Below, in pieces: positions 1 through 40,004 of a DNA stretch of 40,004 nucleotides; the first letter of the stretch is position 1; the number at the start of each line of letters is the position of its first letter. This stretch comes from Candidatus Methanoperedenaceae archaeon (GTDB lineage Archaea > Halobacteriota > Methanosarcinia > Methanosarcinales > Methanoperedenaceae). The notes below the pieces were generated by a model, which ran no database searches, was not told the origin of the DNA, and was given only the letters and a program-made list of their open reading frames with translations. The translations under genes were made by a program, and so were the position numbers. The stretch lies in assembly GCA_963753595.1 (NCBI GenBank), contig CAVWCX010000035.1, positions 1 to 40,004 of the forward strand, given 5' to 3'.

Positions 1-1730
1 GAGGTTGACCGACATTTGATATCAAATACAGTTTATTCAAGCAATGTTTCAGCAATAATTGCCTAATTTTTCAGACAAACAAAAAAAAACGATACTTCTT
101 CTCCAATTTAACATCTTACTTCAATAAATCCATTCAAAAAGTTCCACATTCTTCTCAGGTTTGAAGCAATGCAGGTAAGATTGAACTCAATTTTCGCCCC
201 ATTAATCCCTCTCAACAGAAATTCCCTGAACCCAAGATTCCTCTTGATATGACCAAAGATGCACTCCACGACCTTTTTCCTCGTCTGATATGTCAATGCT
301 CCCTCTTTTGACATCAATTTAGAAGCCATCTTCCTTCTTTCCTCTTCCATCCCCTCATAATTCTTGATCACTTTTCCATCCCGAGAGTTCTTTGAACATT
401 TTTTACGATCAGGACATTGCTTACACTGAGTGCCTTTATAAATCCGCACATTTCTGTTTTTGGCAATATCCACATACTCAAAACGGAACGTCAGTTTCTG
501 ATTATTGGGGCAAATGAAACAATCTTCTATCGGGTCATAATCGAAATTCTCTTTACCGAATGGGTTTTCTGGTTTTCCTTCATTTTTGTTCAGGTTTGAT
601 GCCGTTTTTTCATCCGGGATATAGCCATCCAGCTTTTTTTTCTTCATGAATTTGAGATTCTTGCTGCTTGAATATCCATTATCAGCACTCACCTTCGTAC
701 CTTCCGGAAGGGTTCCAACATTCTCTTCTGCCTGTATTATCTGAGGCTTAAGCTGATTTGCATCCCTTACCTCTGACGTGACATCGTTGGAAATGATTAT
801 CCCAAAAGAAGAATCCGCTGTTATCTGAGGATTATAGGAATATTCAGTGACCTTCTTGTTATTTGGCATGAACCTGCTTTCAGGATCAGTAGCACTGATG
901 GCACTCTCTGATTTTTCGATTTCTTTTTCGATCTTATCAACCTGTTTCTTGATTTTTTCTTTTTGTTCTTTGCTCCCTGACTGATATTTCTCTTTCAATT
1001 TTTCCGCTATCGTTTTGTCAAAGATGTTATCTGGCAGCTCATCGATATTCTTATCACCATGGATCCTGTCCTCTTCCTCGTCTATTCTGATGCCTTCTTC
1101 CAGTTCTCTTTCAACGAGTTCCTTCAATTTTAAAAAATCATCTTTTGTTACTGCACTGTGATTTGATGCATTGGCTTTTATTTTTGTTCCATCAATGCAT
1201 ATGTGACCAAGAGATACCATGCCAAGATCTTTTGCGAATTTTACAACTTCATGAAATGATGATTTGACCATTTCAAGATTGTTTTTCCGAAAGTCGCTTA
1301 TCGTCCTGAAATCAGGTTGGAGAAGACCTGCAAGGTAAATGTATACCACGTTCTCTCTAGCATTTTTTGCTATTATCCTTGATGAACGTACTCCATCTAT
1401 TTGACCCAATATCAGAAGCTTGAGGATGAGTTTTGGATGATATGCGGGGTGTCCTGCTCCTTCGTATTCCTTTTCGATATCAGATAGATCCATATTCTGG
1501 ATTATTTTATCAACCAGATGGCAGATGTGATTTTTTGGTATCATATCACGAATGTTTGGAGGTAAGAGCAGTTCCTGGTCTTTGAGGTCTTTATAGAAAG
1601 TCATATTTATTTAAAAACTGTATTTGTATGATATAAATGTTTTGAAATTATTTCGCAAGCAATGGGCTTGATTATAATTTGGAATTATGGAAAAATCGGA
1701 GAGTTTTTCAGTTAATTATCGGACAGCCTC
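1..1730 (-). mobile_element. IS1182-family insertion sequence with imperfect terminal inverted repeats
   Basis: Bases 1-14 GAGGTTGACCGACA versus the reverse complement of 1717-1730 GAGGCTGTCCGATA (11/14 match) bracket a single transposase ORF. The left flank lies outside the window, so a target duplication cannot be checked. Confidence 0.75.
108..1604 (-). CDS. IS1182-family DDE transposase
   Basis: 498 aa. N-terminal DUF772-like motifs (GHPAYHP, SSRxI, PDFRTISDFR), IDGTKIKANAS, ADNGY, Cys-rich CPNNQ...CKQCP...C, and C-terminal RKKVVECIFGHIK. Confidence 0.92.
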   Translation of the reverse strand: MTFYKDLKDQELLLPPNIRDMIPKNHICHLVDKIIQNMDLSDIEKEYEGAGHPAYHPKLILKLLILGQIDGVRSSRIIAKNARENVVYIYLAGLLQPDFRTISDFRKNNLEMVKSSFHEVVKFAKDLGMVSLGHICIDGTKIKANASNHSAVTKDDFLKLKELVERELEEGIRIDEEEDRIHGDKNIDELPDNIFDKTIAEKLKEKYQSGSKEQKEKIKKQVDKIEKEIEKSESAISATDPESRFMPNNKKVTEYSYNPQITADSSFGIIISNDVTSEVRDANQLKPQIIQAEENVGTLPEGTKVSADNGYSSSKNLKFMKKKKLDGYIPDEKTASNLNKNEGKPENPFGKENFDYDPIEDCFICPNNQKLTFRFEYVDIAKNRNVRIYKGTQCKQCPDRKKCSKNSRDGKVIKNYEGMEEERRKMASKLMSKEGALTYQTRKKVVECIFGHIKRNLGFREFLLRGINGAKIEFNLTCIASNLRRMWNFLNGFIEVRC

Positions 1731-1776
1731 CTCGGTCGGGGGTAGCGACTGAAGTGCCCTTACCAATCTACTATTT

Positions 1777-1792
1777 AAAAAAATTAAAAAAA
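1777..1792 (-). terminator. probable archaeal T-tract terminator after rps7
   Basis: Minus strand reads TTTTTTTAATTTTTTT about 30 nt downstream of the rps7 stop. Confidence 0.45.
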
Positions 1793-1819
1793 GTAATCAC
1801 ACAACCAGAGTTGTGCGAT

Positions 1820-2380
1820 TTACCGTGCCGCTTTCGCGACCCTTTCAATATTATCTTTCTTGCCCATGGCATATCCTTTTACGTCATGGTTGGCTGCAGC
1901 GATGATCTCTTCTGCAAGCGCATTCGCAAGAGTTTTCTTTGTACCGAAAGCTGCCTTCTGGGCACCTTCAGCGATAAGGCGAAGAGCTGTATCTACACGG
2001 CGCTGCGGAGCAGTATCAACTGATTTTGGAACCGCAATACCACCGTATTGTAATCTGACGGTTTCCTCTCTTGGCCCTGCATTAGTAATGGCATTTGCAA
2101 GAACTTGTATCGGATTCTGACCGGTCTTCTTGTTAACAGTTTCAAATGCTTCCATCATTATCGTTGTAACAGTAATCTTGGCGCCCGTATTATGCTCTTC
2201 ACGCATGACTTTATTTATGAGCCTCTCCACAATGTTCAGGTTCGTCTTGGCGAACTGTTTTTTTGAATTCTTGCCACCTGAATGCGGAACAACTGTAGGT
2301 GTAAGATTAATATAACCCTTAACACTTGGATCTTTGACCTCAACTTCTGTAAAATCCCATTTTCCGAATAGTTTCTGCAT
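1820..2380 (-). CDS. rps7: 30S ribosomal protein uS7
   Basis: 186 aa with LFGKW start, [24 protein letters not shown] and ERVAKAAR end; canonical position after S12. Confidence 0.97.
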
Positions 2381-2381
2381 A

Positions 2382-2810
2382 TTATCTCACCGGTTTTGCC
2401 TTTTTACCAAGAACCATTTGTCTTAGATCAACATTATTTACAGATATTACTTTCCAGCGAACACCCGGAATATCTCCCATTGCGCCGCCCATTTTTCCAC
2501 CGATCCGTTCCACGATAACTTCATCGTGTTCGTCTATGAAATTAATAGCTCCGTCCAGGGGACAGAAAGCTGTTACCTGTTTGCCGTTCTTGATGAGCTG
2601 AAGCCTGATGCATTTCCTGATCCCTGAGTTTGGCTGTTTTGCTTCGATACCGACTTTCTCAAGAGCAATACCCCTTGCTTGTGGGGATCCTCCTAGTGGG
2701 TCAGCCTTTACATCCAAATTAAGGGCTCGTCTTGCGAAATCTCCATCGCGCCATCTATTACTTTTGTCCACGCTCTCTAGTTTACGAGCCGCGTATAATC
2801 CTTTTCCCAT
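2382..2810 (-). CDS. rps12: 30S ribosomal protein uS12
   Basis: [12 protein letters not shown] and [10 protein letters not shown] signature motifs. Confidence 0.98.
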
Positions 2811-2846
2811 GTAGTTTTTTCCTCCAATATGTATATATAATTTAGA

Positions 2847-3278
2847 TCACTGAATTATTACGTCGTTTATGTTATGATGCCTTAAGGAGAGCTTTTTCAC
2901 TTTCTCAATATTTTTGCCGTCTCTCCCGATGGCAAGCCCCTTCTCTTTAGTTGGAACTTCTACATAAGCTATACGCTTGCCATCATTAATTTTAATATTA
3001 ATATTTTTTAAAGTTATTGGATGAAATGCATTTTTAACAAACAAAACAGGATCATCAGAATGTTCGATTATTTCTACTGATTTACCTATAGCCTTTTTCA
3101 CGTTGTTGATATGTTCCCCGCCTTTTCCTATGGCTAATCCCATATCTCCGTTCCTGACTACAAAAAGAAGCCTGTTGTTCTCGGTATCCTCATAGCAATC
3201 TTTTGCCTGCGCCCCGGTTATTTTTTCAAATAACGCTATGTACCTTATTCCATCCATGCTTAACTTAACTTCACTCAT
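2847..3278 (-). CDS. nusA: archaeal NusA-like transcription factor (two KH domains)
   Basis: Two GLAIGxxG KH loops; conserved position between L30e and S12. Confidence 0.95.
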   Translation of the reverse strand: MSEVKLSMDGIRYIALFEKITGAQAKDCYEDTENNRLLFVVRNGDMGLAIGKGGEHINNVKKAIGKSVEIIEHSDDPVLFVKNAFHPITLKNINIKINDGKRIAYVEVPTKEKGLAIGRDGKNIEKVKKLSLRHHNINDVIIQ

Positions 3279-3565
3279 TCATTCTCCTTTAAAGAGAGTA
3301 TTCCGGAATCACCTGGATCCAGAACCGCAAAAGTTGTAATTGAAAAAGGTTTTCCACATGCAATCCCAAGATCTACACCGTTTCCAGGATAATTAATTGC
3401 AGGTACTCCTTTTAATTCATTTCTTGTTTTTTCAAGACAATTCGATGATAAAACAACAACCTGTGCGGAACCATTTTTTACAGCATCAATGGCCTGCCGT
3501 GTGCCTACAACAACTTTTCCTGTTGATAAAACGCTTCTGAATACTTTATTGAAATCAGTTTCCAT
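3275..3565 (-). CDS. rpl30e: 50S ribosomal protein eL30
   Basis: TGKVVVG...LGIACGKPF...DPGDS; follows rpoA''. Confidence 0.95.
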   Translation of the reverse strand: METDFNKVFRSVLSTGKVVVGTRQAIDAVKNGSAQVVVLSSNCLEKTRNELKGVPAINYPGNGVDLGIACGKPFSITTFAVLDPGDSGILSLKENE

Positions 3566-3577
3566 ACTTATTCTCCA

Positions 3578-7359
<3,782 letters not shown>

Positions 7360-9174
7360 CTACACAGCATCTTCCAATTCAAGCCTCGGCGCTACGCCAA
7401 GAGATATAATTTCATCAAGAAGCAATTTAAAGGCATAGCTCATTTCAACGGGATGTATATCTGTTTCTGCGCCACAATCATGGCAAATAGTAGTATTCCT
7501 TCTTTTATCCAGTGTGGCGATCATGCCGCAATGAGAACATACATATTCCATGACCCTGTCTGACTCGTCAAGCAATCTTTCCTTAAGGGCCATTGAAGCG
7601 CCATGCCCGATAAGAACATCTCGTTCCATTTCTCCGAACCTTAAGCCACCTTCTCTTGCCCTGCCTTCAGTTGGCTGCCTGGTCAATACCTGTACAGGTC
7701 CGCGTGACCTGGCATGCATTTTTGATGATACCATATGGTACAGTTTCTGGTAAAGGATAACTCCTACAAATATATCCGCCTGGATCTTATTGCCAGTTAT
7801 GCCATCATAAAATACTTCCTTACCGGTGTTTGAAAATCCATATTTCGCCAGTGAGGAGGTTAAATTCTCTTCGGATTCGCCTGAGAAAGCGGTTCCATCG
7901 ATCCTGCGTCCTTCAAGTCCTCCTACTTTACCACCTATCATCTCAAGAACGTGACCTACAGTCATTCTTGAAGGGATAGCATGCGGGTTAATTATAAGGT
8001 CAGGAACCATACCATTTTCTGTAAATGGCATGTCCTCATAAGGTACTATCAGGCCAATTACACCTTTCTGGCCATGCCGTGAGGCGAATTTATCCCCGAT
8101 CTCAGGTATCCTGTAATCCCGTGTCCTTACTTTTGCAAGCCTTGAACCGTTTTCAGATTCGGTAAGTATTACGGTATCTACAATACCCTTCTCATTTGAA
8201 CGCATCGTTACAGAACTTTCCCTGCGCTGCACGGGGCTTAAACCTAATTCTGTTGGCTCTTCCAGGAACCTTGGCGGACTTGTCTTTCCGATCAGGACAT
8301 CATTTGGCCCTACTGGAATTTCAGGATTGACAAGACCATCGCTATCAAGTTGATTATAAACTTCCGCAGTCCTGGCACCCCTTACTTCCGTATCAGGGAT
8401 CTCGAATTTATCTTCCTGACCGCCAGGGTATTTTCTTTCTTCTCCTTCGTTCGTCCTGAAGAAATGACTTCTTCCAAGACCGCGTTCGATCGCACCTTTA
8501 TTTATAACAAGGGCATCTTCAATATTATATCCTTCATAAGATAATACTGCAACAACGAAATTCTGTCCTGCAGGGCGGGTGTCAAAACCGATCGCTTCTG
8601 CAGTCTGGGTCGAAGTAAGCGCTTTCTGGGGATAATGCAATACGTGGGCTCTTGTATCAGGCCTTAATTTCATATTTGGGGTTGACATACCCAGACACTG
8701 TTTGACCATGCCTGCACCCATTGTGTTCCTTGGTGATGCATTGTGTTCCGGGAAAGGAACCATGCCTGTACAGATCCCCAGGATCAAAGACGGATCCATC
8801 TCAAGATGACTATGCTTGGGGTTCAAATTCTTTTCATCGATCGCTATGAACGCATTTTCTTCTTCTTCAGCATCCAGATACTCGATCAAACCAGCATCCA
8901 CAAGACTATCAAAAGTGACTTCCTTCCTTTTCAGGCGTTCAATATGTTCTGGGGTTACAAGAGGTTTGCCGTTTTCAACAATTATTGCCGGGCGTCTTGC
9001 TCTACCCTGGTCTGAGTTGATAATTATCTCATTTGTATCCTCATAGAAGATGATATTCACCTGTTTCTTGATCTCACCCATTCTTCGTTTTTTTCTCAAA
9101 TTATGGACGAGTTCTTTTGGATTTGCAATGGTACCAATAAGTTCACCGTTTAAAAAAACTCTTGCCTTACTCAA
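7360..9174 (-). CDS. rpoB1: RNA polymerase subunit B' (Rpo2C)
   Basis: [23 protein letters not shown] and a C-terminal zinc ribbon. Confidence 0.98.
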
Positions 9175-10762
9175 ATGATTCAGCCTCCTCTTCCGGCATG
9201 TTTACTTTTATTTCTTCAGCTTCTTCAAGCGCTTCTAATTCCGTAGCATATGTCGTGGGAACTTCTTCCATTCCAAGAAGTTGGGGTATGATCGGCGCCG
9301 TGCCCATGTCAAGGAGCATTTTCTTAAGCTGTGATTCATTACCTGCAGCTGTTGATATCTCCACTAGCTGCGCAAAGTTTTTTACAAGTCCGCAGTTGGG
9401 GCCTTCAGGTGTTTCTGACGGGCATATTCTTCCCCACTGGGTGGGATGCAAGTCCCTTGCTTCAAAATGCGGTTGTGCTCTTGATAATGGTGAAATGACC
9501 CTTCTTAAATGTGAGAGGGTCGCAATATAATCCGTTCTGTCAAGCAATTGTGAAACTCCTGTTCTGCCCCCTACCCAGTTACCGGTAGCCAGGGCATGTA
9601 CAAGTCGTTCGGTTAAAACATCTGACCTGACAATTGTTGTGACATTCAAATCCCTGTTCCTCATGCTTGCTCTTTCAAGCTGGTATTTGATATCGCGTGT
9701 GAGCCTGTTGAAAGATACCCTGAACAGGTCTTCGATCAATTCTCCGGATAGTTTGAGCCTCTTATTTGCATAATGGTCTTTATCGTCGCTGCCTCTTTTG
9801 GCGAGCGCCAGTTCAAAACATGCCTGAGCCATGCGGCCGATAAACTGTGCTTTTACGATCCTGTGAATTTCATCATTCCCCAGGTGGGGTAATAAATATC
9901 GGTCAATAACATAATTCGCCCTTTTGACCTGGTAATCCCTGGATTGGCCTGAAGCCACCCGTAACCCGATTTTTTCCATTGCTTCGACCTTGTTGGCAGC
10001 TTCAGCTTCTTCAAGGTTCTCAAGCATGAATTTGATGATCTCGGGGTCATCAGACACTGTATTGACAATGTCCTGGTCAGTCTCGATGCCAAGCGCCCTC
10101 ATAAGAGTGACGAAATTGATCCTGCCCGATATGGATGGGAATGAAACTTCAAGGATCGATTTTTTGTTCCTCTCAACAACAACAAGGGCGCGATAGCCCC
10201 TGCGCTGCGAGAATACTTTGGCAACTTCAATATTCTCACCATAGCGTTCTTCCATCTCCACAAGGATCTTATTCGGGGCAAGATCTTCAAGTGTAGTTAT
10301 AACGCGTTCCGTACCGTTCACTATGAAATATCCGCCAGGATCCTGCGGGTCTTCTCCCAGTTCGATCATTTCCTTCTGGGACAATCCTACAAGGTTACAC
10401 GCTTTTGACCATATCATTATCGGTAGTAAGCCGATCTCTGCTTCTTTTTCTTCCTTTTCTCCCTCAGGTGTGACGATCGCCATACTCAGGAAAAGTGGAG
10501 CTGCGTAAGTAATATTTCGAAGACGTGCTTCAGTGGGATGGAGTTTATCAACAGCACCATCTGCCTCCCTCACTACAGGAAAACCGACCCTTATCTTTTT
10601 GAGTTTAACATATGTTCCTTCAATTTCGGTTTCAATTATCCTTTGCTCTTCAATGACTTTCTGAAGACCATGGTCCAGGAAATCATTAAAAGAATCTACA
10701 TGATGTCTAACAATTTTGTCACTTGTAAAATACGCTTTTGATAGTACCCTTCTGTCCAACAT
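9167..10762 (-). CDS. rpoB2: RNA polymerase subunit B'' (Rpo2N)
   Basis: [26 protein letters not shown]; acidic C-terminal tail. Confidence 0.97.
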
Positions 10763-10780
10763 ATTACCTCTATTTACAGC

Positions 10781-11038
10781 TCACGCGATTACCATACGAT
10801 AATAATAAGCTATACCTGCCGTTTTGCTTTCCCGGGTGATCTTTATTACGTCTCCAACCTTTGCTTTTGCAGCCACTACAGTTGGATCTATTACTCGGAT
10901 TTTAGGCAATTGCTCTTTTTCTACATTAAATTCGGTTAATACTTTTTTAACTTCATCTTCACCTAATATTTCGTGATTCGGTACCATTCTATGTTTAAGG
11001 GGATTGAATTCCCTGCCGGTATTCTCTTTCTCTTTCAC
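10781..11038 (-). CDS. rpoH: RNA polymerase subunit H (Rpo5)
   Basis: HRMVPNHEIL...LPKIRVIDP...GDVIKITRES...YYRMV. Start reassigned to the GTG at 11038 behind GGAGG; the longer ORF-track version runs into the tRNA. Confidence 0.93.
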   Translation of the reverse strand: MKEKENTGREFNPLKHRMVPNHEILGEDEVKKVLTEFNVEKEQLPKIRVIDPTVVAAKAKVGDVIKITRESKTAGIAYYYRMVIA

Positions 11039-11058
11039 ACAATTACCTCCCGGGCAGA

Positions 11059-11147
11059 CGGGCTCGGAGGGATTTGAACCCTCGACCATCGGGTTTCTTC
11101 TCATTTGAATAAAAGCCCGGTGCTCTGCCTGACTGAGCTACGAGCCC
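11059..11147 (-). tRNA. tRNA-Lys(UUU) with 15-nt intron at 37/38 (intron 11095-11109)
   Basis: Acceptor stem GGGCTCG/CGAGCCC, D arm GCTC/GAGC, anticodon loop CTTTTA^A, T arm GAGGG TTCAAAT CCCTC. Intron TTCAAATGAGAAGAA forms a bulge-helix-bulge. CCA is not encoded. Confidence 0.95.
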
Positions 11148-11166
11148 AACCGTGTCATCAACGAAT

Positions 11167-11177
11167 CTTAAATAAAC
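11167..11177 (-). promoter_or_regulatory. TATA box upstream of tRNA-Lys/rpo operon
   Basis: Minus-strand TTTATTTAAG about 20-30 nt upstream of the mature tRNA 5' end. Confidence 0.5.
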
Positions 11178-11268
11178 GCTACCAATCACTGATGAAAAAA
11201 ATCCCTCAATAAATGGCAATTCTCTTAAAACCTCGTAGACGTGCGCCCCTTGTACGGCATTATTAAAC

Positions 11269-12126
11269 TTAAATGTTTCCATTGAATTTGATAAACGTAC
11301 CATTGCGATATTCAGCAAAAGCCACATCCAGTTCCTCCTGCGTGTTCATAACAATAGGTCCGGCCCATGCTACAGGTTCGCCAAGAGGTTTGCCCGACAC
11401 AAGGAGGAAATGCAGATTCTTATCGCCGGCTGTGATTTTTACATTATCCCCATCTTTGAAAATTACAAGATGTTCGATGCCGATTGATTTTTTCTTATCT
11501 GCATCAAAAAAACCGCTTCCTTCGACCACATAAGCCAATGCTCTGTACCCACTCTTGATCCCATGTTCAAATTCCACACCAGGCGCCAGTGAAATATCAA
11601 GATACTCGGGGTCAACAACGATATCCCGGACAGGCCCTTTTGTGTTCCCGAATTCTCCGCAAATGATCCTGACCTTAACGTTCTTATCTGTCGTGACCTC
11701 TGGTATCTGCGACTTTTTTACTTCCCTGTACCTGGGTTCCATCATTTTATGGGTGGATGGAAGATTCACCCACAACTGGAAACCCCACATATGTCCATTG
11801 AGTCCCTTTGGCATTTCCTGGTGGATTATTCCGCTTCCAGCGGTCATCCATTGCACATCACCTGGCAGGATCACACCTTTATTTCCCATGCTGTCTCCAT
11901 GTTCGACCCTGCCTTCCAGCATATAAGTCACTGTTTCGATACCCCTGTGCGGATGCCAGGGAAATCCGGCGAGATAGTCAGCAGGATTATCTGAATGAAA
12001 ATCATCAAGAAGCAGGAAAGGATCAAGTTCAGGCACTTCATTGTAACCGAATGCCCTTTTCAGGTGGACTCCCGCGCCTTCCAGCGTAGGTTTGCCTTTT
12101 AATATTTTGTCTATCTTTCTGTTCAT
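11269..12126 (-). CDS. pirin family bicupin protein
   Basis: DPFLLLD, GFPWHPHRGIETVTY, MTAGSGIIHQE, FQLWVNLP, GPIVMNT. Confidence 0.95.
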   Translation of the reverse strand: MNRKIDKILKGKPTLEGAGVHLKRAFGYNEVPELDPFLLLDDFHSDNPADYLAGFPWHPHRGIETVTYMLEGRVEHGDSMGNKGVILPGDVQWMTAGSGIIHQEMPKGLNGHMWGFQLWVNLPSTHKMMEPRYREVKKSQIPEVTTDKNVKVRIICGEFGNTKGPVRDIVVDPEYLDISLAPGVEFEHGIKSGYRALAYVVEGSGFFDADKKKSIGIEHLVIFKDGDNVKITAGDKNLHFLLVSGKPLGEPVAWAGPIVMNTQEELDVAFAEYRNGTFIKFNGNI

Positions 12127-12309
12127 TTTATTGCCACTCCTTTACAATAATGTATATTTGGCGCAGGAGGTTATTATTTTTTGCTTGCTGAGGTTCCTGC
12201 TTATTCTGCGAATTCATTTCGCATACCCCGCACAACCGTATTTTTTCCTCAAAATCCCGATACTTTTTAATGCGCAACCTATATACCCCAAACCGAATCT
12301 AAGAAAGGC

Positions 12310-13457
12310 ATGGTTCATAATATTTATTTTTCAGTATGCGGGGAAGGTTATGGTCATTCCAGCAGGGATATGGCAATAGCCGCGAAACTTAAAAATGCGC
12401 CGGGGCCAACGTTCTCATGGGGAGTTATGGTTATGCGCTGGATCGCCTGAAAAAGAGCTTTGATGGAATTGAAATTGAAAAAGAATTCAAAATGACAGCA
12501 AAAGACGGGGCTTTTGACCTCAAAGCCACAATTTCACAAAGCAGGAATTCAGTATTTCGTTATTCAGGAATAATATCCCAGGAAAAAAAGATCATGGAGG
12601 ATTTTTCTGCAACATGCGTGGTTGCAGATGGCAGGGGCGCCTCTGTTTTTGCGGCTTTCAAACTCGGGTTGCCGTGCATTATAATATCCAACCAGACAAG
12701 CATTGAGTCATTTTTCCATGAAAGTAAATTCCTGTTGAACCTTGTCGGGAAGCCAGTGGACCTGACCCTTAAAACTACGATGGCGCTTGCTGAAGAAGTC
12801 CTGATCCCTGATTTTGCGCCACCCCATACTGTTTGTCTTAATACGTTAAGTAAAGGTGCGCATGTTATGAAAAAACAAAGATTTATCGGACCCGTAGTAT
12901 CTGCCAGATTTGAAACTGATCAACCTGAACCAACAGGGATAAAAAGTCCATTCATCCTGACGATTCTCAGCGGGCATTCATTTTCCCTTCCCATCTTTAA
13001 TGGGATATTAAAGATCGCTGACAGGTTTCCTGAAATAAATTTCCTGGTATTCGCCAAATTCAAAAGCGACAATATCCCGAAAAACACAACCGTTGTGGGA
13101 TTTTGCGAGGATCCATCTCCATATATGGCAGAAGCGCAACTTGTTATTGCCCAGGCAGGCCACAGCACCGCCATGGAAATATTGACTCTTGGAAAACCAG
13201 CCCTCATTATTCCCATTAAAGGACAGATCGAACAGGAATATAATGCCAAAAGGATGAAAGAACTTGGAATGTGTGAAACACTCGATTACGAATCTTTTAA
13301 CAGCGAAGGTCTCTATGAAAAGATCAACCTTCTGTTGAATGATAAAAAATATAAGGAAGAAGCAATGCAATATTCTGAAATAACACGGGAAATGAAAGGA
13401 TCACAAAAAGCTGCGGATATCATTATTGAGTTATCGAACCGGATACAATGCTATTGA
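12310..13457 (+). pseudogene. GT-B glycosyltransferase (MurG/GT28, MJ1255-like), copy 1, +2 frameshift near 12397-12400
   Basis: ATG at 12310 reads MVHNIYFSVCGEGYGHSSRD, matching the paralog N-terminus, but is out of frame with ORF 12417-13457. Removing one GC from GCGC restores KNAGANVLMG. The C-terminal domain has QAGHST...E and GQxEQxxNA. Confidence 0.8.
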
Positions 13458-13504
13458 ACGCTTTGGACAGGTTTTATAATCATTCAAAAAAAATCAGGAA
13501 GAAA

Positions 13505-14648
13505 ATGTTGCACAGGATTTATTTTTCAGTATGCGGGGAAGGCTACGGGCACTCAAGCAGGGATATGGCCATTGCAAAAGAACTTACAAGAGACGGCGCC
13601 AGTGTCCTCATGGGCGGTTATGGGTATGTATTGGAACGATTAAAACAGGGTTTTGATGCGGTTGAAGTTGAAAAGGAATTTGAGATGGTAGGAAATAGAG
13701 GAGCTTTTGATCTTAAAGCCACCATATTTAAAAGTAAGAGCCAGGCATTTTCATTCTCAAAAATAATATCGCAAGAGAAAAAGATCATGGAGGATTTTAA
13801 TGCAACGTGTGTGGTAGCAGATGGAAGAGTTGCTGCGGTTTTTGCGGCTTTCAAACTCGGGATACCGTGCGTTATCATATCCAACCAGACAAGTATTGAA
13901 CAATTTTTTGAAGAAAGTAAGTTCTATTTATGTTTCATAGGAAAGCAAGTTGAATTTACCCTTAAGACCACAATGGCGCTTTCCGAGGTTGTCCTTATCC
14001 CTGATTTCCCGCCCACTCATACAGTTTGCCTGGACAGCTTAAGTAAAAGCAGGCATATCATGAAAAAACAGGTTTTTACAGGGCCTGTCGTGTCCTTTAA
14101 TGAAAATGCAGGATCAATAGCCAGTGATATGCAGAGGCCTTATATCCTTACACTTCTTGGGGGGCATTCATTCAGGCTTCCAATATTTTCAGCGATATTG
14201 AAGATCGCACACAGGTTTCCCGACATGGATTTTCTTATATTCACTAAATTTACGGACAATGATGCCCCTAAAAATGTTATAATAAGGGAATTCGCAAAGG
14301 ATATTTCCGTATATATGAAAAATGCCGGCCTGATAATAACCCAGGCAGGCCACAGCACAGCAATGGAGATATTGACCCTTGGAAAACCAGCTCTTATCAT
14401 CCCTGATGAGGGACAATTGGAGCAGGAAAACAATGCTTCACGAATGAGAGAACTTGGTGATCTCGGAAACTCTTGAATATAGCACACTGAATCCTGAATC
14501 TCTGTTTGAAAAGATCAATTTACTTCTTAACGATGCAGGATTCAGGGAAAAAGCAGGACAATACTCCATGATGTCAGAAACAATGAATGGCCCCCGGAAA
14601 GCAGCGGATATGATCCGGGGATTATCAAACAGGATACAATGTTATTAA
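13505..14648 (+). pseudogene. GT-B glycosyltransferase (MurG/GT28, MJ1255-like), copy 2, +1 frameshift near 14459
   Basis: Start MLHRIYFSVCGEGYGHSSRD at 13505. The frame shifts at GAACTTGGTGATCTCG, and the tail (ISETLEY...LSNRIQCY, ORF 14454-14648) aligns with copy 1's tail. Confidence 0.8.
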
Positions 14649-14658
14649 CAGACCTGAT

Positions 14659-15186
14659 ATGAATATTCTTAGTTATATAGAATCAGTGGACCATTCAATA
14701 TTCCTGGATGTAAATCTGGATATCATCAATTCTTTTTTTGATAGTTTTTTCCCTTTTTTAAGGGATTTTACTTATTTCTTCTGGTTATTCCTGGTCGTTT
14801 ATTTCTGGTTTAAAAAAGAAAAAAGACTGGCAATAATTTTGACAGCAGGGATAATTGCAGGAGCGGTTGTCACATATCCCATAAAATTCTTGATCGACAG
14901 GCAAAGACCTTATGAACAGCTTGATTCCGCAAGATTATTGACACCTTTTGAAAACGACCCATCTTTTCCGTCGGGACATACTGAAATGAGTTTTCTTGCA
15001 GCTACTATCGTATCACAATTCCATCCCCGCTATAGTAAATATCTTTATGCGTTTAGCCTTATCGTGGCTTTAAGCAGGATATATGTGGGAGTACATTTTC
15101 CGATAGATGTGGTCGGCGGGGCAATTGTGGGGATAGTTATCGGGAAATTAACTTTAAAAAGCAATTTATTTAAACCTGAAGGATGA
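14659..15186 (+). CDS. PAP2-family membrane phosphatase
   Basis: KxxxxRxRP, SFPSGH and SRIYVGVHFPxD motifs; hydrophobic helices. Confidence 0.93.
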   Translation: MNILSYIESVDHSIFLDVNLDIINSFFDSFFPFLRDFTYFFWLFLVVYFWFKKEKRLAIILTAGIIAGAVVTYPIKFLIDRQRPYEQLDSARLLTPFENDPSFPSGHTEMSFLAATIVSQFHPRYSKYLYAFSLIVALSRIYVGVHFPIDVVGGAIVGIVIGKLTLKSNLFKPEG

Positions 15187-16223
15187 ATACGATTTCAATG
15201 AGAACAATAGACTGGAATAACAATAACAACAATATTTCAATGATAGACCAGACCCTTCTGCCTGCGCAATTTAAAGTCATAGAATGCGCCACTTTAGATT
15301 CACTATGCGAAGCTATAAAATCACTTCGTGTCCGCGGCGCTCCTGCACTTGGGGCGGCGGGAGGTTTTGGTGTCGCTCTTGCTGCATTTAAAAGCAATGC
15401 AAGCTCATTGGATAGAATAATGGATGATATCCGCAATGCTGCAAATACTTTAATCGCCACAAGACCCACAGCAGTAAACCTTTCATGGGGGGTTAAACGC
15501 GTATTGGGGGCTTTAGAGGATGCAAAGAACATCAAAGAAATAAGAATGTTCGCGCTCGATGAGGCAAAAGCAATAGCTGATGAAGATGTGGAAAAAAACA
15601 TGCAGCTTGGGGAACATGGCGCTGACCTTCTTGAAGACGGGGATACCGTTTTGACACACTGCAACGCCGGAAGGCTTGCCTGCGTGGACTGGGGCACCGC
15701 ACTTGGTGTTATCAGGTCTGCCCGCGCCCAGGGAAAAGACATAAAAGTCATTTCCTGTGAGACACGACCTTTAAATCAGGGAAGCAGGATTACAACATGG
15801 GAATTAATGGAAGATAAGATCCCGGTAACTCTTATTACAGACAGTATGTCAGGTCATGTTATGCGAAAAGGCATGGTTGATAAAGTCATTGTGGGCGCAG
15901 ACAGGATCACACAGGATGCAGTGTTCAATAAGATCGGGACTTATACACATTCGGTCATCGCAAGAGAGCACGACGTGCCTTTCTATGTAGCGGCTCCTGT
16001 TTCAACGTTTGATTTTGAAAGGCTTGAAGATGATATCGAGATAGAACTAAGAAAACCTGAAGAACTGAAGTATTTTGGGAAGTACCAGATAGCCCCTCTT
16101 GGAGTAAATGTTTATAATCCGGCCTTTGATGCGACCCCCATGGAGAACGTTACTGCGCTTATCACAGAAAACGGGGTTTTTTATCCGCCTTTCCTCCTCG
16201 ATGAAGTCAAGATACATACCTGA
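15183..16223 (+). CDS. mtnA: methylthioribose-1-phosphate isomerase (eIF-2B alpha/beta/delta family)
   Basis: VRGAPALG, TRPTAVNL, LTHCNAGxLA, ETRPxNQGSRxT, NKIGTY, NPAFDxTP. Confidence 0.9.
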   Translation: MNTISMRTIDWNNNNNNISMIDQTLLPAQFKVIECATLDSLCEAIKSLRVRGAPALGAAGGFGVALAAFKSNASSLDRIMDDIRNAANTLIATRPTAVNLSWGVKRVLGALEDAKNIKEIRMFALDEAKAIADEDVEKNMQLGEHGADLLEDGDTVLTHCNAGRLACVDWGTALGVIRSARAQGKDIKVISCETRPLNQGSRITTWELMEDKIPVTLITDSMSGHVMRKGMVDKVIVGADRITQDAVFNKIGTYTHSVIAREHDVPFYVAAPVSTFDFERLEDDIEIELRKPEELKYFGKYQIAPLGVNVYNPAFDATPMENVTALITENGVFYPPFLLDEVKIHT

Positions 16224-16230
16224 TCATTTC

Positions 16231-16249
16231 TGTGACATATAATGTCTCA
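16231..16249. promoter_or_regulatory. palindromic operator-like site TGTGACAT-N3-ATGTCTCA
   Basis: 7/8 inverted repeat upstream of the roadblock gene; a related site lies at 39902-39920. Confidence 0.4.
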
Positions 16250-16334
16250 AAAAATAAACTTTAATAAGCAAATACTTTAAGACAGACCCGAAAGGGTTAT
16301 AACATCAAAGGTATATGATTTATTGGGGCAATAT

Positions 16335-16700
16335 ATGACAGAAGGAAAAATGTCGGATGTTTACAATAAAGTCCTTTTAGACCTGAAGAAAATGAATGGG
16401 GTGAAAATGATCGCACTTGCAGGTCGTGATGGTTATCTTATCGGTGAACATGCCAGCGAAGGATCAGAAATGCTTACCATGATGTCAGCGAACATGCTGC
16501 GGGCTGCTGAAACGGTTACTAATAAGCTTGAAAAAATAAATCCCAACCGTGTGATAGTCGATTATAATGGCGGAAAGCTGATTACGACATCAGCAGGTTC
16601 AAAAGCGTTGATCTCTGTTATGGCGACAAATGATGCAAATCTTGATCCCATCATAAAGGAAATGGAAAAGACAGCAGGTAAAATTAAAGAGATCCTTTAA
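16335..16700 (+). CDS. roadblock/LC7 (MglB-like) domain protein
   Basis: L..L....GV...L.GRDG.LI pattern, about 120 aa. ATG at 16335 or 16350 preferred over TTG at 16323. Confidence 0.85.
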   Translation: MTEGKMSDVYNKVLLDLKKMNGVKMIALAGRDGYLIGEHASEGSEMLTMMSANMLRAAETVTNKLEKINPNRVIVDYNGGKLITTSAGSKALISVMATNDANLDPIIKEMEKTAGKIKEIL

Positions 16701-16741
16701 ATATACATAAAAGTTAAGTTCAAAAGATATGTATTAGTAGC

Positions 16742-17914
16742 ATGGCCATTTCAATAGCTCTTGCTGGGAAACCAAACTCAGGGAAATCAACATTTTTTAA
16801 AGCTGCGACCCTTGCGAATGTTGAGATCGCAAATTATCCTTTTACAACTATAGATGCGAATCATGGTGTGGGATATGTAAGGACACCATGCCCGTGCAGG
16901 GAATTGAAACTCGATTGCGGTAATTGCCGTGAGGGTGCAAGGTTCGTGCCGATCGAAATGATCGATGTGGCAGGTCTTGTTCCTGATGCCCATAAGGGGC
17001 GGGGACTTGGAAATGAATTTCTTGATAATCTTCGGCAGGCAAAGGCTATAATCCATGTAATAGATGCATCGGGAGGCACTGATATTGAAGGCAATCCCGT
17101 TACTGTGGGTTCGCATGACCCGCTCGGGGATATAGAATTCCTTGAACATGAGATTACAATGTGGATGGCCGGCATCCTGAAGCGCAATTGGGAGAGGCTT
17201 TCAAGAAAGGTAAATGCGGAAGGTTTAAAGATCGAAGAAACTATCGCAGCACAACTTGAAGGTGCGGGAATTACCGAAGCACACGTCAGGACCATTCTTT
17301 CAAGAATTAAACTTCCGCGCGATAAGCCCCAGGTCTGGACAGAAGAGCAGATAATCGAGCTTTCAGACATGCTCCGTGCTGAAAGTAAGCCGCTCATAAT
17401 TGCTGCCAACAAAATTGATATTGCTTCAAAGGAAAATATCGAGAGCCTTGTGAAAAAGGGAGCTATACCGGTAAGCGGGGCAACAGAAGTTGTGCTTCGC
17501 CTTGCCGATAAGAGCAATGCAGTAAAATACATTCCCGGAGATACTGATTTTGTTGAATCGCCAAACCTTTCCAGCGCCCAGAAAGAAGCGCTTTCAAAGA
17601 TCCGCCTGCTTTTGAAGACAAATGGCGGCACAGGCATCCAGAAATGCCTCAATGAAACGGTTTTTAAGCTTCTTGAAATGATCGTTGTTTACCCTGTGGA
17701 AGATGAGAACAGGTTCACAGATAAGAAGGGAAGAATACTTCCCGATGCATTCCTTATGAAAAAAGGCAGTACTCCAAAAGACCTTGCCTTCATGATACAT
17801 ACGGATATCGGAAAGAGTTTCCTCCATGCAGTAGATGCGCGCACCAAAATGAGGCTTGGGGAGAAACACGAGTTGAAGAATGGGGATATCGTAAAGATAG
17901 TGTCTATAAAATAA
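16742..17914 (+). CDS. ychF: archaeal YchF/Obg-family ATPase with TGS domain
   Basis: GKPNSGKST, ANYPFTTI, DVAGLVPDAHKGRGLGNEFL, ANKID, and C-terminal HTDIG TGS domain. Confidence 0.92.
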   Translation: MAISIALAGKPNSGKSTFFKAATLANVEIANYPFTTIDANHGVGYVRTPCPCRELKLDCGNCREGARFVPIEMIDVAGLVPDAHKGRGLGNEFLDNLRQAKAIIHVIDASGGTDIEGNPVTVGSHDPLGDIEFLEHEITMWMAGILKRNWERLSRKVNAEGLKIEETIAAQLEGAGITEAHVRTILSRIKLPRDKPQVWTEEQIIELSDMLRAESKPLIIAANKIDIASKENIESLVKKGAIPVSGATEVVLRLADKSNAVKYIPGDTDFVESPNLSSAQKEALSKIRLLLKTNGGTGIQKCLNETVFKLLEMIVVYPVEDENRFTDKKGRILPDAFLMKKGSTPKDLAFMIHTDIGKSFLHAVDARTKMRLGEKHELKNGDIVKIVSIK

Positions 17915-17920
17915 TTAAGC

Positions 17921-17960
17921 AAATAGTTGAAACACGATTATACTAATCAAGGTTCAACTA
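17921..17960. repeat. 40-bp palindromic repeat, copy downstream of the ATPase gene
   Basis: AAATAGTTGAAACACGATTATACTAATCAAGGTTCAACTA; 34/40 identical to 19365-19404; internal TAGTTGAA...TTCAACTA dyad. Confidence 0.8.
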
Positions 17961-19379
17961 ATCTTTACTATAATTGTTCCCAAAAATTTTTCTCAAATCT
18001 CCAATATCAAAAAGCAATACCCCATTGCTTAATGCATATTCCTGTGCAGTCGATGTAAAACCCGATTTTGAAATTACTATATAGCAGTTCTGTCTTGTTT
18101 TATTGAACCAATCTACGAACATTGCTTTTTCCCGGAGTTCTTTCAACACATCCACCCCTACTTTTGGCGTTTGCCATTTGCATTCACAAAAGCACATTTC
18201 TTTTGTATCTTCATTCATGGAAATAATATCTATCTCATGATCTTTATGCCACCATCCGCCAATTGTCTTAAATTTGAAAGGAAGACGCCCATTGTTGTTC
18301 AGTTCGATCAGGGCTTCCATGCATATTTTCTCGAATTTTCTTCCCATAAAAGAATTGAGATCTTTTTGAATAAGAGCCATCAACTGATTTATTTCTCCTC
18401 TTTCAATTTCTGACCTGTTAGGATAAATAAATCTGAACCAGAATGAAAAGAAATTATCCCCTAACCTATATCTTGTATCCCTCGCCCTTTCTTTGACCGA
18501 AGTAACCGGGTAGATCTTTTCAATAATGTGAAGCTGGGCAAGGTTATCCAGGTATTTTGATACAAGGGTCTTATCGAGTTGGGTGTAATTTACGATTTCT
18601 GTGAATCTGGCATTTCCAAAGCTTATAGATTTTAAAATGAAGAAATAATTCCTGGGTTCACGTAATTCCTCTTTCAAAAGGAATTCAGGCTCAATATTCA
18701 GGATGTTACCTTTTTCTATTATTTTTTCTTTGATATTTTCCATTATTGATTTTGTGTCATCAAATTGTTTCAGGTAGAGAGGTATCCCGTCGAGTATGGA
18801 ATAAGCTTCTATCTGTTGTTCCAGGCTAAAATTTGGCAAAAATTCAACAGCATCCCTGAATTTCATCATTTCGACTTTCCACTGGCCTGTTCTTCTGCCA
18901 TACAGTGGATTCTTATAACCCATGAGGTTTTCCATCATTGAAATGGATGAGCCGCATAATATCATGAAAACGTTTGTTTTTGAAATAATCTCATCCCATA
19001 GCTTCTGGTAAATAGATGGAATCGCATTATTTGATTCCATAAGGTACTGGAACTCGTCTATTACAAAAACAACTCTCTCACTGGTTCTTTTAGTAAATTC
19101 GGAAAATAATTCGAAATAATCCCTGAACTGCACTTTTTCAAAAAGAGAGTCTTTAAGATAAACAGCCATACTTTTCTGCATAAGCCTTATGTTTTCCCTT
19201 TCGATCTGCCTGTCAGCCATGAAATAAACTGAAGGCTTATTTTTGATGAACTCTTTGATAAGCTCGGTTTTCCCCACACGCCGCCTACCGTAGAGGATTA
19301 TGAATTCAGGATCTTTGGAAACATATCTGTTATTGAGAAATTTGAGTTCTTCCTTGCGATTGATAAATTGTTGAAACAC
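17958..19379 (-). CDS. archaeal AAA ATPase (ATPase_2) with wHTH and DUF234 PD-(D/E)XK-like C-terminus
   Basis: FINRxxEL start, Walker A GRRRVGKT, Walker B VIDEFQ, ILCGSS, PLYGRRT, EIDI...ECKW. Confidence 0.92.
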   Translation of the reverse strand: MFQQFINRKEELKFLNNRYVSKDPEFIILYGRRRVGKTELIKEFIKNKPSVYFMADRQIERENIRLMQKSMAVYLKDSLFEKVQFRDYFELFSEFTKRTSERVVFVIDEFQYLMESNNAIPSIYQKLWDEIISKTNVFMILCGSSISMMENLMGYKNPLYGRRTGQWKVEMMKFRDAVEFLPNFSLEQQIEAYSILDGIPLYLKQFDDTKSIMENIKEKIIEKGNILNIEPEFLLKEELREPRNYFFILKSISFGNARFTEIVNYTQLDKTLVSKYLDNLAQLHIIEKIYPVTSVKERARDTRYRLGDNFFSFWFRFIYPNRSEIERGEINQLMALIQKDLNSFMGRKFEKICMEALIELNNNGRLPFKFKTIGGWWHKDHEIDIISMNEDTKEMCFCECKWQTPKVGVDVLKELREKAMFVDWFNKTRQNCYIVISKSGFTSTAQEYALSNGVLLFDIGDLRKIFGNNYSKD

Positions 19380-19404
19380 GATTATTATAATGTAGATTCA
19401 ACTA
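19365..19404. repeat. 40-bp palindromic repeat, copy overlapping the ATPase start codon
   Basis: AAATTGTTGAAACACGATTATTATAATGTAGATTCAACTA; matches 17921-17960. Confidence 0.8.
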
Positions 19405-19447
19405 TTTATTAATTACCCTTAAATATCCCCCGAACCAACAAACAACC

Positions 19448-20176
19448 ATGCATCTTGAAGAAATTATCCAGCTGCTTGAAACCATCGCACCACCTTCACT
19501 TGCCGAAGATTTCGATAACGGTAGAATAGGACTTGTGCTTGACAGGAAAAACGATCTCAAAAATATCGCAGTCGCACTTGACCCTACCGATCTGGTTCTT
19601 AAAGAAGCCGCACGCATCGGCGCTGATCTCCTCATAACCCACCACACGTTGATATTTGACCCCATAAATCTTATTTCCAAACGCCTGTCAGATACCCTGA
19701 AAATTGCGATCGATAACGATATTTCTATCTACACGATGCACACGAATTACGACAAAGCACAGGGCGGCGTGAATGATGTGCTTGCCGGATTACTGGGATT
19801 GAAGAATACCGTTCCACTTGCGCTGGGAAGGATCGGAGAGATAGAACAAATGAAAGCGCCTGCATTCGCAGCTTTTATCGCAAAAAAGCTGGATACTCAT
19901 GTCCAGTATAAAGGAGATGGCCAGATAAAGAAGGTCATGGTGGTCGGAGGAAGCGGTTTCAGGCGCGAATACATCGATATAGCATTCGAGAACGATGTTG
20001 ATGCCCTTGTTTCAGGGGAAATGCGCCATGATGCGATACGGTATGCGCAAGGTTTATGCCTTTTTGATGCAACCCATTATGCAACAGAAGCGCCAGCGAT
20101 GAGAAAATTGTGTGAGAGGCTGCCAGAGGGATCTGTTTTCATAGAGGATAAGCCAAAAATATTCTGTTTTCCCTGA
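19448..20176 (+). CDS. Nif3/DUF34 dinuclear metal-centre protein (full length)
   Basis: APxxLAExxD, VALD, LITHH, HTNYD, GGSG, HYATE motifs. Confidence 0.93.
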   Translation: MHLEEIIQLLETIAPPSLAEDFDNGRIGLVLDRKNDLKNIAVALDPTDLVLKEAARIGADLLITHHTLIFDPINLISKRLSDTLKIAIDNDISIYTMHTNYDKAQGGVNDVLAGLLGLKNTVPLALGRIGEIEQMKAPAFAAFIAKKLDTHVQYKGDGQIKKVMVVGGSGFRREYIDIAFENDVDALVSGEMRHDAIRYAQGLCLFDATHYATEAPAMRKLCERLPEGSVFIEDKPKIFCFP

Positions 20177-20351
20177 ATCGGTAATGGATAAATTAGGGGC
20201 GCTCTTGAAGGATGCAGAGATACATGGGGTAAATTCGATAGATAGATTAATCCATTTGCCATTACATATATATGAAATATTATGGAAATGGCAATTGCAT
20301 GGGCTTTAGAAAATAAAGAAGCAATATATTTTGACCATTGTGGAAAATAAT

Positions 20352-20573
20352 ATGAAAAGAGAATTCACCATAATAATCGAGCAGGATGAAGATGGCATTT
20401 ATGTAGCATCTGCGCCCGAGCTTGAAGGATGCCATACACAGGCAAAAACTCTGGATGAACTGAGAGAAAGGATAAAAGAAGCGATACAACTTTATTTAGA
20501 AGTCGAATCCGATATCATCAAAGAAGTGCCGTTAGAATTCGTGGGCATCCAGAAAGTCGAGGTCGCAGTCTGA
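20352..20573 (+). CDS. hicB: HicB-like antitoxin (short, RNase H-like domain only)
   Basis: FTIIIEQDEDGxYVAxxPELxGCHTQAxTLDELxERIKEAI; ATG at 20352. Confidence 0.9.
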   Translation: MKREFTIIIEQDEDGIYVASAPELEGCHTQAKTLDELRERIKEAIQLYLEVESDIIKEVPLEFVGIQKVEVAV

Positions 20574-20807
20574 ATGGATAAAATCAATCCTCTTCCTGCT
20601 AAAAAAGTAATAAAAGCGCTTGAGAAGATTGGTTTTCAGCAGATTAGACAAAAAGGAAGCCATTTGTTCATGCGCCATCCTGATGGGAGAACTACATTAA
20701 TCACTATGCATCCCGGTGAAGATATTGGTAAAGGGATGATAAGAAAAATAATAAATGATGCAAGGATTACGAGAGAAGAGTGGCTTGAATTGATGGAAAC
20801 TGTATAG
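20574..20807 (+). CDS. hicA: HicA mRNA interferase toxin
   Basis: L..GF...RQKGSH motif, HP...G...KI; abuts hicB. Confidence 0.92.
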   Translation: MDKINPLPAKKVIKALEKIGFQQIRQKGSHLFMRHPDGRTTLITMHPGEDIGKGMIRKIINDARITREEWLELMETV

Positions 20808-20823
20808 CTGTTTTATTTCCGTG

Positions 20824-21337
20824 CTTATTTCCAAACGCCTGTCAGATACCCTGAAAATTGCGATCGATAACGATATTTCTATCTACACGATGCACACGAA
20901 TTACGACAAAGCACAGGGCGACGTGAATGATGTGCTTGCCGGATTACTGGGATTGAAGAATATCGTTCCACTTGCGCTGGGAAGGATCGGAGAAATAGAA
21001 CCAATGAAAGCGCCTGCATTTGCAGCTTTTATCGCAAAAAAGCTGGATACTCATGTCCAGTATAAAGGAGATGGCCAGATAAAGAAGGTCATGGTGGTCG
21101 GAGGAAGCGGTTTCAGGCGCGAATACATCGATATAGCATTCGAGAACGATGTTGATGCCCTTGTTTCAGGGGAAATGCGACATGATGCGATACGGTATGC
21201 GCAAGGGTTATGCCTTTTTGATGCGACCCATTATGGAACTGAGACGCCGGCGATGAGAAAATTGTGTGAGAGGCTGCCTGCTGGGTCTGTTTTCATAGAG
21301 GATAAGCCAAAAATATTCTGTTTTCCCTGAATCGGTA
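20824..21337 (+). pseudogene. 5'-truncated duplicate of nif3 (copy 2, 514 bp)
   Basis: Colinear with 19670-20183, about 17 substitutions by eye; lacks the N-terminal part including the THH metal ligands. Confidence 0.92.
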
Positions 21338-21421
21338 TCAATAGATGATATGATTAAAAAGAGTATTTGCGCTGCGTTCTCCCATATGGACGTTGATCAA
21401 ACTTAAAGTTCAAAATGGCAG

Positions 21422-21634
21422 CTACTTCTCACTAATTGCTTTTGACAAAATATACAATCCAACCAGGATTAACCCAAACTTGATTAATTCATCCAGAGAG
21501 TTATCCTTAGCTGAAGGATTTTCTTTTGCGATTAAATCACGCAATGCATATTCTTCATTGATTGTCAGATGGTTCAATCTGAATTTACCTAAGAGATATT
21601 CCATCCTTTCGACTTCTTGAGGAGTCAGGTTCAT
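21422..21634 (-). CDS. small hypothetical protein with C-terminal transmembrane helix
   Basis: 70 aa, ATGA overlap with the upstream HTH gene, hydrophobic LIKFGLILVGLYILSKAI. Confidence 0.7.
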   Translation of the reverse strand: MNLTPQEVERMEYLLGKFRLNHLTINEEYALRDLIAKENPSAKDNSLDELIKFGLILVGLYILSKAISEK

Positions 21635-22071
21635 TTGATCGCCTCTTTGAAAACTTTCTCTGATTGCTTTATCCCGACTTTTAACGCCACTCTTTTTAAT
21701 GATTCAAGTGGTTCTTCGACCAGACGAGGAATAGCAAGCGTATCCATTAATTTATCGAGTAGATCCTCTCCAAACTCTGTAAGGTCATAAAATGAATGAC
21801 TGTCTACACCTTCTTTTTTAGCATATTTATTTTTGATTAGTGCTCCTTTTTCAAGTATTTTTAGATGATGAGATAGAATACTGCTATCTTTACGAGGTAT
21901 TTCTAATTCGGTCATTATTTGAGTGAAAGATAGTTCTCCATTTTTTAGAAGGACAAAAAAAATTGCCTGTCTAAGATCGTCATCCAAAGCTTCTACCGCT
22001 CGCTTAAGCTCTGACGGCAGTTCGTCTGCATACTCTTTAATTTTTTCATTCGTGTATGTTCCCATTAGCAT
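21631..22071 (-). CDS. ArsR-like winged-HTH protein
   Basis: AL..xxR..I..L....LSFTQI...LSHHLKILEKGALI...YDLTEFG. Confidence 0.8.
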   Translation of the reverse strand: MLMGTYTNEKIKEYADELPSELKRAVEALDDDLRQAIFFVLLKNGELSFTQIMTELEIPRKDSSILSHHLKILEKGALIKNKYAKKEGVDSHSFYDLTEFGEDLLDKLMDTLAIPRLVEEPLESLKRVALKVGIKQSEKVFKEAIK

Positions 22072-22166
22072 TCTCTCTAAGATATATGAGTATAATACTG
22101 TTTACTTAAGTATATTAATTTCTACTAATGTAAAAGCTTATCTATCGAATCTTCTTTAAAAGGAAT

Positions 22167-22722
22167 GTGATCATAAACGAGGATTCAAAAAAGATTCGAT
22201 GAATTTCGAGCGAAGAAAAAAGAATCAATTCTTGCATATAAAGATAAGATTAACATTGTTATCTATGGCGCATATAATCCTCCCGCTGATGAAAAACATT
22301 CGGGGGAAAAAGAACGGCTGATAAAACTTCGGGATCGCTTGAGAGAGGATGGATATACAAATACCGCAATTGTTGAAGATTTACCCGGTGCAGTCCTTGA
22401 AAAAAGTTTAGATTGTTTGGAAATGGCCGATTTAAACATCCTTGTCTTTACATGCAGAGGGAAAACAGGGAGTGTAGCAAGAGAATTGATACACGCTATT
22501 GAAGATCCGGTGATACTCTGGAAATGCAGAATTTTTGAAGAGATTGATAAACGGATACCAGCAATGGAGACTCTATTAAAGGAAGAACTCTCGTTACAAA
22601 GATACTCAGTTACCCAAGTCAAAAGGGAAGATGATAACGATCTTTATGAGCATGTTTCGAGTGATGTATTTCAGTTCCTAAGAAAAAATATTCAAATATT
22701 CGTATCTCGCAAAAGGACCTAA
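22167..22722 (+). CDS. TIR/nucleoside-deoxyribosyltransferase-like protein; probable +1 frameshift near the start
   Basis: The frame is open from 22177 (well upstream of the ORF-track start at 22339) and includes IVIYGAY...RLxxLRDRLRxxGY...VED...AD.NILVF...GSVAREL. GTG at 22167 joins it if the A6 run at 22187-22192 were A5. Confidence 0.55.
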
Positions 22723-22775
22723 TCTTAGCAGATTGACTTTAACGGTTACGTCACTTCTTGGGGGAATCTTCACTT

Positions 22776-23189
22776 GTGAATGATGTGCTTGCCGGATTAC
22801 TGGGATTGAACAATACCGTCCTCTTCCATTGGGAAGGATCGGTGAAATAGAACCAATGAAGGCGCCTGCATTTGCAGCTTTTATCGCAAAAAAGCTGGAT
22901 ACTCATGTCCAGTATAAAGAAGATGGCCAGATAAAGAAGGTCATGGTGGTCGGAGGAAGCGGTTTCAGGCGCGAATACATCGATATCGCATTCGAGAACG
23001 AAGTCGATGCCCTTGTTTCAGGGGAGATGCGCCACGATGCGATAAGGTATGCGCAAGGTTTATGCCTTTTTGATGCAACCCATTATGCAACAGAAGCGCC
23101 AGCGATGAGAAAATTGTGTGAGAGGTTGCCAGAGGGATCTGTTTTCATAGAGGATAAGCCAAAAATATTCTGTTTTCCCTGAATCGGTA
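22776..23189 (+). pseudogene. 5'-truncated duplicate of nif3 (copy 3, 414 bp)
   Basis: Colinear with 19769-20183 with a 1-bp deletion near 22820; about 20 differences by eye. Confidence 0.92.
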
Positions 23190-23220
23190 TCAATAGATGG
23201 GATGATTAAAAAGAGTATTT

Positions 23221-23388
23221 TTGCAGCGCTGTAGTGCCCTTTTTGAGAATGGAAAGATACGCATACGAGTGGATATTACTGGGCTGATTGATGAACTATG
23301 CCTTTTTCCAGATGGTGAACATGACGATACCTTCGACGCTTTGGATTTTGCATTATCAGCGAGCGAAGAATGTGAAACGATCAACTGA
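23221..23388 (+). pseudogene. C-terminal fragment of a viral terminase large subunit
   Basis: Manual translation LQRCSALFENGKIRIR...LIDELCLFPDGEHDDTFDALDFAL carries the EL..FP.G.HDD..DA nuclease motif; no ATPase domain. Confidence 0.7.
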
Positions 23389-23581
23389 GTCTTTTTGAGT
23401 AGGATTGAAAATCGAGTAGTTTATTGCAATTAATAAGCGAGCTCGTTTCAATTCGTGTTGGTAGTTATCCTGATGTGTTGCACATTGATTGACCTAAAAC
23501 CAAGCTTTATTTCGCATATGCTTTCATTGTATAACTTTGATAATTATGCATGATACAATATATTATTCATAGTATTTTCGT

Positions 23582-25492
23582 TTACTTATTCCAAAATTCA
23601 AAATCATCCAATTCTCGTATATCTATTTGACCAGAAATTACTTTTGCTAATTTTTCTACGAAATTCAGATCTGGATGCCCGTCTTTTATCGCTCTTTCTA
23701 TGTTATCAGACAGATTCCACCCAGGAGACCTTATTTTTTCTTTTTTTACTAGGATTTTAATTTCTTCAAGACTTTTCCTCTGTAATTTTTTATCTTTGGA
23801 ATGGGCATATTGGTAGAACAAGCATTCAAGTAATGTATCCTTGAGCGATTGCTCTCTTGCCAATTCCAGAGCTTTTTCCAAAATAGAAAAGCCGTTTTCA
23901 TTGCCTCTGGCAAGTAGAAAACCAGCAAAGTTGCCAAGATTAGTGGCATCTTTTGGGTCTATTTCCCAAACTTTTTTGTAATACTCCTCTGCCTTATCAT
24001 AATCTTTACGAATATCATTCAAGAGTTGAGCATAGTTGCCAAGGACATTAACATATTTTGGGTCTAATCCCAAAGCTTTTTTGTAATACTCCTCTGCCTT
24101 ATCATAATCCTTACGAATTTCACTCAAAAATAAGGCATAGTTGCCAAGGACATTAACATATTTTGGGTCTAATCCCAAAGCTTTTTTGTAATACTCCTCT
24201 GCCTTATCATAATCCTTACGAATTTCACCCAAGAATGAGGCATAATTGCAAAGGACATTAACATATTTTGGGTCTATTTCCAAAGCTTTTTTGTAATACT
24301 CCTCTGCCTTATCATAGTCCTTCTGAATATGGAAGAATAAAGCATAGGTGCCAAGGAGTTCTTTACTATCTGGAAATCTTTTCAGTCCTTCCTGGTAAAT
24401 AATGTCAGCTCTTTCAGGGTCATTCTTTTCGTATTTATCTGCTTCAAGGACTACTGCATGCCATGACTCAAATGCATTTGATGCTTTTTCCAGTGCCTCT
24501 TTTAAGGGTTTATCATCTTCTTTCTCTGGCTGAATCTCTATCCTTTTTTTAAGGTTTTTGAAAGTATCAAAATACGTGTTCAGGAGTTTATCAAATCTAT
24601 CCTTTTTTGGATGGCTGAAGTTAAATTCTTTCCACATAAGAAGCATCAATTCATCAAAATCACTTTGTTTTATCCATCTGGCATTTCTATTTGTTAACCA
24701 CATGCCTATCTTGCTATCAGGAATCTTGTTACCAATCCAGTAAATCCCCCATGGCAGTGCATTTGAAGGTAATTCATCTAATATTTCCGCTATGCTTTCA
24801 TCATGACCACCATATCCTATAAAAATCAAACCTGTTTCATATAATAAGTTTTTAAGTACCTTTCGAACATTTTCTGCCAGTCCTTGTGTTTCTTTTTCTG
24901 TATTTTTTGGGTCAAGCCTGGCATCTCCGTGTAATTTCAATATTAATGGACGTGTTCTTGAAATTTTTACAAATCCTGCAAGCGATTCATGCGATATAAC
25001 AAGCGGTTTTTTTTGTGTATAGAGATACAATGCATCAGCTATCAAGTCATCAAAATTGACTGTCTGAACAACGTTACAATGCCGACCTATATCTTCAAAG
25101 GTCATCATCTGAGCTAAAACTGCATAGCCAAATCCTGGGTCTTTTCCTTCTGTAAGTCTTTCAATTTCTCTTTGTCTTTCCTCGGGGGTCAAAAATAAAT
25201 CTTCTATGACCTTGCCGTAAAACAAAGACGCTTTATCTTCAGTATAATCAGGATATATTTCATTTATCCAAGAATCACAATTATCATTACAACCCGTTTT
25301 CAATTTCTTGAGCCTCGGTAACCAGTCTTTTACAAGAGTCCTGGCACTTGGTATTCCTGATGAAACTGAACAACCTGCACCTAGGAAAAAAATAAATCTG
25401 CTCTCTTCATGTTCTTCTATGAGGTTTTTAAATCTTCGAATAAATTCCTCAGCCGACATTTCCTTAATACTGTTCATAGAATCAAACGACAC
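23582..25492 (-). CDS. SIR2-like (SIR2_2) NADase domain fused to TPR repeats
   Basis: FLGAGCSxxSGIP, TVNFDDLI, KLHG and IGYGGHD motifs, followed by 35-aa TPR-like repeats. Confidence 0.88.
   Translation of the reverse strand: MSFDSMNSIKEMSAEEFIRRFKNLIEEHEESRFIFFLGAGCSVSSGIPSARTLVKDWLPRLKKLKTGCNDNCDSWINEIYPDYTEDKASLFYGKVIEDLFLTPEERQREIERLTEGKDPGFGYAVLAQMMTFEDIGRHCNVVQTVNFDDLIADALYLYTQKKPLVISHESLAGFVKISRTRPLILKLHGDARLDPKNTEKETQGLAENVRKVLKNLLYETGLIFIGYGGHDESIAEILDELPSNALPWGIYWIGNKIPDSKIGMWLTNRNARWIKQSDFDELMLLMWKEFNFSHPKKDRFDKLLNTYFDTFKNLKKRIEIQPEKEDDKPLKEALEKASNAFESWHAVVLEADKYEKNDPERADIIYQEGLKRFPDSKELLGTYALFFHIQKDYDKAEEYYKKALEIDPKYVNVLCNYASFLGEIRKDYDKAEEYYKKALGLDPKYVNVLGNYALFLSEIRKDYDKAEEYYKKALGLDPKYVNVLGNYAQLLNDIRKDYDKAEEYYKKVWEIDPKDATNLGNFAGFLLARGNENGFSILEKALELAREQSLKDTLLECLFYQYAHSKDKKLQRKSLEEIKILVKKEKIRSPGWNLSDNIERAIKDGHPDLNFVEKLAKVISGQIDIRELDDFEFWNK
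23951..24322 (-). repeat. 105-bp intragenic tandem repeats (about 3.5 units) encoding TPRs
   Basis: GCCTTATCATA recurs at 23991, 24096, 24201 and 24306; 24031-24123 is identical to 24136-24228. Confidence 0.95.
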
Positions 25493-25713
25493 AATTTAAC
25501 GCATCGTAACGATATACTAACTTATATTTATGAACTCCTGTTTTTTTAAATGCAAGTTTATCTTAGACTCTAACTACTTGTTTGGAAAGATGTTTGAGAA
25601 TGTCAAAACGAAGAACGACCCGAAAAAAAGGTTATATGGCGACGTTGTTGAGTTGTTCTGGTATTAATAACAAGCTATATTTCGCAGATACTTTTCATTG
25701 CAAATGGATAAAT

Positions 25714-26634
25714 TCATTTAAGATTCAATTTTGTTAGATTTATAATATCACCTATTGCCAAGTATGTGTAAATTACACATCTTCTAGCATGCTCTTTTTC
25801 TCTTTCAGTATGAGTTCCGACATTTGTTAACTTATATAAATCTCCGAGGAAATTAGCAAGATACTCAAGATTAGACTTCATGAATTTCGAATTATGATCT
25901 GAATCTATTTTTTCAAAGGTAAATTGAATAATCCTATTTACATAATTGTTCTCTTCCAAAGGATGAAATTTATTATCAAATCCTTTTATTTGCTCTTCAG
26001 TCGGTTTATAAACCGCATTTGCAAAATCATTTATTACTGTTCTACAAGCAAACGATATTTTCTGCAAATCCAACGAGGATTCACTTTCCTTTAAATCTTC
26101 ATAAGTTTGTGTTAATTTTTCAAAGGCATTCGGGCAAATTTCTTGCAGTTTTTCATTTACACTTTTGCGTGTTTCTTCAAATATGTCAAATTCCATTTTC
26201 TCAAACTTTAAATTATTCAATATGGCAATTGTTTTTCTGTATATTTCATTATCCACTGTATTAAGAATATACAAATAATTTTGAGTACCTAGACGAATAG
26301 TAAAACTATCATAACGACCACCAGACTTTGGCGTGAGGGTATATGTATAATTTTTACCACTGTCGCAAAGAGCCCACAAGGTTATGTAATCATCATCAAT
26401 GGATACAAATTTATCTTTATATTCATGATGATAAACTTTCCTATAATTTGGCACATTTTTAGAAGGTATATACCCACGCAATTCGCTGTTTATCCAATTA
26501 ATTTCATCATTCACCTCAATAAGTTCAACTAAATTATAATACATTCGAAGATTCGCAATACTAAGGGGATTTTTCTCTATATTCTCTCTAATTTTTTCTG
26601 CTATCTTTATTGCTTCTTCAGTCTTCAATGTCAT
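25714..26634 (-). CDS. AbiTii-like N-terminal domain plus putative HEPN-like helical C-terminal domain
   Basis: WINSELRGY....VPNYR matches the AbiTii pattern; C-terminal half has ACRxVIxxFAxxVY...YVNRI...LxxVGTH; very AT-rich. Confidence 0.6.
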   Translation of the reverse strand: MTLKTEEAIKIAEKIRENIEKNPLSIANLRMYYNLVELIEVNDEINWINSELRGYIPSKNVPNYRKVYHHEYKDKFVSIDDDYITLWALCDSGKNYTYTLTPKSGGRYDSFTIRLGTQNYLYILNTVDNEIYRKTIAILNNLKFEKMEFDIFEETRKSVNEKLQEICPNAFEKLTQTYEDLKESESSLDLQKISFACRTVINDFANAVYKPTEEQIKGFDNKFHPLEENNYVNRIIQFTFEKIDSDHNSKFMKSNLEYLANFLGDLYKLTNVGTHTEREKEHARRCVIYTYLAIGDIINLTKLNLK

Positions 26635-27070
26635 TTTACTTTTGATATAATTGATATTATAAGAGATATAACTATATGTTACGATTTAAATAAAATCCAT
26701 CTTTCAATCTTTATGGATATCCATAAATAAATTTCATATGTTGGATTCTTATCAAGCCTACCGTTTCACTTTTGGCTTTATTCTCTATTAGCCAATACAG
26801 AAATTCACAATTAACATTTTTAGCTAAATTTATGCGTTTACCGCTTCGCTTTCACACTTATTCTATATTAGCCAAGAAGATTAACGTAACCATCGAGAAG
26901 ATCAACATATAAATATACTTTAATAATATAGTTACCCCTTCGGGTTTCAATTGTTCTAATACGATCAAGTAAAGGCAAGTCTCATTTTCTTTATATTATC
27001 CTTTATGTCTCCTACGCTTATCCTACCAGCCCTTTCCTCCATAGCATACGTTAAGAATCGTTTCGCTGCA

Positions 27071-27799
27071 TCAATACACATACATATTCCCATACGGCCT
27101 TAGCGATAGCGGCACCAGCTTTGTGAACTTTCCACTCATAACCTCATTAAAGTCAAATCCGAAATACTCACAGTATTCCTTAAGATATCCGCTGATGAGC
27201 TTTGTATCATCTTCGCTCAATTCAAGGCAGCTCACTTCTTTTCCGAGATTAAAAGTATCAACCTTCCCGCGGATGTACATTACGCCGCCGTGCATGCCGG
27301 TTCCCACATAATCGCCAACAAGCGGGCTCTTTCCATTCATGCCAAGAAGGATCATTATCCCTCCTGCCATGTATTCGCCGAAAAAGTCCCCGGCTGTGCC
27401 TCCGGCTATGATAATTGGGACCTGTTTCTTATACTCTTTCATGTGGATACCCACACGGTAGCCCACATCGCCTTTGATGTACAGCTTCCCGCCGCGCATC
27501 CCGTAACCGATGATATCGCCCACATTGCCGTGGACAATGATCTCACCATCATTCATAGTATTCGCAAGACCATCCTGACCGTTAGCGTTCACTATGATCT
27601 TCGGGCCGTTCATAAAAGCCCCGAGGTCATTACCGGGGGTGCCGTTAATGGTGATTTTTATCTTTTCATTCAGCCCTGCGCCGATATACCTCTGCCCGCC
27701 TATGTTATCAAGCTCGAATTCCTTCTCGCCTTGTGCCACTGCTTCACGGATCATCTTGTTCATTGGCCTGTAATGCATGCCTTTTGCGTCTATTTTCAT
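27071..27799 (-). CDS. gltB3: glutamate synthase GXGXG (domain 3) subunit
   Basis: Repeated GxxGxxxGxxMxGG beta-helix motifs; RPYGxMY end. Confidence 0.9.
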   Translation of the reverse strand: MKIDAKGMHYRPMNKMIREAVAQGEKEFELDNIGGQRYIGAGLNEKIKITINGTPGNDLGAFMNGPKIIVNANGQDGLANTMNDGEIIVHGNVGDIIGYGMRGGKLYIKGDVGYRVGIHMKEYKKQVPIIIAGGTAGDFFGEYMAGGIMILLGMNGKSPLVGDYVGTGMHGGVMYIRGKVDTFNLGKEVSCLELSEDDTKLISGYLKEYCEYFGFDFNEVMSGKFTKLVPLSLRPYGNMYVY

Positions 27800-27802
27800 A
27801 AT

Positions 27803-28112
27803 CGATCACACACCTTGCCATAGGACATATTTGATTTTTCAAATATTAGCCGCAGAAATGCAGATGGATTGCAATGGAACACGGATCTCCACGTATGGCG
27901 GGAGCCATACGTGTGGGGGACGTCAACTGGCGCAACGGTTGACGCGGATGCACACGGATCTGTGAATATCCGCGCAATCCGCGTCATCCGTGTTCTAAGT
28001 CGTGATTGCGCCGCCTTTTCATAGATGGTCACAGCTATGGCGTGCACACGTATGCCTGCAGGGCATACGTGTCTATGCCCTTCCGAGGCGCAACTCGGAA
28101 TCTGCGGTTTTT
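27803..28112. repeat. nested palindromic non-coding insertion flanked by 12-bp direct repeats
   Basis: TATTTTCATAAT at 27791-27802 and 28113-28124. Hairpins at 27890-27913, 27921-27944, 28046-28072 and 28081-28100; CCGCAGA/TCTGCGG dyad at 27850/28101. Confidence 0.7.
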
Positions 28113-28142
28113 TATTTTCATAATTAAAAATCCTCATATTGA

Positions 28143-29651
28143 TCACTGTCCTATTCCCGCGTGTTTTATGCCAAGTATATCAAGCGTTTCCTGGCTTAAT
28201 CCAACTCCTCGCAAGCGCTCACGGCTTCCGCGCAAAGATTCGATGGCATTTAAGCCAAGTGAACCCAGTACTTCCTGTATCTCATGTCCCCATGCAGTAA
28301 GCAGGTTGCACAGCCTGTCTGCCCCTACTTCCGGGTTCAACCTGCGCACAAGTTCAGGTCTCTGGGTCGCAATGCCCCAGGCGCAGTTTCCCGTATAGCA
28401 TTTCTGGCACACGCGGCAGCCCAATGCGATAAGTGATGCCGTGCCTATGACACATGCATCCGCCCCAAGAGCAATAGCCTTGACAACATCAGCGCTCTGC
28501 CTGATGCTTCCTCCGACAAGGATAGAAGCGCGGTTGCGGATACCTTCCTGCCTCAACCGGTCATCCACGGCCGCAAGAGCCAGTTCAATCGGTATCCCTA
28601 CGTGATCCCTTATTATCATGGGAGCTGCTCCTGTTCCGCCTCGGAATCCGTCTATCATTACTATATCAGCGCCTGCCCGCACGATACCGCTTGCGATAGC
28701 AGCGACGTTATGAACGGCCGCGATCTTGACAGATACGGGTTTTTTATAATCCGTGGTCTCTTTTATCGCATAGATCAATTGAGATAAGTCTTCTATCGAG
28801 TAAATATCATGATGCGGGGCTGGTGAAAGTGCATCTGTACCCACAGGTATCATGCGTGTCTTTGAGATGTCCTCTCCCACCTTCTCGCCAGGCAGGTGGC
28901 CTCCGATTCCTGGTTTTGCGCCCTGTCCGATTTTTATCTCAACAAGAGCGCTGTTGTTCAGGTATTTGCTTGTTACACCGAAACGCCCTGATGCGACCTG
29001 GACTATAATATTGTCAGTATAACCTGCAAGGTCTTCATGCAGCCCTCCTTCGCCTGTATTCATGAGCGTACCCATGCGCTTTGCTGCCATTGCAAGCGAC
29101 TTGTGGGCATTCAGGCTGATAGCGCCATAGGACATTGCAGCGAAAACAATGGGAATATCCAGTTTAACCTGCGGGACAAGTTCTGTCTTAAGACTGATAT
29201 TATTAATATCTCCATCAAATTCAAGAGCTTCAGGTTTAGCTCCAAGGTACGTGCGAAGCTCCATTGGCTCACGCAACGGGTCTATCGAGGGGTTTGTCAC
29301 CTGGCAGGCATCTATCAGCATGTGGTCCCAGTAGATCGGGTATGGTTTTGGATTGCCCATAGCTGTCAGTATAATTCCTCCGCTCTCTGCCTGTTTCAGG
29401 ATATTTTTCCTTATCTCAGGCGACCAGTTGTAACCGTCTTTGTAATCAAGAGGATTCTGAGTGATCGTGATAGCGCTTTCGGGACAGAATGTCGCGCATC
29501 TGTGACAGGCCACGCACTGCCTGTTATTGGCCGTGACCTTATCCTTGAATTCAATAGCGCTGAAACTGCAATTCATTACACAGCGCTTGCATTTTCGGCA
29601 CTTCTCATGGTCCACATTCACAATGAATTCAGGTGGTAATTGTGATTCCAT
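28143..29651 (-). CDS. gltB2: glutamate synthase FMN-binding subunit with N-terminal 2x[4Fe-4S] ferredoxin domain
   Basis: CxxCxxCxxxC twice, AMSYGA, NTGEGG, QVASGRFG, EIKIGQGAKPGIGGHLPG, and a C-terminal Cys triad. Start placed at 29651 (TAATG overlap with gltB1). Confidence 0.93.
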   Translation of the reverse strand: MESQLPPEFIVNVDHEKCRKCKRCVMNCSFSAIEFKDKVTANNRQCVACHRCATFCPESAITITQNPLDYKDGYNWSPEIRKNILKQAESGGIILTAMGNPKPYPIYWDHMLIDACQVTNPSIDPLREPMELRTYLGAKPEALEFDGDINNISLKTELVPQVKLDIPIVFAAMSYGAISLNAHKSLAMAAKRMGTLMNTGEGGLHEDLAGYTDNIIVQVASGRFGVTSKYLNNSALVEIKIGQGAKPGIGGHLPGEKVGEDISKTRMIPVGTDALSPAPHHDIYSIEDLSQLIYAIKETTDYKKPVSVKIAAVHNVAAIASGIVRAGADIVMIDGFRGGTGAAPMIIRDHVGIPIELALAAVDDRLRQEGIRNRASILVGGSIRQSADVVKAIALGADACVIGTASLIALGCRVCQKCYTGNCAWGIATQRPELVRRLNPEVGADRLCNLLTAWGHEIQEVLGSLGLNAIESLRGSRERLRGVGLSQETLDILGIKHAGIGQ

Positions 29652-30727
29652 TATTCCACCTCTGCCGAAAGTGTCCCAAAAACCGGTGTTCCTGCCCTGG
29701 GACTCCATACTTCGTCAAGGTCTGGCGCGATTTCCCTAATTGCGGATTCCTCAGATGCCATGTAAAGCATATCGTCCTTGCGGGCAGCTGTCATGGGGCG
29801 AAGCTTGATCCTGTCGTTCAATCCGATCATGCCCCGGTTATGTCCGATGATTATGCTAAATGGGCCATTCAAAAGTGTACTTCCATATACCTGCCTCAGT
29901 GCAATGGCTATTTTCTTTTTCTGCGGTTCCATGCGGTCTATGTCTTTCCAGAATGGGGCTGCAAGCGCTTTTGCTGCCGTTTCAACCGGAAGCTTATGCT
30001 TTCTGACCAGAAGGTCGAACATGTAAGCGATGACTTCGGTATCAGTTCTTAATTCGAGTTTGTAACCGAACATCTCAAGATAGCGCTTGTTGATCCCGTA
30101 AGAGGATATTTCACCGTTATGCACTACAGACCAGTCAAGAAGTGTGAACGGGTGAGCGCCGCCCCACCAGCCGGGTGTGTTAGTGGGGAACCTGCCATGC
30201 GATGTCCATATATATGCTTTGTAATCTTCCAATTTATAGAACTTTCCGATATCTTCAGGATAGCCGACACCTTTGAAAGCGCCCATGTTCATGCCGCTTG
30301 ATGCCACAAAAGCCCCGTCTATCTCAGAGTGTATCTTCATTACTGTTTTTGTCACATAGTCCCTCTCTGAAAGGAATTCAAGTTTATTTTCAGGCACCTC
30401 AAGAAAATATCTCCATAAGATTGGGGGATTCGATACGCCATTTTGCCTTTGGGTAGGTATGGCTTCGTCCTTATCAACGTTGAAGTAGTCCTTGAAGAAC
30501 TCTTCAGTATTCTTTTTAGACTCCACAGTATCAAACATCATGTGAAAAGCGTACATGTCTTTTCGTTTTGGATAAATACCATAGGCTGCAAACCCTCCAC
30601 CAAGCCCGTTTGAACGGTCGTGCATGCAGGCAATGGATTTGATAATCACGTTGCCGCCAATGCGTCTTCCATCTTCGCTCATCAATCCGGATATCGCACA
30701 TCCGGACGGTATTCCATCAGACTTCAT
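29651..30727 (-). CDS. gltB1: glutamate synthase class II glutamine amidotransferase subunit
   Basis: CAISG nucleophile region, HGRFPTNT..WWGGAHPF, VHNGEISSY, TDTE, DRIKLRP. ATG at 30727 behind AGGAG. Confidence 0.92.
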   Translation of the reverse strand: MKSDGIPSGCAISGLMSEDGRRIGGNVIIKSIACMHDRSNGLGGGFAAYGIYPKRKDMYAFHMMFDTVESKKNTEEFFKDYFNVDKDEAIPTQRQNGVSNPPILWRYFLEVPENKLEFLSERDYVTKTVMKIHSEIDGAFVASSGMNMGAFKGVGYPEDIGKFYKLEDYKAYIWTSHGRFPTNTPGWWGGAHPFTLLDWSVVHNGEISSYGINKRYLEMFGYKLELRTDTEVIAYMFDLLVRKHKLPVETAAKALAAPFWKDIDRMEPQKKKIAIALRQVYGSTLLNGPFSIIIGHNRGMIGLNDRIKLRPMTAARKDDMLYMASEESAIREIAPDLDEVWSPRAGTPVFGTLSAEVE

Positions 30728-32057
30728 TTTCTTCTCCTTTATTGTTAATATGATCAAGTAATTTCTTCAATTCCTCTCCCCCGCTCTTTGGTGGTTCGGC
30801 CAGTTTCAGTTTCTTTCGCACGCTTGTTGGCTCACCAAGTCTCCCATCTTTCTTGAACATCTCGATACTTGCAGTAAAGCTTTTTGGCCCTTTTCCTTTT
30901 TCAATAGCCATATGCTTTAGTTTATCAAATATCTTATTCATTCCCATTTTCTGCGGACAGAGTTCATAACATGTATAACAGTCAACGCACTGCCATATGT
31001 TGTGTGACTCTATTACGGCTTCAAGTTCGCCAGACAATAGCCGGCCTATGATCTCATTTGGATTGAAATCCGGGTTTACCTTTACAACAGGGCAGTCATT
31101 AACACAAGCTGCGCATTCGTAGCATTTGCGGATAGCAGGCAGGTCGAAGACTTCCTTCAATGTCTTCAGGTAGTTATATTTTGAATCCCATTTTGAAAGG
31201 AATCCTGCAGTATCTATCCTGTGCATATCCATTCCGAGTTCCTGTGTTGAGAAACCCATTGCAAGACCAAGTAATTCAGGGTAAAACAGGACTGGAAGGT
31301 TCAATTTTTCCCCGGTTTTTTGCATCATGTACTGGCGTGAATCGTATTGCATGAAGCATGATGGGCAGGTAAGTGTTATTGCATCCGCCTTTTTTGTGAC
31401 TTCTATCAGTTTCATGCGCGCCAGGGCTGTTGCCTCCTCGGGTTCATCCGCAGTATTGAGATTGCCGCCGCAGCACAGCATTTTTGTTTCATAGTCGATA
31501 CTTTTTGCACCGAGTGCTTCGATCAATGCATCGAATTTTTTGGGTTTATTCGGGTCATCAAAGGATATGGAGGAACTGGGGCGAACCATGTGGCAGCCAT
31601 AATGGGGCGCTATTCTCATTCCTTCGAAAGATTTTATGAGGTGCTGTTTGACCTTCGGTATTCCGATCTCATCATGAAGAACCTCTACAAGATGTTTTAC
31701 CTCCACTATACCTGTGTATTCCAGACCGGAAGATGCAAGAATTGCGTTTATCTCGTTTCGTAATCCGGTATTTACACGCATTTCTACTTCCACAGATTTT
31801 AATGTGCTGTAGCAACCATTGCACGGAACCAGAAGGTCATGGCCTGCTTTTTGCGCAAGGGCCAGATTTCTTACCGCTGTTACGTACCAGGCCAGATCTC
31901 CGATCGGCTTAATGATACTTTTTGTGGGGCAGCATGTAGCCCCTTCAAGATCGTGAAGAATACAGCCAAGCTTAGATAAAACAAGCCTGGTCGATTTTTC
32001 CATGAAGGGAAAACGTGCAGGGATGATACAACCTAAGAATAAAGTATATTCGGGCAT
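30717..32057 (-). CDS. HdrB-HdrC fusion protein (two CCG domains plus 2x[4Fe-4S])
   Basis: FLGC, TCCP, PCNGC, HYGCH, CCGG and CPSC (HdrB-type), then CYECAACVNDCP and CVDCYTCYELCP (HdrC-type). Confidence 0.88.
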   Translation of the reverse strand: MPEYTLFLGCIIPARFPFMEKSTRLVLSKLGCILHDLEGATCCPTKSIIKPIGDLAWYVTAVRNLALAQKAGHDLLVPCNGCYSTLKSVEVEMRVNTGLRNEINAILASSGLEYTGIVEVKHLVEVLHDEIGIPKVKQHLIKSFEGMRIAPHYGCHMVRPSSSISFDDPNKPKKFDALIEALGAKSIDYETKMLCCGGNLNTADEPEEATALARMKLIEVTKKADAITLTCPSCFMQYDSRQYMMQKTGEKLNLPVLFYPELLGLAMGFSTQELGMDMHRIDTAGFLSKWDSKYNYLKTLKEVFDLPAIRKCYECAACVNDCPVVKVNPDFNPNEIIGRLLSGELEAVIESHNIWQCVDCYTCYELCPQKMGMNKIFDKLKHMAIEKGKGPKSFTASIEMFKKDGRLGEPTSVRKKLKLAEPPKSGGEELKKLLDHINNKGEENEV

Positions 32058-32362
32058 TTTTTTCCTCGTATTGGGGAAATGGACTATAGCTATAATAGTA
32101 TATAAATTTAACTCGGAAAGAGGATATGTACTGGTGATTTATTATTATGTATGTTTAAATAAAAATGTGTTTTTTGAATAAAAACAACAAGCCAGTTTAT
32201 GATTATAATATAAGTTATGAGATTTCTGCTATAAGACCGCAAGCTTTTTAAAGGGATATATCTAATTATAGCATTAGTTTGTATAGGTGGAAAAATCATA
32301 CATCCATGCGAACATTATCCAGTGAAAAGTAGTTAGAATTAGATATTTCATAATCATAAAGG

Positions 32363-32384
32363 GGTCACAGAATGTATTGTGACC
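32363..32384. promoter_or_regulatory. perfect dyad GGTCACA-N8-TGTGACC in the hdrBC/dnaG divergent region
   Basis: 7-bp perfect inverted repeat within a 487-bp AT-rich intergenic region. Confidence 0.3.
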
Positions 32385-32544
32385 TGATAGATCAATGTTA
32401 CTTGTCATTCACAGTTTGGGTTATAAAAAGTCAAATAGTCCGGGACTAATACGGTACTTTAGTTCAGGATAGGTACTTTCAAAAATAGCAAAAGCTCAAA
32501 CTAATGAAATCTTTTTCTAATACTGTTCAAAGGGAGGGTACATT

Positions 32545-33936
32545 ATGCAAAATTCAGATACAACAAAATATATCATTCATGCAACGATAAAAGCAGACGG
32601 AGTAATAGAACGCCCGGATGTTGTCGGAGCAATATTCGGACAAACCGAAGGTTTAATAGGCGCGGATCTTGACCTGCGGGAACTGCAAAAGAGCGGAAGG
32701 ATCGGAAGGCTTGAGGTAAACATAAAGTCAAACATGGGTAAATCGGCAGGAACAATAGATATACCATCAAGTCTTGACAAAGTTGAGACCGCAGTCCTTG
32801 CAGCAAGCCTTGAAACCATAGACAGGATCGGCCCTTGCATTTCCACTATCAACATCGTGAAAATCGAAGATGTCAGGAGTTCGAAAAGAAAACAGATAGT
32901 AGACAGGGCAAAGCAGGTCCTTACAGCAATGTTCGATGAAATGCTCCCGGAAAGCCAGGAGATCATTGATGAGGTAAGGCAATCCGTAAGAATAGAAGAA
33001 ATGACTACATACGGAAAAGATAACATCCCCATGGGCCCTAATGTGCTTGATTCGGATGCTATTATCGTTGTTGAGGGGCGGGCGGATGTCCTTAACCTTC
33101 TTCGCTACGGCATTAAGAACTCAATAGCTGTTGGCGGGACGAATGTGCCGCAGGCCGTTGCAGACCTGTGCAAGAAGAAGACGGTTACAGCCTTCACAGA
33201 CGGCGACAGGGGCGGAGAATTGATCATCAAGGAATTGCTCCAGGTCGCAGATGTGGATTTCATTGCCAGGGCCCCGGACGGGAAAGGCGTTGAGGAACTT
33301 GTCCAGAAAGAAGTCGTAAAATCATTAAGGCAGAAAATACCTGTTGAGCAGGCATTTGATTATTACCAGGTTAACAAGAAGAGAAGAATAGCGATACTTG
33401 CAGCAACAAAGAAGAAAGCTGGAAAAAGTGAACATCTCCTTCCTGAAGAAGGGGAAGCAAAACCTATCAGGGAAGGACCTGCAGAAATTGAGCCGGTCGC
33501 AGAGCAGGAAAGACCCAGGACAAGAGCAGAACCAAGGGCTGAAAACAGGTTTGAATCCAGGGCAGAAACAAGAACTGAACCAAGAACCGAACTACGGGCT
33601 GAATCAAGATTCGAACCCAGGAAAGAACCAAAACCCGAAAAAGAGGTAAAGGAGAGTCCTTTCCATGAACATATAACCGATCTGAGCGGCACCCTTAGCG
33701 CTCGTTTCATAGATGAAAATAATAATACGATCAATGAAGTGCCTGTTCGTGATCTTGCAACAGCATTGAAAGATGCAAATGGCAATATTAAATCTGTTGT
33801 CTTTGATGGTGTTATAACCCAGCGCATTGTGGATATTGCGGCCGAAAAAGGTATTGAGAACCTGGTTGGCGCAAAAATGGGAAATATCGTGAAAAGCCCG
33901 GCTTCGATCCATATCGAAACATCAAACCTCCTGTAG
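32545..33936 (+). CDS. dnaG: archaeal DnaG-type primase/exosome-associated protein
   Basis: [26 protein letters not shown] and DGDRGG, C-terminal VFDGVITQR. Confidence 0.96.
33523..33642 (+). repeat. degenerate 12-bp (R-x-E-x) tandem repeat, about 10 units, in the DnaG linker
   Basis: [40 protein letters not shown]. Confidence 0.8.
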
Positions 33937-33943
33937 GAATAAG

Positions 33944-34969
33944 ATGTGGGTTAATCCCAGACCGGATTTTAGCCCTGAAAAACCACTGTTCCTTTGCATA
34001 CTGGCAAATACGGAAACGGCTAAAATCCCTAATATATCGGCAGCAGGAAAATCCCCGGAACTCACTGATTTTACTCCTGCCGCAGATGCAGAACTTGTGG
34101 AGACGGGAAACGCCATAAGCATCAATGAGCCGGCAATGACGCCATCAGGCGCCCCCTCTCCCGCAGTTTTGACAAGAGCTTCAATGCTGCTTACCGGGAT
34201 CCCCTGTATTTTTATTAACTCCGGGCTTCGCGTCCGCCCCATGATACCAACCATAGACTTGAATGCCAGTCCTGGCGGTGATATCCGAAAAGGTCATGCA
34301 GTTGTTGATGCGCTTGAAATTTACAATAAATCAAAGGCGCTGGGCGAAAAACTTGGGAAACTTTCGGATTTTGTGATAATCGGTGAGAGCGTGCCCGGAG
34401 GAACAACAACAGCCATGGGCGTGCTCAAGGCTCTTGGTTATGATGGTAAAGTCTCATCCAGCTTCCCGAAAAATCCCCTGGGAATAAAGAGTAAAGTCGT
34501 AGAAGAAGCAATGAAAAATTCAGGAATATCTTTTGGAAGCTTAAGGAACAGTCCGCTCAAAGCGGTTGAAAGTCTTGGCGATCCAATGATGGCAGCAGCG
34601 GCAGGACTTGTTGATGGGCTCAATAAAAAGACTGTGCTTGCAGGCGGGACCCAGATGGTATCTGTCCTTAGCGTTATTAAACATCTTGGCCTTGTGCGTG
34701 ATGTTTCCATTGCAACGACGCGATATGTTGCTGACGATAAAAGTGCGAATTTTCGGGGAATGACCGAAATCCTTGGCTACGAGGCTTTTGCTGCGGATCC
34801 CGGTTTTGGAAATTCAAGGAGAAAAGGGCTTCGTATGTATGAGGATGGGGATGTGAAGGAAGGAGTAGGTGCAGGCGGCGCCATGTTCGCAGCTGCAATG
34901 ATGGGTGTTTCCCGGAAGGAATTCAGGGAAAAAACAGAAGAAGTGTGCGATAGTATATTCGGGATTTGA
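33944..34969 (+). CDS. cobT: archaeal CobT-like nicotinate mononucleotide:base phosphoribosyltransferase
   Basis: ISAAG, TPAADAE, PSPAVLTRA, GESVPGGTTTA, LAGGTQM, KEGVGAGG. Confidence 0.82.
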   Translation: MWVNPRPDFSPEKPLFLCILANTETAKIPNISAAGKSPELTDFTPAADAELVETGNAISINEPAMTPSGAPSPAVLTRASMLLTGIPCIFINSGLRVRPMIPTIDLNASPGGDIRKGHAVVDALEIYNKSKALGEKLGKLSDFVIIGESVPGGTTTAMGVLKALGYDGKVSSSFPKNPLGIKSKVVEEAMKNSGISFGSLRNSPLKAVESLGDPMMAAAAGLVDGLNKKTVLAGGTQMVSVLSVIKHLGLVRDVSIATTRYVADDKSANFRGMTEILGYEAFAADPGFGNSRRKGLRMYEDGDVKEGVGAGGAMFAAAMMGVSRKEFREKTEEVCDSIFGI

Positions 34970-34974
34970 AGTAT

Positions 34975-35346
34975 TTATTTCATTATTTCTTTATCAATAT
35001 TAGCCGCGATTTTCTTCATTTTATTATACCATTCATCGATGTTTCCCTCTACCATCTCTTTTAGCTTCAGGGGTTCAAGCGCTTTATATTCATAGTAATA
35101 CCCGCCTTCTGTGATGGTTTTTGTCTCCCTGTGAACAAGACCGCTTGTCATCAGGTTCTGCAGCGACCTGTAAGCAGTGCTTCGCTCACGTGTAAGGAGG
35201 TCTCCCAGGCTTTCTGCGGTCATGGGGCCTTTTGCTACAAGTACTTTGTAGGCATCTATATCGATGTTCTTAAGACCGAGGATACACTTTGCGATATCGT
35301 CGCATTTGAAATCTCCACGGATCATTTCTGGAATTGATCTTGGCAT
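34975..35346 (-). CDS. TrmB-like HTH transcriptional regulator
   Basis: CxxxxxCxLGL, RERSTAYRSLQNL, GGYYYEY wing. Confidence 0.85.
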   Translation of the reverse strand: MPRSIPEMIRGDFKCDDIAKCILGLKNIDIDAYKVLVAKGPMTAESLGDLLTRERSTAYRSLQNLMTSGLVHRETKTITEGGYYYEYKALEPLKLKEMVEGNIDEWYNKMKKIAANIDKEIMK

Positions 35347-35356
35347 AATAATCTAT

Positions 35357-35379
35357 GTTTTGCACAATTAGTACAAAAC
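35357..35379. promoter_or_regulatory. palindromic operator GTTTTGCAC-N5-GTACAAAAC
   Basis: 8/9 inverted repeat 10 bp upstream of the regulator's start, in a 66-bp divergent intergenic region. Confidence 0.6.
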
Positions 35380-35412
35380 CTATCTATACCTTTAAGTTTA
35401 AATAACTTATGA

Positions 35413-35595
35413 ATGAAAAGCGCAGGTTTTATTATTGTCCTTGGATGTAAAAAATGTGGGAAATGCGATGGGGTTTGCGAAACCGGGGCTTTGACGCATG
35501 TGGATGGCATTGCCCGCGTAGATAATGAAAAATGCAATTTATGTATGCGATGCGTTAAGGTATGCCCTAATAAAGCACTTGTGTATCTTGATTGA
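35413..35595 (+). CDS. 2x[4Fe-4S] ferredoxin
   Basis: CKKCGKCDGVC and CNLCMRCVKVCP in 60 aa. Confidence 0.9.
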   Translation: MKSAGFIIVLGCKKCGKCDGVCETGALTHVDGIARVDNEKCNLCMRCVKVCPNKALVYLD

Positions 35596-35678
35596 AGGTA
35601 TTATATTAAAGGCATCACAATAATTATATATTACCCTACTGCCAATATAAGGTTGCGCTAAATGCGTGAGGTGAATAT

Positions 35679-36179
35679 ATGGAACTAGTAAACGCAGTCG
35701 TAGGGATTATACAATTAGTTATTGCCATTATCCTTGCAGTCGTTGCATTGTATATTGGTTTTTCCGTATTAGGAAAGATAACTAAAGGAATTGATGAAGA
35801 AAAGGAAATCGCCAAAGGTAATACTGCGGTCGGAATCCTTGTAGCATCGGTATTTATTGCGATAGGAATAGTCGTCCAATCAGGAGTTTCAGGTATTTCA
35901 GTGGGAATTTCACAGGCTATTAATGCTGGTCTTATGTCCTCTCTGGGCATAACAATAATCGTTGTCAGCATTCTTCAATTAGTGCTTGGCATAGTGCTTG
36001 CAATTGTAGCAATATATCTTGCATTGAATATTCTCGATAAACTGACCAAAGGGATCGATGAATTCGCAGAAATCAAGAAAGGAAATGTTGCAGTAGCCCT
36101 TGAAATGGCAGGTGTAATAATCACGGTTGCGATTATCATCCAGTCAGGAGTAATGGGTATAACAGCCGCATTGATCTGA
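35679..36179 (+). CDS. DUF350-type membrane protein (internal duplication)
   Basis: Two copies of K(I/L)TKGIDExxEIxKGNxAV between hydrophobic helices. Confidence 0.85.
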   Translation: MELVNAVVGIIQLVIAIILAVVALYIGFSVLGKITKGIDEEKEIAKGNTAVGILVASVFIAIGIVVQSGVSGISVGISQAINAGLMSSLGITIIVVSILQLVLGIVLAIVAIYLALNILDKLTKGIDEFAEIKKGNVAVALEMAGVIITVAIIIQSGVMGITAALI

Positions 36180-36189
36180 AGATCAATCC

Positions 36190-36209
36190 TTTTTTAATTT
36201 TTTTTTTTT
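36190..36209 (+). terminator. T-tract terminator
   Basis: TTTTTTAATTTTTTTTTTTT 10 nt after the DUF350 stop. Confidence 0.6.
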
Positions 36210-36224
36210 CTGAAATAATATCAA

Positions 36225-36650
36225 TTATGAAACACCTTTTTTCTCAAGATATATTGCAATAAACCTTGCGAAAGTATTAAAATCTTGTAGATTTTCCGTC
36301 AAGTTGTAATAGATCTCATCAATATCGATTTTCGCATACATGTGGACAAGAACATTTCTAAGGCCTGCTGCATTCGAGAATTTTTGTGCAAAATCTTCAG
36401 GCATTATTCCGGCACGTCCCAGTGTAAGTATGACTTCCCTGTAACTGTCAGGTCTTTTCAGGTTCTCATATGATATTACCATCTCTGCGATATCAATAGA
36501 ACATTCCAGACTCAGCTCAAGATATCTTTCCAGTGCTCCGCGAATTGTAAAATCATTTTTTATTTCTTCAACATTATATTTTTTATAACTTCGAAGGTTT
36601 TCGACATATTCTGATAAGAGTTCAAGCTTTGATACGATTTCATCCTTCAT
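36225..36650 (-). CDS. hepT: HEPN (DUF86/HepT) RNase toxin
   Basis: RNVLVHMY (RX4HXY) motif; coupled to the upstream MNT gene. Confidence 0.9.
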   Translation of the reverse strand: MKDEIVSKLELLSEYVENLRSYKKYNVEEIKNDFTIRGALERYLELSLECSIDIAEMVISYENLKRPDSYREVILTLGRAGIMPEDFAQKFSNAAGLRNVLVHMYAKIDIDEIYYNLTENLQDFNTFARFIAIYLEKKGVS

Positions 36651-37069
36651 ACTAGTCCCCTCAATGCGATTGATTTTAAAGCCAATGTGTTATGCCGCTC
36701 TATATGGAATTTTTCATCCAGATATCTGGAAATGATCCGAGTCTCAAATTCTATTCTTTTATTTTCATTCAAAGATTTCAGGATTTTCCCATGTTTGATA
36801 ATATTGTAATTCAATAAAACCGAACTTTTTTCCATATCTATTATATCGATTTTATTAATTTTGCAGGCTGCCGCAAGTTCTCCAGTGAGTTTTAATCTAT
36901 GTTCATATTTTCGATGCGAATCTATTTCAGAAGCATACAAAACACCCACATCTAGATCACTTAATGAATTCATATCCCCTCTTGCATATGATCCAAATAA
37001 ATAGGAGAGGATAATATAATCTTCTTTTTTCAATATATTACTAACTATTTTTTCATAATCTAATGACAT
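36647..37069 (-). CDS. mntA: minimal nucleotidyltransferase (MntA) antitoxin
   Basis: YLFGSYARG...SDLDVGV (GSX10DXD) motif. Confidence 0.9.
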   Translation of the reverse strand: MSLDYEKIVSNILKKEDYIILSYLFGSYARGDMNSLSDLDVGVLYASEIDSHRKYEHRLKLTGELAAACKINKIDIIDMEKSSVLLNYNIIKHGKILKSLNENKRIEFETRIISRYLDEKFHIERHNTLALKSIALRGLV

Positions 37070-37157
37070 TAATAAATATCATGTGTTAATAGATTATTAA
37101 CTTTATTAACCAAATTTAACATATTTATTAAAAAGTAAAAAAGAGAGAAGTTTTCAC

Positions 37158-39437
37158 TTATCCCTTCCTCTCCCTTGCCCCCTTCAGCAGCAACTGAAGC
37201 TCCGTTCTCGCAACCATATCCCGCACAGCTTCAACCGCATCAATATTCGCGGAAATGCTCGTGATACCAAGCTCAACAAGCCTCTTTGCAACCTTCGGGT
37301 TGCTGCCAGCCTGTCCGCAGATGCTGGTCTTCACGCCAACCTTATTGCACTCGATGATGACATGCTCGATCAGTTTCATGATAGCAGGATGCAGCTCATT
37401 ATATAGGTGCGCTACATGCTCATTATTCCTGTCAACCGCAAGCGTGTACTGGGTCAGGTCGTTGGTACCAAAGCTCACGAAATCAAGCCCCTCGGCGAGG
37501 AACTGATCGATGATCAGCGCCGCTGCAGGGATCTCGACCATTATCCCGATATCGATCTTGTCAATATTAAGCCCGTTATTCCGCATGAACTCCTTTGCTC
37601 TTCGTAGTTCCGAAGGATGCTGGACAAGAGGGATCATTATACCCATGTTATTGTAACCGCGTTTGATCAATTCCTTGAAGGCCCTTACCTCAAGTTCAAA
37701 GTGTTCAGTATCAATAAGATCACGCCTGATACCGCGATATCCAAGCATCGGATTTGGCTCAACCGGTTCGCCTTCTCCGCCTTCCATCGCCCTGAACTCA
37801 TCAGTGGGCGCATCAAGTGTTCTTACCCAGACAGGCCTGGGATAGAAAGCATCAACTACCGTCTGGATTCTCGAAACAAGCTCTTCAACATACTCATCTG
37901 CCTTTCCTTCCTTTATATACTGTTTAGGGTGTTTGGGAAGACCAAGGATCATGTGCTCGATCCGTAAAAGTCCTACGCCATCTGCCTGTGTCTCAATAGC
38001 CCGCGCTGTAGCTTCGGGGATTGAAACATTAACCTTCACTTCAGTTGCAGTTATGGGTTTTGATTTTGTAAAAGAGACAACTGATTTTTCCTTTTGTGCT
38101 GCTTCAGGGACTGCAATTTCTTTCCTGCCTTCAAATACAAGCCCTTTTTCCCCGTCTACGGTTATTTTCATACCATCTGTTAAAACTTCAGTTGCCTTTC
38201 TCGTTCCTACAACAGCCGGACAGCCAAGTTCCCGTGACACAATTGCTGCATGGCATGTAAGGCCGCCTTCATCTGTAACTATAGCTGCTGCCCGCTTCAT
38301 CGCAGGGACCATATCAGGCGTGGTCATGACCGCTACAAGAATGTCACCGTCTTTGACTTTACCAAGCTGGCTTGCATCTGAAACGAACTTTGCTTCACCG
38401 TACGCAATGCCCGGTGAAGCCCCAAGACCCTCAAGAATAGCCGTTGTCGCGGCTTTTCCTTTTGGTTCTTTCTTCTTGATCGTGGTGATCGGTCTTGATT
38501 GGAGAATGAATATCTCTTTGTTCTTTATCGCCCATTCAATATCCTGGGGTATCCCATAGAGGTCTTCCAGCAATTCCCCGAACTCAACGAGTTTTAAAAT
38601 TTCATCATCTTCAAGAACCTTTGCATTTTTCTTATCTTGCGGCACAGGAAGATCAATTGTCTTCCCTGTTTTGGGGTCCTTTGTATGCATGATATTCTTG
38701 GTAGCGATCCTTCGTTCTTTTATTGTCTTTGAATTCCTGTCTACCATATAATAGTCCGGAGAAACTGAACCTGATACTACGGTCTCTCCCAGCCCCCATG
38801 CTCCTTCAATGATGGTAAGGGGCTCTCCGGTTGAAGGATGCGATGAGAACATCACACCTGCTTTTTCAGCATCTACCATCATCTGGACAACTGCACAAAG
38901 ATTGACCTTTCGGTGGTCAAAACCCTGCTTAACACGATAATAGATAGCTCTTGCCCCATACAGGGATGCCCAGCATTTCTTGACAGCATCGATCACGTTT
39001 TGTTCCCCTTTCATATTAAGGAAAGTATCCTGCTGTCCTGCAAAACTTGCATCAGGAAGATCTTCAGCTGTCGCGCTTGAGCGCACGGCTACAAAAACCT
39101 CTTCTCCCTCTTTCTTGCACATTTCCCGATATTTTGACCTGATACTGTTATCGATATCCTGTGGCATTTTTGCATCCATCAGGATCTTTTTTGCTTTTTT
39201 CTCAGCATTGCGTAATATATCCGCATTATCAACATCAACTTCAAGAGAACCGAAAAGCTCATCATTTATCCCGGTTTCATCAATAAATCTCCTGAACGCC
39301 TGTGCAGTCACGGCAAAACCTGTAGGAACAGGCAGTTCTGCCCGCAGCATCTCACCAAGGCTTGCACCTTTTCCGCCAACGATCGCAATATCTTCTTTTC
39401 CAACTTCTTCAAGCCAGACAACTGAATCTTCGGTCAT
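37158..39437 (-). CDS. ppsA: phosphoenolpyruvate synthase
   Basis: VGGKGASLGE, VAVRSSATAED, GGLTCHAAIVSRE phospho-His motif, SFGTNDLTQ, ICGQ. Confidence 0.97.
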   Translation of the reverse strand: MTEDSVVWLEEVGKEDIAIVGGKGASLGEMLRAELPVPTGFAVTAQAFRRFIDETGINDELFGSLEVDVDNADILRNAEKKAKKILMDAKMPQDIDNSIRSKYREMCKKEGEEVFVAVRSSATAEDLPDASFAGQQDTFLNMKGEQNVIDAVKKCWASLYGARAIYYRVKQGFDHRKVNLCAVVQMMVDAEKAGVMFSSHPSTGEPLTIIEGAWGLGETVVSGSVSPDYYMVDRNSKTIKERRIATKNIMHTKDPKTGKTIDLPVPQDKKNAKVLEDDEILKLVEFGELLEDLYGIPQDIEWAIKNKEIFILQSRPITTIKKKEPKGKAATTAILEGLGASPGIAYGEAKFVSDASQLGKVKDGDILVAVMTTPDMVPAMKRAAAIVTDEGGLTCHAAIVSRELGCPAVVGTRKATEVLTDGMKITVDGEKGLVFEGRKEIAVPEAAQKEKSVVSFTKSKPITATEVKVNVSIPEATARAIETQADGVGLLRIEHMILGLPKHPKQYIKEGKADEYVEELVSRIQTVVDAFYPRPVWVRTLDAPTDEFRAMEGGEGEPVEPNPMLGYRGIRRDLIDTEHFELEVRAFKELIKRGYNNMGIMIPLVQHPSELRRAKEFMRNNGLNIDKIDIGIMVEIPAAALIIDQFLAEGLDFVSFGTNDLTQYTLAVDRNNEHVAHLYNELHPAIMKLIEHVIIECNKVGVKTSICGQAGSNPKVAKRLVELGITSISANIDAVEAVRDMVARTELQLLLKGARERKG

Positions 39438-39865
39438 ATTTTTATCTCCTTTAATGATTTTTGGATCTTCACGAGTTTTTTATCATAACTTTCTACAGCT
39501 ACTTTGAGCATGAATTCGAGTTTCTTCCTGTCAAACCCCAGTTCTTTTGCGAGATTTTCAAGGAAATAGACATCGATTTCCTTATGCTGCGCCCTCTCCA
39601 CCCTTATCGCTTCGATAAGCGCCATGGCATTAATGAATTTTTTCGCAAAATCAAATGTGGGAGTGACACTTCCGGTTTCAATCCGCGAGATTGATTCACG
39701 ACGCAGGTCCATCAACTCGCCGAAATCTTCCTGTGACATACCATATCTCTTTCTGTTCTGACAGATCACTTCACCTGTATCCTGTGTTAAAAATAGTGCT
39801 CCTGCTATTTCTTTTTGGAATGATAAAAGCCATTCAGGGGTATACAGCAAGGGTTTTGATGTCAT
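39434..39865 (-). CDS. XRE-family HTH regulator, translationally coupled to ppsA
   Basis: R...GMSQEDFG.....RESISRIETG...P; ATGA overlap with ppsA. Confidence 0.85.
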   Translation of the reverse strand: MTSKPLLYTPEWLLSFQKEIAGALFLTQDTGEVICQNRKRYGMSQEDFGELMDLRRESISRIETGSVTPTFDFAKKFINAMALIEAIRVERAQHKEIDVYFLENLAKELGFDRKKLEFMLKVAVESYDKKLVKIQKSLKEIKI

Positions 39866-39901
39866 TTTGAAGTATTTCTCCTTAATCGATGTTTATTTAA
39901 A

Positions 39902-39920
39902 TGTTACTTTAAATGTCACA
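39902..39920. promoter_or_regulatory. operator-like dyad TGTTACTT-N3-ATGTCACA upstream of XRE-ppsA
   Basis: Imperfect inverted repeat next to an AT-rich TATA-like stretch; another ATGTCACA half-site at 39996-40003. Confidence 0.45.
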
Positions 39921-40004
39921 ATCAATTCAAGTCGTTATTTTGGTTCGCTAATATTAATACTTTTCTAACAACGTTTGGGAAATAACATGATTATTATGTC
40001 ACAT

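Follow-up and report, generated by a model that had tools for sequence, protein, structure and literature searches.

How does a housekeeping gene come to be followed by truncated copies of its own 3' end, each with different accessory genes behind it? This question is raised by the nif3 locus of a Candidatus Methanoperedenaceae archaeon, an uncultured and environmentally important methane oxidizer. The DNA analyzed here (the window) is an entire contig of 40,004 nt, CAVWCX010000035.1, from the 37-contig metagenome assembly GCA_963753595.1 (G000; 2.95% contamination). The original prediction, made from the letters of the window, described a full nif3 gene and two copies of its 3' end, 514 and 414 nt long, separating three cargos of toxin-antitoxin and defence genes, and proposed that DNA carrying the gene end had entered by homology. 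Four search methods agreed on this layout, and below we consider how it may have arisen.

Results

The intact gene, a member of the Nif3/DUF34 family (Pfam PF01784, E 3e-57), lies at positions 19448-20176 of the forward strand and encodes 242 amino acids. Its 3' part, 19670-20183, is the homology anchor of the array and its first repeat copy. Two 5'-truncated copies follow on the same strand: copy 2 (20824-21337, 514 nt) runs from gene position 223 to seven nucleotides past the stop codon (stop+7), and copy 3 (22776-23189, 414 nt) from gene position 323 to the same limit. The repeat finder, alignment and a self-megablast of the genome all matched 19670-20183 to 20824-21337 over 514 nt at 96.7-97% identity, and 19769/19770-20183 to 22776-23189 over 414-415 nt at 95% identity, which is far beyond chance. 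A search of the window's own genome found exactly these three nif3 copies, and the Pfam model also matched the open reading frame of copy 2 (20821-21330). Alignment bore out that all copies share a 3' limit, the stop codon plus ATCGGTA, where alleles diverge, and that they start at different internal points; copies 2 and 3 match each other for a further 31-35 bases or so (20923-21368 vs 22776-23220, 93%). A truncated copy in a second genome, G057, starts at gene position 54 and is 678 nt long, and no motif was found to be shared by the three truncation points (+54, +223 and +323).

Differences among the nif3 copies of this genome fall in blocks. The intact gene and copy 2 differ at 5 of 356 positions and then at 12 of 158 (Fisher p 7e-4, for segments picked post hoc), with a longest difference-free run of 158 nt at gene positions 421-578; for the intact gene and copy 3 the counts are 10 of 97 and then 8 of 316 (Fisher p 3e-3, again for segments picked post hoc). 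Such blocks could stem from crossovers within the anchor; gene conversion between copies is an alternative source of this pattern and would have the same appearance. Because in most segments no outside sequence is as close to any of the three copies as these are to one another, donors of individual segments cannot be named; naming them from SNP patterns was dropped, as outside sequences beat the similarity between copies at most marginally.

Cargo A follows the intact gene. It opens with a decayed small-ORF remnant (20184-20330, forward strand), which is about 80 nt longer in G057 and in G054 lies beside hicBA at a locus other than nif3. Next come two adjacent small genes, hicB (20331-20573, forward; HicB_lk_antitox, PF15919, 2e-9) and hicA (20574-20807, forward; HicA_toxin, PF07927, 9e-21), with the hicB stop codon directly abutting the hicA start at the next base; with both domains present, they are predicted to form a HicAB type II toxin-antitoxin pair. 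The module ends in a truncated tail (20808-20823, forward), the native form of which runs about 60-85 nt further in G057 and at four other loci, and this tail meets nif3 copy 2 at an illegitimate joint, J1 (20823|20824), with 1 nt of microhomology. The hicBA genes are 98.8% identical to those of G057, and the module was also found at seven places away from nif3 in six other genomes of the genus, at 81-93% identity. A self-duplicating insertion was ruled out for hicBA, since no direct repeats flank it at those seven loci.

Copy 2 is followed by a vestige of the ancestral nif3 downstream sequence (21338-21390, forward), consisting of the start of a terminase remnant with the rest deleted; the same sequence occurs after nif3 in G044, after the second copy in G057 and after copy 3 here. 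Cargo B as a whole (21422-22722) has three ORFs on mixed strands: a 70-aa ORF (21422-21634, reverse), a winged-helix regulator (21631-22071, reverse; Pfam HTH_5/HxlR; PADLOC Csa3-like, 4e-9), and an open frame of 181 codons with no canonical start (22177-22722, forward), the first 54 codons of which include no ATG, GTG or TTG. This last frame had earlier been labelled TIR/NDT-like, a label for which no match was found in Pfam, PHROGs or PADLOC; its sole lead is an Atlas hit (0.85) to a retron-effector family. The end of cargo B (22723-22775, forward) meets copy 3 at a second illegitimate joint, J2 (22775|22776), and contigs of four other metagenomes depart from the end sequence of this cargo between 22711 and 22772.

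Behind copy 3 lies a 60-codon remnant of the C-terminus of a terminase large subunit (23206-23385, forward; PHROG 38, E 1.4e-4; Pfam Terminase_6C at a sub-cut-off E of 0.013), which has two full-length homologues of 456 aa in proviruses of G009 and G041. Its identity as a terminase was upheld by the PHROG match, but not the original idea that it was imported with the cargo: the remnant is an ancestral neighbor downstream of nif3 in this clade. This ancestral sequence lies behind the truncated nif3 copies and also occurs in G044 (strain BLZ2), and the intact nif3 of G000 and of G057 is followed by cargo A instead. The remnant as a sign of integration into nif3 is likewise unsupported, as the related intact provirus of G009 sits classically in tRNA-Leu with a 51-nt att repeat and no tRNA genes were found in the 40-kb window. 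The two genes of cargo C come next, both on the reverse strand. The first (23582-25492) encodes a 636-aa protein with a SIR2-like domain and TPR repeats (Pfam SIR2_2, 4e-11, and TPR families) that also matches PADLOC Aga_SIR2 (4e-38) and PDC-S65 and is a candidate defence protein; the second (25714-26634) encodes a 306-aa protein with an AbiTii-like N-terminal domain (Pfam AbiTii, 6e-8; PADLOC AbiTii, 1e-7). The hicBA, winged-helix, SIR2-TPR and AbiTii-like labels of the original prediction all have Pfam matches.

The conserved right border of the variable interval is gltB3 (27071-27799, reverse; Pfam GXGXG, 1e-33), which encodes the GXGXG subunit of archaeal glutamate synthase and is convergent with nif3. 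In the 16 genus relatives compared first, gltB3 was never found closer than 12 kb to nif3. Genome order is so little conserved that this synteny is informative in the closest relatives only. Among these, gltB3 adjoins nif3 in G046, where the interval is empty (about 285 nt), and in G060, where a single DsbA-like gene lies between the two. One metagenome contig has cargo B and 1.8 kb of other DNA in the interval, and in G057 a 6.4-kb contig ending before gltB3 carries nif3, hicBA, the second nif3 copy (from +54) and the terminase remnant. The expectation that relatives would vary in cargo was thus borne out, and the interval is a variable spot that may contain hicBA, the winged-helix module, the terminase remnant together with SIR2-TPR/AbiTii or a DsbA-like gene, or be empty.

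Each module is also known as a single allele behind an intact gene. Cargo A directly follows a full nif3 in G057 and at metagenome locus L121; an 11.4-kb contig from sequencing run X1 has cargo B directly behind its single full nif3 (nif3 92% and B 98% identical); and the left part of C, in the form of a long terminase remnant, follows a single nif3 at metagenome locus L137, with the start of the remnant likewise at L094. At gltX, described below, the single alleles are unit U or unit V.

We consider it probable, at roughly 0.65, that such alternative alleles were stacked by crossover within the conserved gene end together with one illegitimate joint per event. Each event would involve a crossover inside the conserved 3' part of nif3, which would supply the homology, and a second, illegitimate junction connecting the far end of the incoming cargo to an internal point of nif3. 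Formally, this could be a Campbell-type single crossover of a small circularized fragment made up of the nif3 3' part and cargo; unequal exchange between two co-resident chromosome copies with different alleles is an equally possible route. The product would be an intact nif3 with the newest cargo adjoining it and older cargos displaced downstream behind 5'-truncated copies, and the cargos would have arrived in the order C (ancestral), B, A. A site-specific recombinase would not be required. The crossover, whether its intermediate was circular or inter-chromosomal, and the sequence in which the events took place are read from the anatomy of the locus, which supports the homology-driven entry originally proposed. 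Neither excised circles or other excision products nor alleles collapsed between repeats were seen.

Searches for a dedicated machinery agreed with the earlier impression that no recombinase or att core is present. Among the 44 window ORFs scanned (21 in the region and 23 further), none matched Phage_integrase or another recombinase family. The only DDE transposase (108-1604) is 18 kb from the array, the cargo units encode none, and the genome's six tyrosine recombinase genes are all on other contigs. No inverted repeat pairs were detected in 17000-30000 (seed 12, minimum length 25) and no attC-type cassette ends, the cassette borders being nif3 fragments rather than inverted repeats; no Rfam family matched 17000-28000 at E <= 0.1. 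A 47-nt hairpin repeat was rejected as a dispersed recombination site, as it occurs genome-wide only at two places flanking a DUF234 gene. The other near direct repeats of the genome (a TBP pair, DUF7343 regulators, multihaem cytochromes and kinases) are paralogues of full length or repeats of domains within a gene; none is a truncated copy.

The same architecture was found at gltX. In this genome gltX is followed by unit U, a 293-nt gltX end-fragment and unit V; in G057 the order is reversed, with gltX followed by V, a 203-nt fragment and U. Unit U comprises a UPF0175 protein and a 162-aa ORF, and unit V an 81-aa ORF, a PIN protein and a 209-aa ORF. The gltX copies share a 3' boundary at stop+2, and the sequence past the gltX stop codon groups by cargo, not by genome. 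The joint of the U end to gltX has 2 nt of microhomology and is, with J1, one of two joints for which both parent sequences are known. Across the genus, 11 of 49 genomes have gltX end-fragments, 14 fragments in total, beside various toxin-antitoxin pairs. Their starts are scattered over residues 369-532 and no shared boundary motif was found among them; five, in different genomes, begin at residues 518-520. Fragments with the same start also have a common upstream flank or cargo and therefore probably reflect shared events, not a shared site. A third case in this genome is fbp, followed by a 147-aa ORF and a decayed fbp copy, a fragment absent from the other 48 genus genomes searched.

Tandem gene-end fragments are the classic footprint of elements that integrate site-specifically, and the arrays could represent serial integration of elements with an attP carrying a replacement nif3 or gltX 3' end, which later lost the integrase and most other genes by deletion. 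A provirus remnant, the terminase C-terminus, abuts nif3, the six tyrosine recombinases encoded elsewhere could act in trans, and the five gltX fragments starting at residues 518-520 might indicate a fixed site. The shared flanks of same-start fragments point away from that last interpretation, however, and the 5' boundaries at nif3 and gltX are scattered, with no shared motif. As in the window, no integrase turned up when 40 ORFs neighboring gltX fragments were scanned in nine other genomes; the one transposase family seen in the vicinity of an array is represented by a DDE gene in G048. Some cargos measure just 0.45-0.94 kb, and the reciprocal order of U and V would require both small cassettes to be independent elements. 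The provirus related to the remnant uses tRNA-Leu, and no relative of nif3 was found in IMG/VR viral contigs. Taken together, these observations make serial integration unlikely.

The gene end and the region behind it could instead have been tandemly duplicated in place, with the duplicated cargos later replaced or decayed independently. This would explain why the three nif3 copies are mutually closest in most segments, and tandem duplications with microhomology joints are common. Duplication would double the cargo too, but no duplicated cargo was seen in any array examined, and the order of U and V is reversed between two genomes. In addition, the nif3 copies differ from one another by 3-8%, blockwise, while the cargo genes are intact, and the cargos are more similar to those of other species (98-99% identity) than the anchors are (90-92%). 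An origin by duplication therefore seems highly improbable to us.

The genomes compared at these loci are all metagenome assemblies, so the order of three units in one cell is taken from assembly, and strain haplotypes of a variable locus might have been chained in tandem by the assembler. The window is a whole contig of such an assembly, all three cargos occur as single alleles in other samples, and the 158-nt run of identity between the intact nif3 and copy 2 is long enough to tangle a short-read graph. None of the public sequencing runs contains the stretch (the best share of sampled words was 0.12), and in comparisons with contigs of other metagenomes the uncovered parts of the stretch carry no weight. 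Chaining would nevertheless need joints between a cargo end and an internal point of nif3, which no single-copy allele has. J1 is present, with 5 differences, in a 431-nt contig of the independent metagenome run X2 that stops exactly 30 nt beyond the joint, as would be expected where a contig built from words of about 31 nt runs into a repeat. Another independent run, X3, has a contig with the G057-type joint; J2 is without such independent support. Joints of cargo to an internal gene position number five, at three genes in two independently assembled genomes, with more in nine other genomes. An assembly artefact is thus a very improbable source of the array.

Some features go beyond what stacking by homology accounts for. 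The cores of hicBA and U are 98.5-99% identical between G000 and G057 and the anchors and immediate flanks only 90-96%, indicating that at least some events transferred or converted cassettes separately from the anchor, in a way that the homology-stacking model does not explain. In the five cases measured, joints lie 6-101 nt beyond the last cargo gene, and this genome has four 3'-end fragments at three loci and a single weak candidate for a 5'-end fragment. Joints this tight and an excess of 3' ends are unexpected from random breakage, and may reflect selection or a more specific mechanism.

Discussion

Homology-anchored stacking of genes is not a new idea, and it matches the displacement model published for T6SS and Rhs arrays. 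In the effector-immunity displacement arrays of Vibrio cholerae T6SS clusters described by Kirchberger et al. (2017; PMC5361080), an upstream gene stays intact and is trailed by orphan remnants that lack its 5' end, every one of them paired with a different downstream gene. A homologous anchor and an illegitimate joint are proposed to have built these arrays, with the newest module beside the intact gene, and the authors also draw an analogy to integrons and report no integrase there. Together with the "C-terminal displacement" at Rhs loci, this is the closest published concept to the Methanoperedens arrays, in which nif3, gltX and fbp likewise are each present as an intact gene and 5'-truncated copies with distinct cargo, with one border at the end of homology (stop+7 for nif3, stop+2 for gltX) and the other at a joint that shows 1-2 nt of microhomology in the two cases with known parent sequences. 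The systems differ in that a polymorphic toxin gene provides the T6SS/Rhs anchor through its conserved 5' part, with a variable toxin tip and immunity gene, whereas the anchors here are unchanged housekeeping genes with unrelated toxin-antitoxin or defence cargo. The host here is also archaeal, and the anchor segment is duplicated rather than replaced.

Other systems share parts of this layout. In ISCR1 complex class 1 integrons and IS26 translocatable units, a circle of cargo and shared sequence recombines with a resident copy, leaving directly repeated, sometimes partial, copies of the shared sequence between cargos. The units are made by a transposase (rolling circle for ISCR1, Tnp26 for IS26). 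The repeat layout is alike, but in Methanoperedens the repeated sequence is the end of a host gene and the cargo units contain no transposase. Tandem elements at gene 3' ends, such as phage 21 and e14 in icd and ICE/CIME accretion at fda in Streptococcus thermophilus, bring a replacement 3' end that keeps the target intact, and the displaced fragment marks the far border as units accumulate. Such elements depend on a tyrosine integrase and on a core site that is fixed, which gives their repeats constant limits; in Methanoperedens no integrase was found, and the boundaries differ among units. The original prediction also called the array functionally like an integron. Both have small cassettes, mostly poor in promoters, that are arranged in order with the latest arrival beside a fixed entry point. 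The likeness holds as an analogy only, since no common promoter or recombination site is evident: the arrays have no intI, attI or attC and no inverted repeats at cassette ends, and cassette orientation is mixed.

A bolder proposal, which we regard as speculative and rather doubtful, is that regular integrase-free cassette traffic takes place in Methanoperedens. Cassettes of toxin-antitoxin or defence genes, each joined to a housekeeping 3' end in a unit of about 0.7-1.9 kb, would loop out between repeats, pass between cells and species, and re-enter by RadA-dependent crossover. If this were true, gene ends would serve as attachment sites that travel with the cassettes, and some genes, gltX foremost, would act as docking points throughout the genus. 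A dedicated route, not accident, would then be behind the short distance from the last cargo gene to the joint (6-101 nt), the excess of 3' ends and the 98.5-99% identity of cassettes between species with an anchor difference of 8-10%.

The acquisition and reshuffling of defence and toxin-antitoxin genes in archaea without obvious mobile-element machinery is poorly documented, and no description of such arrays in archaea or Methanoperedens was found in the literature searched, with subscription journals and bioRxiv supplements outside the search. The arrays described here keep the footprints of single gain events, in the form of an anchor, a joint and an arrival order. These footprints indicate that plain homologous recombination and one illegitimate joint suffice for accessory genes to accumulate behind essential ones, and that this has happened repeatedly and in different species. 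Truncated gene ends are a simple, searchable marker with which such events can be mapped in any genome collection, and the arrays suggest that genes could be inserted into these organisms via one-sided homology.

Organisation of the nif3 array

The source genome comprises 2.89 Mb in 37 contigs (92% complete, 2.95% contamination), and the window is the whole of contig C35. A full nif3/DUF34 gene on the + strand (19448-20176) is followed by two 5'-truncated copies, of 514 nt (copy 2, 20824-21337, 97% identity to the full gene's end) and 414 nt (copy 3, 22776-23189, 95%). All three end at a common 3' boundary, the stop codon plus ATCGGTA, beyond which copies 2 and 3 have a further ~31-35 bases in common. 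Cargo A, between the full gene and copy 2, consists of hicB and hicA; cargo B, between copies 2 and 3, of a winged-helix gene, a 70-aa ORF and a 181-codon frame; and cargo C, from copy 3 to the convergent glutamate synthase gene gltB3, of a 60-codon terminase-large-subunit remnant, a SIR2-TPR gene and an AbiTii-like gene. Repeat searches and alignments showed the coordinates in the original prediction to be correct, and its gene labels to hold as well, save for "TIR/NDT-like" for the cargo B frame, which is tentative. Its statement that no recombinase gene is visible agrees with a scan of 44 window ORFs, none of which matched an integrase family; no tRNA was found within the 40-kb window, and no inverted repeats in the array region.

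The cargo B frame (22177-22722) lacks ATG, GTG and TTG in its first 54 codons, which appear to resemble the first strand of a Rossmann-like fold, and it either uses an unusual start or is truncated. It has homologues at 77-80% DNA identity in six Candidatus Methanoperedens genomes (G016, G041, G043, G044, G060 and G020); matches in G019 and G050 are shorter or weaker. The SIR2-TPR gene holds three tandem 105-nt units (23925-24328, 86-90% identical) that correspond to its TPR repeats. Short sequences at 23444-23477, 25584-25673 and 26717-26878 flank this gene and the AbiTii-like gene; all three recur, in the same order and more tightly spaced, on contigs C10 and C33 of this genome, single pieces are present on its contigs C36, C15, C2 and C1 as well as in many genomes of the genus, and contigs from other metagenomes break or jump there (in run X1, for example, from 23485 to 25641). 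The three sequences appear to be conserved intergenic modules with different accessory genes between them.

Upstream of the array, between a GTPase gene and nif3, lies a DUF234/ATPase_2 gene with an Mrr_cat domain (17958-19379, minus strand), the PADLOC candidate PDC-S27 (E 6e-53). Direct repeats of 47 nt (17921-17967 and 19365-19411, 81% identical), each with an 8-bp hairpin stem, border the gene, and the repeat occurs nowhere else in this genome. Among relatives, G046 carries the 47-nt sequence once and lacks the gene, nif3 abuts the GTPase gene in G004, and G060 has the insertion, which may have arisen as the arrays did, with a very short anchor, or by a separate insertion mechanism.

Alleles in relatives and the reality of the array

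As the original prediction had anticipated, content downstream of nif3 varied among the relatives compared, which were drawn from 49 genus genomes and from metagenome contigs and loci. G046 has only ~285 nt between nif3 and gltB3 in the order GTPase, nif3, gltB3, a DsbA-like gene occupies the interval in G060, and in an 11.4-kb contig from metagenome run X1 a single nif3 (92%) leads directly into cargo B (98%), then 1.8 kb of other DNA and gltB3. At further metagenome loci cargo A lies right behind a nif3 end (L121), and one nif3 is followed by the long terminase remnant (L137) or by its start (L094). Genome G057 carries a full nif3, cargo A (hicBA 98.8% identical to that of the window), 84 nt, a frameshifted second nif3 copy beginning at gene position 54, and the terminase remnant. 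Together these loci mean that each cargo is known as a single allele behind one nif3, cargo C by way of its terminase remnant. The sequence 3' of the truncated copies in the window's genome and G057 also follows nif3 in strain BLZ2 (G044), which indicates that it is the ancestral downstream state; the full copies in both genomes are followed by cargo A instead. Extra nif3 copies were found only in these 2 of 49 genus genomes among the matches listed. Downstream of the G057 array is an 830-aa ORF (L080, G057:C299, 1068-3560, minus strand) with no Pfam or PHROG match, beside which, at the contig end, a zinc-ribbon transposase-like ORF begins.

The array was also checked against contigs from four unrelated metagenomes. 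A 431-nt contig from run X2, with 5 differences, spans hicB/hicA and stops exactly 30 nt past the joint of the hicBA tail with nif3 copy 2 (20823|20824), as expected where a contig built from words of ~31 nt enters a repeat from a real junction. In run X3 the hicA end leads through 84 nt into nif3 from window position 19501, exactly the joint in G057. Five joints of cargo to gene interior are present at three genes in two genomes, with more in nine other genomes. A misassembly is very unlikely, since an assembler would have had to invent adjacencies present in no single-copy allele. We regard the feature as real and the observation as confirmed, with independent contigs backing the joint at 20823|20824 and the G057-type joint; the joint of cargo B with nif3 copy 3 (22775|22776) and the succession of all three units on a single molecule are probable.

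Recurrence at gltX and fbp

Self-comparison of the window's genome revealed two further cases. On contig C7, gltX (Glu-tRNA synthetase, 566 aa) is followed by cassette U (a UPF0175 gene and a 162-aa ORF, 939 nt), the final 293 nt of gltX (91.5%; the repeat extends 2 nt beyond the stop codon in both copies) and cassette V (an 81-aa ORF and a PIN gene). G057 has the reverse order, gltX, V, the last 203 nt of gltX, then U (98.5% identical to the U of the window's genome), while G060 and G044 have gltX, U and a V remnant without the fragment. The bases 3' of each gltX stop codon group by cargo and not by genome, and we regard the gltX comparison as decisive. In total, 14 gltX end-fragments, starting at residues 369-532, were found in 11 of 49 genus genomes. 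They adjoin a DUF4258/DUF2283 toxin-antitoxin pair in G015 and G009, a ParE pair in G010 and, elsewhere, a kinase/regulator pair, a GmrSD gene and a TIR/SEFIR-NB-ARC-TPR gene. Fragments with identical starts also have upstream flank or cargo in common, and probably represent shared events. Among 40 ORFs scanned around the fragments were one DDE transposase and no integrase.

The second case, on contig C34, consists of fbp (FBPase), a 147-aa ORF on the opposite strand and a decayed fbp copy (93-95% identity, 181-nt internal deletion); a search of the 48 other genus genomes did not turn up this fragment. For the reverse arrangement, in which a gene is preceded by a fragment of a 5' end, the window's genome yielded one weak 95-nt candidate. 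The same genome has two TATA-binding protein genes (L222, C36:138766-141228; 220 and 188 aa, 88% DNA identity), between which lie a KaiC-like DUF7504 gene and a 74-aa ORF on the opposite strand, with repeats beginning 7 nt past each stop codon, which could be plain paralogues or a full-length form of gene-end stacking.

Proposed mechanism

In these arrays one boundary is fixed at the end of inter-allele homology and the other is scattered, an intact gene stands upstream, each copy has different cargo, and the order is reciprocal in two genomes, a pattern expected if a small circularised fragment carrying the gene's 3' part and cargo joins the resident gene by a single crossover. Each event would take a homologous crossover plus an illegitimate joint; the same product would result if two chromosome copies with different alleles underwent unequal exchange. 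Under the crossover model cargo C, with its terminase remnant, would have been resident, followed by B and lastly A. The two joints for which both parent sequences are known have microhomology of 1 nt and 2 nt. The nif3 copies differ block-wise, in segments picked after inspection; crossovers inside the anchor would fit this, and gene conversion would leave a similar pattern. Repeat-to-repeat spacing is 1154 and 1852 nt for nif3 in the window, 1490 nt for nif3 in G057, 1231 nt and about 1.4 kb for gltX in the window's genome and G057, 819 nt for fbp, about 0.7 kb for the G015 and G009 gltX fragments and 4.9 kb for that of G055. In-place duplication, as a source of the extra copies, is highly improbable because it would have repeated cargo, and no cargo is repeated in the arrays examined.

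The closest full-length relatives of the terminase remnant are the terminases of two proviruses. One, in G009 (L218, contig C65), is 12.9 kb long, encodes a tyrosine integrase and a terminase large subunit, and lies in tRNA-Leu(GAG) between 51-nt att repeats (2924-2974 and 15805-15855); the other, a related provirus in G041 (L219), has portal, Mu-F-like, capsid and MCM helicase genes. Serial integration by integrases, with later decay, is an unlikely source of the arrays, given the absence of integrases from the ORFs scanned in the window and around gltX fragments, the tiny cargo, the scattered fragment boundaries and the use by the intact G009 provirus of a site in a tRNA gene.

Some observations are left over by the crossover model. 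Between the window's genome and G057, the cores of hicBA and U share 98.5-99% identity, against 90-96% for the anchors and immediate flanks. The hicBA pair (window 20340-20824) recurs at 81-93% identity in seven other unrelated places in six other genus genomes (L081-L086, L093), with a conserved tail of ~60-85 nt and, in some, a conserved upstream stretch; no flanking repeats and no transposase were in view at these places, and this movement falls outside the model. The joints lie only 6-101 nt past the last cargo gene, and gene fragments are biased towards 3' ends. Given these features, a more specific cassette route may lie behind the arrays, which we consider possible but on the unlikely side.

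Analogues include complex class 1 integrons with ISCR1, IS26 translocatable units and tandem integrative elements at icd or fda; a literature search did not find such arrays described in archaea. The nearest published concept is the displacement model for Vibrio cholerae T6SS effector-immunity arrays, which that paper attributes to homology-facilitated illegitimate recombination, pointing also to Rhs orphan arrays and drawing the same comparison with integrons (PMC5361080). The arrays described here, in contrast, are in an archaeal host; they are anchored on housekeeping genes that stay unchanged, their anchor segment is duplicated and not replaced, and their cargo is predicted to be toxin-antitoxin and defence genes. 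The core of the original interpretation, stacking driven by homology, is supported by the alleles of relatives and by recurrence at gltX and fbp, and the phenomenon is recurrent and genus-wide, not a lone oddity.
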